In this document: positions 1 to 64,000 of the stretch, piece after piece | Numbering within the stretch: the stretch's first letter is position 1 | Layout of the letters: the number at the start of each line of letters is the position of its first letter | Origin: Candidatus Bathyarchaeia archaeon | GTDB taxonomy: Archaea; Thermoproteota; Bathyarchaeia; Bathyarchaeales; Bathycorpusculaceae | DNA length: 64,000 bases | Direction of reading: 5' to 3' | NCBI GenBank assembly: GCA_038883655.1 | Contig: JAVZLQ010000003.1 | Coordinates: 227,735 to 291,734, forward strand | Position numbers and translations under genes: made by a program | Notes under the pieces: generated by a model | Databases searched by the model: none | Seen by the model: the letters and a program-made list of their open reading frames with translations, nothing else | What the model was told of the DNA's origin: nothing

Positions 1-294
1 AGGTTCAATTTTGACTGGTGCTGGTTTTTCTCCGAGAAAGCGCGTCAATTCCTCGTATACAACTTTTATGATGTGCTCGCGTCTGGAAATGCCTGGGGGC
101 AACTTTTCCTTCAATGCCCTTTCTTCTATTCGCCTTGAAATTTCTAGGACAAGCTTAACGTTTACATCCGCTTGGAGAAGAGCTCTCTGCACGTCGCGGA
201 CAAGCTCTTTAACAGTAGCCTCGTCGACAACGGATGCTCTGAAAACCTTTCTTAACGCATCGTAAAGAGATGAACCCAAACGTTCTAGGGCCAT
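1..294 (-). CDS. ffh: Signal recognition particle protein SRP54, N-terminal part (runs off window edge)
   Basis: Manual translation MALERLGSSLYDALRKVFRASVVDEATVKELVRDVQRALLQADVNVKLV, the SRP54 N-domain; not in ORF track. Confidence 0.93.
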   Translation of the reverse strand, partial: MALERLGSSLYDALRKVFRASVVDEATVKELVRDVQRALLQADVNVKLVLEISRRIEERALKEKLPPGISRREHIIKVVYEELTRFLGEKPAPVKIEP

Positions 295-387
295 TGTTTT
301 CTCCAGATTAAAAGTGTTTACGTCCTTAAATATGTATTCCATAAACTTTTTACATACGTCATCCAAAAAAGACTTGGAGGAAAATGC

Positions 388-1134
388 TTGGAAGATGTAA
401 AAATTGTTGAGAAGAAGGAAATTCCGTTTGGTTGCACCATGCTTTTTGGTTTTCCAGACGTTGGGCTCGTAGGCGTCATAGCAGCCTCGCACTTAATTTC
501 TGAGCTTAACAACCTTAAAGAAATAGCGTACGTCGATTCAAAGCTTTTACCGCCACTTATAGTTTTGCATGAGGGCTTGCCACATTCGCCCATAAGAATT
601 TTTGGAAACCACAATATCCTTTTGGCTGTTTCGGAGACAGCCATACCAGCGGACACTATTTACCCAATAATGTACGCCTTAATAGATTGGGGTAAAAGCA
701 AAAATGTTAAAATGATGATTTCGCTCAGTGGCATACCCGTCCAAGAAAGACAAGACGTTGAGGAACTGAAAGTTTTTGCCGCTGCATCAAACGCTGAAGT
801 GCTAAAGATGGTTCAAGAGCAAGGCATAGAAATATTGAAAGAAGGCTATATGGTTGGTCCACAAGCAATTATGCTGCAGCGTTGCGCGAGCATAGGGGTA
901 CCAGCCATAACGCTGCTTGCCCAATGCTTCTTTAACTACCCAGACCCAGAGGCGGCTGCAGAAGTATTAAAAGGATTAACGAAGATTATCGGGTTGAAGG
1001 TGGATGTTTCAAAGCTTCTGGAGAAAGGCGAAGAAATTCGTTTGAAAGCAAGAGATGTTATGCGGCGAACTCAACAAGAACTTTCAAAAATGAAGAAGAC
1101 GCAAGAGTACGACATGCCACTATACATAACCTAG
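388..1134 (+). CDS. PAC2-family proteasome assembly chaperone
   Basis: GFPDVGLVG motif and YPDPEAAA motif. Confidence 0.9.
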   Translation: MEDVKIVEKKEIPFGCTMLFGFPDVGLVGVIAASHLISELNNLKEIAYVDSKLLPPLIVLHEGLPHSPIRIFGNHNILLAVSETAIPADTIYPIMYALIDWGKSKNVKMMISLSGIPVQERQDVEELKVFAAASNAEVLKMVQEQGIEILKEGYMVGPQAIMLQRCASIGVPAITLLAQCFFNYPDPEAAAEVLKGLTKIIGLKVDVSKLLEKGEEIRLKARDVMRRTQQELSKMKKTQEYDMPLYIT

Positions 1135-1144
1135 GGTGGGCAGG

Positions 1145-1588
1145 ATGGCTGAAAGGAGAAGACGTTCAATCTTTGATTTGATTGACGAATACTTTGAGAA
1201 CTTAGAAGAATCCGTTAGACGTTTAAGAGAAGCCCTAATGGAAAAGCCAAGCTGGGACAGAAAAGCCTGCACAATAGAGCCGCTCCGCGACATTTCCGTG
1301 ACGCCAACAGATGTCATCGTAACTGTTGATTTGCCATATACGGAAGAGAATACCATTCGCGTTAAACCATTAGGTAAGAACGCTATTGAAATATCGGCAA
1401 AAATGCGGCGGAAAGTAAGTTTTGACGATTTCGGCATAACCCATTATAAAGGTGAGTTTCAAACATTCCATTGTCAAACACGAATTCCAGTACCAGTTTA
1501 CATGGATAAAATGGAAATACGTTTTAAGAAGGGCATACTTGAAATACGCTTGCCGCGTAAACATGAATACGAAATTCCAATAGAATAA
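1145..1588 (+). CDS. Small heat shock protein (Hsp20/alpha-crystallin)
   Basis: EPLRDI..VTVDLP and FKKGILEIRLPR motifs. Confidence 0.9.
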   Translation: MAERRRRSIFDLIDEYFENLEESVRRLREALMEKPSWDRKACTIEPLRDISVTPTDVIVTVDLPYTEENTIRVKPLGKNAIEISAKMRRKVSFDDFGITHYKGEFQTFHCQTRIPVPVYMDKMEIRFKKGILEIRLPRKHEYEIPIE

Positions 1589-1598
1589 ACCAGTAACA

Positions 1599-1653
1599 AG
1601 CCTCAGGAGCTCATTTCGTCACAAATCAGACGGCTCTTCTCGCATCATCGGCT
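1599..1653 (-). ncRNA. Box C/D guide sRNA
   Basis: Minus strand AGCCGAUGA-UGCGAGAAGAGCCGU-CUGA-UUU-GUGACGA-AAUGAGCUC-CUGA-GGCU gives C, D', C' and D boxes with a terminal AGCC/GGCU stem; TATA-like TTATTTTA about 25 nt upstream. Confidence 0.88.
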
Positions 1654-1746
1654 CCAAAAGAAGCTTACGTAAACCTCTAAAATAAGCTTAATGGAAAGTT
1701 TTAACAATAAAAACAAACAAATCTAAAAGGGCAAAGAGGAAAAACT

Positions 1747-1947
1747 TTGACAACAGAGAAGGCCATTCACTTTTCGATGTTCCTCCTGTTACTTGTTGGT
1801 TTGTGTGGAATTAGCGCATGGGCAAGCCACACATACCTAAGCAACAACTTGATATTGGAGGTCGCGGGCATCGCATTAAGTTGGGGGATAATCCTCCTAA
1901 TCCTATATTTGGGCTTCAAAAAGCTTGATTGGAGCTGGTGGAGCTAG
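1747..1947 (+). CDS. Small two-TM membrane protein, unknown function
   Basis: Two hydrophobic stretches; GAGGA upstream. Confidence 0.65.
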   Translation: MTTEKAIHFSMFLLLLVGLCGISAWASHTYLSNNLILEVAGIALSWGIILLILYLGFKKLDWSWWS

Positions 1948-1966
1948 AACTAAGCGTCACCCCACG

Positions 1967-2359
1967 CTACTTTGTTCTTACAATTTTAATTTTGCCAAGT
2001 ATCCGCCAAAATTCCACTTCAACACCGGGAGCGATTTTCGCTTTCAAATCCTCCTCTTCGGGGTAGGGCGCATCTAAATACTCGTAAGTTTCTAAATCCA
2101 TAATTTGGACACTTGAAGGTGTAACAGCAAAAACTTGTCCGCTTCTTTTTTCGATTATTGGCACCTCAGCGTTTGCGTCAACTGGTTTAACCACACTTCT
2201 TTTGACGCCGTCAAAAATTCCAACAGCAACTATTCGCGCCTTAGCTGATCCATGTTTTCCAGGCTTTGATTTTGTTATGTCTACTATGCGGCAGGGCTCA
2301 CCGTCAACTATTAGGTATCCACCAACTCTAAGGCTTCCAACATCAACAGGTTTACTCAT
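1967..2359 (-). CDS. eif5a: Translation factor aIF-5A
   Basis: Hypusine motif SKPGKHGSAK; start moved to MSKPVD. Confidence 0.97.
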   Translation of the reverse strand: MSKPVDVGSLRVGGYLIVDGEPCRIVDITKSKPGKHGSAKARIVAVGIFDGVKRSVVKPVDANAEVPIIEKRSGQVFAVTPSSVQIMDLETYEYLDAPYPEEEDLKAKIAPGVEVEFWRILGKIKIVRTK

Positions 2360-2456
2360 TCGCTCACCAACACTGCTTTTATCTTCCATCTACAGCATTT
2401 TAAACAACATCCATATATAGATTAAGGTGCCGCTTAATAATAAAAGGTGAACCTAT

Positions 2457-3293
2457 TTGCTGAAAAGCGTAGGATTAGTAGCTAGATTCGACAAGAAAAG
2501 AGCCTTAAGGCTTGCAGAAGACTTAGCTGAATATCTTGCAAAAAGGGATGTAGAGGTGCAAGTGGAAGACAGCCTCGCGGAGAAAGTTAGCATTAAAGGA
2601 AAGACGGTACCTCTAGAAGGAATGAAGGCTGACCTCATAGTTACAATAGGCGGAGACGGAACAATTCTAAGAACGTGTGTCGCAATTCCAAAGCCAGAAC
2701 CACCTATACTAGCGATAAACATGGGCGTGAGAGGTTTCCTAACAGAAGTTGAACCAAAACAAGCATTTAACGCCATAGACAAATGCCTAAAAGGAGAATT
2801 TACAATTGAAAAATGCATGAAGTTGTCGATAACCGCAAATGGCGAAAAATTTCCAGAAGCACTAAACGAGGTTCTGGTATCAGCAGATGAACCAGCAAAA
2901 CTTCTCTACGCAGAAATTCTCAAAGACGAAAAACCAGTGCTCAACATCCAAGCCGACGGCGTAATGATCGCAACACAAACTGGTTCCACGGGATATTCTC
3001 TATCCGCTGGGGGGCCCGTTTTAGATCCAGATTTGGATGCTTTTGTTTTAACGCCGGTTTGTCCTTTAAGCATATTTCACCCGATTGTTTTCCCTGCTAA
3101 CTCAAGCCTTACGGTTAATGTTGTTAGACCCAAAAAGACGCTTGTCGTTGTGGATGGACATTATCGTAGAACGTTAAGTGGTGGAGTTATAAGCATAAGG
3201 GTAACGCGTTCCAGTAATGAGACCCGTTTTGTGAGATTTAGGGAAGACTTTTACCACCGCCTAAAAAGCAGGTTGCTTTTCAAGGGAAGCTAA
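2457..3293 (+). CDS. nadK: NAD kinase
   Basis: GGDGT, LNE and TGSTGYSLSAGGP motifs. Confidence 0.96.
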   Translation: MLKSVGLVARFDKKRALRLAEDLAEYLAKRDVEVQVEDSLAEKVSIKGKTVPLEGMKADLIVTIGGDGTILRTCVAIPKPEPPILAINMGVRGFLTEVEPKQAFNAIDKCLKGEFTIEKCMKLSITANGEKFPEALNEVLVSADEPAKLLYAEILKDEKPVLNIQADGVMIATQTGSTGYSLSAGGPVLDPDLDAFVLTPVCPLSIFHPIVFPANSSLTVNVVRPKKTLVVVDGHYRRTLSGGVISIRVTRSSNETRFVRFREDFYHRLKSRLLFKGS

Positions 3294-3835
3294 TGAAAAG
3301 CCAAGTTGAAGCTAAACGCGTCATAGTTTTGGACACATCTGCTTTCGCGGTTGGTTTTGACCCTTTTTCAGTGAACGAAATGCAGTACACTGTACCATTA
3401 GTGAGAGAAGAGGTGAAAGGGAACGCGTTTGCGAAGGTTAGGTTGAAAACAGCAATAGAACAAGGAAAGGTTGTAGTGAAGAAACCTGAAAAACCATTTT
3501 TGGATGCGGTGAGTGCTTCCGCCACCGCCATTGGCGATAAGGTTTTACTTTCAGAAACGGACTTGCAAGTTTTGGCTTTAGCCCTTCAACTAAAAAGCGA
3601 AGGCTATAATCCGGTAATCGCCTCAGACGATTATTCCATACAGAATGTGGCAAATCGCATGGAAATAGCGTTCACTTCATTAGCAACTTTTGGCATACGC
3701 TTTCAACTGGAGTGGGTAAGATATTGCCCAGCATGTTACAGAAAATACCAAGCAGATTATAAACTCAAAAGATGCGCAGTGTGCGGAACAGAATTGAAAA
3801 GAAAGCCTTTAAGGAAGAGGTATCTTAAACCATAA
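3293..3835 (+). CDS. nob1: Nob1-like rRNA maturation endonuclease (PIN + Zn ribbon)
   Basis: VLDTSA, LSETD, SDDYSIQN and C-terminal CPAC/CAVC. Confidence 0.92.
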   Translation: MKSQVEAKRVIVLDTSAFAVGFDPFSVNEMQYTVPLVREEVKGNAFAKVRLKTAIEQGKVVVKKPEKPFLDAVSASATAIGDKVLLSETDLQVLALALQLKSEGYNPVIASDDYSIQNVANRMEIAFTSLATFGIRFQLEWVRYCPACYRKYQADYKLKRCAVCGTELKRKPLRKRYLKP

Positions 3836-3863
3836 AAGTTAACGATTTGCTGTGGAATTAAAA

Positions 3864-4439
3864 ATGGCCTATGTTGAAAAGAAAACACTTTACTTCAAAG
3901 AGGCAGGGGCAAAAAACACAGATGCTTTGCTGGAATTTGTTAAAGCGTATGTGAAGCGGGAAGACATAAAGGACATAGTTGTAGCCTCAACAACAGGTGA
4001 AACTGGAGCGAGAGCAGCCAAAATCTTCAAGGGATACAATCTAGTTGTGGTTACGCATCATTTTGGTTTCCGAGAACCAGGAAAAACAGAACTACAAGAG
4101 GAATTCGAAAGGGAAATAACAGCTAACGGTGCAAAGATTTTCACAGGCATTCATGCGCTAAGCGGTGTGGAACGCGCAATACGTAGGGATTTTGGAACAC
4201 TTGCACCCTTAGAGCTCATCGCCAACGTGCTTAGGCTAATGGGGGAGGGAACGAAAGTTTGTGTGGAAATAACATTAATGGCAGCAGATGCTGGCTTAAT
4301 ACCCGTTGACAGAGACATCGTTGCAATCGCTGGAACTGGCAAAGGCGTAGACACCGCATTACGCATAAAACCAGCTAATACGGCAAGGTTCTTTGATTTA
4401 AAAATTAGGGAGGTAATAGCAAAACCACAAAATTTTTGA
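3864..4439 (+). CDS. Pyruvate-kinase C-terminal-like (MTH1675-type) protein
   Basis: VVASTTGETG and GTKVCVEITLMAADAG motifs. Confidence 0.85.
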   Translation: MAYVEKKTLYFKEAGAKNTDALLEFVKAYVKREDIKDIVVASTTGETGARAAKIFKGYNLVVVTHHFGFREPGKTELQEEFEREITANGAKIFTGIHALSGVERAIRRDFGTLAPLELIANVLRLMGEGTKVCVEITLMAADAGLIPVDRDIVAIAGTGKGVDTALRIKPANTARFFDLKIREVIAKPQNF

Positions 4440-4525
4440 ATTCATATATGAAAAACGCATTTGCTCATAATTTTTGTTTATTAGCAACACAATAATAAAA
4501 GTCGGAAATACATTGAGAGGACAAC

Positions 4526-5830
4526 GTGCCAATGAATCTTGGAGAGAGAATTAAGGAAGAGTTTTCCTTTGTTAAGGGAAACTATCTAATATTAATAATA
4601 AGTTGGATTTTGATGGATTTTGCTTCAGAGCTGCCTGGCACGTATTACTCGGACTACGTAATTCAGCTTGGAGGAAGCCCAACGGTTCTAGGTTTAATAA
4701 CGTTCGCTTCCTTTCTAACATTAGCAGTCGTCCAGTTTCCGGGCGGATATTTCGCAGATAAGTATGGAAGACGCAAGCTGATATCGACCTTAACCTTTGG
4801 AGTTGCACTTTCCTTTGTCTTTTACGCCGTTGCACCTAGTTGGCATTTTATTTTAGTTGGGGCGGTTATAGCGAACCTATGCCTACTCTATCAGCCCGCT
4901 TTAAACGCAATGATGGCTGATTCCGTCCCAAGAGAAAAGCGAGGAATAGGATTCGCCATTCTAAATTTGATAATGAGCGTTTCAACTACTCCTGCTCCAG
5001 CAGTGGCTTTAGCCCTGGTGGCTAATTTTGGTTCGATTATGGGGATGCGCGTAGCTTACACCACAGTTACTGTTTTTTATTTGGCAGCTGCAATTGTGCG
5101 TTTAAAGTTAAGGGAAAGTTTAGCAGACGCTGAAAAAATGGATGTAAAAGAAGCTTTACGTTCTTACCCAACGGCATTAAGAGAAGGAATAAAAGTCTGG
5201 CAAAAAGTGCCAAAATCAATGTTGTTTTTATTTTTATCCGAATTGATTATACGGTTATCTTCTGCAATGACCCAGACGCTATTTCTGGTTTACACTTTTA
5301 ACGTTCTCCAAATAGGAGGAACACCACACCCAGAATTGTATCCTCCAGCTTCAGACCCGGCACTTCAACTGGCACGCATAAGATGGGGTTATGTAATGAT
5401 AACCTTGTTCATTTGCATGATCATTCTTGCCTTTCCCTCCGGAAAACTTCTCGACAAAGTTGGACGCAAAAAACCATTGATTCTATCACATGTTCTAAGC
5501 ATTCCAGCAATTCTACTCTTTATCTTTGGAAACTATTACACTATTTTCATTGCCATGCCACTCGTTGGATTTAGCATGCTTCTCGGCTTTTCATCTTACC
5601 AAAGTCTCTTCGCCGATCTCGTACCTCAGGCACAGCGTGGAAAGATAACTGGTTCTATGAATTTTTTCTCTTATATATGTATGGCATTAGGCGGAGCAAT
5701 AGGCGGACTACTGTATGACTCCATCTCTCCAATGCTTCCATTTATATTGATGGCAATTCTTGCTATTCCATCCACAGCCTTAATTATATTTCGTGTACGC
5801 GAACCTAAACCGGAGGAAAGAGAAGTTTAA
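4526..5830 (+). CDS. MFS transporter
   Basis: About 12 TM segments; GYFADKYGRR and GKLLDKVGRK motif A copies. Confidence 0.92.
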   Translation: MPMNLGERIKEEFSFVKGNYLILIISWILMDFASELPGTYYSDYVIQLGGSPTVLGLITFASFLTLAVVQFPGGYFADKYGRRKLISTLTFGVALSFVFYAVAPSWHFILVGAVIANLCLLYQPALNAMMADSVPREKRGIGFAILNLIMSVSTTPAPAVALALVANFGSIMGMRVAYTTVTVFYLAAAIVRLKLRESLADAEKMDVKEALRSYPTALREGIKVWQKVPKSMLFLFLSELIIRLSSAMTQTLFLVYTFNVLQIGGTPHPELYPPASDPALQLARIRWGYVMITLFICMIILAFPSGKLLDKVGRKKPLILSHVLSIPAILLFIFGNYYTIFIAMPLVGFSMLLGFSSYQSLFADLVPQAQRGKITGSMNFFSYICMALGGAIGGLLYDSISPMLPFILMAILAIPSTALIIFRVREPKPEEREV

Positions 5831-5865
5831 TTTTATTCTTGTATAAATCAGTGAACGTGAGAAAA

Positions 5866-6634
5866 ATGAAGGTTGATGAGAAACAAATTCAAAATATGGT
5901 AAAGGAATGGTTTGCAAGGATGGCGCGCCAAGAGTGGCGCCGTTTACAGGGATCCATATCATCAAATAGAGTTTAATGTTACCATGCATCTCCTTAAGAA
6001 ATATCTGCCCAAAGAAGGTTTAGTGTTAGATGCTGGCGGAGGCCCCGGCAGATACACAATCGAACTAGCAAAACAAGGATAATAGTGTATTTTTATTAGA
6101 TATTGTTCTAGAGATGCTTAAACTCGCTAAAGGACATGTGAAAAGGACAGGAGTGCAGGATAGGGTTAAAACAGTTCGTTGATGGTTCTGTTGATGACTT
6201 ATCCATGTTTGATGATGAAACTTTTGATGCTGTTCTTTGTTTGGGAGCTTTGGGGCATATACTAACGCAAAGAGAAGGGAAAAGGCATCCATGGAACTTA
6301 TCGTGTTGCAAAAAGTGGCGCACCAATCTTTGTTTCCGTCATTAGCCGCATCGGATTACTCAAATCTATACTCATAAAATTTCCACATGAAATGCAATGT
6401 GCAGAACATCACTGGGAAGTCGGCGACTACGTTCCTGGATGCAAGAAAAGGCTTTACCGTCGCGCACTGACTTTTACAGAGGAGTTATGTGATCTCCATA
6501 TCATGAAAAAGAAACTAATAGGCTTTTTAAGGATCAAGAAAATGGAAAATTGGATGGACATTTTGCTTAAACTTGTACTCATCCATCAGTTGTTGGAAGC
6601 TCCGAACATTTTCTATTAGTGTGCAGAAAAAGTC
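5866..6634 (+). pseudogene. Degraded class I SAM-dependent methyltransferase
   Basis: Pieces MKVDEKQ..EWRRL / DPYHQIEF..VLDAGGGPGRYTIELAKQG* / DLSMFDDETFDAVLCLG / HFLLVCRK lie in different frames, with a stop. Confidence 0.85.
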
Positions 6635-7063
6635 TTAAACTTCTTCGCTTTCTCTTTTGCTAAAATATATTATGTCACGATGCTCCACATAGCCAAGTTT
6701 CTTGAAAAGCCTTTTCGACGCAATATTGTAATCTTCAATCAAAGCGCAGATAATTTTGATTCCACGTTTCCGAAGCACCTTCTCAGATTCAACAATTAAA
6801 ACCTGCGCAATACCACGAAATCTATACTCTGGGTCGACGGCTAAACGATTTATCCAACCCTTCCTTAAATCACAGCTTATTATGACTACGCCAACCAGTT
6901 TGTCACCTTCATAGGCCCCTAAGAAAAAATTAGGGTTAGCTTTCATCTGTGCGGCAATCGCTTCCTTGCTGTCTCTTCCTTTTGGCTTGTATGGTAGTTT
7001 TGCCCTTGACCAGAGTTTTACTATTTCCTCATAATCCTTTATTGTAAGCCTTCGGATTTCCAT
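6635..7063 (-). CDS. GNAT acetyltransferase
   Basis: RLAVDPEYRFRGIA acetyl-CoA motif; N..SKRLFKKLGY. Confidence 0.93.
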   Translation of the reverse strand: MEIRRLTIKDYEEIVKLWSRAKLPYKPKGRDSKEAIAAQMKANPNFFLGAYEGDKLVGVVIISCDLRKGWINRLAVDPEYRFRGIAQVLIVESEKVLRKRGIKIICALIEDYNIASKRLFKKLGYVEHRDIIYFSKRESEEV

Positions 7064-7075
7064 GTACGCACAACT

Positions 7076-8413
7076 TTACCCTTCTTTCTCTACCTCTTTG
7101 ACATTGTCTTCTATTATGTCCATTGCCGCGTCAACAAGTTCCCTTGTAATGTTTAGTGGAGGAGCCACCCTAATCGTAGAAACTCCGCATGTGATTACTG
7201 CAACTCCGCGTTTCCATGAACGCATCATAATTTCAGAGGCTTTCTTTGAAGATGGCTTTTTGTTCTCCTTGCTTTCCACAATTTCCATGCCTATCATTAA
7301 GCCCTTCCCTCTAACATCGCCAACAATCTCGCTTCTTTCTTTGAGCTCCTCAAGCCTCTTCGTTATATATGCGCCTTGTTTTGTTGCATTTTCCAAAAGT
7401 TTCTCTTCCTTAATCACGTCGATAACGGCGCTAGCTGCAACACACGATAACGGATTGCCGCCGAAAGTACTTGCATGGGAACCACCAACCCAATCCATTA
7501 TTTTTTCCTTTGCAATTGTCGCACCCAAAGGCAGTCCGGAAGCCAATGCCTTCGCGCTGCACAAAATGTCAGGTTCGACGTTCCAGTGTTCGATTGCGAA
7601 CCATTTGCCAGTTCTACCCATGCCAGATTGAACTTCATCATCAATTAGTAAAATGCCATACTTGTCCGCGAGCTTCTTTAATCGCTGGAAGTATTCTGGT
7701 GGTGGAACAACGTACCCGCCTTCACCTTGAATCGGCTCAAACATTATCGCTGCAACTTCTTCTGGCGGCACATACTTTTGTAGAACAAGTTCATCTATGA
7801 AATCCACACACCAGTAATGACATTCTGGATGCGATAACTTGAAGGGACAACGGTAACAGTATGGATAGGGTACATGAGTCACGCCCGGTACCATTGGAAA
7901 GAAATAGCGTCTCTGTGGAAGTTTGCTGGCGGTGAAGGATAAAGCGCCCATGGTGCGCCCATGAAACGCGCCAATAAAACCTATGAACAGTGGTTTGCGC
8001 GTATGCCATTTCGCAAGTTTAATAGCCGCTTCAATTGCCTCTGTTCCACTATTTCCAAAAAAGATTTTTTTGTTAAAGTTGCCAGGCGTGATGCTGGCAA
8101 GTTTTTCTGCTAGATCTACGACTTCGCTGTAATAAAAGTCTGTGTTTGAATAGTGTAAAAATCGGTCACATTGGTTTTTGATTGCTGAAATCACTTTAGG
8201 ATGATTATGTCCAACATTGAGGCAAGCAAGTCCAGAGTTGAAGTCTATGTATTCGTTTCCATCAACATCTCTTACCGTGCATCCCTTTCCAGATTCAACC
8301 ACAAGCGGGTAAAACCGCACATAAGAAGGCGAAATGAAACGCTCGTCCCTTTTCAATAGTTCTCTTGCTTTTGGTCCCGGTGGTGTAACAACAATTTTTG
8401 GATACGAGTTCAT
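7076..8413 (-). CDS. Class III PLP aminotransferase (acetylornithine/4-aminobutyrate type)
   Basis: NSGTEA, FHGRT, EPIQGEGG, DEVQSGMGRTG and AKAL motifs. Confidence 0.93.
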   Translation of the reverse strand: MNSYPKIVVTPPGPKARELLKRDERFISPSYVRFYPLVVESGKGCTVRDVDGNEYIDFNSGLACLNVGHNHPKVISAIKNQCDRFLHYSNTDFYYSEVVDLAEKLASITPGNFNKKIFFGNSGTEAIEAAIKLAKWHTRKPLFIGFIGAFHGRTMGALSFTASKLPQRRYFFPMVPGVTHVPYPYCYRCPFKLSHPECHYWCVDFIDELVLQKYVPPEEVAAIMFEPIQGEGGYVVPPPEYFQRLKKLADKYGILLIDDEVQSGMGRTGKWFAIEHWNVEPDILCSAKALASGLPLGATIAKEKIMDWVGGSHASTFGGNPLSCVAASAVIDVIKEEKLLENATKQGAYITKRLEELKERSEIVGDVRGKGLMIGMEIVESKENKKPSSKKASEIMMRSWKRGVAVITCGVSTIRVAPPLNITRELVDAAMDIIEDNVKEVEKEG

Positions 8414-8565
8414 CTCAATTCCTCGCGGGATTCACTACTAGAAAATTAGCTTTTATATATAATTACCTATAAAGTTTCAGCAAAAGGCATAATGAAATTT
8501 AAAGAAATGGATTATACACTAACCAATGTTTGCTAGTAATTGCTAAAGTCTTTATCGTTACACTT

Positions 8566-8901
8566 TTATGGTCTGGCTACGGTAATCTCGATCGCTGATA
8601 CGTTTGCCTTTTGTCCTTCGGCTCTAGTTACTTCTTCGGTTGTTATATTAATGCCTTGAAGCTGTAAGTCTTTAACGAATGCTCTCCTCAGCAGCTCTAC
8701 AGTGTCGACAGCTCGGCTGATTGCACGTCCCCTGGCTTTGACTGTTAGTTTTTTGGCGCCAGAGTTGAAGAAAGTGAGACAGGCAACTACATAGTTCATT
8801 ATTGGTTTTTTGCCGATTAACACGACGTTTTCGTTTGTCTGTACAGCCTTTGTGTTTTTTGCTTTTTCTGTAGTTTGCTTCTTCTGTTTCTCTTCCGCCA
8901 T
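8566..8901 (-). CDS. albA: Chromatin protein Alba
   Basis: IGKKPIMNYV and KARGRAISRAVD motifs. Confidence 0.97.
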   Translation of the reverse strand: MAEEKQKKQTTEKAKNTKAVQTNENVVLIGKKPIMNYVVACLTFFNSGAKKLTVKARGRAISRAVDTVELLRRAFVKDLQLQGINITTEEVTRAEGQKANVSAIEITVARP

Positions 8902-8971
8902 TTTACATCATCCTTCCTTCTGCGTTGACGATGTTTTGCGATGGTGGATTATATCATAAACACGGAGACTC

Positions 8972-9898
8972 TTATATTTTTCCGTATGGTGTAGAATCAG
9001 ACGTACTGTTTGCCACCATTTTACGGTAGTACTCCCAGTCTTCATCAACCCACTTCTGGATTCTCTCAATATCCTCTTCCTTCAAATTGCGAAATCTGCC
9101 CTGTAAGGCAAGGTATTCTTTTACTGGTTTACGCTTAGATTTGTCAAGCAGCCTATCACTTGGAGGATTAAGTTTAAAACTTCCATACTCGATTTCAAAT
9201 AGTGCCCACATTCCCGTGAGAACGGCAAGCCTTCCCATTTCAACAGTTTTGCTTGAATCATAGCGCCAACCAGTAGGACATGGCGCAAGTATGTGAATGT
9301 ATTTTGTACCTTTAATTTCCTTTGCCTTTCTGAGCTTATTAATAAGGTCTAGCGGGTAAGAAGGACATGCCGTCGCAACATAAGGTATCCTGTGGGCAGC
9401 CATAATTAACGCCATATCCTTTTTCCGTTCCCTCTTTCCAGAAGGCGTGGTTGTTGTCCAAGCGCCATAAGGGGTTGCTCCACTACGTTGCATCCCGGTG
9501 TTACCATAGGCTTCATTATCATAGCATATGTAAATGAAGTTTGTTTCTCTTTCCGCCGCGCCAGATAACGCTTGAATTCCAATATCGACGGTCCCACCAT
9601 CTCCGGCCCAACCAACAACAGTAATGTCTTCGAGCTTTCTTTGCCGTAGAGCCGCAATTATCCCAGAGGCTGCAGCAGCCGTAGACTCGAACAGTATGTT
9701 TTGTAAAGGAACATTAATGGATGTATATGGATATGGTCCTTGAATAACTGTCGTGCAGCACGCTGGAACAACTAGGATAACTTTGTTCCCAAGCGCCTTG
9801 AAAAGTAGCCGAAGCGAAATTGACGGGCCACATCCTGCACAAGCTGCATGCCCCTTAAGCAAGTATTCTTCTTTTGAGAGCTCTTTTATTGTGACCAC
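8972..9898 (-). CDS. porB: Pyruvate/2-ketoisovalerate:ferredoxin oxidoreductase beta subunit
   Basis: ACAGC, GDGG..DIG and DNEAYGNTG TPP motifs. Confidence 0.92.
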   Translation of the reverse strand: MVTIKELSKEEYLLKGHAACAGCGPSISLRLLFKALGNKVILVVPACCTTVIQGPYPYTSINVPLQNILFESTAAAASGIIAALRQRKLEDITVVGWAGDGGTVDIGIQALSGAAERETNFIYICYDNEAYGNTGMQRSGATPYGAWTTTTPSGKRERKKDMALIMAAHRIPYVATACPSYPLDLINKLRKAKEIKGTKYIHILAPCPTGWRYDSSKTVEMGRLAVLTGMWALFEIEYGSFKLNPPSDRLLDKSKRKPVKEYLALQGRFRNLKEEDIERIQKWVDEDWEYYRKMVANSTSDSTPYGKI

Positions 9899-9904
9899 CG
9901 TTTT

Positions 9905-11083
9905 TCACTCCCTCAAATCAACCCATTCAGTTTCTTTTTCCATTTTGCCATCACGCATCCACTTCATCGCTTTTTTAATAACCTTCTCAATTGTTTTGTA
10001 TGTTACGTCTCTCCCACCCAGACCAGCAATGAAACCGGCAACTGGTGGATGGTCTTTTTGGTTTAAGATTGATGCTTTAATTTCTGTTGCCAGGAAGCCT
10101 TCCATTCCGAAGGATATGTGACGATCTATTGTTACAAGCATCTGCGCTTGCCTTGAAAGCCTTATGACCTCTTCAATTGGGAAAGGGCGATAAACACGGA
10201 TTCTTGCCGCTCCAACTTTCAGCCCTTCATTACGTAAATGGTCCACAGCGATTTTTGCTTCGCTCCCCATTGTTCCCATGGTGAAGAGGATTAAGTCGGC
10301 ATCTTCACAAAGGTATTTTTCGATTAGTCCGCCATAACGAAAACCGAAACGTTTGGCGTATTCTTCGTCAATTTTTGGGATAAGCTTTTTTGCGTTTTCC
10401 ATTGCCTCCTGAATCATGTAACGGAATTCCATGTACCATTCAGGTGAAACCAGATTTGCATGTGAAATTGGGTTGTTAACATCTAGCGTCCAGCCAGACT
10501 TGTAAGGTGGTAGAAAATCATCAATTTCCTTTTGATCTGGGATTTTTACGGGCATGTATGTGTGTGAAAGGATAAAGCCTTCAAGGCAAATCATAGCTGG
10601 CAGGAAAACGTGCTCATCTTCACAAAGCCTGTACGCTTGAATTATTGTATCAAAAACCTCTTGGTTGTCAGCACAGTAAAACTGTATCCAACCAGTATCA
10701 CGCTGAGAAAGGGAGTCGCTAAAGTCAGGCCAGATGCTCCATGGCGCGCCCATCGCACGATTAACAACAGCCATAACCACTGGTAGGCGTGAACCGGAAG
10801 CCCAATGTAAAGCTTCATGCATTAACGCCAGCCCATGGGCAGATGTTGCAGTAAAAGTTCGTACGCCAGCAGCGGCTGCGGCTATGCACGCGACCATAGC
10901 GCTGTGTTCGGACTCAACGCGGATGTATTCCGCGTCCATCTCCCCGCTTTCAACGAATTCTGCGATTTTCTCAACAACTGTTGTCTGCGGTGTTATGGGA
11001 TAGGCAGCAACTACTTTGACGCGCGCTGCTTTCGCAGCGTAGCCAGCAATATGATTTGCCGTGTCAATTAGCATTTGCGCCAT
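9905..11083 (-). CDS. porA: 2-oxoacid:ferredoxin oxidoreductase alpha subunit
   Basis: YPITPQT, ESEHSA and GLGGRD motifs. Confidence 0.92.
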   Translation of the reverse strand: MAQMLIDTANHIAGYAAKAARVKVVAAYPITPQTTVVEKIAEFVESGEMDAEYIRVESEHSAMVACIAAAAAGVRTFTATSAHGLALMHEALHWASGSRLPVVMAVVNRAMGAPWSIWPDFSDSLSQRDTGWIQFYCADNQEVFDTIIQAYRLCEDEHVFLPAMICLEGFILSHTYMPVKIPDQKEIDDFLPPYKSGWTLDVNNPISHANLVSPEWYMEFRYMIQEAMENAKKLIPKIDEEYAKRFGFRYGGLIEKYLCEDADLILFTMGTMGSEAKIAVDHLRNEGLKVGAARIRVYRPFPIEEVIRLSRQAQMLVTIDRHISFGMEGFLATEIKASILNQKDHPPVAGFIAGLGGRDVTYKTIEKVIKKAMKWMRDGKMEKETEWVDLRE

Positions 11084-11085
11084 CT

Positions 11086-11370
11086 TTATACCTCCTCCCT
11101 CTGCATTGTTATCGCTTTTACTGGGCATTCATTAGCGCATATTCCACAGCCCTTGCAGTAATCATAATCTATTACCGGAGTATCATCATCCTGTCGCGAT
11201 ATGGCTGCGTCTGGACAATAAATCCAACAAAGTGCACAGCGTGTACACTTAGCGTAGTCAATTTTTGGGCGAAACGTTCTCCAAGACCCGGTTTTTCCCA
11301 TGCTGCCCACAGTGGGGATTGATAAGGGTGTCAAAGGCATTTCTTTCATGGTTTTAGGAATTCTATACAT
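11086..11370 (-). CDS. porD: 2-oxoacid:ferredoxin oxidoreductase delta subunit (2x[4Fe-4S])
   Basis: TGSWRTFRP and two CxxCxxCxxxCP motifs. Confidence 0.93.
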   Translation of the reverse strand: MYRIPKTMKEMPLTPLSIPTVGSMGKTGSWRTFRPKIDYAKCTRCALCWIYCPDAAISRQDDDTPVIDYDYCKGCGICANECPVKAITMQREEV

Positions 11371-11376
11371 GTGATT

Positions 11377-11934
11377 TCACCATCCTTTTATGAGGCGGTT
11401 ATAGGCAAGTTCTGCTGCTTGCGCGTTCTTTTCGCCAGCAGCCCCAGTCCACGTCTCTTTTATAACTTTTAAGATACTTTGCAGTTTAACTTCACCAGTC
11501 GCCCTCGCAAATGCTCCCACAATTGCGGAATTAACAACTGGTAGCCCGGCAACAAGAAGGTTTAATTCCAGCGCAATGCCAGTTGCATCAACTGTTGCCA
11601 TTCGCCAGCCTTTAATTTCTACTTCCTCTGGTTTTTTTGTGGTGTTCATTACGATTATCCCGTCTTTTTTCAGTCCTTCTGTTATGTCGACAAACTTGTG
11701 GATTGCTGGGTCAAGTACGATAACGTAGTCTGGATTGTAAATTTGACTATGAATAAGTATCGGCTCGTCACTTATTCTTGCAAATGCCTTGACTGGGGCG
11801 CCGCGTCTTTCAGCGCCGAAATATGGGAAAGCTTGAACCCATTTCCCTTCAACAAAAGCCGCATGTGCCAACAACTCCGCAGCAGTAACGCCTCCTTGCC
11901 CACCTCGCCCATGAATACGTATTTCTTTGAGCAA
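11377..11934 (-). CDS. porG: 2-oxoacid:ferredoxin oxidoreductase gamma subunit
   Basis: HGRGGQG and FGAERRGAP motifs. Confidence 0.93.
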   Translation of the reverse strand: MLKEIRIHGRGGQGGVTAAELLAHAAFVEGKWVQAFPYFGAERRGAPVKAFARISDEPILIHSQIYNPDYVIVLDPAIHKFVDITEGLKKDGIIVMNTTKKPEEVEIKGWRMATVDATGIALELNLLVAGLPVVNSAIVGAFARATGEVKLQSILKVIKETWTGAAGEKNAQAAELAYNRLIKGW

Positions 11935-11992
11935 CGCCTCTCCCTTCTATTTGAGAGTGAAATTGGACTGCTTCGCTCTTATTAGTGTTAGC

Positions 11993-13819
11993 TTAAACTA
12001 GCGCCAAAATTAACATAAGAAGCGCGCCGCTAGTTGCAAAAATTGGAATCACCACGGCTTTTGCTCTTTTAAGGGTCTTATCTATTAAAAGGCACAGCTT
12101 TGCTAGCGAGCTTTCCCCAATAACTCTGATATCAGAAACAGTTATTGCACGGGAAGCAACGGTGGCACGTTCCATGTTGCCTAAGGCTTTTTTTGTTGCT
12201 TCTGTTATGTATGCAATTAGCTTTTCGTGGTCTATAACTTCGCCCACTGGGTGGTAACCGCGTTCATTTAAGACTATAGCGTTTACAGAGTGTGTGTCAG
12301 TTGTGAAAACTTCGCTTTCGTCAACACCGATTAAACGAAGCGCAGAAAGTATTTTTTCTCGCAACCCAGAGATCATATTATTACCGTCGATAACCACATA
12401 AGCGGTTTTCTGTTTGCCAACTCTAACGGTAACAACCGTGATGCCACCTTGCCCAATGCCATCCATAAGGCTAAACTCGCTTGGAAAGACTGTGGCAGCG
12501 CCAACTTCAAAGGGTAAACGCTTCAAGGAAACGGCCTTTTCAAGGCAGGATGAAGCAACATTCTTCAGTGAAGCAACCATTTCGTCCATGTCCAACGTTC
12601 CATCAATGCTGTTGTGCGCATTAATAATAACACAGTGTTCTAGCCCTAGTTTTTTAGCCTCTTGGCGCACTATAGCACCCAATTCTTGGGGGAAATCTTC
12701 TGTTGTTTTTGGTGCAAGTGTGAAAGCAATAAAAGCCGTTTTCCCGAAAATTTGGCAACATGCAGTTGCTTTGTCATCGCTAACTTTGATAAACGGGGAA
12801 GCCCTGTCCTCAAATACGTTAAAGTGTACGTTTTCAGCTATGCTTCTTATCGTTTTTTCATTTTGACGTTGAGAGGCTAGGTCAAACTCGTGACCGAGCA
12901 AGCCATGCGGAACGCAAACGGTGCACCCGAGCATTTCTTCCAAAGATTTCTTTATCATAAAGGGGAGAAGACTGCTTCCCACATTTTTGAAAGGTCCAGG
13001 GTGAACACAAGGCACAACCACAAGCGATTTAGGTTCTTTAGAGCGGAATTCGATTAAATCGACTTTGACATCCCGGTTTTCGCCTAGTTCCTCCAAGATT
13101 CTCTCAAATGGTTCGTTCAAATTTGTAATCCAATTAAGCAAAAAAGCCTTAAAAATCGATAAGCCCGAAAGCCCAATTACTTTAACTCCAACCTTGTTTA
13201 TTAAATGGGTAAAGAGTATACTTGAAGTGATGCTGATTGCCACTGCTGGTACTAGAAAAATAATGGAAGGAAATAGTGTAGAAGCGTCTGTCAACGTCCA
13301 TATCAACATAAATAGAAAGTAACACGAAAGTGGGTTAAGCAGCGATGCCATGAAAAGTTTCTTGGTGTTTGAGGGTGATGTGGAGAGAAGCACGGTTAGG
13401 CGAAACATCATTGCAGCAGAAAAACCTAAAAGGCATAGTTTAACTCCCCAAAGTTTACCCAAAAAAGGAGAGGACACGCTGCCGAGAAAGATGAAGAAAA
13501 GCCAGACGCCCCAACTGAATATGGATAACCCCGTTGTTCTCCTCACGTCATAGATAATGTCACCCCTTAAAATTAACGTACTATTGGCATAGTCAAAAAT
13601 CATAGTCATAAAAAGCAACAAAGCACCCAGAAGCAAACCCCATAACAAGCTAACCGGGAAGGGGAAAAGGACTAAAGTGAAAAGTTTTCCTACAACAACG
13701 CATAATAAAGCCAGAATAAGAACCATCGTACTGTAAGCTGGAAGTTTGAATAGTGAGGAGTAATGTTTAACGGCGCCGTCCATGAAATTGTTGAGAGCTT
13801 GGAAGGATTTGCCCGCCAC
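11993..13819 (-). CDS. DUF2070-family membrane protein
   Basis: N-terminal TMs; VHPGPF, HEFD, NAHN, DGNN and TDTH motifs. Confidence 0.85.
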   Translation of the reverse strand: MAGKSFQALNNFMDGAVKHYSSLFKLPAYSTMVLILALLCVVVGKLFTLVLFPFPVSLLWGLLLGALLLFMTMIFDYANSTLILRGDIIYDVRRTTGLSIFSWGVWLFFIFLGSVSSPFLGKLWGVKLCLLGFSAAMMFRLTVLLSTSPSNTKKLFMASLLNPLSCYFLFMLIWTLTDASTLFPSIIFLVPAVAISITSSILFTHLINKVGVKVIGLSGLSIFKAFLLNWITNLNEPFERILEELGENRDVKVDLIEFRSKEPKSLVVVPCVHPGPFKNVGSSLLPFMIKKSLEEMLGCTVCVPHGLLGHEFDLASQRQNEKTIRSIAENVHFNVFEDRASPFIKVSDDKATACCQIFGKTAFIAFTLAPKTTEDFPQELGAIVRQEAKKLGLEHCVIINAHNSIDGTLDMDEMVASLKNVASSCLEKAVSLKRLPFEVGAATVFPSEFSLMDGIGQGGITVVTVRVGKQKTAYVVIDGNNMISGLREKILSALRLIGVDESEVFTTDTHSVNAIVLNERGYHPVGEVIDHEKLIAYITEATKKALGNMERATVASRAITVSDIRVIGESSLAKLCLLIDKTLKRAKAVVIPIFATSGALLMLILALV

Positions 13820-14080
13820 ATGTACCCTCTCGGTAAGTCTTCAATGAGAAGCTCACTCGCATATTAAAATGTCGCAAGTCTCTGCAGAAAGGATCCTAAT
13901 GAAATTTAGGACAACCTCCTAAATAATCGGTAAAAGAGACGCAAGCCAATTTTACATAAAACTGGAAACAGAGAGGCAACGTTAAAGCATTACGGATGAT
14001 TGTATACATTAAAAAGCCATGGTTTGCCGAAGAGCAACGGTTTTATCTTCAAAGCGACTACTATGCATTTTGCGAACTGC

Positions 14081-14368
14081 ATGCCGGAACAAGAAATTCC
14101 GCCAACAATATTCCATATGCTCGAAAAGAATTTGGGTAAAAAAATACGTGTAATCTTAGACCCCTCCTATGGTTTTGAAGGGGTGCTCGCAGCGGTTACA
14201 CGCGAGCCTTCTGGCATATGGCTCTCAGATGCAGAGGCCATAATACTGCGTTCAACAATCGCGCAACCAATACCACAAGTTGCTGGTAGAGAGGAAAGAA
14301 GCGAGATATTTGTCCATTTAAACTCTGTTCAGAGAATAGAAGTTTTACACGCGCCTTCAAGGCGTTAG
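14081..14368 (+). CDS. Sm/LSm-like small beta-barrel protein
   Basis: LEKNLGKKIRVILD..FEGVL..LSDAE..IFVHLNSVQRIE resembles the Sm1/Sm2 motifs. Confidence 0.6.
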   Translation: MPEQEIPPTIFHMLEKNLGKKIRVILDPSYGFEGVLAAVTREPSGIWLSDAEAIILRSTIAQPIPQVAGREERSEIFVHLNSVQRIEVLHAPSRR

Positions 14369-14376
14369 ACAAAATG

Positions 14377-14544
14377 TTAGAAGAAGACGTTTGCTAATAT
14401 GCAGATTATTATTAGGGTTATTGCTAAGCCAACAAGAAGTTCTGGCCTAACTTTTACGCCCTCCGTTTCCTCTTCAAAAAAGCGCAGTAATCCCGCACTT
14501 GCTGCAGGCATGGGCGCTGAACGTTCCTTCTTTTTCTTGCTCAT
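14377..14544 (-). CDS. secG: Protein translocase subunit Sec61beta
   Basis: Manual translation MSKKKKERSAPMPAASAGLLRFFEEETEGVKVRPELLVGLAITLIIICILANVFF; not in ORF track. Confidence 0.92.
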   Translation of the reverse strand: MSKKKKERSAPMPAASAGLLRFFEEETEGVKVRPELLVGLAITLIIICILANVFF

Positions 14545-14655
14545 TGCGGACACCTTTTAATTCGATATTTCAACATTCGGCATTATTAATGTTATGTTTA
14601 TTTCGAAAGAGTTTTTATTTCTGAATAGCCGATATTGTGGTGCAAGGTGTCGTCG

Positions 14656-15972
14656 ATGGAGATGTACCGCAAAGAATATGATTACGTGTTTGATTTGTTG
14701 CAGAGGCACCACAAATGGTTTAAAGAATGTATTCCGCTAATAGCAAGCGAAAACATCCCAAGCCCAGCGGTTAGGGAAGCTCTAACAACAGACTTTGGAA
14801 ATCGCTACGCTGAAGGTTGGCCTGGAGAGCGCGTTTATGCTGGATGCCGCTTCATAGACCAAGTAGAGTTCAAGTGCATCGAGCTTATGAAAAAACTGTT
14901 TAGGGCAGAATTTGTTGATGTTCGCCCAATTTCCGGAGTTGTTGCAAACCTTGTTGTTTATACAGCGTTTACCGAGCCTGGCGACACCATGATGGCGTTG
15001 TCAATACCATGTGGAGGGCACATTACGATGGGAAAAAAGGAGCTTGGCGGGACAGCTGGTGCCGTTCACGGTTTGATTGTGGAGTATTTGCCGCTTGACT
15101 ACAAAGAGTTGAATATTGACGTGGACAAGGCAAAAAGTAGAATTGAAAAACTTGCGGCGGAAGGAAAACCACCAAAGCTTGTCATGTTCGGCGCAAGCGT
15201 TTTCCCATTCCCACATCCAGTAAAAGAATTGGCTGACGCAATAAGGGCTGTTGGTGGAACTGTTGGCTATGACGCGGCGCACGTTGCTGGACTAATTGCG
15301 GGAGGACAATTCCAAGATCCTTTGAGAGAAGGTGCAGACGTCGTCAGCTTAAGCACACACAAAACATTTTTCGGTCCTCAGCATGGCGGGGTTTTATCTT
15401 GGGAAAAATACGCAGATAAGCTAAAGCGGGCAACATTTCCAGGAATGGTTAGCAACCACCACTTACATGCGGTTGCGGGTGTAACAATTGCGTGCGCAGA
15501 AATGTTGGAGTTTGGAAGGGAATATGCAAGTCAAATAATTAAAAATGCTAAGGCGTTAGCACAAGCACTATACGAGAGAGGATTCAACGTTTTGGCAGAG
15601 CATAAGGGTTTCACGGAATCCCACGTAATCCTAATAGACATAACAAAGCATGGAGACGGTGGAACAATCGAAGAGACCCTTGAAAAGGCAAACATAATTA
15701 TTAACAGGAATTTGTTGCCGTGGGACATTAAAGAAGGTAGGCACTTCATGCACCCGGGTGGAATAAGGCTTGGTGTTTCAGAGGTTACAAGGCTTGGGAT
15801 GAAAGAGTCGGAAATGACGGAAATAGCGGAGTTCATAAAGCGCGTAGTAATTGACAAGGAAGAACCAGAAAAAGTAAGAGGGGACGTAGCGGAGTTTAGG
15901 AAAGATTATCAAAAGGTTCATTACTGTTTTGAGAACAGCACGGAAGCATATGAGTATATAAAAATCCGCTAA
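14656..15972 (+). CDS. glyA: Serine hydroxymethyltransferase (archaeal type)
   Basis: LIASEN, YAEG, STHKT and GIRLG motifs. Confidence 0.97.
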   Translation: MEMYRKEYDYVFDLLQRHHKWFKECIPLIASENIPSPAVREALTTDFGNRYAEGWPGERVYAGCRFIDQVEFKCIELMKKLFRAEFVDVRPISGVVANLVVYTAFTEPGDTMMALSIPCGGHITMGKKELGGTAGAVHGLIVEYLPLDYKELNIDVDKAKSRIEKLAAEGKPPKLVMFGASVFPFPHPVKELADAIRAVGGTVGYDAAHVAGLIAGGQFQDPLREGADVVSLSTHKTFFGPQHGGVLSWEKYADKLKRATFPGMVSNHHLHAVAGVTIACAEMLEFGREYASQIIKNAKALAQALYERGFNVLAEHKGFTESHVILIDITKHGDGGTIEETLEKANIIINRNLLPWDIKEGRHFMHPGGIRLGVSEVTRLGMKESEMTEIAEFIKRVVIDKEEPEKVRGDVAEFRKDYQKVHYCFENSTEAYEYIKIR

Positions 15973-16029
15973 ATATTGAAGTTTAAACGGTTGTGATAAG
16001 GGTAAATAAAAATTAAGCAAGCGATAACA

Positions 16030-16461
16030 TTGGAACTGGCAGTGTGGACTATTGGACACAGCAATCGTTCCATAAACGTTTTTCTTGAACTTTTAAGAGA
16101 GCATGAAATCCAAGTTTTAGTGGACATTCGCAGTTTTCCAACATCAAAAATTGAACACTTCAAAAGGGAAAACATGGAAAAGTGGCTTCCGGAAAACGGA
16201 ATAGAATATGTTTGGTTGGGAAAGGAGTTGGGCGGATACCGCAAAGGCGGCTATAAAAGGCATACGCGAACCAAACTTTTCAGAGAAGGCGTAAAGAAAC
16301 TTCTAGATATAGCTGCCCAGAAAAGGGCATGCATAATGTGCATGGAGACAAACCCAAAATACTGCCATAGAAGGTTCATTGCCGCACACTTAGAGAGGAA
16401 AGGAGTGAAAGTAGTTCACATAATTTCGAAGGGCCAGCAAAGCCTTATACGCATGGTTTAA
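16030..16461 (+). CDS. DUF488-family protein
   Basis: TIGHS, VDIRSFP, LGG and MCME..CHR motifs. Confidence 0.9.
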   Translation: MELAVWTIGHSNRSINVFLELLREHEIQVLVDIRSFPTSKIEHFKRENMEKWLPENGIEYVWLGKELGGYRKGGYKRHTRTKLFREGVKKLLDIAAQKRACIMCMETNPKYCHRRFIAAHLERKGVKVVHIISKGQQSLIRMV

Positions 16462-16506
16462 GGTTTTAAAACAGCAAAGGCAGATACTGTTTCAGCTGGG
16501 AAGGAT

Positions 16507-16794
16507 ATGCGCATACTTGAATTTCAAGAGCTAATGCGACGCTTATATTTTCACAGAGACTCACGGAGAGGCATAGAGAAGACTTTTGAATGGTTAGTGG
16601 AGGAGGTTGCAGAACTAGGAGAAGCATTAAAAGCCAACGATAAAAAGGCTTTAGAAAATGAGTTTGCAGATGTTATTGCATGGCTTGCTTCACTTGCAAA
16701 CATTGCCAACATAAACCTTGAAAAAGCAGCCCTCAGCAAATACGATAATAAATGTCCAAAGTGTGGGCAAGCACCATGCCAATGCACTTTTTAG
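16507..16794 (+). CDS. MazG-like nucleotide pyrophosphohydrolase with C-terminal Zn knuckle
   Basis: EEVAEL..EFADV; CPKC..CQC. Confidence 0.9.
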   Translation: MRILEFQELMRRLYFHRDSRRGIEKTFEWLVEEVAELGEALKANDKKALENEFADVIAWLASLANIANINLEKAALSKYDNKCPKCGQAPCQCTF

Positions 16795-16804
16795 GCGACT
16801 AGCG

Positions 16805-17068
16805 TCAAATTAGACGTTTCTGTCCTAAACCAGTAAGCGTCCAAACATTTGGTTTGCTTCGTTTACGCTCAACTATCCCTTCAACTTCTAAAAGCCTCAA
16901 ATGATGCATAACAACATTGTAGTGCATCCCTGTTTGCTCAGCAAGCGTTTTCGCGTCGGTTGAACCTTTATCTAAAGCGTTCAGTATCTTTGTTCTTGCA
17001 AGAAGCCCACGTTTAATATTTTTTACCTCCGTCAAGTATGCTTTGGGGTGATAGGGTTCCTTTAACAT
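16805..17068 (-). CDS. ArsR-like winged-helix protein
   Basis: RTKILNAL..AKTLAEQTGMHYNVVMHHLRLLEVEGIV. Confidence 0.82.
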   Translation of the reverse strand: MLKEPYHPKAYLTEVKNIKRGLLARTKILNALDKGSTDAKTLAEQTGMHYNVVMHHLRLLEVEGIVERKRSKPNVWTLTGLGQKRLI

Positions 17069-17107
17069 ATCATCATATTTTATGTTCGTGAAGCTTGAAA
17101 AATTTTC

Positions 17108-20100
17108 TTAAGAAAAGTCCGTCAAGCTTATTTGCCTCGGTTTTTTGCTCTCGAATAAAGAGTTAATTTCCTCTTTAACTAGTAAGATTCTCTGAGCATA
17201 ATACTGCGGTAGTCTATATTTCTCAACCAAGCTTTGCGCTGCCTCAAAGTATTTTTCGATGCCGCCGCGGTAAACAGTTAGAGTTAATTGTCCTCCACAA
17301 TGAGCGCAAACACCGCGTAGTGGAATACGACGGTAACGTTTGTTGCAGGATTTGCATCTTACGCCTTGCGTGGAGAATGCGCGCATATTTCCAGCTATAT
17401 CACGCATAAAATGTTTAGTTAGCACTTTCAGGGCTACTTTTCTAGCGTTTACCGCCTCAACTTTCTCGGCAAGTTCAAGCTGACTGTTCAGCTTATCAAT
17501 CATGGTCTTAAGTCGTTTATAGGCGCTTTCGGGGTTTCCATGATTTATGTTTGAAACTGGAGTTGTGAACTTAAAGCCTTCAAACTGCGCCTCTGTTCCA
17601 AGTCTATGTCCAACGAGGTCTATGATGCCGCTTACCTGTTTGGGCTCGGTTCCATTCCAGGTTTTCTCATAAAATTCTAAGGGATATTCGCTTGCAACAT
17701 CAAAGTCGTGGGCTTGCCTTTGAACTTCAGCCGTGTTAACAATAGGTACTAGCAGCAGTGGAGCGTCCATTATTCCACCTATCTGTGATGGCAAGTATTC
17801 GCAGGAAAAGTTGATTAGCGTATCCAACACAAGCATCAAGGAGTCCTCATCGCCGTCGCAGTCTCTTCGCTTTGCAGAGTGCCATATGGGATGCGCATAA
17901 CAAACGTTTAAGTTTGTAAAGCCAATGATGCGCCCCAAAATTCCAACAGACGTATGAGGCGCCAAGCCGACAACAAGATGCCCTACGAGTTCTTCCACTT
18001 GCTTTATGTTGTAGTATGGGGCAAGCCCGTAAACTTTGGTTAAAAGCTCATCGATAAAGTTTGCAACTCGAACGAGGTATTCACCACACTTCAGCGGGAT
18101 AATAACATCTTGCACTTTCAGCTCGCAAACTTGTTCATCGCTTGTTAGCGGTGCACCAAACATGTCATGCGTGTAACCTATTTGCCTAAGCTTTTCATGG
18201 GGAACACCAATTTCAGAAGGTTTAAAGTGCGTCAAAGGCGCGTTTGTAATGTCGAAGCGTATTGTTCCATCCTTGTAAACGGACAAGTCATACTTTGCCC
18301 GAAGAACGCCTTTCTCGATTATTTCCGGAGTTTTTGTTTCATTTGTTAGGCCTTTTACGCCTTTCAAAACTTTAGGAATGGAGACTCCGATGTTGGCACA
18401 AGCTTTTTCAAGAATTTCTTTGAAGTTGAAAACTTGCTTTTGGTAAGCTTTAGTTGGAACTTTACAGACTGGGCACTTGTCTTCCTTCGAGTTTCTGCCG
18501 CATTTCGGGCAAACCCTCTCAAGAATTGTCTCTACTCCGCAACTGGGGCACTTTACTCTGAAGGTAATGGAGTTGCATGCCGGACATTTGCGTTTAACAA
18601 TTTCTACTGAGTAAGGCTCCTTTTTTGCTGCCTCTATAATATCCCTTTGAGAACCGCCGCCCAGACCAACTGGAAACAGAACGTGGACAAGCGGTTTCAT
18701 TTCTCTCCTTTTCGCCTTTTCTGGACGCCCCATCCTCGCTCCAACAAAAGTGAGAGCTTTATCCCTTATCTCAAACCCTGAAAGCACGCTAACCACCTTG
18801 GTAATGTGCTTGTCAGATGGCAAATCCACATCTTCCGTCGAGCCGTAACGCAAACAAACAGCAAAAGCATGCGCATCTTCACCTTCGATAACAATCTTAT
18901 CGCCAAGGACCCTGTGAGGCAAATAAACTGCCTCTAGAGCACGTTTAACATGCGGATCGTTATCGCCAACGATTTCTTGGACCAACCCGTTCTCATACCT
19001 CACCTTTGAACGGGCAAGCCACGCCCTAATCACCTTAACATCCTCAACCGAAGCGAGATTAGACCAGAAAAACGTAAACGCTGGATGCAAAGGCACATGT
19101 AAAACTAATGAAAGGTCAATAGCCTCTTTTACCGTGGGTTTTTTGGCAAAGGGCTCCTTCAAAAATGCGTTAAGCCTATCGACGGGGATACAAACGGCCT
19201 TAGAAGCCTCCTCAACGTCCCCATTAAACTTTTCAATAATTGCCCGTTTTAAGTCTTCGACCCACCATTCTTCAACATATCCCGAGGGCAAAAGCGCCTT
19301 ATTATTGTATAAGAAGTCTCCAAAGCTGATCAAAATATCTCCAAGAAACAGAACCTTTGAAACTTGATCCTTCACCACGTTAACATCTTCCAAAGTAACA
19401 CGAACAACCGAACCATCCCTCAAAAGCACCACAGGTGGCTCCAAAGAATCAACAGGTACCGCGATGCCGCCTTTCCCTGGAAGTTCAAGGCGCATCTGGG
19501 TGCCCGCCGCGAGAAAACTGTTAAGTATAAACATTGTTGCCGGATGAACCCCAACGGCAGCCAATCCAGTGTTGCGAGCTCGCCCATATCTTAAACGGAA
19601 ACCGCCACGACTTGAGGCAAAGCAAAAGATGGGGCGTCCAGCAATAACGTCGTCCATGAATCCAGACGCTTTCTTCTCGGATTTTTTGCGGAATTCCTTA
19701 AGCCAATCCCACCCTTGAATGCCAAGTTTCTCGACGATCGCATAGACTTTAGGCGCCCTACCAACAACACCATCATTCACAACCCGCAAGGCTCCACCTC
19801 TAACACGGTTAGTTTCTATGCGTGGAAGATTGCGGAATGTTGAAACTTCATAAGGGTCGGATTCTGTGCCCGTTACTTCCACGGGCAACCATTGAAGCGC
19901 TTTCAACAATTCCTCATCGGAAACGTGATACTGAAAGCGTCCAACAGAACGCTCGTAAAGGCGTATCTCCTCAATAAAGCGAAGCATTTCCTCTTCTCTA
20001 GGCTTGTAGCGATCAAGTCCAAGAAGGCGTCTGACAAAGTCGCCGATAATTAGTGTTAAAGCTTGGTCCGTGCCGCCAGCAGACCTAATTGGACCAGCAA

Positions 20101-20530
20101 AGTATATCGCTAGATAACGCGTTCTGTCAAAATTTGTCTTAATTTTCACTTCTGCGACTCCTTGAAGCGGTGCGGCTGTAACGCCCTCCGTTAATATTGC
20201 AAGGGCTGTCCTTATGGCTTGTTCTGCTGCTGCTTCAGCTTCCATGTGCCCAAATTTGCCATAAACTATTTCCTCTGCAATTTTAAAGGCTAATTCCTCC
20301 CTTGGAAGCTTTTCGCTCAGTTTTCTGATGCTTTCAGCAACACCCTTCGGTCCAACGAGTCCCTCCACAAGATCAGCCAAATCCCGCGCAACCTTGCATT
20401 CTGGCTTAAGCGCTGGGTCAAACCCTCTTTCTCGTGCCTTTTCGCTCACGCTATATAGTCGCCAAAATTCCTTTTCGAGACTTTCAACATAGCGATGATA
20501 AGCTTCACTCATTTGACTGTTCAATTGCAA
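17108..20530 (-). CDS. polC: DNA polymerase D large subunit DP2
   Basis: GPIRSAGGT, RLRYGR, catalytic RRDCDGDED and C-terminal Zn fingers; no intein. Confidence 0.98.
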   Translation of the reverse strand: MQLNSQMSEAYHRYVESLEKEFWRLYSVSEKARERGFDPALKPECKVARDLADLVEGLVGPKGVAESIRKLSEKLPREELAFKIAEEIVYGKFGHMEAEAAAEQAIRTALAILTEGVTAAPLQGVAEVKIKTNFDRTRYLAIYFAGPIRSAGGTDQALTLIIGDFVRRLLGLDRYKPREEEMLRFIEEIRLYERSVGRFQYHVSDEELLKALQWLPVEVTGTESDPYEVSTFRNLPRIETNRVRGGALRVVNDGVVGRAPKVYAIVEKLGIQGWDWLKEFRKKSEKKASGFMDDVIAGRPIFCFASSRGGFRLRYGRARNTGLAAVGVHPATMFILNSFLAAGTQMRLELPGKGGIAVPVDSLEPPVVLLRDGSVVRVTLEDVNVVKDQVSKVLFLGDILISFGDFLYNNKALLPSGYVEEWWVEDLKRAIIEKFNGDVEEASKAVCIPVDRLNAFLKEPFAKKPTVKEAIDLSLVLHVPLHPAFTFFWSNLASVEDVKVIRAWLARSKVRYENGLVQEIVGDNDPHVKRALEAVYLPHRVLGDKIVIEGEDAHAFAVCLRYGSTEDVDLPSDKHITKVVSVLSGFEIRDKALTFVGARMGRPEKAKRREMKPLVHVLFPVGLGGGSQRDIIEAAKKEPYSVEIVKRKCPACNSITFRVKCPSCGVETILERVCPKCGRNSKEDKCPVCKVPTKAYQKQVFNFKEILEKACANIGVSIPKVLKGVKGLTNETKTPEIIEKGVLRAKYDLSVYKDGTIRFDITNAPLTHFKPSEIGVPHEKLRQIGYTHDMFGAPLTSDEQVCELKVQDVIIPLKCGEYLVRVANFIDELLTKVYGLAPYYNIKQVEELVGHLVVGLAPHTSVGILGRIIGFTNLNVCYAHPIWHSAKRRDCDGDEDSLMLVLDTLINFSCEYLPSQIGGIMDAPLLLVPIVNTAEVQRQAHDFDVASEYPLEFYEKTWNGTEPKQVSGIIDLVGHRLGTEAQFEGFKFTTPVSNINHGNPESAYKRLKTMIDKLNSQLELAEKVEAVNARKVALKVLTKHFMRDIAGNMRAFSTQGVRCKSCNKRYRRIPLRGVCAHCGGQLTLTVYRGGIEKYFEAAQSLVEKYRLPQYYAQRILLVKEEINSLFESKKPRQISLTDFS

Positions 20531-20611
20531 CTCACACGCTCCACAATACTGTTGGAAGCTATTTTTGCTTTTACAACAAGTTCACGTCAAAGAAGCAAAA
20601 GCAAATATCCT

Positions 20612-20935
20612 TTATTCCGTATGAATTCTACATAAAAAGAGCGCAGCCCATTTATCCTTTTTATGCCCAGTTGCGTTTTGATACGCTTCCTTCGCAATTC
20701 TACTTCTTTTTCCAACGCATTCCTCGCAACGCTTATGCCTAACATCCGATGGACCATCGCACACTCCGCAGTTTAGCAATAAAACTTCGCCCAAGCCTCT
20801 GATTGTTGTCCAAGCATATTCATGCTCGTCGTACTGCGGTTCAAAATCAGGCCAAGTCACGTAGACGCCTTCATCACCCAAAACTTTCTTTAAAGCTTTA
20901 AAGTAGTTTTCAAATGCCGTCAAGGCTTCGCTCAC
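20612..20935 (-). CDS. Hypothetical protein with CxxC...CxxC
   Basis: Overlaps the GGGPS stop codon; CGVC..RCEEC. Confidence 0.7.
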   Translation of the reverse strand: MSEALTAFENYFKALKKVLGDEGVYVTWPDFEPQYDEHEYAWTTIRGLGEVLLLNCGVCDGPSDVRHKRCEECVGKRSRIAKEAYQNATGHKKDKWAALFLCRIHTE

Positions 20936-21684
20936 AGCCTAAAGCGCCTTATACCCTCAATAATCTCTGAAACTTTATGCCTAAGGTCAGACTTCTCAAC
21001 GATGTTGCCAGTAACTATAACATCGGCGCCAGCAGATGCCGCCTTCAAAGCTTGCTCTCTTGACCTTATGCCACCACCAACTATAAGCGGAACATCAACA
21101 CATTTTTTAACAACCCTTATCATTTCGGGAGGGACGGGTTTTTTCGCGCCAGACCCAGCTTCCAAGTAAACAAAGCGCATACCCAAATATTGCCCCGCCA
21201 AGGCATGTGCGGCAGCAACCTCTGGCTTGTCGTACGGAACCGGAATCGCCTTACCAACTATGCCGGCAGTCCCACCCTCCCCAACTATTATATAGCCCAT
21301 AGGTATAGGCTCCAAGCGATACTTCTTAACTAGGGGTGCCCCTAAAATTTGAGCACCAATAATAAAGTAGGGATCTGTCGAGTTCAAAAGCGACATAAAC
21401 CATATGGCGTCTGCATGACGGCTTATCCCATTCACGTTGCCAGGGAACAAAATTACTGGTACATCAACGGCGCGCTTAATAGCCTTTAAAACGCTGTCAA
21501 GGTGGTTGCCGGATGATAGTGTTGACCCACCGACCATTATTCCTGAGGTCCCGCTAAGCTTGGCTTTGTAGGCAGCCCTAGCTGCTTGTGGCGCTGTTAC
21601 TTTTTCGGGATCTATAAGCGTTAGATGAATCGCCCCTTCCGACGCTATTTTTTCGAGCAAATATTTCTCAATGGGTCCCACCAT
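20932..21684 (-). CDS. Geranylgeranylglyceryl phosphate synthase (group II)
   Basis: LIDPEK, MVGGS, YLEAGSG and VGGGIR motifs. Confidence 0.95.
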   Translation of the reverse strand: MVGPIEKYLLEKIASEGAIHLTLIDPEKVTAPQAARAAYKAKLSGTSGIMVGGSTLSSGNHLDSVLKAIKRAVDVPVILFPGNVNGISRHADAIWFMSLLNSTDPYFIIGAQILGAPLVKKYRLEPIPMGYIIVGEGGTAGIVGKAIPVPYDKPEVAAAHALAGQYLGMRFVYLEAGSGAKKPVPPEMIRVVKKCVDVPLIVGGGIRSREQALKAASAGADVIVTGNIVEKSDLRHKVSEIIEGIRRFRL

Positions 21685-21708
21685 AAAATCGCCTCGTCAT
21701 GTTGATTC

Positions 21709-21957
21709 TTATGCTGCCGTGCTTCGGACGCCAGAGTATATTTTGTCGGTGAACATGCAGTAGACGTCCACTTCCGCTTGTGCAGGTTTTACTTGGAACT
21801 CTTCTTTTAAGCCGCAATTGCTGCAGCCTACCACAGCGCGACTCTCTTCACGTAATATTTCTACTCTAACAGTTTCCTTTCCGCATCTAGGACAAGAGAA
21901 GAACTTGGGCAAGCGCTTCTTAGGAATACGGACAACCTTTCTTCTTCTACGCCCCAT
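21709..21957 (-). CDS. elf1: Transcription elongation factor Elf1
   Basis: MGRRRRK..FSCPRCG..CSNCG..VDVY. Confidence 0.93.
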
Positions 21958-22057
21958 CTCAACTTCCTTCTATGCCTAAGATTTTACGGCACTCTACTAT
22001 TTTATGTTTGTCCTTAAATACTTGCCCGCAACCATAAAGCATTGAGGTGCACACAAG

Positions 22058-22900
22058 TTGAAGTTAACTTTGGACATTCTTGAATTGGATTGGAGCGAAG
22101 TTGAAACAAAAATAAAACGTTTCATAAGAGATTACGTGGAAAAATCGGGGGCAAAGGGCATAGTTTTGGGGTTGTCAGGCGGCATTGACAGTTGTACGGT
22201 AGCAGCATTATCTGCCTTGGCAATAGGTGGAAAAAATGTTTTGGGACTTATGTTACCAGAAAAAGAAACATACAATGTCAAAGATGTCGAGCACGCTGAG
22301 GCAGTTGCTAGGGAGTTTGGCTTAAAAACGGAGAAAATCGACATTACACCAACTTTAAAAACTTTTTACAGCTCAATACCAAACTTTGACCCTAAAGATA
22401 ACCTCTGTAAGGGTAACATAAAGGCACGCGCCAGAATGGTTTACATTTACTATTACGCAAACAAGTTTAACATGATTGTCTGCGGAAGTTCAGACAAGTC
22501 GGAAACAATGATAGGCTACTTCACCAAGTGGGGAGACGTAGCAGCAGATATATCGCCAATCATGGACTTATACAAGACGCAAGTTCGGAAACTTGCACGC
22601 CACATAGGAGTCCCAGAAGAAATAGTGGCAAAGCCTCCATCGCCAGGTCTCTGGCCGGGACAGTTTGCTGAAGAGGAGTTGGGAGTAAAATATGAAATTT
22701 TGGATTTGATCCTTTACGGCTTGGAGCATTTCATGGAAACTAAGGATATAGCGAATCAGCTGGGTTTAAAGGAGGATTTTGTGGAAAGAGTTAAACGTAG
22801 GTGGCTTGTTACTGAACATAAAAGACGGATGCCGTTGACAACAAAAATTGAATATAGGACTGTTAACGCAGATTTTAGACTCCCAAGAGATCTCTGTTAA
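22058..22900 (+). CDS. nadE: NAD+ synthetase (synthetase domain only)
   Basis: LSGGIDS, NIKARARM, GYFTKWGD and KPPSPGLW motifs. Confidence 0.96.
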   Translation: MKLTLDILELDWSEVETKIKRFIRDYVEKSGAKGIVLGLSGGIDSCTVAALSALAIGGKNVLGLMLPEKETYNVKDVEHAEAVAREFGLKTEKIDITPTLKTFYSSIPNFDPKDNLCKGNIKARARMVYIYYYANKFNMIVCGSSDKSETMIGYFTKWGDVAADISPIMDLYKTQVRKLARHIGVPEEIVAKPPSPGLWPGQFAEEELGVKYEILDLILYGLEHFMETKDIANQLGLKEDFVERVKRRWLVTEHKRRMPLTTKIEYRTVNADFRLPRDLC

Positions 22901-22902
22901 AT

Positions 22903-23751
22903 TTGGAGATGAGAAGTGTGAAAGAAAATTTCAAAGTTGCACTTGCCCAAATAAACTGCTATCGTGCAGATAAAGAGAAAAACATGAGAAAAATGGAAAA
23001 GGTAATAACAAAAGTTGCAAAAGAGAAAGTAGACCTCATAATTTTTCCAGAGCTTTCGCTAACTGGCTACGTGGTTCGAGATGAAATATACAACTTAGCG
23101 GAGACAATACCCGGACCATCAACAGAGGCCATGGGAAAAATAGCAAAAAAGACGGGGATATACGTGGTCTTCGGCATGCCAGAGCTAAGTGAAAAAGCGA
23201 AGGCAACCATTTACAATTCAGCAGTGCTTGTAGGTCCGGAAGGATTTGTTGGCAAATATCGCAAGATGCATCTTCCAACCCACAGCGTATTTGAGGAAAA
23301 AAGATATTTCAGGCCAGGCTATGAGGCTGTAGCGCTTGCCACAAAACTTGGGAAAATTGGGCTAATAATTTGCTATGACATTTTCTTTCCAGAATTATGT
23401 AGACTTGCACGCCTCAAGGGTGCACAGCTCATAGTTTGCATTTCAGCTTCACCAGCGGTTAGGAAAGCCTTTTTTGAAACGTTGACAGTTGCCAGAGCGA
23501 TGGAAAACGCTGTGTTTTTAGCATATGTAAATCTGGTCGGCATAGAAGATGGACTGCAATTTTGGGGAGGAAGTAGACTCGTTGGACCACATGGGAAAGT
23601 GCTCATCCAAGCAAGGTATGACGAAGAAGACCTTGTGATATGTGATGTCAATTACAGTGATATCAAGCCAGTGGAAGTGTTTGTGCCAACGCTCAAAGAT
23701 TTACGCCCAGAACTTTTTGGTGAACTGATGGAAAGCGCTAAGCGCTTGTAA
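22903..23751 (+). CDS. Nitrilase-family C-N hydrolase
   Basis: E-K-C triad: FPELSLTGY, YRKMHLP, ICYD. Confidence 0.93.
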   Translation: MEMRSVKENFKVALAQINCYRADKEKNMRKMEKVITKVAKEKVDLIIFPELSLTGYVVRDEIYNLAETIPGPSTEAMGKIAKKTGIYVVFGMPELSEKAKATIYNSAVLVGPEGFVGKYRKMHLPTHSVFEEKRYFRPGYEAVALATKLGKIGLIICYDIFFPELCRLARLKGAQLIVCISASPAVRKAFFETLTVARAMENAVFLAYVNLVGIEDGLQFWGGSRLVGPHGKVLIQARYDEEDLVICDVNYSDIKPVEVFVPTLKDLRPELFGELMESAKRL

Positions 23752-23754
23752 CTG

Positions 23755-24936
23755 TCATGCTCGTTTAATCTTTCTAATCGCGTTCTCGATTCTGTCCATA
23801 GCCTCATCTAATTGCTCATACGCAGCAGCGTATGAAATTCTTATATATCCCTCGCCGTAGCGTCCAAAAGAAGATCCTGGAACAGTTAGTACACGCGCTT
23901 GTCTTGCAAGATATTCCGCAAACTGTTCTGAAGACATATCAAAACTTTTGATGCTGGGGAAAACGTAAAAGGCGCCTCTTGGGAGTGCACAACTAAATCC
24001 CTCCATCTCATTAAGCCTTCGATAAACCATTTGTCTTCTCCTGTCAAATTCCTTCACCATGTCTCTTACAAAATCTTGCGGTCCTTCCAGCGCAGCTAAC
24101 GCGACATACTGAGCTATACTATTGATACATGCAATTGTATGCTGGTGTATAAGCCACAATGGTAAAATGAGTTCTTTAGGGCCGTATACGAAACCAATCC
24201 GCAGTCCTGTCATCGCATAAGTCTTGGAAAAAGAGTTAACAACTAACGTGCGTTCACGCATTCCAGGGAAAGTCGCAAGGCAATAATGTTTAGTTCCATC
24301 ATAGAGTATTTTTTCATAAACCTCGTCAGAAATCACAATGAGGTCACGCTCAACGGCAATCTTCGCCAACTTCGCTGCATCGTCAAAGGAAAGAGTTGCC
24401 CCTGTAGGGTTGTTAGGATAGTTCAAAATGATCACACGTGACCTATCAGTGATAAGCGACATCACATCATCAGCAGACGGTTTGAATCCATTTTCCTCCA
24501 ATAAAGGAATAGAAACCGGAACGCCATCAACTAAACGAACGCAAGGCTCGTAACACACAAAACCTGGATCTGGAATTAAAACCTCATCGCCTGGATTTAC
24601 AAAACCGAAAAGCGCCAGAAAGATAGCCTCAATCCCGCCCGAAGTTATTAATATTTCTGAGTTGGGGTCATAGTTAAGCCCATATTCACGAAAGGCCTTT
24701 TTGGCTAATGCCTCACGCAACTCTGGAATACCGTTGGTGGGAGTGTAATGTGTTTTTCCCTCTTTTGCAGCCTTCAAACCCATTTCTATCGCATGTTGCG
24801 GAGGAGAAAAATCTGGTTCTCCTAAGCTAAGATTGATAGCATCTGGCATTTCTTGGGTTAAAGCGAAAAATCGGCGAATTCCAGACGGCTTTACGTTTTT
24901 TAGGCGCTTTGCGGGCTTAGATCGAAAAGTCAACAA
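23755..24936 (-). CDS. Class I/II PLP aminotransferase (AspC-like)
   Basis: NYPNNPTG, SDEVY and SFSKTYAMTGLRIG motifs. Confidence 0.94.
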   Translation of the reverse strand: MLTFRSKPAKRLKNVKPSGIRRFFALTQEMPDAINLSLGEPDFSPPQHAIEMGLKAAKEGKTHYTPTNGIPELREALAKKAFREYGLNYDPNSEILITSGGIEAIFLALFGFVNPGDEVLIPDPGFVCYEPCVRLVDGVPVSIPLLEENGFKPSADDVMSLITDRSRVIILNYPNNPTGATLSFDDAAKLAKIAVERDLIVISDEVYEKILYDGTKHYCLATFPGMRERTLVVNSFSKTYAMTGLRIGFVYGPKELILPLWLIHQHTIACINSIAQYVALAALEGPQDFVRDMVKEFDRRRQMVYRRLNEMEGFSCALPRGAFYVFPSIKSFDMSSEQFAEYLARQARVLTVPGSSFGRYGEGYIRISYAAAYEQLDEAMDRIENAIRKIKRA

Positions 24937-25075
24937 TCCCCCTCAATATGCACTGGTTCTTAGAGGATAAAATATTTGCGTTGCAAAGTTTACAAAACCT
25001 ATGTTTCAAGCAAGGTTTAAAACGAACCTTGTATACAAATCTGTATTCATACAAGAGGGCAGTGGTTGAAAGAGT

Positions 25076-25543
25076 TTGAAACTAAAAGAGAACGTTCACT
25101 TATGGTTAGTGCGCTCTTTAAGTGACCCCATAGTCGAAATACTCTACAAAAATAGCCATTTAACGAAAACGCAGCTTGAAACGTTACTTATAGACATTTT
25201 AGCTGAAAATATATCTGGAAAAATCTTAAATTACGATGAAAAAGCCAGATTAAGGTTAACAAAGGCAAAAATAAGCCGAGGGGCATTTAATAGGACTTTA
25301 AAACAAGCCAAAGGAAACGTCATAAGATCCATATACACCATACTACTGTTAGGATACTTAGGCGTGTTTGAAAGCACAACTCTTGACCCCTACATCGAAA
25401 TAGCAAACAGATTAAAAGAATATGTAGAGGCACATAAAAACATGGCAAACACGAACGAAAGACTGAAGATCCTAAAAATTATTAGAGAAGAACTTGAAAC
25501 AAGTTTAAAAAAGCTATCAAATACCTCGCCAAGTGAAATGTGA
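25076..25543 (+). CDS. Uncharacterised HTH-like protein
   Basis: LTKTQLE..ISRGAFNRTLKQAK looks like a recognition helix. Confidence 0.7.
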   Translation: MKLKENVHLWLVRSLSDPIVEILYKNSHLTKTQLETLLIDILAENISGKILNYDEKARLRLTKAKISRGAFNRTLKQAKGNVIRSIYTILLLGYLGVFESTTLDPYIEIANRLKEYVEAHKNMANTNERLKILKIIREELETSLKKLSNTSPSEM

Positions 25544-25771
25544 CATCACAAGTCACGTGGAATTCCTACAAGCTCTTTCTTCCGAACTCTTCGACGGCGA
25601 AAATTGACCTTAAATTAGAAAAAGATTCAAAAGTAGGCTTTATCGCAAACTCTATGGAATAGCAGTTATTTGCACGCTTTTGTGATGTGTGATGTCATGA
25701 TGGGACCATGTTACGGTAAAGGTAAGCATAATCTTTAAATCCTTTGTATGCAAACTGTGATGTGTGATGTC
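25533..25771. repeat. Cluster of (T/C)GTGAnnTGTGATGTC repeats
   Basis: 25541-25557 (minus, CGTGACTTGTGATGTCA); 25681-25696 and 25756-25771 (identical TGTGATGTGTGATGTC). Confidence 0.85.
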
Positions 25772-25800
25772 TATGGATAAATCACAAATGAATCATGTAG

Positions 25801-26529
25801 GTGTTTGATTTGGAAGCTTGGGTGTTTGCTTTAATCTTAGCAGCTTTAACGGTCATCGTTTGTTATGTTTATTATAGGCAGCTTCAAAAGGTACGCAATG
25901 AATATGAAAGCGCAAAAGCTGTTGTTAGCGATATAGTTTTAAGTTTTAATAGGCAGCTGAAGCAGGAATCGGAAAGGATGAATTTAATTGCATATAAAGT
26001 TGATGCTGCAGCCTCGAAGGGTGACAGCGCAAAGAAGGCCGTTGAAGATGTTTGTAAGAAAATTGAATCTTTAGGGACTAGAGTTGGCACGTTAATAAGC
26101 GAAAAAGAAGTTGTAACAAGAAGAATGGATGAAATAGCTAAAGCATTGCAAGAAAATATAAACATGCAAAGGAATTTAGCTGCGCGTCTTGCTATAGTTG
26201 AGGAGCACGTAAAGCATTCCACGGTTGTTTCAGATGCCAAAATTGAAGCGGTAATCCCCATAAGAAGGGAAAAGGCATTATCTCCACTTACTGAAACTGA
26301 GGTATCGGTTTTGGACATGTTAGCGTCTGAGGGCCCGAAAACAGCACCTGAAATAAAGGAGAGAATTAAGCTTAGTAGAGAGCATACTGCACGTTTAATG
26401 AAGAAACTCTACGAGGAAGGTTATTTGGATAGGGATACAAGTAGAATTCCATTTAGGTATAGCGTAAAAGAAGAGATGCGAAGGCTGCTGAAGCGGACGG
26501 AAAACGAGCAAGCCCAGCCGCAATCATAA
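25801..26529 (+). CDS. Membrane-anchored coiled-coil protein with C-terminal winged helix
   Basis: N-terminal TM (WVFALILAALTVIVCYVYY), heptad-like middle, then LTETEVSVLDML..SREHTARLMKKLYEEGYLDR..PFRYSV. Confidence 0.85.
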   Translation: MFDLEAWVFALILAALTVIVCYVYYRQLQKVRNEYESAKAVVSDIVLSFNRQLKQESERMNLIAYKVDAAASKGDSAKKAVEDVCKKIESLGTRVGTLISEKEVVTRRMDEIAKALQENINMQRNLAARLAIVEEHVKHSTVVSDAKIEAVIPIRREKALSPLTETEVSVLDMLASEGPKTAPEIKERIKLSREHTARLMKKLYEEGYLDRDTSRIPFRYSVKEEMRRLLKRTENEQAQPQS

Positions 26530-26531
26530 AT

Positions 26532-26960
26532 TTAAGGTGTTTGCCTTTCAATTATTGCCTTTGGATAGCTAGTTGTTAACTTGTACTTTAGGGTTCTTGA
26601 AGCCCCAGTCCTTAAGAGCAAGCCCTTACTCGACATTCTCGAAAGGTAAGTGGCCACCGTGCTAAGTCCTATAGGTTCCTTAAATTCTTGCTCGTAAGCC
26701 AGTTGAACATCATGTGATGTAAACCACACTAATGGAAAGTGCTTCTGGACAACAATACGTACTTTATCGTATTTAGAAAATTCATTTTCCAAAACTTCCT
26801 TGTTTGATTCGTTGGCTCTGCCGGCTGGCACACCGCCCAAGAGTTCCACGAGATCTAAGAGACGAAGAGCGTTTTCCCTAGTAATTTGACCTTCAAACGC
26901 TATTGTGTAGCGGTTACCGTCTTCATCGAAGAGTTCGACTCGTATCTTTCGGGCGGGCAT
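26532..26960 (-). CDS. Uncharacterised protein with C-terminal winged helix
   Basis: FTSHDVQLAYEQEF..LSTVATYLSRMSSKGLLLR..YKL. Confidence 0.8.
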   Translation of the reverse strand: MPARKIRVELFDEDGNRYTIAFEGQITRENALRLLDLVELLGGVPAGRANESNKEVLENEFSKYDKVRIVVQKHFPLVWFTSHDVQLAYEQEFKEPIGLSTVATYLSRMSSKGLLLRTGASRTLKYKLTTSYPKAIIERQTP

Positions 26961-27158
26961 TAATGTCGTACACCCAAGTGTATTCACAACTTTGCAGTTA
27001 ACAAGTTATAGGTATTATGGTGAAAAAGTTGCGCAGAAAAAAGCGCAAATATTATTTAAAAACTGGAAAAGAGGAAGAAATTCAATTTTTCAATGATTAC
27101 AAGGTTCACAATCGCTTAATTTTTTCGCTTCTAATAGAAAAAGAATAGAACATAATTC

Positions 27159-27178
27159 TCCAGTAGAAAGGCAGGGGT
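27159..27178 (+). promoter_or_regulatory. Origin recognition box ORB1
   Basis: TCCAGTAGAAAGGCAGGGGT fits TCCAnTGGAAA plus G-string. Confidence 0.9.
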
Positions 27179-27376
27179 GCCATGTTCACAATAAAGACGC
27201 ATGAAAAAGGCAATTTTTTTTACAATAAACGAAAAAAGAAGCATTTTCTCTTAAATTTCACACGAGCATCACAATTTGTGAAAATTTTAATTAAGTTAAA
27301 GTTACATAAAAATTTGAGAGAATAATAAAGTAAGGGTAAGAAAGGGCGTTATAATTGATTGAATTTTGTCTGGCGC

Positions 27377-27397
27377 ACCCCTGTATTTCCATTGGAA
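27377..27397 (-). promoter_or_regulatory. Origin recognition box ORB2
   Basis: Minus strand TTCCAATGGAAATACAGGGGT. Confidence 0.92.
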
Positions 27398-27549
27398 AAT
27401 GTGGTTTGGTGTTGGATATTTTAGCAAAAGCAAATTACTGGTAAATATAATTTTTTTAACTATAACTTTTATAATTGCACTGTCATCCTTTACCTTCCAG
27501 AGTATATTTCTTGTTAGCAAGAAATCAGCATTAATCCGTAGAATAAAAA

Positions 27550-27571
27550 GTTCCAGAGGAAATTATGGGGT
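27550..27571 (+). promoter_or_regulatory. Origin recognition box ORB3
   Basis: GTTCCAGAGGAAATTATGGGGT. Confidence 0.92.
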
Positions 27572-27679
27572 GTGACTTGAAAGTTTGTTAAACTTTGAAT
27601 TTAGTTTTCTGTAGTGAGATACTTATTACTCCAGAGGGAGAGTAGGCATATCCTTTGAAATTTCGGAGGAGGCTTCGTA

Positions 27680-28930
27680 ATGAGCGACACAAAAATCCTT
27701 GATGAGTTATTCTCGAACTTCATTGGAAATGCAAAAATATTCAGGGATAGGAGCGTGTTGCGACATGATTACTTGCCAAATAAGTTGCCGCATCGTGAGG
27801 AACAAATTAGGCTACTTGGTGAAAAAGTGGCTCCCGCTTTAAAAAAGGAGCGATGTTCAAACGTTTTCATTTATGGTAAAACGGGGACAGGGAAAACTGC
27901 CGTTGCGAAATATGTGTTAAGCCACCTCGAAATTAAGGCGAAAGAGTACGGTGCACCTGTAAAGTTCTGCTATGTAAATTGTCGAATGGCTGGTTCTGGG
28001 TACCGCGTTTTTGCAAATCTATGCCACAGCATTGGGACGTACGTGCCCTTCACGGGGTTATCTGTTGGCGAGGTCTTTGATAGATTTCGAGCGGCGCTGG
28101 ATATGTTGCAGTTGATATTTATAGTGGTTTTGGATGAAATAGACGCTTTGATAAAGACGCGTGGGGACGGCCTCCTATACGAACTAACTAGGATAAATGA
28201 AACTTTGCATCAAAGTAAGTTGTCTTTAATTGGTATCTCAAACGACCTGCGGCTTAAGGAATTTTTTGATCCGCGTGTTTTTAGTTCGCTCAGTGAAGAA
28301 GAAATTGTTTTTAGGCCCTATGACGCGAGTGAACTTAAAAATATTCTGCTTGAACGTGCTAAGCTGGCTTTTAATGAAAATGCCTTGTCTGAATCCGCGT
28401 TGAGCTTGTGTGCTGCGTTGGCGGCCGCTGAACATGGCGACGCCAGGCGAGCGTTGGATTTACTTCGGGTTTCAGGCGAAGTTGCTGAGCGTGTTGGGGC
28501 TTCTGTTGTTACAGAAGAACATGTGCGAGAGGCTGAAAAGCATATAGAGCATAACCGCGTTGTTGAGGCGCTGAAAGACTTGACTTTGCATTCAAAACTT
28601 GTGATTTTAAGTGTGTACCATTTGGATAGGGCGGGTGTTAGTAGCACCATCACAGGCGAAATTTATGAGGTGTACGGGGAGTTATGTGGAGAATTGGGTG
28701 TTGCACCTTTAACGCAGAGGCGATTGGGAACGCTTGTGAACGAACTTGACGCCATGGGAATGCTTAATGCAAAAGTTATAAGCATGGGGCGTTATGGCCG
28801 CACAAAAAAGATTAGGCTGGAGATAGCCCGTAGTCTTATTAGGGACGTGTTTGGTAATGACATTAGGCTTGGGCGTTTGATTGATTATGCGCCGAAATGC
28901 CTTTCGAAGAATTCCCGTGGTAGGAGTTGA
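27680..28930 (+). CDS. cdc6: Orc1/Cdc6 replication initiator
   Basis: Walker A GKTGTGKT, Walker B LDEID, GDARRALDLL, wing GRYGRT. Confidence 0.98.
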   Translation: MSDTKILDELFSNFIGNAKIFRDRSVLRHDYLPNKLPHREEQIRLLGEKVAPALKKERCSNVFIYGKTGTGKTAVAKYVLSHLEIKAKEYGAPVKFCYVNCRMAGSGYRVFANLCHSIGTYVPFTGLSVGEVFDRFRAALDMLQLIFIVVLDEIDALIKTRGDGLLYELTRINETLHQSKLSLIGISNDLRLKEFFDPRVFSSLSEEEIVFRPYDASELKNILLERAKLAFNENALSESALSLCAALAAAEHGDARRALDLLRVSGEVAERVGASVVTEEHVREAEKHIEHNRVVEALKDLTLHSKLVILSVYHLDRAGVSSTITGEIYEVYGELCGELGVAPLTQRRLGTLVNELDAMGMLNAKVISMGRYGRTKKIRLEIARSLIRDVFGNDIRLGRLIDYAPKCLSKNSRGRS

Positions 28931-29444
28931 AGATGGAAGTTTCAAAAAAGGCATTACTAGAAAAGCCAAGCTTGTAGCCGTACTATTTCTAGAAACAAAA
29001 ATTGAGGATTTACGGGTTACTACCATCACTGTCGATGGAATGGACGCAACTGAGGCACTATTAAAGATGATTGAAGAGTGGAGTTTTGGAGCAGTTCTCC
29101 TTTCCGGAGTTTCTTTTGCTGGCTTTAACATTATAGACCCAACCGTGATATGTGAAAAGTATGGGAAACCAGTGGTAGTGGTATCTAGAACGATGCCAGA
29201 TAATATGGCTGTTAAACGTGCGCTTAGAAGGCATTTTAAAGACTGGAAAATGCGATGGGGCATATTTGAAAAGTTGGGTAATGTTTATGAAGTAAAAGTG
29301 ATTGAGGACGCCGCACCAGTTTACGTAGAAGTTATAGGCGAAACTTTCACTTGGGCGTGTACCCTTATACGGTCTTTTTCCTTTTGCGGGCGGATACCTG
29401 AACCGTTGCGTGTTGCAAGGCTTATTGCTAAGGGAGTTTCCTAG
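28881..29444 (+). CDS. DUF99 (endonuclease V-like) protein
   Basis: GVEDG, VDGMDAT, GFNIID and IPEPLRVA motifs. Confidence 0.9.
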   Translation: MIMRRNAFRRIPVVGVEDGSFKKGITRKAKLVAVLFLETKIEDLRVTTITVDGMDATEALLKMIEEWSFGAVLLSGVSFAGFNIIDPTVICEKYGKPVVVVSRTMPDNMAVKRALRRHFKDWKMRWGIFEKLGNVYEVKVIEDAAPVYVEVIGETFTWACTLIRSFSFCGRIPEPLRVARLIAKGVS

Positions 29445-31006
29445 CTGAAAGATAGGACATTAACTTCAAGCGTTTGAAGGTTGACTACGGGAGCTTTTCC
29501 AGGGGTTGGAATTACCCCCATTCTGCGCATGTAATCTGTTTGCTCTTGCCAACCCCCAGAATTTACGACAAGCACCCCGCGATAATTAGTGTAGCCTAAA
29601 ATGTGGACATGTCCAGCGTGAAAGATGTCTGGCACGTGCTCTATAACAAGAAAGTCTCTATTTTCTGGCGCTAAGGGAGTTTTTGCGCCGTACATAGGTG
29701 CAAGATGGCGGGATTGTAGGAGTAGCGTCATTGCCTTTTCTGGATGGTTTATGTCAGCTCCTGGAACAGTTGATGTTACATCATCCAAACTTCGCCCATG
29801 ATACAGAAGTAGTTCTACGTTGTGAAGACTGATGCGACACGGGTTTCCAAGCGAGTGCACTTTTCTTGATGCTTGTAGTGTTTTTAGGAAAGCGTTAGAG
29901 ATTGCTGGTTGGGGTAATGCCTTTCTCGGGGCGTCATGATTTCCAGGTATTATTATCACTTCTATATAGTCTGGTATTTGTTCGATAAACTGAGCAGCCC
30001 TTTCATATTGCTCATAAATGTTTCTGATTGTTAATTCTTTCAGCTGGTTTGGATAAACGCCTATCCCGTCGACAATATCGCCCGCTATTATCACATATTT
30101 AACGTGACTTGCAATATCCCGTAACTTTTCGTCTCCATACTTCCCATTAAGCCACAGTATAAAACGGTTAAAGGCTTCTCGTTGAAACTTTGCACTTCCA
30201 ACATGCATGTCGGATGTAAGCACAGCATAAACTGGCAGAGGTGCCTTGCCTGGAACCTTTGAGGCCACGTCTGGCAGGATTATGTCCTCTACTATTAGCA
30301 GGTTGCTCCTCGTTTTTGTCACATCCAAACAGACAACTTGATCAGGTAAAATTGAGCGCGCCTTTTCTAAGACTTCCTTTTTGGCGTTTTGTGGGATTAG
30401 AACAGTTGCGGAAGCCTTTAGATCCTCAACGGTTAAAAGCATCTTTTGTTGCAGTTCCCTTTTTTCGGTTATCATGCAAATTACTTTGAGTCTCATATTT
30501 GTAGGAGCCTTTAAAGCATCAACGATTGATGATGCGCCCCTAACGTCTATTCTCTGCCTCAAAAGTTTCTCCATGCGCCTGAATCTGTCCCTAAAATACT
30601 CCAGGTAATCTTCCAAAGTCCCACTTGAACTTAGCTTTTTTGTCGGATCTTCGAGAATCTTAATGGCAGGTTCAAACTCTTTCGCGAAAGGGCGATACGG
30701 CCTTTTTGCTTCTGTGAGACGTGGCTCCTTTAAAGCTTCCACATGTTTTTCGGTTGATAATGATGCTGGTGAGAGACTTTCTTTTGCGAGGTTTTCTTCC
30801 TTTAACAGGTTTTCAAGAAAGCTTTTCTCGATAAATAATGGCTTTTCTTTTAATGCATTCGCCTTTTTCAGCGCCTTACTGATTATTTCTGTTGGGTCTT
30901 CCGTTGAAGTTATTGACTTTAGAAATTCGAATGCGTCTTTATCTAGTTGGTATCCTGCGGCGATTGTTAGCGCCACAGCCTTCTGCAGTTTTTCTGTTTC
31001 GCTCAT
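29441..31006 (-). CDS. polB: DNA polymerase D small (exonuclease) subunit DP1
   Basis: SDMHVGS, GDIVDG, PGNHD and HAGHVH phosphoesterase motifs. Confidence 0.97.
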   Translation of the reverse strand: MSETEKLQKAVALTIAAGYQLDKDAFEFLKSITSTEDPTEIISKALKKANALKEKPLFIEKSFLENLLKEENLAKESLSPASLSTEKHVEALKEPRLTEAKRPYRPFAKEFEPAIKILEDPTKKLSSSGTLEDYLEYFRDRFRRMEKLLRQRIDVRGASSIVDALKAPTNMRLKVICMITEKRELQQKMLLTVEDLKASATVLIPQNAKKEVLEKARSILPDQVVCLDVTKTRSNLLIVEDIILPDVASKVPGKAPLPVYAVLTSDMHVGSAKFQREAFNRFILWLNGKYGDEKLRDIASHVKYVIIAGDIVDGIGVYPNQLKELTIRNIYEQYERAAQFIEQIPDYIEVIIIPGNHDAPRKALPQPAISNAFLKTLQASRKVHSLGNPCRISLHNVELLLYHGRSLDDVTSTVPGADINHPEKAMTLLLQSRHLAPMYGAKTPLAPENRDFLVIEHVPDIFHAGHVHILGYTNYRGVLVVNSGGWQEQTDYMRRMGVIPTPGKAPVVNLQTLEVNVLSFS

Positions 31007-31599
31007 AGCTTGAGTTTTCTCCAATCTTGCCTTTTTGGAACGCTTATAAAACCTTCTTCTTCATTCCCAACTTCTTCTGTTTTACCCTTAATATGAAGAT
31101 ACGCCGTTAAGGCCGCCATTACGGCGTCTATTTCGTGAGGCGTTAAGGCGCGCACTTGGATATCTCCCCTTAAGCCTATGCTTTTTAGTATGGCTTGAAT
31201 TTTTCCCCATTCCTTCGAAGGCATGCCCAAAGCTTTTCTTGTTGATGTTGGATGCACTTCAAGCGTTTTAAATCCTTCCTTCCTTATTAACTCATTTAAC
31301 CTGATGGCTCGTAAGGTTAAAGTTTTCATAGCTGGTAAGATTGGCGGAAAAACGCGGAACCCCCTCTTTATCATTTCTTTGTCAGCTTTTCGCAGAATCC
31401 CAACTTTTGGAAGCTTGAGCGGCGCATCTACTGCCACAATTGTAGGTTTAAAGTCTTTTACGCAAGCCAGAATCTCGTCATCCGAATGGACAAGGCGCAC
31501 TTTCACATTTTTCTCTTTCCAAAAGGCAATTCCAGTCGGGTTTTCGGGCTTTCCAGCTAAGTCTATACCGATTAGATTTTCTTTAGTCAATTTTAACAC
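31003..31599 (-). CDS. DUF429 RNase H-fold putative nuclease
   Basis: GIDLA, VDAPL, EVHP and HEIDA motifs. Confidence 0.88.
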   Translation of the reverse strand: MLKLTKENLIGIDLAGKPENPTGIAFWKEKNVKVRLVHSDDEILACVKDFKPTIVAVDAPLKLPKVGILRKADKEMIKRGFRVFPPILPAMKTLTLRAIRLNELIRKEGFKTLEVHPTSTRKALGMPSKEWGKIQAILKSIGLRGDIQVRALTPHEIDAVMAALTAYLHIKGKTEEVGNEEEGFISVPKRQDWRKLKL

Positions 31600-31674
31600 T
31601 TATGCCTAAATTTATATAGCAGGTTTTTGTTTAAATTCACCGATATTAAGCTACATGCGTTAAAGGTGATTTAG

Positions 31675-32655
31675 ATGAGCGAACTTCGCAAGGTTCAGCG
31701 AACACCAAGTGGCACATTCTTTGTGTGCCTCCCGAAGTCTTGGGCTGAGCGCTACAGCCTTCAACGCGGTGGAGTGGTGGCTCTCTCTGAAACTAGCGAT
31801 GGTAAGCTTCTTATAGACCCTCAATATGGAGCTGAAGTCCCTCCGCGCACAATTACCCTTAAACCTGGACCCTATTTAAGTCGTGAGGTTATAGGCGCGT
31901 ATCTGCTTGGCTACGACATTATTCGGGTTGAGTCAAAAGAGCGCATAAGCTTTGAAATGCGCGAGGTTATCAAGAAAACTGCAACGCGCTTAGTTGGATT
32001 GGAGATAATAGAGGAAGATCATTCAAAAATTGTTTTGCAGTGTCTCTTGGAACCATCGAGTTTTCCGCCTGAAAAGATTCTACGAAGGGGTTACACGATT
32101 GTTGCTAGCATGCATAGGGATGTTATTAACGCTTTTGTAGACGGAGATGTACAAGCTGCAAAGGGTGTTGTGGCGCGTGATGACGAAAGTAACCGCTTAT
32201 ACTTCCTTCTTGTTCGCATACTCCGAACTATAATACAAAATCCAGGATTAAGCGATAAATTGGGTGTAAGTCCGATAGACTGTTTGGATTATAGGTTAGC
32301 CGCAAGCCTTGTTGAAGCCATAGGCGACGAATGTGTTCGTGTTGCACTTAAAGTAATCGAGTTAAAAGGAACGAAAGTAACTGAGGAATTGCAGAAGTTA
32401 TTTGTTGACTTTCACGCAGTTTGTTTTGAGTCGCATGAAAATGCGCTAAAAGCGTTTTTCGGGAATGACATTGCAATTGCGGAGAATGTTCGCGAAACGC
32501 GTGGTAAAGTTGATAAGGTGTTTGCAGAAATTGAGCGCGTGGCACGTGCCCAGTCAATCGAGGTTGTTCCACAAATATTGGCTATAGCCTCGTTCCTCAG
32601 ACAAATCTACGAACATAGCGTGGACATAGCTGACTTGGTTATGCCAAAGAAATAA
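31675..32655 (+). CDS. AbrB-PhoU phosphate uptake regulator family protein
   Basis: RKVQ..FVCLPKSW AbrB domain followed by PhoU helices. Confidence 0.9.
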   Translation: MSELRKVQRTPSGTFFVCLPKSWAERYSLQRGGVVALSETSDGKLLIDPQYGAEVPPRTITLKPGPYLSREVIGAYLLGYDIIRVESKERISFEMREVIKKTATRLVGLEIIEEDHSKIVLQCLLEPSSFPPEKILRRGYTIVASMHRDVINAFVDGDVQAAKGVVARDDESNRLYFLLVRILRTIIQNPGLSDKLGVSPIDCLDYRLAASLVEAIGDECVRVALKVIELKGTKVTEELQKLFVDFHAVCFESHENALKAFFGNDIAIAENVRETRGKVDKVFAEIERVARAQSIEVVPQILAIASFLRQIYEHSVDIADLVMPKK

Positions 32656-32716
32656 CGTTTTATTGTAACGGCACTATAACTTCTAAGGGCATACCGCCTA
32701 CCATTTGGTGAACAAC

Positions 32717-33523
32717 ATGCATAGGTTTTCATCAAGCCAGAGGCAATATCACATTCAATGCAAGAAGGGAGACTTGGCTGAATACCTACTTATTCCAGGA
32801 GACCCAGACCGCGTCGCTAAAATTGCCAGTTTTTGGGATAATGCAAAAGAAGTTTCGTGTCACCGCGAATTTAGAAGTTTCATTGGCAAATACAAGGGAG
32901 TTCCAATCTCTGCCTTGTCGAGTGGTATTGGACCCGCATGCATGGCAATTGTTGTTAATGAGGCGTCTCAGGTTGGCGTTCGCACCTTTATTCGTGTTGG
33001 TAGTTCTGGCGCCATACAAGAGAACGTGAGATGCGGCGACGTAGTCATTTCTTCCGCAGCTGTACGCCTTGACTATACTAGTAACTGTTATGTTATGCCC
33101 GAATATCCCGCAGCCGCCAACTACGAGGTTCTTTTAGCTCTAATCGAAGCGGCGGAAAACCTTGGAGTGGACAATTATCATGTTGGTTTGACTGCGACAA
33201 CAGCGGACTTTTATGCTGGACAAAATCGTCCAGCACCACGATGCTCAGTTGCTGCTGAAAACCTCATCCCAACATTACAAAGAGCCAAAGTCCTAAACTT
33301 TGAAATGGAAACAGCAACGCTGTACACCTTAGCAAGCCTATTTGGGCTAAGAGCGGGCGCCATATGCGCAATATACGCTAATAGGTGCACAAATGAATTC
33401 AAACATGGAGCGGGCGAAGAAACAGCAATAAAAGTGGCAAATGAGGCAGTAAAAATATTGCATGAGTGGGACGTAAAAAAACGTAAGCGAAAAAAGAAAT
33501 GGCTTTATCCATCGCTTATCTAA
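32717..33523 (+). CDS. udp: Uridine/nucleoside phosphorylase
   Basis: PGDPDR, HREF, RVGSSG and NFEME motifs. Confidence 0.9.
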   Translation: MHRFSSSQRQYHIQCKKGDLAEYLLIPGDPDRVAKIASFWDNAKEVSCHREFRSFIGKYKGVPISALSSGIGPACMAIVVNEASQVGVRTFIRVGSSGAIQENVRCGDVVISSAAVRLDYTSNCYVMPEYPAAANYEVLLALIEAAENLGVDNYHVGLTATTADFYAGQNRPAPRCSVAAENLIPTLQRAKVLNFEMETATLYTLASLFGLRAGAICAIYANRCTNEFKHGAGEETAIKVANEAVKILHEWDVKKRKRKKKWLYPSLI

Positions 33524-33564
33524 AACTAAAAACCATTTAGCGGCAAAGCGCTTATTCTCTAGCA

Positions 33565-33687
33565 GCCGGGGTGGCGGAGTGGTTATCGCGCTGGCCTCGA
33601 GATCGCAAAGCAACCAGAAGGGCTGGAAAAAGGCAAGTGAGCCAGTGGGCCTTCGGGCTCGCAGGGGTTCGAATCCCCTCCCCGGCG
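33565..33687 (+). tRNA. tRNA-Ser(CGA) with 38-nt canonical intron (33602-33639)
   Basis: Acceptor GCCGGGG/CCCCGGC-G, anticodon stem CTGGC/GCCAG, CGA at 33598-33600, long variable arm, GGTTCGAATCC, bulge-helix-bulge. Confidence 0.95.
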
Positions 33688-33772
33688 CTTATGACAAACC
33701 ATTAATCTATTTTAACAGAAGGTTTTTGGAAGGGATGCTCTTGATATTTTGAGAGAGATGAGGTGAAGGAAC

Positions 33773-33886
33773 ATGAGTAGAGAACAAGATTCCCGTAGAA
33801 AAGCCAAAGAGAGTGCTCGTCGTGACAAAGCAAGGGGGCATCAAACTAGGAGAGCTCGTGGTGGAAAGAAGCAGAAGAGAAGGTAA
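33773..33886 (+). CDS. 37-aa very basic small protein
   Basis: MSREQDSRRKAKESARRDKARGHQTRRARGGKKQKRR with GAGGTGA SD upstream. Confidence 0.6.
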   Translation: MSREQDSRRKAKESARRDKARGHQTRRARGGKKQKRR

Positions 33887-33951
33887 ATATGCTTCTTGAA
33901 AACATTTACCAGAAATTAATGGCGCGCGGGTCTTCTAATTTGAAAAACTAG

Positions 33952-34569
33952 TTGGCGTTGCCATTAGTCGATTTTGGTGTAGGATATTTCGTTTCAATAG
34001 ATGGAACAGAAAGTATCCACGGCGCAATCAGAGGTATGAAAATATACGGTAAGGTGAAACAAAACGTTCTTGACCATCCAGAAGTGGATGTGGGCATTAA
34101 CATGATGATAAACAGTTTAAACTATGGATGCGTCGAAGATGTTGTCGATGAATGGTACAGTTTCGCCAGAGCTTTCACATTTCAATTTCATACACCTTTC
34201 TCTTACAATGATCAATTATGGTTGCCTTATGGAAAACTCAGAAACATTGATAAGTTATTAAAAATAAAAGAAAAATATCCGGATTTTATTGCTAACACAT
34301 CGAAACAACTACTATTTGGAGATGGGAAGTGGACTGCAAATTGTCCAAACTGGTTTTTTGTAAATTTGGACAGCAGCGGCAAAACAAAAAAATCTTATGT
34401 TATATCTAACACAGACGAGAATGGAATCAAACCCATATGCGAAAGATGTGGAATAGCGTGCAACGCCGGAGCATATGCAGGATTGTTTTTATCTGATACG
34501 GAATGGCTTAGAATGTTTAAAGTTGCAAAAAGAGTTCGTAAGCTGTTGTTAAGCATACGATATTCTTAA
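33952..34569 (+). pseudogene. N-terminally truncated radical-SAM-like remnant
   Basis: VSIDGTESIH..IRG and a Cys-containing C-terminus are present; the CxxxCxxC motif is absent. Confidence 0.65.
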
Positions 34570-34623
34570 ATCGTTCTTGTGTTTTCGCCTATTATTAGTT
34601 GAGGTTTAGAAGGCGCATGGAAC

Positions 34624-36288
34624 TTGCGAAAATACTTAGTAGGCTTCTTTGGCGGGTTGTTAGTTCTCTGCGTTATGGCTTGGCTAATTGTAACTTTCGT
34701 GGGTTATCCGGAGATAAGAAATCTTCCACTTTATACTTTTAGCACGGTTTCAAGAATCATAATTACTCTTTTAATTTCTGTTGTTTGGGGAGTTTCATTC
34801 GGCTTATTAGCTGCCACAAACAAGTATGCTTCGTTTATTCTTACACCTTTCATAGACCTTTTGCAGTCGATTCCTATACTTGGATATTTCCCAGTGGTGA
34901 TTGGCTTTTTATTTGCTTTAGGCCCTCTAGGAATCGAACTTTCAGTAATTGTTTTGCTTTTTACATCTATGGCTTGGAGCATATTCTTCGGAGTGTTAGG
35001 AGCCATAAAAGGTATTCCAACAAACGTTGTAGAGTCAGCTCGAAGCTTCGGTTTAGTGGGATGGAAATATGTTAGACATGTGATTCTGCCTGCCATTACT
35101 CCTGCTGTGATTTCTGGAGCAAACCTCGCATGGTGTGACGGCTGGTTCTTTATGATAGCAGCGGAATATATCCAATACAAGGGAGGGGCGGTGACGCCGC
35201 CTTCAGGCGGTTTGGGTTCTCTCTTGGCAAAGGCAGCCTACGAGTGGCAGGACATGAACGTTGCAATAATCCTTCTCCTATTCATAACTTTCATTGTTGT
35301 TTACTTTAACACTTTGACATGGCACCGGCTGGTGGAAAAGGCTAGCACAGGCACGTTTAAGCCTGTCTTTTCAGTAGACTTGTCTGGGGTTGGAAAAATT
35401 GAGGTTGCCCGAGCCAGAAGGCTGTTGCATTTTGGAAGGTTTCATTGGCCGAAAGCTTTCTCTGTAGCTTCTCAACGCTTGCGAAAATATGCACGCATCG
35501 AAAAGATTATTGCGGTTGTCCTCGCTTTTTCAGCTGTATTCTTCGTCTTGTATGTAATGCTTGGTCAATTTCCAACGTTGGGGATAATTCGTGGAGGATT
35601 CAGTGAACCACCAGCAGAACAACTAGTCTATCTCCCGCTTTTAATTGCCTTTACCATGGGAAGACTTGCAATAGCTTATGGGGTTTCTCTCGTTGTGGCT
35701 ATTGGCATGGGGGTTCTTGCTGCGGAGCACAAGAAAGTTGCGGCTATTTTCTATCCCCTTTACGATATTGGGCAGGGAGTGCCGATATTGGCGTTGTTTC
35801 CTGTGCTTTTTCTTGGGTTAAACCAGCTTATTGGGATTCCCAGAGTTGCCCTCGAACTTACATGCATAATAATGCTTGTTCTGGATATGATTTGGTACAT
35901 GTTCCTAAACATTGTAAGCGCCGTGAAAAACATTCCAACAGAGATAAGGGAGGTTGGTCAACTGTTCGGATTTAAGGGCTTGAAGAGAATAACGCATATA
36001 GTTATTCCGTCCATCCTGCCCTCAATAGTTACTGGAAGCATACTTTCATGGGGAACAGGCTGGAACACTATCATATTTGCAGAATATATGCCTTCAACAC
36101 AGCCATCGATTCCACCGCTTTCTGTCCCAGGTTTGGGCTCGCTGTTGGATAAGGCTGGATACGAGTATGGAAACACCGTGTTGCTCATTTTCATCCTCGG
36201 CATAGTGGCGGCGATTGTGCTCTCTATGGAGGCGTTTGTTTGGAGACGACTGCTTAGAAAATTTGAAAAATACCATGTGGAGGTATAA
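34624..36288 (+). CDS. NitT/TauT-family ABC permease (two fused permease domains)
   Basis: Two EAA-like loops (ESARSFG, EVGQLFG); QSIPIL and QGVPIL repeats. Confidence 0.92.
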   Translation: MRKYLVGFFGGLLVLCVMAWLIVTFVGYPEIRNLPLYTFSTVSRIIITLLISVVWGVSFGLLAATNKYASFILTPFIDLLQSIPILGYFPVVIGFLFALGPLGIELSVIVLLFTSMAWSIFFGVLGAIKGIPTNVVESARSFGLVGWKYVRHVILPAITPAVISGANLAWCDGWFFMIAAEYIQYKGGAVTPPSGGLGSLLAKAAYEWQDMNVAIILLLFITFIVVYFNTLTWHRLVEKASTGTFKPVFSVDLSGVGKIEVARARRLLHFGRFHWPKAFSVASQRLRKYARIEKIIAVVLAFSAVFFVLYVMLGQFPTLGIIRGGFSEPPAEQLVYLPLLIAFTMGRLAIAYGVSLVVAIGMGVLAAEHKKVAAIFYPLYDIGQGVPILALFPVLFLGLNQLIGIPRVALELTCIIMLVLDMIWYMFLNIVSAVKNIPTEIREVGQLFGFKGLKRITHIVIPSILPSIVTGSILSWGTGWNTIIFAEYMPSTQPSIPPLSVPGLGSLLDKAGYEYGNTVLLIFILGIVAAIVLSMEAFVWRRLLRKFEKYHVEV

Positions 36289-36290
36289 CC

Positions 36291-37097
36291 TTGTCAGTTA
36301 TTGAAGTAGAAAACGTAACCAAAACGTTCACAACGGATAAATCAAGAATACTTGTTTTGGAAAACGTTAGCTTCTCCATTGGAAACGACGAATTCGCCTG
36401 CATAGTGGGACCTTCAGGATGCGGAAAATCCACGTTGCTTAGAATAATTGCCGGCTTAGAGAAAGCTGACTCGGGCAGGGTGCTGTTCCGCGGGCAACCC
36501 ATAACAAAGCCAACTCCGAAAATTGCCATGGTCTTCCAGCTTTTCGGATTATTACCTTGGAAAACAGCATTGGAAAATGTTGAATTGCCATTAGAAGTGC
36601 TCGGCTTAGAAAAAGAAGAGCGTCGGAAAATAGCCCGAGAATACTTGAGGATGGTTGGGCTTGAAGGCTTCGAAAACACTTATCCCCATGACCTTTCAGG
36701 CGGAATGAAACAGCGCGTCGGAATAGCAAGGGCGCTAGCCCTAAAACCCGAGGTCCTCTTAATGGATGAACCCTTCTCTTCCCTGGATGAACTCACAGCC
36801 AAAACCCTCCGCAAACTTGTTCTCGACATATGGCGAGACCCAACCTTGCCGACAAACACATTCATAATGGTAAGCCACAACGTCGAAGAAGCAGTTTTTA
36901 TGGCGGACAGAGTCATAGTCATGTCGCCTAGACCTGGAAGAGTCATCGGAGAAGTGAAAATAGACATACCAAGGCCACGAGAAAAACACATGAGAGACCT
37001 CACATACTTCAACCTCGTAGATAAAGTCGTAGAAGCTCTCGAGAAAAGCAAAGCAGCAACACAAACCGAAAGCCCATCGTTAATAGACAAGACTTAG
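36291..37097 (+). CDS. NitT/TauT-family ABC ATPase
   Basis: GPSGCGKST, LSGGMKQ and MDEPF motifs. Confidence 0.95.
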   Translation: MSVIEVENVTKTFTTDKSRILVLENVSFSIGNDEFACIVGPSGCGKSTLLRIIAGLEKADSGRVLFRGQPITKPTPKIAMVFQLFGLLPWKTALENVELPLEVLGLEKEERRKIAREYLRMVGLEGFENTYPHDLSGGMKQRVGIARALALKPEVLLMDEPFSSLDELTAKTLRKLVLDIWRDPTLPTNTFIMVSHNVEEAVFMADRVIVMSPRPGRVIGEVKIDIPRPREKHMRDLTYFNLVDKVVEALEKSKAATQTESPSLIDKT

Positions 37098-37545
37098 AAA
37101 GCCCTAATCTTAAGACCCAATGAGTTTTGCACAATGTAAAGTGAGAGAAACAATAGCCCGCTCAAAAGCACAGTGGGCGCTCTCTTCGCTTAGTCATCGA
37201 TTATAGAAAGTAAAAATATAAAGCACGCTAAAATAATTAATGGGATAAAAATAAGAAAAGAAAGGCGGTTTATGGTATCAAATAAAAATAGGGGGATAAA
37301 GAAGGATGTGGAAGATATTTGGCAATGGGCATGGTAATCATGGTGCTACTTGTATCTTTAGCGCGTAAATGCTTAAACAGATATGTTTATAAGTTAGTAA
37401 TCGCATAATATTGTGCGGATAAGCAAATTAAGGTGAAAAAGATGATAACAAAAATGAAGGAAATACTTGGTATCTGGCAATTTGCTTATTGGAAGAACAT
37501 CTAGCACGTGCGAATCGTGCAGAAAAATTAAGTTTGGTGATTGAA

Positions 37546-37683
37546 ATGGGCCGGATATGCGTGGATATTCCAGATGAACTGGAAAAGAAGCTCCGATTAA
37601 AGGCCATTGAGAGATTCGGCGGGAAAAAGGGCGACCTATCTAGAGCTGTCGAAGAAGCCGTAAAAGCATGGGTCGCCGAATAA
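37546..37683 (+). CDS. Ribbon-helix-helix (CopG-like) protein
   Basis: MGRICVDIPDELEKKLR..DLSRAVEEAVKAWV. Confidence 0.85.
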   Translation: MGRICVDIPDELEKKLRLKAIERFGGKKGDLSRAVEEAVKAWVAE

Positions 37684-37707
37684 ATATATGAAGAGTGAAG
37701 ATGGTTG

Positions 37708-37830
37708 GTGGGTTCTAGGAGGCGTCGTGAGGCCAAGGTTGCGAAGCAGCAAAAAAGGAAGTTTAGAAGAACTTTTACGCGGAAGGCGCATCAAGCTCTC
37801 GGTGAGTTGGAATTTAACCTCAGAACTTGC
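37708..37830 (+). ncRNA. Candidate structured RNA A
   Basis: TATA-like box at 37682-37689; closing helix 37708-37722/37818-37830 encloses four short hairpins. Confidence 0.4.
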
Positions 37831-38006
37831 GTCGGCACTCTATGGAAGGAGGAGGATTCGCCGAGAATTTAAACCGAGATGTAAACCTATTCCTCGGCGC
37901 CATTCACATTGTTGTGTGGCGGTAAGTGGGCTTTTAGAAAAAGTTGCTTTTTGGAGGTTTTTCTTTTCAATAGTGATAGACCCCCTCTAGGTTTTTGCTG
38001 GTAAAT

Positions 38007-39734
38007 TTATGCGTTTTTGTTTAGGTAGTTTTGGAGTTGTTCTGCGTATTTATAGCCCGTATCTGGGAATATTAGGGCGTACACACCCTTTGCTTTTGCG
38101 ATTTTGTTGAACGCGCTTACTACGGCTCCTGCGCTTAGCCCTATTAGTATGCCTTCTTTTCTTGCTATGTTTATTACGCCTTCTATGGCTTCTGTTTGGG
38201 TTACGTCCATAACATGGTCAAAGTTTGCCCAATGATACCATTTCATTCCCGTTTCTACTCTTCTTATTCCGGGTATTACCTCGTTTTGGGCGGGTTGAAC
38301 TCCGACGATTTTCACATTGTCTTTGTATTTGGTTTTGAAGTAGAGTGATATGGCACTCATGTGTCCAGACGTTCCTAGGCCACCAATTATGCACGTTGGC
38401 TTCAGGCCTAAAGCTTTTAGTTGGGCGTCTAGCTCTTTTGCTGTGTATTTTAGGTGGACTTTTAGGTTGGCGTCGTTCTCGAATTGGTTTAGATGTGTGG
38501 CATTGTCGTTCTTTGCTTCTGCTTCAACTTGGTTTATGGCTTCTACGGTTAGGCTTATTGGAAGTCTGACGATTTCTGCTCCTAGAACTTTTAGATATAT
38601 GTCGCTTACTTTTTGGATAGTTTGGGGAATGTAAAGTTTGGTTTTAATTCCGAGCATGTTTGCAATTGATGTTAGTGCAATTCCGGTGTTTGTTGAGGTC
38701 GCCTCATAAAGTATGCTGCCAAGTTCTCCGTTTTCTAAAGTCTCTTTTATCATCGCCCAGCCTATTCTGTCTTTTACGCTGTTGCTGAAGGGGTTAAAAC
38801 CTTCGAGTTTTGCAAAAACTATCCTCTCATTGCTGGAGAGCGAGTTTAGCTTGACCAGCGGCGTGGGCCACATGCCGTGTAACAAATCAAGTGTGTTCTC
38901 ATACACGTGAAGATTACTTTTTCTAATCCTTTTTTGTGACAATAGCGCCTTTAACGGAATTTTTTCTATTTTGATTGATTCTGTCAGTATTTTGAAGGTT
39001 TTTGGTGGCAATTTTGGGCCTTCTTTCCCAGCCTCTATTATTTCCTTCTTAGTTATGGATTGCTTTGTTTTCACTTTGACTTTTTGTAGATTGATGGTGA
39101 TTGCTGGAGCTTTTTCTGCTGTTAATAGGTCGAGTGCTTGATAGGCTTCGTATCCATCTAAGACTATGTTTGTGGATTTGTCGATTATCAGTGGGACATC
39201 AACGCTCTTTGTCTGTAAGAACGTTGTGTAAAGCGGTAGAACGTCTTTTATGTTTGTGCGCATTGCGGTTTTAAGTAGTTTTAAGTTTATAAGCGCGACG
39301 CCTTGCCTTAAAATTTCTATTGGAACATCAACCCTTTTTTCAATTGCAGATATGTGCGTGGCGTCAGCGGACATTTTGATTAGATGCTTTGATGTTTTTG
39401 GCGGGATTTTTTTCCCGCTTATTCCTGCGTCTATCACTGCTTTCTTTGTTAGTTTGAAGTTTTTTCTCCAACTTTTTACTTCAATCAGTGGTGATTTGTA
39501 GTTTATGTAGATTACTGGTATCGTTTTGCATTGTAACTCTTTGAGTGCTGTGAAGCGATGTTCTCCATCGATTATGACGTTTGTGCTTTTGTCCGCTACT
39601 ATTGCATGTTTTAGGACACCGTCTACCTCTATGCTTCTTTTTAGTTTTGTTAGGTGGTTTGGGTCGACTTCTTCATGCGGTTTTAGTTTTTCTAGGCTCG
39701 TTAGTTGTGGCTCTGTTATTATTGCTTTGTGCAT
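38007..39734 (-). CDS. SerK-like (ParB-fold) x2 / O-phosphoserine sulfhydrylase fusion
   Basis: LKPHEE..DGEHR..PPKTSKH, then a degenerate second copy, then KLEGFNPFSNSVKDR, GLGTSGH and IPGIRR. Confidence 0.85.
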   Translation of the reverse strand: MHKAIITEPQLTSLEKLKPHEEVDPNHLTKLKRSIEVDGVLKHAIVADKSTNVIIDGEHRFTALKELQCKTIPVIYINYKSPLIEVKSWRKNFKLTKKAVIDAGISGKKIPPKTSKHLIKMSADATHISAIEKRVDVPIEILRQGVALINLKLLKTAMRTNIKDVLPLYTTFLQTKSVDVPLIIDKSTNIVLDGYEAYQALDLLTAEKAPAITINLQKVKVKTKQSITKKEIIEAGKEGPKLPPKTFKILTESIKIEKIPLKALLSQKRIRKSNLHVYENTLDLLHGMWPTPLVKLNSLSSNERIVFAKLEGFNPFSNSVKDRIGWAMIKETLENGELGSILYEATSTNTGIALTSIANMLGIKTKLYIPQTIQKVSDIYLKVLGAEIVRLPISLTVEAINQVEAEAKNDNATHLNQFENDANLKVHLKYTAKELDAQLKALGLKPTCIIGGLGTSGHMSAISLYFKTKYKDNVKIVGVQPAQNEVIPGIRRVETGMKWYHWANFDHVMDVTQTEAIEGVINIARKEGILIGLSAGAVVSAFNKIAKAKGVYALIFPDTGYKYAEQLQNYLNKNA

Positions 39735-39814
39735 GCGCGTCCCGTTTAACGCTGTTAAATTATTTAACACCGTTAAACATATATAAGCTTAACACCAAAA
39801 ATAACACGAGGCAA

Positions 39815-40204
39815 ATGAAACCGCCATGCATGATAATAGTCAAGCACGTGCTGCCCGCAATCAGGGTTCTAGTAGCAAAAGAGCTGATGGAAAAATATGC
39901 CATGCGCAAAATCGATGCATCGGCAAAAATGGAGTTAACTCCCGCAGCTATAACTCAGTACTTTAAGGGGGAGCGTGGAGCAAACTTTCTTGGTGACATG
40001 ACAAAGTCTGGGGAGACCATGAAAAAAGTTTCAAAACTTGCTGAAACAATAGCGAAGGGGGACTCATCAATGGACGAGGTCATAGAGCAATTGTGTGGAA
40101 TATGCGAGACGATAAAGTCTGAAGAATTACTTTGCGAGTTGCATAAAGAAGAGCTTCCGGCGTTACAAAAGTGCAGATGTCCAGTGTGCATGCGTTCGGT
40201 TTAA
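39815..40204 (+). CDS. XRE-type HTH regulator with C-terminal Cys/His cluster
   Basis: MKPPC..LPAIRVLVAKEL..LTPAAITQYFKGERG..CGIC..CELH..CRCPVC. Confidence 0.85.
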   Translation: MKPPCMIIVKHVLPAIRVLVAKELMEKYAMRKIDASAKMELTPAAITQYFKGERGANFLGDMTKSGETMKKVSKLAETIAKGDSSMDEVIEQLCGICETIKSEELLCELHKEELPALQKCRCPVCMRSV

Positions 40205-40389
40205 TGTATATTTGTTATTGCTGGTACTTTTAAAGGCTTCTTTCTGTCTGCTACTTTCACTACTTTGATTTTTGCGCTTTTTAGGATTTGTTTTGCTGCT
40301 TCTTTTGCCTCTTTTCTGTTTTGGTAATCTCCTTTCAGTTCAATCCATGGAAGCGCCTCGTCAAGCTTTACCCAAACCGCATACAACAT
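40201..40389 (-). CDS. Small hypothetical protein
   Basis: 62-aa ORF with GGTGA SD. Confidence 0.65.
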   Translation of the reverse strand: MLYAVWVKLDEALPWIELKGDYQNRKEAKEAAKQILKSAKIKVVKVADRKKPLKVPAITNIH

Positions 40390-40510
40390 TGTTCACCATT
40401 GTTGTTGAGTGTTAGAATTCGGATTATTAAAACAGTTATGAATTTGAAATATTGATTTTTGCTAAGGGTTGCTTGGAAACTTATTTAAGGAATGTCTGTG
40501 CATCTTCTAT

Positions 40511-40659
40511 GGTCTAGGAGCGAGCATTGGAGTGAAGCTTAAGGGCTCCTCAAATGGGGTTCCATTGAAGGGGTGCCTATGGATGGGCGAAGATGGTGGG
40601 CAAGATGAAGGCGAAAATGTTACTGTGCACCAGCAGACACTTTGCTTGGCTCCTGAACC
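40511..40659 (+). ncRNA. Candidate structured RNA B
   Basis: TTATTTAA at 40481-40488; about 15-bp closing helix GGTCTAGGAGCGAGCA/TGCTTGGCTCCTGAACC whose G-U pairs favour the plus strand; internal hairpins. Confidence 0.62.
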
Positions 40660-40734
40660 CCGCGGTTGCAAGCTCTAAAAATACTATTACACGTAGAATT
40701 TTCTCAATAATACTTCTCATGGAGGCTTTTAGAG

Positions 40735-41952
40735 GTGAATTCCAGAATAGACTCTAAGGTTTTTTCAAGAACTTTCAAAGAGTCTCTGGCGGCATACACT
40801 TTTGACATTGGAGGGATATTTGCGGGCTTCATATTCTACTCCTTTGTTATTTCAAAACTTGATTCTTTTCAAGTGCCATGGATTATCGCGGTATATCCAA
40901 CAATTTTAAGCGCTAAAGGCACTATTGGCGGACTGCTTTCTGGACGTTTAAGCACAGCGTTGCATGTTGGAACGATTTATCCGAGGTTTCTTAACAACAC
41001 GAAGACTTTCTACAAACTCTTTGATGCCGTTGTTTTCATAAATTTGGAAACATGCATTATCATGGGTTTAATTTCACTTGTTTTTGGAAGCCTCTTCTGG
41101 GGAATTTCCACAGTAAACTTTTCTGAAATTCTATCTGTCGTGGTGGCAACCATGGCTCTAGGCTTGTTTATCTCCTTGATTACAATGTTTGTTGCTTTTA
41201 CCTCTTTCAAGAAAGGTTTAGACCCGGATATAACTGTGTACCCGATAATGTCAACTGTGGCTGACATAACCATAACAGTTTGTTATGCAATAATTCTTCA
41301 CGTTTTCTTTTTTGCAGATAGCTTCGGTAAATATACAGTGGCCGCAATTGCCATCGCATTTGCCATCTTAGCTTGCTACATCCTGATAAGAAATATTCAT
41401 GAAGAAGGTTTTGTTAAGACTATTAGGGAATTCTCCTTCACGTTGATAGCTGTGGCTTTTATCGTAAATATTACTGGAACTTTTCTGCATATGATAAGTG
41501 GGGTTATATTGACTGGTAGAAGCGAAATATACACAGTTTATCCTGCCCTAATAGATTTAGTTGGCGATGTTGGTTCTGTTGTTGGGTCTACGGCTACAAC
41601 AAAGCTCGCTTTAGGTTTGCTTAAGCCTTCGTTCTCATCAATAAAGGGTCACTTAAGCAATATTTCTGGAGCGTGGGCAGCTTCTCTGGCAATGTTTACT
41701 GTTTTGTCGATGTTGTCACTTTCAATAAACAATGTTCTTTCGCTTTTCTGGTTCTTTACTGCAACACTTTTAATTGCAAATGTGATTGCCGTTTCGCTGA
41801 TAATTCTGATATCGTACGCCACTGCTATCCTAACTTTCCATAAAGGTTTAGATCCGGACAACTTTATCATTCCAATTGAAAGTTCTCTTGCAGATGCTGT
41901 AACTTCTGTGGCTTTGCTTGTCGCCCTAATAGTCTGCCATTATAGCCTCTAG
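40735..41952 (+). CDS. MgtE-like divalent cation transporter (duplicated membrane domain)
   Basis: Two GLDPD motifs; GRLSTALHVG. Confidence 0.88.
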   Translation: MNSRIDSKVFSRTFKESLAAYTFDIGGIFAGFIFYSFVISKLDSFQVPWIIAVYPTILSAKGTIGGLLSGRLSTALHVGTIYPRFLNNTKTFYKLFDAVVFINLETCIIMGLISLVFGSLFWGISTVNFSEILSVVVATMALGLFISLITMFVAFTSFKKGLDPDITVYPIMSTVADITITVCYAIILHVFFFADSFGKYTVAAIAIAFAILACYILIRNIHEEGFVKTIREFSFTLIAVAFIVNITGTFLHMISGVILTGRSEIYTVYPALIDLVGDVGSVVGSTATTKLALGLLKPSFSSIKGHLSNISGAWAASLAMFTVLSMLSLSINNVLSLFWFFTATLLIANVIAVSLIILISYATAILTFHKGLDPDNFIIPIESSLADAVTSVALLVALIVCHYSL

Positions 41953-42014
41953 TCATGAAGAGATAGGCTTAAAATATTTCCTGTTTATAATTTGCTTGGA
42001 GCGAAAAAAGTAGT

Positions 42015-43208
42015 ATGCCTCACCGTTTCGAAAAGATTGAGTATAAACCTATACCCGCTAGGGAACTTCTCCTAGAAATGAAGAACCTTTCCGAGTTAAT
42101 GATTGATTTAGCATATTCAGCGGCGCTATTCAATGACAAAGACCTCGCAGAAGATGTCTTAGAGCTTGAGGCACGTGTAGACACCTTGGCTTATCTTCTG
42201 GAGATCTCAATAATGGTTGCTGCAAGGGATGCTAGAGACGCTGAAGATCTGCTTGGTGTTTCAACGGTGGCTTCTGCTACAGATAAGATTTCAGACGCTG
42301 CTGCTGATATCGCCGCTATAATGACGCAGAATATCGGTGTGCACCCAATTGTGAGTGAAATTTTCGAAAAAGTTGAGGAGCATTTGCTACGTGTAAAGGT
42401 GGGTGAAGACTCCGCTATTGTCGGGAAGCAAATAGGTGAGTTAAAATTAGCTGCAGAGATGGGTGTTGACATAATTGCGATAAAGCGGAACAAGGATTGG
42501 ATAATTGACCCTAAAGAAACTGAGAGAATCTTGAGTGGCGACTTTTTAATTGCAAGAGGCGCGCCCATTGGAATTGACGAGTTTCAAAAGTTCGCTGAAG
42601 GCAAACGGGTCAAAACCGAACAAATAAGTGTTTCAAAAAAGCGGCGAAAACAGTTCGAGGAAATTGTTAGACGCTTTGTCGAACTAAAGGACACTTCTGA
42701 GCTAATGATTGACTTGGCTTATTCCTCGCTGCTGTATGACAATAAGGAACTCGCCGAAGAGGTGCAGAAACTCGAGGAATATGTGGATAAGGTGCACACA
42801 GATTTTGAACTATGCGTTCTTTCAAGCGGTTTCAAAAAAGACGAAGTGCGAGGCTTTCTCGGTTTAATAAGGCTTGGTGTGGTTGCCGAGAAAATAGCGG
42901 ATGCAGCTGCTGAGATAGCCGAAGTTGTCCTGAGGGGTTTAGAGCCGCACCCGATCTTGAAAAGCACCATTGAGGAAGCACAGGAAACCATTACGCATGT
43001 TTGTGTGACTGCAGGTTCTCCTTTGGTTAACAAGACTATACGAGAAGCGCGTATTCCAGAGGAAACTGGAATGTGGGTCCTTGCCATAAGAAAAGGCGAA
43101 AAATGCATAAGACCAAAGCCCGACTCGAAAATTGAAGTAGGTGACGTCTTAATCGCATCTGGATATGCTGAAGGCGCAGAGGACTTGAAGAAACTGGCTT
43201 CTCCATAG
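42015..43208 (+). CDS. Tandem PhoU/TrkA-C domain protein
   Basis: Two K(N/D)xSELMIDLAYS repeats, each followed by an RCK-C domain. Confidence 0.9.
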   Translation: MPHRFEKIEYKPIPARELLLEMKNLSELMIDLAYSAALFNDKDLAEDVLELEARVDTLAYLLEISIMVAARDARDAEDLLGVSTVASATDKISDAAADIAAIMTQNIGVHPIVSEIFEKVEEHLLRVKVGEDSAIVGKQIGELKLAAEMGVDIIAIKRNKDWIIDPKETERILSGDFLIARGAPIGIDEFQKFAEGKRVKTEQISVSKKRRKQFEEIVRRFVELKDTSELMIDLAYSSLLYDNKELAEEVQKLEEYVDKVHTDFELCVLSSGFKKDEVRGFLGLIRLGVVAEKIADAAAEIAEVVLRGLEPHPILKSTIEEAQETITHVCVTAGSPLVNKTIREARIPEETGMWVLAIRKGEKCIRPKPDSKIEVGDVLIASGYAEGAEDLKKLASP

Positions 43209-43303
43209 CCCTTATTTTGTATGGTTTGTTAAGTAGTTTGGATAATTATTCTGGATTCACTAACACTATAAAGGTGGAATCAGATTCTAAGTTAGAGGAG
43301 GGT

Positions 43304-43712
43304 ATGCCCAATCCACAAAAAGAAAGAAAACAAAGACAACAAAAGCTTCACGTGCCCAAATCCATCTTGTGGAAGAGTTTTCGCAAACCCGATCAAAGCT
43401 GAAAATATAAGTTTAAAGAATGGCGTTTATGATGCTTGTCCCTACTGCCTAACAGAAATAACACTTGAAAAAAGCATCTTAATAACAGAGGAAAAAGAGA
43501 AAGAAAAACCTGCGTCATTTATCGAGAGTAAAGTCGAACAAAAGACGCAACCAATGCTTGAGAGACTATCCGTTGAAGCGTCCACCAAACCCACCACGTG
43601 CACTTACCATTTCGGATATTTAAGCCAACGTTCAACAAAAGAGAAGATACCCGAAGAATGCATGATGTGTGAGAAAATCGTTCAGTGCATGCTTCAACGC
43701 GTGAGGGGATAG
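43304..43712 (+). CDS. Double Zn-finger protein whose ATG is out of frame with the body (frameshifted)
   Basis: Frame 43305-43712 encodes FTCPNPSCG..CPYC..CTYHFGYL..IPEECMMCEKIVQCM but has no start codon ahead of the first finger; the SD-linked ATG at 43304 is one base off. Confidence 0.75.
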
Positions 43713-43788
43713 TTGGTTGCAGATGATACGCACTTGCTTTTTTAAGGCTTCAAGTTTCCCCTTAAAATTTGGTTAGGAGACAACATAG

Positions 43789-44160
43789 TTGTCGGCCACC
43801 ATGCAGAAACGCGTTCCAGGAGTTCTCACTCCAGCAACCCAAGCGAAGAGTTTAAACGCTGAAACTGTTACGACTATTGCCACAAGCTTTCTTAAGAGGA
43901 TTGGAAATAAGGGCGGCTTAAAACCCAAACGGGTTTCGTTGGAGGAGAACATATACATCGTTGAAGTTGAAATGAAGAAGTTTAACGCAATCGTTAAGGT
44001 TGACGCTGAAACTCATGAGATTAAGGAGTATGAAATACAGCCCAGAGGCGAAGAAACTCCTTTCATTTCCATATCTCCAAAAGTTATTGTCGCCATGTTT
44101 GGAGTTTCTGCCGCAGTTTACGTAGCATTAAATTTTGCATTTAAAATGCTCAGCTTTTAG
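43789..44160 (+). CDS. PepSY-like domain protein with C-terminal TM
   Basis: YIVEVE..VKVDAETHEIKEY followed by a hydrophobic tail. Confidence 0.7.
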   Translation: MSATMQKRVPGVLTPATQAKSLNAETVTTIATSFLKRIGNKGGLKPKRVSLEENIYIVEVEMKKFNAIVKVDAETHEIKEYEIQPRGEETPFISISPKVIVAMFGVSAAVYVALNFAFKMLSF

Positions 44161-44214
44161 CACATCTGCCGTTCAAAGCAGAATACTAAAAATAGCGATT
44201 TCGACGAGCTGTAG

Positions 44215-44568
44215 CTAGCTTTTTCTTCTCCTTTCAGTCTTCTTCTCTTCTACAGTTTCTACCGCCGGTTTTTCCTCGGTTTTCTCCTCAGCTTTTTCCT
44301 CAGCCTTTTCTTCCGCCTTCTCCATTTCTTTTGTAATTTCCTCTATTGGCTTTGGTGGTGGCGTTGTAGCCATTGTTAACCCGATCCAAGCACCTATAGC
44401 CATTATAGCAATGAAAGCCAGAAACACTGGGATTGCCACAAGCCAAAATGGGAGGCTCCATTCAAGCGGGTTTCCTCCAAGGTAAAACAATCCCAGCGTG
44501 TATAGTATGCCCAATACCACGCAAACTATTAGTATTATTCCACCTATCGCTTGATCTTTACTTACCAT
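44215..44568 (-). CDS. Archaeal two-TM protein with TPPPKP motif
   Basis: SKDQAIGG..WIGLTMATTPPPKPIEEI, acidic/basic tail. Confidence 0.85.
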   Translation of the reverse strand: MVSKDQAIGGIILIVCVVLGILYTLGLFYLGGNPLEWSLPFWLVAIPVFLAFIAIMAIGAWIGLTMATTPPPKPIEEITKEMEKAEEKAEEKAEEKTEEKPAVETVEEKKTERRRKS

Positions 44569-44642
44569 TCATACATCACCATATGAACCCATGTTTACTC
44601 TTTTAGGCTTTAAAAATTTTGCCGTGCCTTTCGAACTTAACA

Positions 44643-45899
44643 CTAGATCGTTCCCATCTCCCACGTTGACAGATAATGCTTTTGCTCTTCTGTCAACTCG
44701 TCTATCCTTATATTCATGGCATTTAGCTTGAGCTTCGCTACGGCCTCGTCTATTTCCCTTGGTACCGTGTGGACTTTTGGCGGGAGCTTCTCTGTTTTTG
44801 CTAGATATTCCACGCATAAGGCTTGGTTTGCGAAGGACATGTCCATAACTTCAGATGGGTGTCCCTCCGCGGCTGCCAAGTTTACGAGTCTTCCCTCTGC
44901 TAGGAGATAGATTTTCCTTCCATTCTTAAGCGTATATTCATCCAAGTTTGGGCGTATGTTCCTCTTGGAAGTGGAAAGGTTCTCCAATTCTTTTATGTTT
45001 ATTTCAACGTTGAAGTGTCCACTGTTTGCAAGTATTGCGCTGTCCTTCATTTTCTCTATATGCTCTCCCCTAATTACATTGATGTCTCCTGTCGCCGTTA
45101 CGAATATGTCACCTATTGTGGCGGCTTCCGCTATTGGCATTACGCGAAAACCACTTAGTGCTGCTTCAAGCGCCCTAAGCGGGTTAACCTCTGTTATTAT
45201 CACGTTTGCGCCCATGCCCTGTGCGCGCATGGCTATTCCCCTTGCGCACCATCCGTAGCCGCAGACAACGAAGTTTTTTCCCGCTAAAAGGACGTTTGTT
45301 GCTCTTAGAATGCCGTCTATTGTGCTTTGTCCTGTTCCGTAACGATTGTCAAAAAGGTATTTTGTGTATGCGTCATTTACGGCGATTATTGGATATCTGA
45401 GCGTCCCAGATTTTTCCATTGCGCGCAGCCTTAAAACGCCTGTCGTTGTTTCTTCAGTTCCACCTTTGATGTTTCCTATGTTTTCGTTTCTCTTGCTGTG
45501 AATTGTCCCAACAAGGTCTGCCCCATCATCAAGCGTTATCACCGGCTTGAAGTCTATGACGCGCTCGATACACCAATAATACTCCTCTGTTGTTTGTCCC
45601 CTCCAGGCGAAAACGTGCACTCCCTTCTCTGCGAGGGCTGCTGCCACATCATCCTGTGTAGAAAGCGGATTTGACCCACAAAGCGTCACTTCTGCGCCGC
45701 CAGCTAAGAAAGTTTCGATTAGAACTGCTGTCTCTTTTGTTACATGAAGGCATGCGCCAAGTGTGAAACCCTTCAAAGGTTTTTCTTTGGCAAATCTTTT
45801 TTTGATCTGTTCTAGGACTGGCATGTGCCGTGATGCCCATTCTATTTGTAGATCGCCCTTTGAGGCTAGGCTTTTATCCTTAACTTTAAATTCTTCCAT
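44643..45899 (-). CDS. ahcY: Adenosylhomocysteinase
   Basis: [22 protein letters not shown] and [11 protein letters not shown] motifs. Confidence 0.97.
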
Positions 45900-45936
45900 C
45901 TTTACCACGTCATGTAAGCTCATTTAAACAAGCTAT

Positions 45937-47289
45937 TTAACGTTGGCGTTTCAGTTTATCCAAAAGGTTGTTTTTGGCTTTTTCCGCCATCTTCATTACA
46001 CGTTTAACATTTAGGGTTTTCAACTCTCTGTTTTCCATTACTATTTTGCCATTAATTATAACTGTTTCAACGTCAGAGCCCTTAGCCGCATATACTATGT
46101 GACTTGTTTCGCTGTAAACTGGACGAAGATGCGGCTTTTCAAGGTTAATGATTATTAAGTCTGCCTTTTTGCCGACCTCTATTGAACCCACCTCTTTATC
46201 CCATGAAAGAGCCTTTGCGCCATCTATCGTTGCCATCTCCAAAACTTTTTCAGCCGGCATAAGCGTCGGATTGCTGTTCGCGCCTTTATGTAGGAGCGCT
46301 GCGACTTTCATCACTTCGAACATGTCCGCCGTGTTATTTGAGCATGGGCTATCTGTGCCAAGCGAAACCGTTAAGCCATGTTCAAGCATTTTCGGGACGG
46401 GACTGATGCCAGAAGCAAGCTTAAGGTTTGAAATCGGATTATGCGCAACCTTCGCGCCTCTTCTTTTCATAGTGATCATGTCTCTTTCTGTCAACGCTAC
46501 GCAATGTGCAGCGATAACATGTTGGTTCAAAACGCCGAGAGAATCTAAATACTCCATTATGTCGCCTTTCAACTTTAGATTAAATGCGCTTTGAATTTTT
46601 TCCTTTTCATCAAAGGTTTCAGCAACATGAATGTGGCAAATTATTGGACTTTTTTTAGAACCATATTTTTGATCCAGTTCGTGTCTCAAAAGAGACAACT
46701 CTTTCATGTATTCTGGGTCAACCGTGTAAGGCGCATGTGGATCAACACTCACGCGGATTAACCCATCAGCTTTGCCATGCCAATTTTTAACCAAATCTTC
46801 CAGCGCCCTTTTATCCTCGCTTTTCCGCCACGAAAAGCACACGTGACCAACAACACCTCTTACTCCAGCATCAGCAAACGCTTTCGCCTCGTTTTCCTCT
46901 GGCGTATAATGGTACATTGTGTTGATGGTCGTTGTCCCGCTCATTATGGACTCCGCCGCCGTCAATAATGCTCCAACATAAATGTCGTGCGCGCTCATGT
47001 TCTTCTCTACTGGCCATATCCACTTTTCAAGCCACTCTTGAAGTGGTAAGTCATCAGCATAGCCTCTCAAAATGCTCATGGCTGCATGCTGGTGCGTATT
47101 AACCAAACCTGGCATTACGATTTTGTTTTTCGCGTTTATTTTCTCATAGCCTCTACCATACTTCCTTTTTAATTCTCGCTCCTTGCCCATGTCGACTATT
47201 ATGTCTTCTTCTATTGCGACCGCGCCGTTCCGAATCACTTTTTTGTCCTTCAATGTGAGTAGCGTTCCGCTATGGATTAGAATGTCCAT
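45937..47289 (-). CDS. mtaD: MTA/SAH deaminase-family amidohydrolase
   Basis: NTHQH, PHAPYT, HVAET, AHCV and GTD motifs. Confidence 0.88.
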   Translation of the reverse strand: MDILIHSGTLLTLKDKKVIRNGAVAIEEDIIVDMGKERELKRKYGRGYEKINAKNKIVMPGLVNTHQHAAMSILRGYADDLPLQEWLEKWIWPVEKNMSAHDIYVGALLTAAESIMSGTTTINTMYHYTPEENEAKAFADAGVRGVVGHVCFSWRKSEDKRALEDLVKNWHGKADGLIRVSVDPHAPYTVDPEYMKELSLLRHELDQKYGSKKSPIICHIHVAETFDEKEKIQSAFNLKLKGDIMEYLDSLGVLNQHVIAAHCVALTERDMITMKRRGAKVAHNPISNLKLASGISPVPKMLEHGLTVSLGTDSPCSNNTADMFEVMKVAALLHKGANSNPTLMPAEKVLEMATIDGAKALSWDKEVGSIEVGKKADLIIINLEKPHLRPVYSETSHIVYAAKGSDVETVIINGKIVMENRELKTLNVKRVMKMAEKAKNNLLDKLKRQR

Positions 47290-47360
47290 TCTAGTTCGCC
47301 TTTTCGGTAGATGTTTCTTTTATCGCGTTATATTTTTAACTAGTAAACACACCTTTAACT

Positions 47361-48458
47361 TTGGTGAGTCTGTTGTTAAATTTGAAAGTTGAGCGCCTTG
47401 AAGAATATCTTTCCGCAGTATACAAGGCAAAGGTCAAGGTTCTAAGCGTGACTCCAATGGGTACGGCAGAAGCAACAGAGTTAAAGGGCTTCGGTTATGG
47501 CGTACCCTACTTAATCGATTTTACTGTTGATAAGGAGCGTAAGCGTGTTGTTTTGGAGTCAATGCGACCAGAAGGTTTTGGGCACGATCACTTCTCTGAT
47601 CGGGCCGCGGTATTGTTGTGGCAACACTCAACCTTTAACAAATTGCCTAAGCATGTGCAGTCAATTGATGTAGGCGCCTTTTTGAAGGATGGTGAAACCC
47701 TAAAATCTCTCGGTGACTGCTGCGAGTTCTTTATTGTGACAGAGTTTGTTCAAGGCACACCTTACTATTATGATTTAGATCGCATTAAAGAGTCCGGAGA
47801 ACTTTCAAATCTGGATGAAGAGCGTTGTATTGCCTTGTCAAATTACCTTGCCCAAATCCATTCTGAAAAGAACAAGGAGCAGCCTGGACTTTATGTTAGA
47901 CGTATTCGCGATTTGGTTGGTCACGGCGAATGCATTTTTGGGCTTACTGATAGCTATCCACGCGACTTAAAATACGTCAACGAAAAATACTTTGTTGAGT
48001 TTGAAAAATTATGTGTGGAATGGCGCTGGCGCCTCAAGGGAAAAGTGCATAGGCTTTCACAAGTTCATGGCGACTTTCACCCATGGAACATCCTGTTCAA
48101 GCAAGGGCTAGAATTCATAGTTTTAGATCGTAGCAGAGGCGAGTGGGGCGAACCCGCGGACGATGTGACCGCCCTTACAATAAACTACATTTTCTATTCA
48201 CTACAGACTTTTGGCAAAATGGATGGGCCTTTTCTACGGCTGTTTCTGCTCTTCTGGAGAAATTACTTGGACAAGACGGCTGATGAAGAAATATCAAGTG
48301 TTGTGCAACCCTTTTACGCTTGGAGAAGCCTCGTCATAGCTTCACCAACTTGGTACCCAAACCTTTCAGTAGACGTTCGACAAAAAATTTTCAAGTTTGC
48401 CAACAAGATGCTCAAGACCAAAAAATTCGATTTCGAAAGTATAGAGAGTTTCTTTTAG
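47361..48458 (+). CDS. Aminoglycoside-phosphotransferase-fold kinase
   Basis: Brenner motif HGDFHPWNIL; LDRSRGEWGEPADD. Confidence 0.88.
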   Translation: MVSLLLNLKVERLEEYLSAVYKAKVKVLSVTPMGTAEATELKGFGYGVPYLIDFTVDKERKRVVLESMRPEGFGHDHFSDRAAVLLWQHSTFNKLPKHVQSIDVGAFLKDGETLKSLGDCCEFFIVTEFVQGTPYYYDLDRIKESGELSNLDEERCIALSNYLAQIHSEKNKEQPGLYVRRIRDLVGHGECIFGLTDSYPRDLKYVNEKYFVEFEKLCVEWRWRLKGKVHRLSQVHGDFHPWNILFKQGLEFIVLDRSRGEWGEPADDVTALTINYIFYSLQTFGKMDGPFLRLFLLFWRNYLDKTADEEISSVVQPFYAWRSLVIASPTWYPNLSVDVRQKIFKFANKMLKTKKFDFESIESFF

Positions 48459-48532
48459 AACAGTTAAATTCTTCGTGACGGCAAAAGTTTTAAAGATAAT
48501 CTGAATAACCCCTTAAGTTGTGGTCTTTGAAC

Positions 48533-48649
48533 ATGGGATCCATAAAGGACATAAAGAAAGCCCTTAGAGATATGGGATACTCCAGTAGGGCCGTGGATGA
48601 AATTTTAAAATGGTATAGGTGTGAAAAGGCAGCAGATGAGCGTAAGTGA
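48533..48649 (+). CDS. 38-aa small helical protein (RuvA-C/UBA-like)
   Basis: MGSIKDIKKALRDMGYSSRAVDEILKWYRCEKAADERK; its TGA overlaps the next GTG start (GTGA). Confidence 0.6.
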   Translation: MGSIKDIKKALRDMGYSSRAVDEILKWYRCEKAADERK

Positions 48650-49596
48650 ACGGCATATATCTCCTAACAATTTCTGTTAAAAAGGAGATTCGTCTAAAAA
48701 TTGGAAGTTTGGGAATCAGAAAGTTTGATAGAGGACTTTATGTTTATGTTGGTTCCGCGCAGAAAAAACTTGAAAAACGGATAATGCGGCACATGAGGCG
48801 TAATAAGCGTAAATTCTGGCACATAGACCATTTACTAAGCAATGAAAACACAGAAATCGTAAAAGCGTTCTATAAAGAGGTTGAAAGCACTTGGGAATGT
48901 AAAATCGCAAGTAAACTCTGCGAAATCGGTTTTCCAGTAAACGGATTCGGTTCATCTGACTGCCAATGTAAAAGCCACTTGTTCAAAATCAAAGATCATC
49001 AATCTTTAATAGGGTTTATAAAAGCAAATAGTTTTAGGGTGGCTCCTACGCGCGAAGGCTGGTGTGTCTGGGTTACCGGCTTACCTGGAAGCGGCAAATC
49101 AGTGGTCTCAAAAACGCTGATAACACTTCTTAAAAAAAGAGGTATTAATGCGCAGCTTCTTTCTTCGGATGCTTTGCGAAGAGTGATGACGCCAAAGCCA
49201 AAATATACGCTGGATGAACGCGACGCTGTCTATGCAACGCTCATTTACATTGCAAGACTTCTAACAGAAAACGGCGTTAACGTGGTTATAGATGCAACTG
49301 GAAACTTGCGACGCTACCGCGAAAATGCAAGAGTGCAAATACCAAAATTTATAGAAGCTTATCTTGAATGCCCGTTGGAAGTTTGTATGGAACGCGAATC
49401 AAAACGCAAGGATACGCGCCTTGCTCCAAGAAAAATCTATGAGAAGGCTTTGAAGGGAAAGGCGCCAACCGTGCCTGGAATAGGGCAGCCATATGAGGAG
49501 CCCTTAAATCCAGAAGTGAAGGTTGATTCCGCGAGTGTGTCTCCGTTGGAGTGTGCTAAAAAAATAATGGCTGTTATTGTCGAACGTTATTGCTGA
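48646..49596 (+). CDS. DUF123 GIY-YIG nuclease fused to an APS-kinase-like P-loop kinase
   Basis: GIYLL..YVYVGSA..WHIDHL..GFGSSDCQCKSHL followed in frame by WVTGLPGSGKS..PYEEPLNPE. Confidence 0.88.
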   Translation: MNGIYLLTISVKKEIRLKIGSLGIRKFDRGLYVYVGSAQKKLEKRIMRHMRRNKRKFWHIDHLLSNENTEIVKAFYKEVESTWECKIASKLCEIGFPVNGFGSSDCQCKSHLFKIKDHQSLIGFIKANSFRVAPTREGWCVWVTGLPGSGKSVVSKTLITLLKKRGINAQLLSSDALRRVMTPKPKYTLDERDAVYATLIYIARLLTENGVNVVIDATGNLRRYRENARVQIPKFIEAYLECPLEVCMERESKRKDTRLAPRKIYEKALKGKAPTVPGIGQPYEEPLNPEVKVDSASVSPLECAKKIMAVIVERYC

Positions 49597-49603
49597 TTGA
49601 CGT

Positions 49604-49846
49604 TTATTCTTCGGTTTCCAGTTTGTAAAGCACTTTGCAGCCTCTTAGTGTTTCGTGGACTGAGCATGCGACTTGTAAGATGTCTTCTAATGAGGGTTTC
49701 TTTTTGCCCCAGTCATAAACGTGATCATGGACTCCTTTTAGGGGTTTAAATCCAAGTGAGCGTAGACGTTCGACAACGTCTATTGGATTTGCTCCTTCAC
49801 TGTAAAATATGATGTTCAAGTACGTTTTCATTTTCGTTTTCTCCAC
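49604..49846 (-). CDS. Small conserved hypothetical protein
   Basis: MKTYLNIIFYSEGANP..GFKP..HETLRG. Confidence 0.75.
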   Translation of the reverse strand: MEKTKMKTYLNIIFYSEGANPIDVVERLRSLGFKPLKGVHDHVYDWGKKKPSLEDILQVACSVHETLRGCKVLYKLETEE

Positions 49847-49922
49847 TAGAATTGCTTGAATACTTTTTTAAGAACATATAACTTTCGCTTTTCGTGAAGG
49901 CTTGATGAACAATTCTTTTACG

Positions 49923-50543
49923 TTAAGGCTTATACTTTTTAACATATTCAATTACAGTTCCAGCTTGCTCCTTTGATATTGCACCCGACTTGCGGAGGCT
50001 TTCCACCATGCTTGAGATTGTTGTTAACGCGTGGACTTTGTACCCCAGCTTTTCAAGGCTCTCTTTGCCGCTTTGCTCTCTATCCACAACAACTACAATG
50101 TGCCTAACTTTTGCTCCAAGTTCTTCTAGGGGTTTTATCCCCTCAAGTTTTGATAAGCCCTCGCTGATAACATCGTCGAAAAAGACTATGTACTCACCCT
50201 CCTCCACATTTGCTCCAGCAATTCTTCCGGTTGCTCCGTAAGCTTTTTCCTCTTTCCGCACAATCACGCATGGCAGTTCCAAGCGACAAGCAATACTTGG
50301 CAACACAAGCGCACCTTTCAACTCTATAGATGCAAGCTTATCCACTTTTTCTGAAGCCATTATCCTTCTTATCTCGTCGGCAACGACGTTCACTATTGTG
50401 CATAGTGCTTTTGGCGAAGATAATAAACATGCTAAGTCGATGTAGTAGGGGCTTAAGGCTCCAGACTTAATTTTGAAACTGCCAAACTTTAAACAACCAG
50501 AGCTATAAAGCGCATCCGCAACCAGCGACACAACCTTTGACAT
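49923..50543 (-). CDS. pyrE: Orotate phosphoribosyltransferase
   Basis: FGSFKIKSG..SPYYID; PRPP motif FFDDVISEG. Confidence 0.92.
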   Translation of the reverse strand: MSKVVSLVADALYSSGCLKFGSFKIKSGALSPYYIDLACLLSSPKALCTIVNVVADEIRRIMASEKVDKLASIELKGALVLPSIACRLELPCVIVRKEEKAYGATGRIAGANVEEGEYIVFFDDVISEGLSKLEGIKPLEELGAKVRHIVVVVDREQSGKESLEKLGYKVHALTTISSMVESLRKSGAISKEQAGTVIEYVKKYKP

Positions 50544-50675
50544 TTGGTTTCCCCCGCCCTAATCACTTTGCAATTTTGGATTTAATGCTTGCCCCTATAA
50601 CTTAAAATGTTCACAATAACGGTAACATTTATAACTAAATGTTGGCATTCCATAAAGACGCGAAGCGGACAGACG

Positions 50676-51689
50676 ATGGGTCACAGGAAAACGCATGCTC
50701 CGAGGCATGGTTCACTTGCCTATTTACCTAGGAAACGCGCCAAACGCCTCTTAGCTAGAACACGTTACTGGCCGGAAATCAAAGCCGATGCGCCTAGGCT
50801 TTTAGGCTTTATTGGTTATAAGGCCGGAATGACTCACGTTTTTACGATTGAAGATAGGAAGCGTTCGCCAAACTTTGGTAAAGAAGTAATGCGTCCAGCA
50901 ACAGTTGTTGAAGCGCCACCGCTGTTAATATGTGCAGTTAGGGCATACACAAAAACTCCTTATGGCTTGAAAACTCTTTCTGAGGCTTGGATGAAAGATC
51001 CGCCAGGCGACCTTGAGAGGGTTTTAACGCTTCCAGAGAACTTCAATACTGAGGAACAGTTAAAGAAAATCGAGCAAAATCTGGATAAGATTGTGGAAAT
51101 ACGCGTAATAGCTGCAACTCAACCCAAACAAACAAACTTGTCGAAGAAGAAGCCTGATATGGCTGAAATAGGAATTGGCGGAGGCGCCGTTCAGCAACAA
51201 TTTGAATACGCTAAAGGTCTACTTGGAAAAACTGTTTCTCCAGCAGAGGTTTTCAAGGAAGGTCAATATGTAGACGTTATGGCGGTTTCAACCGGTAAAG
51301 GCTTTCAAGGACCAGTTAAACGCTGGGGTGTAACAATACTGCAACACAAAGGTAGAAAAACGAAGAGAGGTATTGCAACATTAGGTCCATGGAACCCGCA
51401 CCGCGTAATGTACAGTGTCCCAAGAGCTGGACAAATGGGCTTCCACCAGAGAACAGAATACAACAAACGAATCCTCAAAATAGGCAATGATGGAAAAGAA
51501 ATAACGCCGAAAGGTGGATTCATAAGATACGGTCCAGTTCGCGGGCCATACATGATATTAGAGGGAAGCATACCTGGAACTGAAAAACGTCCAATAAAAC
51601 TTCGTTATCCGGCACGTCCTCCAAAAGGTGTCTCAGAGGAATCACCGCAAATAACGTTCGTATCGCTTGAGTCGCCGCAGGGGAAGTAG
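50676..51689 (+). CDS. rpl3: Ribosomal protein uL3
   Basis: PRHGSLAYLPRKRA, GYKAGMTH and GKGFQGPVKRWG motifs. Confidence 0.98.
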   Translation: MGHRKTHAPRHGSLAYLPRKRAKRLLARTRYWPEIKADAPRLLGFIGYKAGMTHVFTIEDRKRSPNFGKEVMRPATVVEAPPLLICAVRAYTKTPYGLKTLSEAWMKDPPGDLERVLTLPENFNTEEQLKKIEQNLDKIVEIRVIAATQPKQTNLSKKKPDMAEIGIGGGAVQQQFEYAKGLLGKTVSPAEVFKEGQYVDVMAVSTGKGFQGPVKRWGVTILQHKGRKTKRGIATLGPWNPHRVMYSVPRAGQMGFHQRTEYNKRILKIGNDGKEITPKGGFIRYGPVRGPYMILEGSIPGTEKRPIKLRYPARPPKGVSEESPQITFVSLESPQGK

Positions 51690-51703
51690 AACGGTGAAGA
51701 CTC

Positions 51704-52492
51704 ATGGTTAAAAAGACAGCGAAAGTTTTCAACCTTCAAGGAAAACCGATTGGAAAAATAGTGCTTCCACCAATTTTCGAGACTCCAATAAGACCAGACG
51801 TTATTAAACGCGCTGTCCTCGCAATACAATCAGCACGAATTCAACCTCAAGGAAGAGATCCGATGGCGGGCAAGCGGACCTCTGCAGAATCCAGAGGAGT
51901 TGGGCTTGGAATTGCGCGTATTCCGCGTGTGAAGGGACCTGGAGGTAGGGCTGCCTTCGCTCCTGGAACCGTGGGTGGCAGGGCTGCGCATCCACCAACT
52001 TCTGAAAAGAAGATTGTTAAGAGGATTCCTCGAAAGGAGAAGCGTTTGGCTTTGTTCTCTGCGATAGCCGCTACTGGGCATAGGGAGATTGTGGCTTCTA
52101 GAGGGCATGCTGTTGAAGATGTTCCAGCAATTCCGCTTGTGGTTACCGACGATTTGGCGAAGTTGAAAAAAACAAAGGAGGTTGAAGAGGCGTTAGTAGG
52201 TCTTGGGCTTCTATCTGACATTTACCGTGTTAAAGAGAGCCGCAAGGTTCGAGCGGGGAAAGGCAAAAGGCGAGGGCGGAAAATGAAGCAGGCTGTTGGA
52301 CCGCTAATTGTTGTTGCGGAGAATAACGGCATTACGAAAGCAGCTGAAAACATTCCGGGCTTAGACGTCGTTGCTGTTAGGGATTTGAACGCTGAAGTTC
52401 TTGCTCCAGGTGCGCATCCAGGTAGGCTTACAGTGTGGACTGTGGGCGCCATTGAAAAATTGAGTGAACTTTACGGAGAGGAGAAAGCCTAA
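51704..52492 (+). CDS. rpl4: Ribosomal protein uL4
   Basis: QPQGRDPMAGKRTSAES; LAPGAHPGRL. Confidence 0.98.
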   Translation: MVKKTAKVFNLQGKPIGKIVLPPIFETPIRPDVIKRAVLAIQSARIQPQGRDPMAGKRTSAESRGVGLGIARIPRVKGPGGRAAFAPGTVGGRAAHPPTSEKKIVKRIPRKEKRLALFSAIAATGHREIVASRGHAVEDVPAIPLVVTDDLAKLKKTKEVEEALVGLGLLSDIYRVKESRKVRAGKGKRRGRKMKQAVGPLIVVAENNGITKAAENIPGLDVVAVRDLNAEVLAPGAHPGRLTVWTVGAIEKLSELYGEEKA

Positions 52493-52752
52493 TGGACGCG
52501 CATGAAGTTATTCTTTATCCGCTAATGACCGAAGCGGCAAGCATTATGGTTGAAAAAGAGAACAAGCTCGTCTTTATCGTTAATAAGAAAGCGAGAAAGG
52601 CTGATGTTAAAAGGGCTGTTGAAGAACTTTACGAAGTTAAGGTTGAAAAGGTAAATCTTATGATAACTCCTCAAGGCGAAAAGAAAGCCTTTGTAAAGCT
52701 TCACTCAGATTATAGGGCTGCAGACGTTGCAATTAAGCTCGGAATACTGTAA
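52492..52752 (+). CDS. rpl23: Ribosomal protein uL23
   Basis: PLMTE..NKLVFIV..KKAFVKL. Confidence 0.97.
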   Translation: MDAHEVILYPLMTEAASIMVEKENKLVFIVNKKARKADVKRAVEELYEVKVEKVNLMITPQGEKKAFVKLHSDYRAADVAIKLGIL

Positions 52753-52774
52753 AGTATAATGTGAGGCGATTGAT

Positions 52775-53524
52775 TTGGGAAAAAGAATTCGTGTTCAAAG
52801 GCGCGGGCGTGGCGGTCGCCCATATAAATCTTCAACTCACAAAAGGGTTGCTCCAGCACAGTATCCACTAACGATAACAAAGCAAACGTGTGCTGAAACA
52901 GTCATAAATGGCGTAATCGAAGAATTTGTCCACGACCCAGGGCGAGGTGCTCCACTAGCCCTTTTAAGATTTGAAAATGGCACTACATGCTACACGGTGG
53001 TTCCAGAAGGCGCCTATGTTGGACAACGGATACAGATGGGTGGAAAAGCTTCTGTTGAAGTTGGCAACATTCTTCCAGTTGGGAAAATTCCAGAAGGCAC
53101 CATGATATGCAATGTTGAACTGCGACCTGGCGACGGCGGCAAAATCGCAAAATCTTCAGGAACATATGCAATCGTTGTTTCGCACACTCCTAGAGGAACG
53201 ATAATTAGACTTCCTTCAGGTAGAACAAAGTACGTGTCAGATGATTGCAGAGCCACAGTTGGGGTTGTTGCTGGCGCTGGTAGAACAGAAAAACCGTTTC
53301 TTAAAGCTGGTGCAAAGTTCCATTTGATGCGGGCGAAAGGACACAAGTACCCAAGAACTCGCGGGAGGGCGATGGTTGCTGCCGTACATCCATATGGAAG
53401 TAGCAAGAGAAGTGCACGTAAGGTTACGACCACCTCGCATGGTGCACCGCCAGGACAAAAGGTTGGGTTAATTGCAGCGCGTGGCGCTGGGCGAAGAAAG
53501 AGGAAAATCTCCAAGGAAGAGTGA
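52775..53524 (+). CDS. rpl2: Ribosomal protein uL2
   Basis: GKRIRVQRRG, HDPGRGAP and PPGQKVGLIAAR motifs. Confidence 0.98.
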   Translation: MGKRIRVQRRGRGGRPYKSSTHKRVAPAQYPLTITKQTCAETVINGVIEEFVHDPGRGAPLALLRFENGTTCYTVVPEGAYVGQRIQMGGKASVEVGNILPVGKIPEGTMICNVELRPGDGGKIAKSSGTYAIVVSHTPRGTIIRLPSGRTKYVSDDCRATVGVVAGAGRTEKPFLKAGAKFHLMRAKGHKYPRTRGRAMVAAVHPYGSSKRSARKVTTTSHGAPPGQKVGLIAARGAGRRKRKISKEE

Positions 53525-53575
53525 ACAGAAAGTTTATAGGCGTTGTGTGTTATCGCATCTGGTGGGCTGGGTTAG

Positions 53576-53980
53576 ATGCCGCGTGAGTTTAGATACCGCG
53601 GGTACACGCTTAACCAACTGCAAAGCATGTCGATGGACGAGTTCATTAGTTTACTCCCTGCTAGACCGCGGAGAACCCTCCAACGTGGACTCAAACCACA
53701 ACAACGGATTCTGCTCGAAAACATAAGGAGGGCGAAGGAAGCCCTTAGACAAGGGAGCACGGTTGTTGTAAAGACGCATGTGCGCGACATGATTATTCTG
53801 CCAGAAATGGTTGGCGTAACAATCCAAGTGCATAATGGCAAAGAGTTTGTTCCAGTTGAGATAAAGCCAGAAATGATTGGACATTATTTGGGTGAATTTG
53901 CCATCACAAACAAGCCAGTAAAGCACGGTGCGCCCGGCATTGGCGCATCCCGCTCTTCAATGTATGTGCCATTAAAATAG
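53576..53980 (+). CDS. rps19: Ribosomal protein uS19
   Basis: [15 protein letters not shown]; MIGHYLGEF. Confidence 0.98.
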
Positions 53981-53988
53981 CTTTTTAG

Positions 53989-54426
53989 TTATGCCGTGTA
54001 TTCTCTTCCAGAAGTTTTCTTTTCCACCTGCGTTTTCATTTCTGGAATTTGCGGTAATGGTATTGGTGGAGGAATGTTTATTGTTCTTGAAACTATTACG
54101 GCTTCTACTAATGCCACGTTGGAAATTGATTGTATGACAACTGGTGGTGGAGGCTTCTTCTCCTCATAATCCTTGTAAATCTTCTCGATTTCGCTCTTAT
54201 CACCGACAACGTATGCTTTTCCTTTTAGGGTTATCTGGGCTATTGAAGGGTTAAAAGTGATTGAGAGGATGAATGGAACTTCTAGGGAGTCATCAGACCT
54301 CTTTTCAAAGCCCACAACGTTTATGTTCGTGTTGATTTGTACTGGCGGAACAGCTTTCTTAATGTCCAAGAAGCGCTCAGCGGAGATGTTAGTTATTAAT
54401 ACGTTAACTTTAATCATCAGTCTCAT
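53989..54426 (-). CDS. Archaeal hypothetical protein (possible SecB-like fold)
   Basis: ISAERF..INTN..PSIAQITLKG..IPPPIPLP. Confidence 0.75.
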   Translation of the reverse strand: MRLMIKVNVLITNISAERFLDIKKAVPPVQINTNINVVGFEKRSDDSLEVPFILSITFNPSIAQITLKGKAYVVGDKSEIEKIYKDYEEKKPPPPVVIQSISNVALVEAVIVSRTINIPPPIPLPQIPEMKTQVEKKTSGREYTA

Positions 54427-54463
54427 CAGACTAACTTCAACGTGTCGCACAATTTAAAGGTGT

Positions 54464-54673
54464 TCATTTTTCCGCGGGCTTATACCTGGTGAAACCACAG
54501 CGTCCACAAGTGTATCTGTCGCCATGGTCAGCCATAAAATATCCCGGGCCGCATCTTTCGCATGTCGGACGCAGCCTAACGACCTTGTCTTTCTCAATTT
54601 TATATAGAGAAAATACGCCCTTTCTCTTTTTCCCAGCGTTTTTCTCTTTTTCAGTTCCTTCATTCTTTGACAT
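54464..54673 (-). CDS. rps27ae: Ribosomal protein eS31 (S27ae)
   Basis: CERCGPGYFMADHGDRYTCGRC. Confidence 0.96.
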   Translation of the reverse strand: MSKNEGTEKEKNAGKKRKGVFSLYKIEKDKVVRLRPTCERCGPGYFMADHGDRYTCGRCGFTRYKPAEK

Positions 54674-54676
54674 ATT

Positions 54677-54982
54677 TTACTTTCCCTCTTCCTTCTTTTC
54701 TCGGGGAGCATTTCTATTGATTATGTATTCTGGCTCGACAAGCTTTGCATGCTCAACTGAGTCATAAACGTTTGCGAGTCCCGTGGCTATCTGAGTACCC
54801 GTTTTGGTTTCAATTTTCTTTATAAAAACAAGTTCAACATTAACCTTTAACGCGTCGGCAACAGCTTTTCTAATCTCCAACCTCTGAGGCGTGCTGCCAG
54901 TTTGGTCGTGTTTTATCTGGAAATGGACTTCTCTCCGCTTTAAAAGCGGATTTTTCTTCTCTGATACTATCGTGATTTCCAT
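54677..54982 (-). CDS. rps24e: Ribosomal protein eS24
   Basis: NPLLKRREV..TPQR..VYDS..EPEYIINRN. Confidence 0.96.
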   Translation of the reverse strand: MEITIVSEKKNPLLKRREVHFQIKHDQTGSTPQRLEIRKAVADALKVNVELVFIKKIETKTGTQIATGLANVYDSVEHAKLVEPEYIINRNAPREKKEEGK

Positions 54983-55023
54983 GCTATTCCCCGTTTTAAT
55001 GTTGAGTTGAATGTGCCGCCTCA

Positions 55024-55557
55024 TTATTTAGCTTTTCGAACATTTCCCATTGCTTTTAAAATTTCTTCAATCTCTTTCCTTTTCTCTTGAGTGACTTTAA
55101 TTAGAACTGCTCCTTGATGTGGCTGTCCGTAAATTACAAACGAGTTTTCTGGTGCGTAAAGAACAGCAACGAGTGTGAGTAAATCTTCTTCTCCATCAAC
55201 AAAAATTTTAACGTTAGTGGCGCAATTTAACGCTTCTCTTATAGCCCTTATAGCCCCTTCGGTTATTGTTCCCGCAGGGTTCACGGTGCTCATTTCCTTT
55301 TCCACTGGCAAATTTATTGGCTGGGTTTTCTTCCGCATTACTCTGTTGTCGACGATTGCGAGTTTTGGAAGAATCCCATTTTCCACAAGGTTCCTTGAGA
55401 CAGTGTCGCCAACCGATATTATTGCTGGCGGCTTTTCACATTCAATCATACTTTTTATTCTGGCTGTTGTCTCATTAAACGAGCCTTGAATTAGCATGCC
55501 AAGCGGCTTTTTCAGCTTTACGCGTAATTCTGGAGTTAAAATATATGCAAAATCCAA
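55024..55557 (-). CDS. GTP-dependent dephospho-CoA kinase (DUF359)
   Basis: LKKPLG, VGD, NPAGTI, DGEEDL and YGQP motifs. Confidence 0.92.
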   Translation of the reverse strand: MDFAYILTPELRVKLKKPLGMLIQGSFNETTARIKSMIECEKPPAIISVGDTVSRNLVENGILPKLAIVDNRVMRKKTQPINLPVEKEMSTVNPAGTITEGAIRAIREALNCATNVKIFVDGEEDLLTLVAVLYAPENSFVIYGQPHQGAVLIKVTQEKRKEIEEILKAMGNVRKAK

Positions 55558-55558
55558 T

Positions 55559-55744
55559 TTACCTAACCTTTAAAGCGTATCGACCCTTCTCTTTTATGTT
55601 CATGGCTTTTGCTATTGCTGAGCCTTGCGGGTCAAAAATTATTACTAAACCACTAAAATCGTCGCTTAGGGATGAACCCTTACATTTTGGGCAAGTATTC
55701 TCTTTTGTTATGAAGTGACAAGTTATGCATGCTTTTTCGCTCAT
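55559..55744 (-). CDS. spt4: Transcription elongation factor Spt4 (RpoE'')
   Basis: KACITC..CPKC..SAIAKAM..GRYALKVR. Confidence 0.96.
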   Translation of the reverse strand: MSEKACITCHFITKENTCPKCKGSSLSDDFSGLVIIFDPQGSAIAKAMNIKEKGRYALKVR

Positions 55745-55754
55745 TCAAGCATCC

Positions 55755-56351
55755 CTACTTTTTGGTTGCCTCTGCTTGTTCGGTCTTTTTTGCTACACTT
55801 TCCTTTATTTTCTTCACGTCTTGTTCAATCCACTCCAGCTTACCCAAAAATGGTTGTCTAGCGGTTACTCCAATTTTGCCAGAACTCCCAACCCTGCCAA
55901 GAGAAACAGCCGTAATCCTAACGCGTACTGGGTCTCCGTTCGTAAGCTTCCTTTTTGTCTCTTTTCCCTGTAAAATTCCCTGTTTTTCGTCGTAGGATAT
56001 GAAGTCGTCCATTAACTGCGAAACATGAAGCAAAGCGTCCACCGGTCCAATGCGCACAAAGGCTCCAAAATCAGCAATTTCCACAACCTCACCCTCCACA
56101 ACCTCCTGGATTTGCGGAAAGAATGTTAGCAACGAGAATGTTACTTTGTGGTAGGTTGCGCCGTCGCCTGGAATTATTTTCCCTATTGGACTTACGTTCA
56201 CTTCTGTGACGGCTATAACATAACCTAACTCTTCGTCAACAACCCCTTCATACTTTGCTTTGACTTGCTGTCGTCCAACAACATCAAGTGGGTTTCCAAA
56301 TGTTTCTGGTGGAATGCGAATTGTATCTTCCAAGGTGATGAGTTTAAACAA
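55755..56351 (-). CDS. rpoE: RNA polymerase subunit Rpo7 (E')
   Basis: IIPGDGA; S1 domain FGAFVRIGPVDALLHVSQ; RQPFLGK. Confidence 0.97.
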   Translation of the reverse strand: MFKLITLEDTIRIPPETFGNPLDVVGRQQVKAKYEGVVDEELGYVIAVTEVNVSPIGKIIPGDGATYHKVTFSLLTFFPQIQEVVEGEVVEIADFGAFVRIGPVDALLHVSQLMDDFISYDEKQGILQGKETKRKLTNGDPVRVRITAVSLGRVGSSGKIGVTARQPFLGKLEWIEQDVKKIKESVAKKTEQAEATKK

Positions 56352-56354
56352 GGG

Positions 56355-56771
56355 TTATATCCTCCCATCAATTTCTAAACGTGACTTTTGCCTCACATAA
56401 ATGACTGGCACACTTATATCTCTTAACCTCCTTCTCAATATTCTGTCATTCGTGAACACTGGAATTTTCCATTTGCTTGCAAACTCAACAATCTCCTCAT
56501 CTGGTGAAATGGTTCTCTCGCATGTTTCAATTAATTTGCATTTTTCAGCTAAATGCAATGCGTAAAACGCCTTTTTGCGCGTGCTTGGCGCACCATGTTC
56601 TGCGAGCTTTTCAAGTTCTCTTCTAACACTTGAGAGTATGATTGGCTCAACGTTTGCCTTTAAGATGTTTCTCAATTCTGCAAAGATGTCAATTTTAAAT
56701 TGAAGTGGCACAAATAATGCGTTTGAATCTAAAATAACCTTCACATTCGCTTTTTTCAAATTTCTCGTCAT
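56355..56771 (-). CDS. Fcf1/Utp24-like PIN domain protein
   Basis: ILDSN..DIF..TNDRILR; usual position after aIF2-gamma. Confidence 0.88.
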   Translation of the reverse strand: MTRNLKKANVKVILDSNALFVPLQFKIDIFAELRNILKANVEPIILSSVRRELEKLAEHGAPSTRKKAFYALHLAEKCKLIETCERTISPDEEIVEFASKWKIPVFTNDRILRRRLRDISVPVIYVRQKSRLEIDGRI

Positions 56772-58021
56772 TAACACATCGTTCCGTATCCTATAAGTCT
56801 CCATCTTCCCGCCATTTTTCTGCTTATTGCAACTCTAGACTCCGGCTGTGCACAAACAGGTCTTGTAAGTTTTAGGATAACCATGTCCTTTTTTACCGCG
56901 GAGACCTTTCCAACCGTTACGGCAGCGCCTACATGCAAGAGGAGCGTTTCGTTTAAGCTTATTTCTTCAACTTTCATTAAATCTTTGGTTCCAACGGCTC
57001 TTTCGAGAATATGTGCCTCTAACGTTAACTCCGACAATGTTGGCGGAAGTGTGTCGGACTTGCCAACCATGTTACCTGTCAATCCGTCAGCTTTAGAAAA
57101 CGACGGGTCTAGTAGTGTTCCCACACCAACAAGTCCGCCGCAACGTGCTTCATTAACGTTTCTTCCACCAGCATGCAAACTGACAATCTCGCTAAACAGA
57201 GAATGGTACGTGCTCTTTCCCTCTTTTTCCAGCGCTATTCCAGGTCTTATCTCTATTTCGTCCCCAACCTTAAACTTGCCCTGCAAGATTGTGCCTCCGA
57301 TTACTCCCCCCTCCAACTTTTCTATTGGTGTGCCAGGCTTGTTCACGTCGAAGGAGCGGACAACATACATCAATGGAGGCTTTGCTTCGTCTCGCTTTGG
57401 TGTTGGTATGAACTCTTCCATGGCTTGTATGAGAACATCGATGTTTACCTTGCGTTGGGCTGAGACGGGAATTATTGGAGCATTTTCGGCGATCGTTCCC
57501 TTAACAAAGTTCTTTATCTCTTGATAGCTTTCACGCGCTCTCTCCTCATCAACAATGTCTATCTTGTTCTGTACAATAACAATATTTTTTACGCCCACAA
57601 TTTCAGCCGCAGCCAAATGTTCCCTTGTTTGTGGTTGTGGGCATGGCTCGTCTGCCGCTATTACGAGCAATGCCCCATCCATTATTGCTGCTCCAGAAAG
57701 CATTGTTGCCATAAGCGCTTCGTGTCCAGGAGCATCCACGAAGCTAACCGCTCGTATAAAAGTTGTTTTTGAACCGCAGTTTGGACATGTTGTTTGTGTT
57801 GTATAATTTTTTGGTGGTTCGCACTGTGGGCACTTGTAAATGGGCATGTCCGCATAGCCAAGTTTTATCGTTATGCCTCTCCTCAACTCCTCGCTGTGTT
57901 TTGAAGCCCAAACTCCAGTCAATGCTTGCACAAGTGTCGTTTTGCCATGGTCAACATGTCCCATGGTGCCTATGTTGATTTCGGGCTGTTTTGGTAAACC
58001 TACTTGTTTTTCTTTGCTCAT
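56771..58021 (-). CDS. eif2g: Translation initiation factor aIF2 gamma
   Basis: GHVDHGKT, DAPGHE, NKID and RWRLIGYG motifs. Confidence 0.98.
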   Translation of the reverse strand: MSKEKQVGLPKQPEINIGTMGHVDHGKTTLVQALTGVWASKHSEELRRGITIKLGYADMPIYKCPQCEPPKNYTTQTTCPNCGSKTTFIRAVSFVDAPGHEALMATMLSGAAIMDGALLVIAADEPCPQPQTREHLAAAEIVGVKNIVIVQNKIDIVDEERARESYQEIKNFVKGTIAENAPIIPVSAQRKVNIDVLIQAMEEFIPTPKRDEAKPPLMYVVRSFDVNKPGTPIEKLEGGVIGGTILQGKFKVGDEIEIRPGIALEKEGKSTYHSLFSEIVSLHAGGRNVNEARCGGLVGVGTLLDPSFSKADGLTGNMVGKSDTLPPTLSELTLEAHILERAVGTKDLMKVEEISLNETLLLHVGAAVTVGKVSAVKKDMVILKLTRPVCAQPESRVAISRKMAGRWRLIGYGTMC

Positions 58022-58093
58022 CTGCTCGTTTCCCGTAAATTTTACAAACTATTGAAAGGTTAACCTTACATATTAATAAATGTTAATTGAACC

Positions 58094-58540
58094 TTAAGGG
58101 TTGGCAGTTTCTCCTTCTTGTGTCTTGTTTTCCTTTTTTCTTTGCGTTTCAGTTTTCTTTGCTCTGGCCTTTTTGCCCTTCTTTTCCTTTTTTGGAGGCG
58201 CCACTATTTTCATGTTCACTTGCACAATTTCGTCGGTTATTACGTTTCCACGCACAGTTTTCCTCCTTCTCTCTCCTTCTTGTTTCGGGTTAAACCCAAC
58301 TCCTGCACTTAATATAACCTGCCGACGCACTCCACCATGAACGTTCGGTCTCATTGGGAATCCATCCTTATCCGAACCACCAGTAATTTGCACTTTCTTT
58401 CCGGGCAAGTCTACTATTGAACCGTCAACTATCTCCCCTATTTTCCTTCCAATTAATGGAGCTGCCCGTGCTTCTTCGAGCTCAACAACTTTTGAGGTTC
58501 CAGACTCTGGGTCGGATATTATCACTTTGAATTTTGCCAT
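58094..58540 (-). CDS. rps6e: Ribosomal protein eS6
   Basis: ITGGSDKDGFPM; GERRRKTVRGN. Confidence 0.97.
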   Translation of the reverse strand: MAKFKVIISDPESGTSKVVELEEARAAPLIGRKIGEIVDGSIVDLPGKKVQITGGSDKDGFPMRPNVHGGVRRQVILSAGVGFNPKQEGERRRKTVRGNVITDEIVQVNMKIVAPPKKEKKGKKARAKKTETQRKKENKTQEGETANP

Positions 58541-58664
58541 GCGGTTTTCTCTCCGCGAATGTTATGAAAGTTAAATGTCTTGCTTTTAAAGATTTACAAG
58601 AAACACTATGTATTTGTTGATTTTCTGCTTTCTGTTTGCGCTTCACTTTTGTTGAGTGTGTCAT

Positions 58665-60122
58665 TTATTCTACGTGTACCCTGAATAGGTCTACGTCTTC
58701 GCGCATGGCTGGTGTTAATTCAAGGAACTCTCTAACTGCACGCTTAATATCTTTGGATTGAGTTACGTATCTTCCAACAACTACTATGTCTGCTCCTTTT
58801 TCCAATGCTTCTTTAGCGGTTTCAGGGATAATTCCGCCAGCAACAGCAATCAAAAAGCGCTTATCACTGAATGTCTGCCGCAATTCTTGGATGAGATCTA
58901 ACCCTATTGTTCTTCCGCTTTCCTCATCTATCCCCCTATGTATAATGATCACGTCTGGAAACTCTCTGAGTGCTTTAAGTTTTTTTATGGGGTCTTCAAC
59001 ATTTAACATGTCAACAAAAGCGTATATTCCAAGCCTTTTAGCTTCGTGTATGAAAGCGTCTAAAGTTTCAACTGGAGCCAGGCCAGCAGCAATCACAGCA
59101 TCTGCGGTTTCGTCATAAGCTATGTCGACCTCGACTTTTCCAACGTCCAGGGTCTTCAAGTCTGCAATGATGAAAATGTCCTTGGCAACTTCCCGCAGGT
59201 CGCTTATTACTTTCGTGCCGTACCTTTTAATTAATGGAGTTCCGGCCTCAAGTATTATTCTATCGCTTCTGGGAATTTGCATCAAAATCCTCTTAGTTCT
59301 ATCCAAATCTGGTATGTCAAGTGAGATTTGCACGTATGGCGGTCTCCAGAGGCGTGGCACTTGGAAGCCCATTATGGGATGTTTAGCCCTATCTTTATCA
59401 TAGAAAATTTTCTCTAACGACGGATACTTTGCCATAGCCCTTTTTAGTGCAAGCTTTGTCGCGCCATAGTTATAATGGTACAGCTTACGATAATCGCTTG
59501 CTTGTGGATGTACAAATGCGCTGCAAACAATAACCCAATCGTCGATTTTGTCCTTAGGAATCAAGCCTTCTTCAACAGCGTCAGCAACAGCCTTCGCCAC
59601 AGCAAATTGCACAGGACCAAAAATCTTGTTTGCATCCTCAAGATTTTTAACCGTAACCTTAGGAACGAGTAAGGTATGCGGTTTAGGAGGAAGATTGGGC
59701 CTTATTACAGCCAAAAGTGGAGTATGACCTTGCGAGAGACTCGCTAAGCCAGCGGCAAAGGCTTCTCCTACAGGGCCATCCTTGTCTCCTATTAAAAGGT
59801 CGATGTGCGCCACTTCGTTGCCCTCGCCCACCAAAGCCTCACCAATTAAATATGTGTACTTTCTTGGAAACTCGACAGTTTCCGACAACAAATTTGCCGA
59901 CTCCTCTTGCACGAGCTCGTCAAAGTCGACGTTAAACTCCTTAAGCCAAGAATACAACGTGTCTCGGTGAATGTTTAAAATTTTTGCAGTTCCAGAAACT
60001 GTAGGCTTTGTCGGTTTTCCCGTTAAAAGGCTGCGTGTCCTACACTCTTTTCTCATAACGTCTTTGAGGATTTTAATAAACTCTTCCCTTGATTTAGGTT
60101 TTTTAACGTCACGTTCCGACAT
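58665..60122 (-). CDS. fae-hps: Fae-Hps (formaldehyde-activating enzyme / hexulose-6-phosphate synthase) with extra N-terminal HTH
   Basis: IGEALVGEGNEVAHIDL (Fae); LEAGTPLIK and DLKTLD (Hps); N-terminal TVSGTAKILNIHRDTLYSWLKEF (HTH). Confidence 0.92.
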   Translation of the reverse strand: MSERDVKKPKSREEFIKILKDVMRKECRTRSLLTGKPTKPTVSGTAKILNIHRDTLYSWLKEFNVDFDELVQEESANLLSETVEFPRKYTYLIGEALVGEGNEVAHIDLLIGDKDGPVGEAFAAGLASLSQGHTPLLAVIRPNLPPKPHTLLVPKVTVKNLEDANKIFGPVQFAVAKAVADAVEEGLIPKDKIDDWVIVCSAFVHPQASDYRKLYHYNYGATKLALKRAMAKYPSLEKIFYDKDRAKHPIMGFQVPRLWRPPYVQISLDIPDLDRTKRILMQIPRSDRIILEAGTPLIKRYGTKVISDLREVAKDIFIIADLKTLDVGKVEVDIAYDETADAVIAAGLAPVETLDAFIHEAKRLGIYAFVDMLNVEDPIKKLKALREFPDVIIIHRGIDEESGRTIGLDLIQELRQTFSDKRFLIAVAGGIIPETAKEALEKGADIVVVGRYVTQSKDIKRAVREFLELTPAMREDVDLFRVHVE

Positions 60123-60254
60123 TCTACTGTCACTCAATAGTATCTCGCCGCATAGAAGTATATAAGATTGTCGGAGAATGTTTCCGTATACACGCATACA
60201 TCGACATTAAAAATGGTTAGTTCTCCCATGTTAACATCTTCTCTTTTCATTTCC

Positions 60255-60271
60255 CCGACAAAAGCTGTCGG
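60255..60271. promoter_or_regulatory. Palindromic operator-like site CCGACA-N5-TGTCGG
   Basis: Perfect 6-bp inverted repeat upstream of fae-hps, with further half-sites nearby. Confidence 0.55.
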
Positions 60272-60357
60272 ATCTCTAACCCCCACATACTATTTCTCAA
60301 TTGGTAAGCCTAAAATACTTTGGTTAGTTAAAGGCTAAATTCATGTGAGGTGTTGCA

Positions 60358-60537
60358 ATGCGATGGTACGAAATAGCATGTGTCCTTGTATTCTTTGTTG
60401 GTGTAGTTCTATTCTTGTACGGGGCGAACTATTACGATGCTCTTGCTGGTTGGACTGGTGTGGTTTTAGCTGTTGGCGCCTTTTTTGCTGAAATTCTCCT
60501 TAAAATTTATGAAGTTTTGGGCAAAAGTAGAGACTAA
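60358..60537 (+). CDS. 59-aa two-TM membrane protein
   Basis: MRWYEIACVLVFFVGVVLFLYGANYYDALAGWTGVVLAVGAFFAEILLKIYEVLGKSRD; GAGGTG SD; not in ORF track. Confidence 0.78.
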   Translation: MRWYEIACVLVFFVGVVLFLYGANYYDALAGWTGVVLAVGAFFAEILLKIYEVLGKSRD

Positions 60538-62070
60538 TTAGAGGTCGTAAAGTTTTGAGTATTTCTCTTCCAAGTATTGCAAGTATGGTTTAACATTCAA
60601 TTCTGTGCCCGTTATTTTCTTGATAAGGTCGGCTGGAGCGTAGAGGTTACCGTATTTGTGGACGTTGTTTACTAGCCAATTTTTTATTAAGCGAAAGTTT
60701 CCTTTGCTAACTTGTTCTCTCCAATCTGCTATCTCCTTTTCCATTTGTGCAAGTATCTGTCCGCTGTAAACGTTGCCCAATGCGTAACTTGGGAAATAGC
60801 CGAAGAGTCCGCTTGCCCAGTGCGTGTCTTGCATTACACCTTCAGAATCATTCTCGATTGTCAAGTCTAAATAATCCTTGTAGCTTTGGTTCCAAACGTC
60901 TGGGAGCTCTTTCACGGTCAGTTTTTCGGCAAATAAATCTCTTTCTATGTTGAACCTTATAATTATGTGTAGACAATACGTCACTTCATCTGCTTCAACT
61001 CGTATTTTTGAAGGCTTCACCTCATTTATTGCGTGAACAAAGTTGTCTAAGTTTACATCAAAAAGAATGGTGCCAGTTAACTCCTTAAGCTTTGGGAAGA
61101 AGTAAGTCCAAAATTCTCTTGACCTTCCAACAACATTTTCCACGAAGCGGGATTGTGATTCATGAAATCCTGACGAACATGCCGTTCCGACAGGTTGGTA
61201 AATCCATTCACGGTTTAGGTTTTGCTCGTACAAGGCGTGTCCCGCTTCGTGCAACACTGAGAATATAGCCGATGCGAAGTTGTCTTCGTAGTAGTGCGTC
61301 GTTATGCGAACATCATCATAATAGCCAGTTGTAAACGGATGCTCTGTTTCATCAATTCTACCTCCAGCGGCATTCGACTCTATATCATATTCAACGGCCT
61401 TTGCCAGTTCTCTTGCAATTTTGCGCTGCACATCAACCGGAACTTTCCGCCGTAAAATGCTGGTGTCGGGCTTTTTTGGAGACGATTGGCATTTGTCCAA
61501 CAGCAAAACAAGCCCATCTTTGAGCTCGCCAAAAACCTTTGTTATTACTTCTGCAGTCATTTTCGGTTCAAAAATATCGATTAACGCGTCATAAGGTGTC
61601 TTCGTTTGTTTGACATCCATTAAGATTTCAGCCGCTTTTTTCTCCAGTTCTAAGAGCTTTTCCAGTTCAAGCCTAAACATGCCAAAGTTTTTTGAGGCTT
61701 TTGCTTTCTTCCAAACATCCGTAGTTATTGTCCTTTGTTTTGCGATGGCAGCGACAAGCTCTGTTGGTAGCTTTGTCTGCTCATCATACTGCTTCTTTAT
61801 CAAGTAAACGTTTCTCTTTTGAACATCGTCCAGCGCATCGTAGTGCGGGCTGCGCATTATTTCCTCAAGCAGTTTTCCAATTTCTGGGTCTGTGCTCATT
61901 TTATGTTCTATTGTACTGAGTAAGGCCAGCTGCTGGCTTCGAAGCTCAATCGCCTTTGGAGGCATCATGGTCTCCGTATCCCAATGTAGAATGTACTCTG
62001 CTGATTGAAGAATAAACAAGTCTCTAACTTTCTCCATCAGCCTCTTATAGTTTGAATCTAACGCTTCCAT
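60538..62070 (-). CDS. M32 carboxypeptidase (Taq type)
   Basis: HPF, DVRITT, HEAGH, HESQ, IRVEAD and QDTHW motifs. Confidence 0.96.
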   Translation of the reverse strand: MEALDSNYKRLMEKVRDLFILQSAEYILHWDTETMMPPKAIELRSQQLALLSTIEHKMSTDPEIGKLLEEIMRSPHYDALDDVQKRNVYLIKKQYDEQTKLPTELVAAIAKQRTITTDVWKKAKASKNFGMFRLELEKLLELEKKAAEILMDVKQTKTPYDALIDIFEPKMTAEVITKVFGELKDGLVLLLDKCQSSPKKPDTSILRRKVPVDVQRKIARELAKAVEYDIESNAAGGRIDETEHPFTTGYYDDVRITTHYYEDNFASAIFSVLHEAGHALYEQNLNREWIYQPVGTACSSGFHESQSRFVENVVGRSREFWTYFFPKLKELTGTILFDVNLDNFVHAINEVKPSKIRVEADEVTYCLHIIIRFNIERDLFAEKLTVKELPDVWNQSYKDYLDLTIENDSEGVMQDTHWASGLFGYFPSYALGNVYSGQILAQMEKEIADWREQVSKGNFRLIKNWLVNNVHKYGNLYAPADLIKKITGTELNVKPYLQYLEEKYSKLYDL

Positions 62071-62230
62071 GACGCTTTTCTCCTAAATTGTGGAGAACAT
62101 ATCTTTGCGCAATTTCTATTTGAATTTTAATATGCGAAACGCTTTAAGGCGAGCATTTAAGGGAACTTTTGCTAGCAAATTTTATATTTGTTCCTCATAT
62201 GTGTAGTTAGCATCTAAAAGGTGTATTGTT

Positions 62231-63448
62231 ATGGTGAACTTTAGCTTTACTGAAGAGCAAGAACTTTTACGTAGGGCTGTTCATGAGTGGTGCCAAAAAG
62301 AACTTACGCTGGAAAAAATTAGGGAGATGGACAGCAGAGGAGAAATTCCAAGAGAAATAATCAAGGGATTAGGCGACCTGGGCCTTTTACTCATGACCGT
62401 GCCTGAAGAACATGGCGGAGCAAGTGCAGACTGGACTACAGCGTGTATCGCAGCTGAGGAACTGGGATACGCGGACATAAGCATAGCTGTTCCAGTGCTA
62501 TTTCTTGTTGAAAACGCTTGGGGCTTTGTAACTGATAAGTACTGCAGCGAATGGGTCCGCGAAGAAGTAATAAGAAAAGCGGTTAGGGGCGAAGCCTTCA
62601 TAGGCATAGCCTCAACGGAGGCGAGCGGAGGCTCAGATGTTGCAGCCATAAAAACAACAGGTGTTAAGGAAGACAACCATTGGATTTTGAACGGAGAAAA
62701 AACTTACATAAGTGGAACCGAAGAGGCGAAAAAAATTGGTGGAGGACACTTCCTCATAGCAAGAACCGCTCCGCCAACACCTGGCGCAGCCCATAGAGGG
62801 ATAACCGCCTTTTACTTGCCAATAAACACTCCCGGCGTTGAAGTCGGCAAGAGATTCGAGGAGATGGGCAGGATGGCAATATCCACCGGAAGCATAGCAC
62901 TAGATAACGTGAGGCTATCTGACGATTACCGGGTAGGCGAAGAGGGAAAAGGCTTTTACCTAACAATGGAGGGCTTCGACAACGCGAGGCTACTAATAGG
63001 CGCAACATGCCTCGGCGCTGCCCAGAGAGCCTTAGACCTTGGAATTGAATACATAAAAGAGCGTAAAGCCTTCGGAAATCCAATAGGCAAGTATCAGGGG
63101 ATACAATTTGACTTGGCGGATATGTGGGCTGAACTTGAAGCGTTACGGTCTCTCGTTTACAGAACGGCATGGATGAACGACGAAAAATACAAAAATCAGC
63201 GTTTCACACCCCTAGAAGTTACAAAATACATCTCAGCAGTAAAATTGCGGGCTCCCTCCTTCGCCTTCAAGGTATTTGAACATGTGATGCTCTGGATGGG
63301 CGCATGGGGCTACACAAAAGACTGCCCACTAGAAATGGGGCTGCGCGGCATAATGTCATATTACATAGGCGCGGAAGGCACAATGAACATACAAAGAATA
63401 GTCATAGCAAGAGAACTCCTAGGCAGAGAATACCTATCCTACAAATGA
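62231..63448 (+). CDS. Acyl-CoA dehydrogenase
   Basis: TEASGGSD, LNGEKTYI, RKAFG and EGTMNIQR motifs. Confidence 0.94.
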   Translation: MVNFSFTEEQELLRRAVHEWCQKELTLEKIREMDSRGEIPREIIKGLGDLGLLLMTVPEEHGGASADWTTACIAAEELGYADISIAVPVLFLVENAWGFVTDKYCSEWVREEVIRKAVRGEAFIGIASTEASGGSDVAAIKTTGVKEDNHWILNGEKTYISGTEEAKKIGGGHFLIARTAPPTPGAAHRGITAFYLPINTPGVEVGKRFEEMGRMAISTGSIALDNVRLSDDYRVGEEGKGFYLTMEGFDNARLLIGATCLGAAQRALDLGIEYIKERKAFGNPIGKYQGIQFDLADMWAELEALRSLVYRTAWMNDEKYKNQRFTPLEVTKYISAVKLRAPSFAFKVFEHVMLWMGAWGYTKDCPLEMGLRGIMSYYIGAEGTMNIQRIVIARELLGREYLSYK

Positions 63449-63451
63449 ACC

Positions 63452-63667
63452 TTAAAACACAACAATCGCTTTAAGCAAGTAGTTTTGGAGTGCTCCGGGC
63501 GGGATTCGGACCCGCGTCTCCGGCTCGAAAGGACCATTTAAGGGTTTTTCCATTAAAAGAGCTGTTAAAAAGTCGTTTATTCCCATTTTGGCTTCTTTTG
63601 CTTTAGCTCTTAGCAGTTCAGCGACTTCTGTTTTTAGGCAGATGCCCGTCATTCCAGGTTTAGGCAT
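63452..63667 (-). CDS. N-terminal fragment of a split (SSV/pTN3-type) tyrosine integrase, read through the att site
   Basis: RHH-like N-terminus, then [14 protein letters not shown] encoded by the tRNA-derived sequence. Confidence 0.7.
63491..63532 (-). mobile_element. att site: 3' half of tRNA-Glu(TTC), left boundary of an integrated element
   Basis: Minus strand CCTTTCGAGCCGGAGACGCGGGTCCGAATCCCGCCCGGAGCA covers anticodon loop, T arm and acceptor 3' strand; no 5' half. Confidence 0.85.
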
Positions 63668-63770
63668 TTTCTTTTCCCGCCTCCTTACACTTATTATTTT
63701 GCAACTTCGAGTTTTTAAATGGCAGTAAAAAATTATTAGTAATGGTTTCTCTCTGGTTATTGTAATGCTG

Positions 63771-64000
63771 TTACAATGAAACCTTCTGTTGTAGCATGTC
63801 CATGTGCTTTTTGTGATCGTAAATCCATGACTTTTCTTTGAAAAATTTGGGGAAAATAGTTTGTCTACGTCTTATTCTTAGGTCTTGTATTACATACTTA
63901 TAACTTTGTAAGAGTTTCATTTTTGCCAGTTCGGATAACTTATCGATGAAATTTCTGAATTCGTTGAATGGAAGAAAAACTTCTGTTAAGAGTATGTTTT
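63771..64000 (-). CDS. C-terminal end of an uncharacterised protein (cargo of the integrated element)
   Basis: Open frame ..[40 protein letters not shown]; AT-rich. Confidence 0.6.

Follow-up and report, generated by a model that had tools for sequence, protein, structure and literature searches.

A GTGA half-site array and a membrane-anchored winged-helix protein beside a predicted archaeal replication origin: a candidate origin-side membrane tether

Introduction

Three small genes and a cluster of short repeats lie directly to the left of a predicted replication origin in a Candidatus Bathyarchaeia archaeon, and the question they raise is what the repeats are for: whether a protein encoded beside them holds the origin region at the cell membrane, as the original prediction proposed, or merely controls its own gene. 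We examined the locus within the 64,000-nucleotide stretch of DNA that contains it (the window, C3:227735-291734), in the whole genome (1,423,015 bp) and in related genomes. The three genes are referred to here as A155, TMCC and W151.

The origin and its conserved gene order

The core of the origin (27155..27400) consists of an inverted pair of ORB-like arms (27155-27180 and 27375-27400), which we take to follow the ORB consensus, with 194 nt of AT-rich DNA between them and no GTGA array. A cdc6/orc1 initiator gene follows on the plus strand (27680..28930; Cdc6_C 2.2e-26, Cdc6_lid 4.5e-25), and the cumulative GC skew of the contig has a local minimum about 5 kb from the core. By these features, the region beside cdc6 qualifies as a predicted archaeal oriC of the ORB/cdc6 type, as had been claimed for the DNA to the right of the three genes.

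Bathyarchaeia share the order A155, GTGA array, TMCC, W151, ORBs, cdc6, and Nitrosopumilus has it too, so that the proposed linkage of the three genes to cdc6 holds in both. A155 was found, adjacent to TMCC, in 35/35 order-level loci, W151 is present in 34 of the 35, and Cdc6 is present in 31, the remaining four reaching a contig end. In the Nitrosopumilaceae, TMCC and W151 adjoin the ORBs in all 11 loci, with Cdc6 in 10/11 and the other locus at a contig end. In every locus, W151 and cdc6 lie on either side of the ORBs and are transcribed away from each other. The A155-to-cdc6 order survives across two classes although the enzyme genes around it are variously present or absent, and judging from these comparisons the three-gene module next to the origin is old and conserved. 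Synteny covers the entire region from GGGPS to PolD, and linkage to the origin is therefore not specific to A155, TMCC and W151. A 2.6-2.9-kb insert moves the array further from oriC in 14/34 relatives, and one genome has a portion of the array at a distance of up to 9 kb.

Three small proteins next to the origin

The TMCC gene (25801..26529, plus strand) may start at the TTG at 25810, and the Atlas record of the protein begins at residue 4. Pfam, hydropathy and periodicity confirmed the claimed architecture, in which a TM helix at the N-terminus is followed by a coiled coil and, at the C-terminus, a winged helix, and this layout is conserved: the TM hydropathy, the charge bias and a 3.52-residue period in the heptad-periodic coiled-coil region hold in 31/32 relatives, and the TM helix is kept in the Nitrosopumilus homologues. 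The winged-helix matches cover residues 163-222 and exceed the Pfam cut-offs for PF01047 MarR (32.5 bits, cut-off 24.6), PF01978 TrmB (29.2 bits, cut-off 25.6) and PF13463 HTH_27 (24.8 bits, cut-off 22.2), which qualifies TMCC as a predicted carrier of a MarR/TrmB-type winged-helix domain; the recognition helix SREHTARLMKKLYEEGY hardly varies, and source databases label the homologues as MarR-family regulators. With a K+R count of 0.44 before the TM helix and 4.5 after it among the relatives, the predicted topology is N-out/C-in. A single hydrophobic window is present, at the N-terminus; its median start is residue 4, and no sizeable segment precedes it. Only some 3-20 residues of TMCC would lie outside the cell, which leaves no sensor domain.

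W151 (26532..26987), as had been described, is a winged-helix protein transcribed away from the origin, on the minus strand. It probably starts at 26960 (MPARK) and comprises a small beta-beta-alpha N-domain joined by a linker to a winged helix at the C-terminus; its AF2 model has the wHTH fold, for which Foldseek retrieved RosR, Fur and MarR at E ~0.008 with probability 1.0. W151 is likewise present in 11/11 Nitrosopumilaceae loci. In 13 relatives it heads a gene run that also encodes a protein of 330-350 aa and, from the DNA-translocase superfamily, a divergent HerA/CedD-like ATPase, a pair that is missing from most relatives and gave 0 tblastn matches in this genome.

A155 (25076..25543, plus strand) is a conserved, all-helical protein of 155 aa and of no known family, with an AF2 model of seven helices (pLDDT 84). 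The gene itself stands, but its earlier label as an HTH protein does not find support in the family models, as A155 matched no Pfam or NCBIfam profile. Searches against the PDB gave nothing below E 0.39 for structures (Foldseek) and nothing below E 0.58 for sequences. A weak Atlas lead (Sigma70_r4 at 0.79; 14% of cluster members with PF04545) leads us only to suspect a sigma-region-4-like HTH.

A locus-restricted array of GTGA half-sites

Five copies of the 9-mer TGTGATGTC had been reported within about 2.2 kb, with none noticed by eye elsewhere in the window. The exact count agrees, with copies at 23641(+), 24458(-), 25542(-), 25688(+) and 25763(+) against a mean of 0.20 in dinucleotide shuffles of the window, 0/100 of which reach five. 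Across the whole genome there are 11 copies, five of them within these ~2.1-2.2 kb, a clustering for which Poisson statistics, after correction for the number of windows, give an estimate of ~7e-9. The extended form (T/C)GTGAnnTGTGATGTC, said to be the usual one, fits four of the five window copies and is absent from all six copies outside the locus; the 24458 copy has one mismatch to it on that side and carries further half-sites on the opposite side.

Judging by its surroundings, the 9-mer forms the central part of a composite site made of GTGA half-sites, the longer unit being the 17-mer GTGAnnnGTGAnnTCAC. Allowing at most one mismatch, the 17-mer has eight matches in 1.42 Mb, five of them at the locus, including both zero-mismatch matches; in five other genomes, 10/12 exact matches lie at the same module, with 0 for a reversed-pattern control, so that the motif is locus-restricted here and in these relatives. 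Half-site density is 23.7 per kb in the A155|TMCC spacer versus 0.51 per kb genome-wide, and only one further stretch of the genome, with a different spacing, has at least four half-sites per 150 bp. With about 20 half-sites in total, the repeats are best explained as predicted composite protein-binding sites forming the single genomic target of a module-encoded protein.

Arrangement of the sites

The distal site (23634..23670, plus strand; TGTGATATGTGATGTC, then GTGATATC) lies within the 3' end of a C-N hydrolase gene and includes a 17-mer with one mismatch from 23635. It was matched at the same place in 4/36 loci only (WIN, L021, L022, L025) and is therefore young or weakly kept. Within the aminotransferase gene, a cluster of five half-sites at 24432..24465 (TCAC-ac-GTGA-n7-GTGA-n3-GCGA-n2-TCAC) includes a 17-mer with one mismatch from 24449 and is kept in 22/23 loci having this gene. 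The site S1 (25533..25556; GTGAAATGTGACATCACAAGTCAC) is a 24-bp palindrome of four half-sites that overlaps the A155 stop codon and holds the genome's only two zero-mismatch 17-mers, one per strand. Its position after the A155 stop is conserved order-wide and is also kept in other families, including those with an inverted A155 or with one 7 kb off from TMCC, an arrangement that suits A155 in the role of binder no less than TMCC.

The remaining sites surround a promoter. From archaeal promoter rules, we read a block at 25727..25740 (plus strand; CATAATCTTTAAAT), conserved in 13/13 aligned spacers, as the putative BRE/TATA box of the TMCC gene. S2 (25682..25698, plus strand; GTGATGTGTGATGTCAT) lies about 30 nt upstream of this box. 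S3 (25756..25771, plus strand; TGTGATGTGTGATGTC), with two mismatches to the 17-mer, lies about 16 nt downstream of it, over the expected transcription start. S4 (25781..25796, minus strand) is a pair of inverted half-sites (ATCACAAATGAATCAT) in the TMCC leader, downstream of which come a GGTG/GGAGG-like stretch and then the start codon; its ATCAC...ATCAC pattern is conserved in the family alignment, with the second copy reading ATCAT in the window. In that alignment, the S2 block is invariant within a non-coding spacer whose flanks are unalignable, and the S3 block is conserved. S2, S3 and S4 bracket the conserved TATA box and the predicted transcription start, and part of the array at least is therefore a predicted operator.

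A second element, GTATACAAAnnTGTATYCA (25031..25049, plus strand), lies about 45 bp upstream of the A155 gene and is not a GTGA site; its GTATAC is found in 35/36 loci and also in class-level relatives. The W151 and cdc6 promoters hold no GTGA sites, and the W151|Cdc6 spacers, where the origin lies, have a half-site density equal to background (0.74 per kb) and no array sites.

Conservation of the array at the DNA level

The array is present at orthologous places in 35 related genomes. Across 36 loci we counted 112 sites with at most one mismatch, all between NadE and TMCC, and at least one site in the A155|TMCC spacer in 34 of the 36, counts which overstate independence because the genomes are kin. 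To either side of A155, the site clusters are separated by 0.4-1.1 kb, and they stay with both the A155 gene and the TMCC gene where those two are separated. In Nitrosopumilus, GTGAY half-sites are enriched 11.4-fold upstream of the TMCC homologue genes.

Synonymous sites in the aminotransferase gene bear out the conservation that a DNA-level motif would predict. Across 22 orthologues, with 122 codon columns that qualified, codon entropy is lowest at V158 GTG, S166 TCA and V168 GTG, all three of them half-site positions, and 1/116 windows is as low as the motif window, while the spacer positions between half-sites vary freely, amino-acid changes included. In genomes that lack the aminotransferase, a remnant of about 20 codons with half-sites remains in 9/9 spacers inspected, six of them with an exact 17-mer. 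These comparisons indicate that the aminotransferase sites, 1.1 kb from the TMCC promoter, are selected at the DNA level beyond promoter needs. The array is genuine, restricted to this locus, under DNA-level selection and placed so as to bracket a promoter.

Discussion

The original prediction is supported in part, as the three genome-level tests proposed with it all went its way. A binder that is anchored in the membrane, regulates its own gene and has no genomic target other than the array flanking oriC would amount to an origin-side membrane tether, and we tentatively prefer this reading while putting it somewhat short of an even chance. The dimeric winged helix of TMCC would be the most likely binder of the GTGA sites, and S2, S3 and S4 around the TATA box would give autoregulation of TMCC. 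S1 and the distal clusters in the aminotransferase and hydrolase genes would extend the bound region to 1.3-2.2 kb and, because the binder would be fixed in the membrane by its N-terminal helix, occupancy of the array would hold DNA 1.5-4 kb from oriC at the membrane. A regulator targeting only itself has little purpose in that capacity, which points to DNA binding itself as the function. We infer that TMCC, rather than A155 or W151, binds the GTGA sites, that the array represses transcription, and that array DNA is brought to the membrane in a manner relevant to origin positioning. As for A155 and W151, both are as local as TMCC and match it in the conservation of their putative DNA-reading helices, observations that speak against TMCC as the sole candidate.

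The same sites could instead serve a local transcription circuit only, a possibility that we take seriously without leaning toward it. A155, W151 or TMCC would control TMCC, and perhaps A155, through GTGA operators, with the distal clusters as auxiliary operators that let the DNA loop around A155; the anchor would control the regulator, for example by sequestration or by release through proteolysis, and not the position of the DNA, and the linkage to oriC would be inherited gene order or a matter of early-replication dosage or timing. The placement of S2, S3 and S4 is the classic archaeal repressor position, and such a promoter-bracketing layout, being what a plain repressor would show, also counts against a tether. 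The different palindrome on the A155 promoter suggests a multi-operator layout, the spacing of the clusters to either side of A155 resembles that of looping systems, and the MarR-family annotation of the homologues agrees with a regulator. The GGGPS-to-PolD synteny means that the origin linkage may be passive, and the origin spacer lacks sites; together with the inserts that distance the array in some relatives, the background half-site density of that spacer is a further point against a tether. Yet some 20 half-sites without any other genomic target would be elaborate for self-control alone, and a membrane anchor with so few residues outside the cell and no sensor domain also speaks against it. 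Nor does a local circuit readily account for a gene order that outlasts its neighbouring enzymes across two classes, or for sites kept within a coding region, and after decay of the gene, at such a distance from the promoter.

Control of replication, in which the bound array would limit or time initiation, strikes us as improbable. It could act by sequestering the new origin flank or as a roadblock or insulator, together with W151 and, in relatives, the HerA-like ATPase. The array is constant on one oriC flank in two classes, the divergence of W151 from cdc6 and the W151-headed gene run of the 13 relatives would suit such a role, and the bacterial protein RicO is reported to act both as a regulator and as an insulator of origins. 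Against this stand the origin spacer and the W151 and cdc6 promoters, all without sites, the lack of the HerA-like pair here and in most relatives, and the finding of no replication domain in A155, TMCC or W151 with Pfam and NCBIfam. That the repeats have no function of their own and were kept by coding constraint and shared ancestry is strongly disfavoured and, to us, barely credible. Two of the five 9-mer copies do lie inside conserved enzyme genes, the conserved peptide D-I-T-P accounts for the single 9-mers that several relatives have in NadE, and the relatives are kin, but synonymous positions at the sites are the most constrained of the aminotransferase gene where spacer amino acids change, the site outlasts loss of that gene, the non-coding sites are invariant between unalignable flanks, half-site arrays recur in another class, and the clustering far exceeds the Poisson expectation.

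The tether may also be given a wider form, namely an archaeal centromere-like origin anchor that predates the split of Bathyarchaeia and Nitrososphaeria and fastens one oriC flank to the membrane, with A155 and W151 as accessory DNA-binding factors; we consider this form unlikely. If true, an origin anchor would position or help separate sister origins, in lineages for which we know of no described partition system.

Comparison with known systems

Proteins of the MarR family proper are soluble, of about 140-150 aa, with N- and C-terminal helices that form a dimer interface around the wHTH. TMCC resembles the MarR/TrmB/BlaI repressors in its wHTH, which scores above the MarR and TrmB cut-offs, and in the repressor-like GTGA-n2-TCAC dyad at its promoter. 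In contrast to them, it matches only in the wHTH core of about 50 residues and has, in place of the family's own helical dimerisation domain, a TM helix plus about 110 residues of coiled coil. We did not assign it to MarR proper: the match covers profile positions 1-51 of 59 only, at the C-terminus, the rest being TM helix and heptad region. TMCC and W151 also fall short of BlaI/MecI (Penicillinase_R, PF03965), each with 17.3 bits versus a cut-off of 22.6. In ToxR and CadC of bacteria and ArnR of Sulfolobus, a membrane-tethered DNA-binding domain acts at a promoter, as is predicted for TMCC, but those proteins have a sensor part, either extracytoplasmic or embedded in the membrane, and control genes other than their own, whereas TMCC has few outside residues and no detectable target beyond its own locus. 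A ToxR/ArnR-type assignment was rejected on the single N-terminal hydrophobic window, there being neither a sensor domain outside the cytoplasm nor several spans.

ParB/parS, the archaeal SegAB and the AspA-ParB-ParA system use a few short repeats by the binder gene near the origin, some of them in coding regions or serving as autoregulatory operators, and the GTGA array is like them in each of these respects. The original prediction had called the repeats parS-like, a term that is no more than an analogy; the near-origin cluster is there, but a Pfam scan (E up to 0.1) of A155, TMCC and W151 lists no ParB-type family. A ParABS/SegAB system was likewise set aside: as predicted, the window holds no ParA/MinD-type or SegA ATPase, all matches above cut-off to PF01656 and PF13614 lying outside it. 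With no motor partner, the module is therefore at most an anchor and not a partition machine.

In Bacillus subtilis, RacA, a coiled-coil protein that binds ram sites in the origin region, fastens the origin to the cell envelope with DivIVA. It reaches the membrane through DivIVA, without a TM helix of its own, whereas TMCC has one; TMCC matches RacA (NF009647) only in the coiled-coil part, at E 0.04 and 13.9 bits versus a cut-off of 165, and was not assigned to it. A bacterial precedent for a tether is RicO, reportedly a single protein in which a coiled coil occurs together with a DNA-binding domain and a membrane-binding helix, and which has origin-proximal ricS sites. RicO and TMCC are alike in joining DNA binding, a coiled coil and a membrane element, in having sites near the origin and in their proposed role of anchoring origins at the membrane. 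RicO has its DNA-binding domain at the N-terminus and an amphipathic helix at the C-terminus, whereas TMCC shows the reverse order, with the TM helix first and the wHTH last, and RicO has nine sites over about 700 kb, versus one small 2-kb cluster at TMCC's own gene, a difference that counts against a tether. The resemblance to RicO is one of architecture, and the corresponding function of TMCC is a predicted one.

A half-site array confined to one locus beside the inferred origin

The 9-mer TGTGATGTC, which the original prediction reported five times in the window, is indeed present in five exact copies (23641, 24458 and 25542 on the minus strand, 25688 and 25763), with a chance expectation of 0.20 copies per window and at least five copies in 0/100 shuffles. 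Across the genome of the window (1.42 Mb in 19 contigs, 93% complete, 6.5% contamination, with the window's contig accounting for 292 kb) there are 11 copies, five of these inside 2.1 kb, a clustering whose Poisson estimate, after correction for all windows, is about 7e-9. The extended form of the motif is absent from the six copies outside the cluster. Compared side by side, the five clustered copies proved to be built of GTGA half-sites, with GTGAnnnGTGAnnTCAC as the basic unit. Four half-sites form a 24-bp palindrome (site S1, 25533-25556) at the end of the gene for A155 (a 155-aa protein; 25076-25543, plus strand), and the TGA stop codon of that gene lies inside one of them.

A 17-mer composite site drawn around the 9-mer has two matches genome-wide at zero mismatches, namely the two strands of the 25533-25556 palindrome, and six at one mismatch, of which three are at 23635, 24449 and 25682 and the other three are scattered. 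In five other genomes (0.9-2.5 Mb), 10 of the 12 exact 17-mers lie at the same gene module, and a reversed-pattern control of the 17-mer returned no match in those five genomes. The array as a whole comprises 20-odd half-sites and occurs once per genome, beside the putative oriC. An Rfam search of window positions 23000-28000 gave no match at E up to 0.1. The array can firmly be taken as a genuine protein-binding platform.

At least four half-sites within 150 bp are found at a single further place in the genome, outside the window (G000:C2:48389-48437). There, the palindromes TGTGATACATCACA and TGTGATATATCACA, with GTGA-n4-TCAC spacing, sit on either side of a TATA-like box in the promoter of a small Trp/Pro/Arg-rich ORF. 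We considered this cluster as a second target of the module and rejected it on the grounds of its other spacing and other promoter; it is probably the operator of a different regulator. Copies of the 9-mer in the NadE genes of relatives were likewise set aside as sites, since each consists of one dyad that results from the coding of a conserved D-I-T-P peptide.

We infer oriC here from an ORB-like inverted pair (27155-27180 and 27375-27400) around 194 bp of AT-rich DNA, from the adjoining cdc6 gene (27680-28930) and from a local minimum of GC skew near the ORBs, which lends weak support.

Conservation across the order

TMCC, the product of 25801-26529 (plus strand) with a predicted transmembrane helix, coiled coil and winged helix (wHTH), is present in 35/41 genomes of the same order, and about 12.7 kb around each of these 35 matches, together with the window, made up a sample of 36 loci. 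The expected synteny is borne out: A155 and TMCC are neighbours in 35/35 loci, W151 (26532-26987, minus strand) accompanies them in 34/35, and Cdc6 is found in 31/35, the remaining four stretches reaching a contig end. The neighbouring aminotransferase, C-N hydrolase, NadE and EndoDU genes vary in their presence. All genomes used in this work other than those of Nitrosopumilus are metagenome bins, and counts across relatives overstate independence on account of kinship. The three TMCC-less genomes G033, G034 and G035 also lack a match to the A155 query used, so that these two candidate binders are not separated.

At one mismatch or fewer, the 36 loci contain 112 sites matching the 17-mer, every one between NadE and TMCC. 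The spacer between A155 and TMCC holds 74 of these, with at least one site in 34/36 loci; a further 22 occupy a single fixed position within the aminotransferase gene, seen in 22/23 loci with this gene; and six lie in the spacer that remains where the aminotransferase is absent. Half-site density is 23.7 per kb in the A155-TMCC spacer, 3.06 in the aminotransferase gene, 0.74 in the origin spacer between W151 and Cdc6, 0.57 in the A155 promoter spacer and 0.51 in the whole genome.

Two departures from the standard gene order were observed. An insert of 2.6-2.9 kb separates TMCC from W151 in 14/34 loci (for instance, L024:3554-6137), and in 13 of the 14 it carries, both on the W151 strand, a divergent HerA/CedD-like ATPase and a 330-350-aa protein that has no family and only a NurA hint (E 0.13). 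No tblastn match to the HerA-like pair was found in the window's genome. One bin, G003, has on a 5.9-kb contig (C26, locus L055) a second, diverged copy of the module with the genes for C-N hydrolase, A155, TMCC (51% identical to that of the window), W151, Cdc6, EndoDU and the PolD small subunit; given the 7% contamination reported for this bin, the copy is probably from a second organism.

A conserved site inside an aminotransferase gene

Conservation of the motif at synonymous sites, a check proposed originally, was examined in a codon-by-codon alignment of 22 aminotransferase orthologues, in which 122 conserved columns have amino acids of at least three-fold degeneracy. The three lowest codon entropies, those of V158 (GTG, 21/22), S166 (TCA, 21/22) and V168 (GTG), coincide with half-site positions. 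Codons in the motif spacer are free to vary; residue 159 is M, T, I or R, with the first base always A. Among 116 seven-column windows, this is the one so constrained, with no other equal to it.

Genomes without the enzyme keep a short remnant still reading VTSL(I/V)TxxSRVI, with the same five half-sites and four additional half-sites about 40 nt away, while the remaining gene is lost. The remnant was seen in 9/9 spacers inspected, the exact 17-mer in six. The half-sites thus survive the loss of the enzyme, and the site is kept for its own sake. We conclude firmly that the array is unique in the genome, old and selected at the DNA level.

Layout of the TMCC promoter

The A155-TMCC spacers of 13 family members were aligned, the flanks being too diverged for alignment. 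The invariant blocks run from S1 on the A155 stop codon through about 130 nt of variable sequence to S2 (TGTGATGTGTGAYRTCAT), then about 25 nt to an invariant CCATAATCTTTAAAT, which we read as the BRE/TATA of the TMCC gene, then about 15 nt to S3 (ACTGTGATGTGTGATG), followed by a pair of ATCAC half-sites and, last, by a GGAGG-like stretch with the TMCC start codon. The sites thereby flank the putative TATA box and cover the expected transcription start, which is a repressor-type layout, and part of the array must be the operator of the TMCC gene. Two sequencing runs labelled metatranscriptomic are marked as probably DNA, and the read sets X4, X5 and X2 gave short contigs only, which carry no information on transcripts, their starts or their levels.

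The A155 promoter contains no GTGA site. Instead, a near-palindrome (GTATACAAAnnTGTATYCA, 25031-25049) precedes the A155 start by about 45 bp, directly 3' of a TATA-like CTTAAAA; it is found in 35/36 order-level loci and also in class-level relatives, with the related TTTGTATAGCTATG in Nitrosopumilaceae. Another module protein probably uses this near-palindrome as its operator.

Two starts in this region are uncertain. That of TMCC falls within 25801-25812, with an alternative TTG at 25810 preceded by GGTG 7 nt upstream, where the Atlas record begins; that of W151 (26960-26987) is most likely 26960 (MPARK), as in relatives.

The three proteins

The wHTH claimed for TMCC is confirmed as MarR/TrmB-type (residues 163-222, above Pfam cut-offs). 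Its most hydrophobic 19-residue window starts at about residue 4, with a median Kyte-Doolittle value of 2.34 (31/32 aligned relatives), and basic residues number 0.44 before that window and 4.5 after it, a bias that suggests an N-out/C-in topology. In the middle region, Pro and Gly together make up 4%, and hydrophobicity recurs with a dominant period of 3.52 residues. Relatives differ in the sequence of the coiled coil; a juxtamembrane motif and the wHTH show hardly any change.

A155 had been called an HTH protein. The gene stands, and its model is all-helical and confident (pLDDT 84); family models gave no hit at all. There is no significant relative among PDB sequences (best E 0.58), a search for fused or longer forms gave two matches, neither informative, and fold matches (best E 0.39, weak TFIIB/cyclin-like rows) were not used. 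A weak lead goes to sigma-70 region 4, and the stretch LTxxQ...SRGAFNRTLKQA is a putative HTH. The winged helix attributed to W151 is visible in its structure model, where it follows a small beta-beta-alpha domain and a disordered linker and resembles that of RosR, Fur or MarR. An uncontrolled complex prediction of TMCC residues 27-242 with A155 gave no support (score 0.00) and speaks neither for nor against binding.

The module beyond the order

A TMCC profile matches 231/301 genomes of the phylum, the weakest matches possibly being unrelated winged helices, and 45/45 genomes of one family, identified by its named proteins as that of Nitrosopumilus and including N. maritimus (ABX13693.1). The source names of these homologues are 'winged helix DNA-binding protein' or 'MarR family regulator'. 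The proposed linkage to the origin extends to Nitrosopumilaceae, where 11/11 loci have GGGPS, an A155-like gene, TMCC, W151 on the opposite strand, ORB-like repeats, cdc6 and the PolD small subunit (Cdc6 itself visible in 10/11, one stretch ending). The mapped origin of N. maritimus presumably also lies beside cdc6. That species has a single mapped origin, according to the accessible part of a review (PMC4010727).

The Nitrosopumilaceae TMCC homologues retain the N-terminal hydrophobic helix, the coiled-coil stretch and the helix SREHTSRLMKKLF, with the end of the A155 homologue (ATG-TGA or TTG-TGA) once more lying inside a GTGA. Upstream of TMCC, 7-12 GTGAY half-sites fall within 265 bp, vs 0.6-1.2 expected (pooled, 11.4-fold), mostly as direct repeats, unlike the dyad of Bathyarchaeia. 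At nine more loci from other families, cdc6 is less than 2 kb away in six. Where A155 is inverted (L177, L179, L180) or 7 kb off (L182), clusters persist at its 3' end and upstream of TMCC.

In L182, a class-level relative, 3.3 kb between A155 and a HypF-like gene (12000-15450) contain no ORF longer than 81 aa and consist of a 1.0-1.2-kb unit repeated in tandem about three times. These copies are decayed, yet every one retains an intact ATGTGATATAATGTGAYATCACA, so that the array of sites is enlarged; Rfam gave no match there (11500-16000, E up to 0.1). In L173 and the other Nitrosopumilaceae loci, the genes for the TMCC and W151 homologues are separated by a small ORF (about 50 aa, …ISIPKQFRKYMDIQKGEYVKV…), whose product may be an AbrB/SpoVT-type DNA-binding protein. 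In all 11 Nitrosopumilaceae regions searched (L166-L176) we also found TCACGTGA, which in L171, L173 and L175 lies inside the wHTH-coding part of TMCC and encodes T-S-R-D; either chance coding or an internal site could account for it.

Possible roles of the array

The array is firmly tied to a module beside the putative oriC whose central protein is, as predicted from its sequence, a membrane-anchored DNA binder, and TMCC, A155 and W151 are all candidate binders. That the array has no function is very improbable, and a replication-control or boundary role is unlikely. A circuit confined to local transcription is a serious possibility, being fully compatible with both the layout of the TMCC promoter and the second operator at A155. 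A binder with no target but its own locus would be an odd regulator, and the array is much larger than self-repression requires. These two points lead us to favour, tentatively and at somewhat short of even chances, the reading put forward originally, in which the bound array would hold the origin flank at the membrane. It is favoured further because the likeliest binder would be integral to the membrane and have no sensor domain, and because the linkage to oriC has outlived extensive turnover of the surrounding genes.

To our knowledge, chromosome organisation and separation in archaea beyond the Sulfolobus and haloarchaeal models are largely unknown. The module offers a concrete, testable candidate, with a defined array, three small proteins and a homologous locus in the cultured N. 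maritimus. We found no description of it in the literature searched, including the accessible parts of PMC4010727 and PMC3914693. Even as a regulatory circuit only, it would be a deeply conserved neighbour of an archaeal origin that we did not find described in those sources, and it would include a selected protein-binding site within an enzyme gene that has outlived the gene itself.

As to known systems, TMCC carries a wHTH of the MarR/TrmB type without being a canonical MarR, and membership tests place it in none of RacA, BlaI and ParB. No ParA was claimed for the window, and none there reaches the family cut-off. By mechanism, as far as the accessible part of its description goes, RicO/ricS of S. 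aureus comes nearest to the module, with RacA and ParB/parS next nearest.
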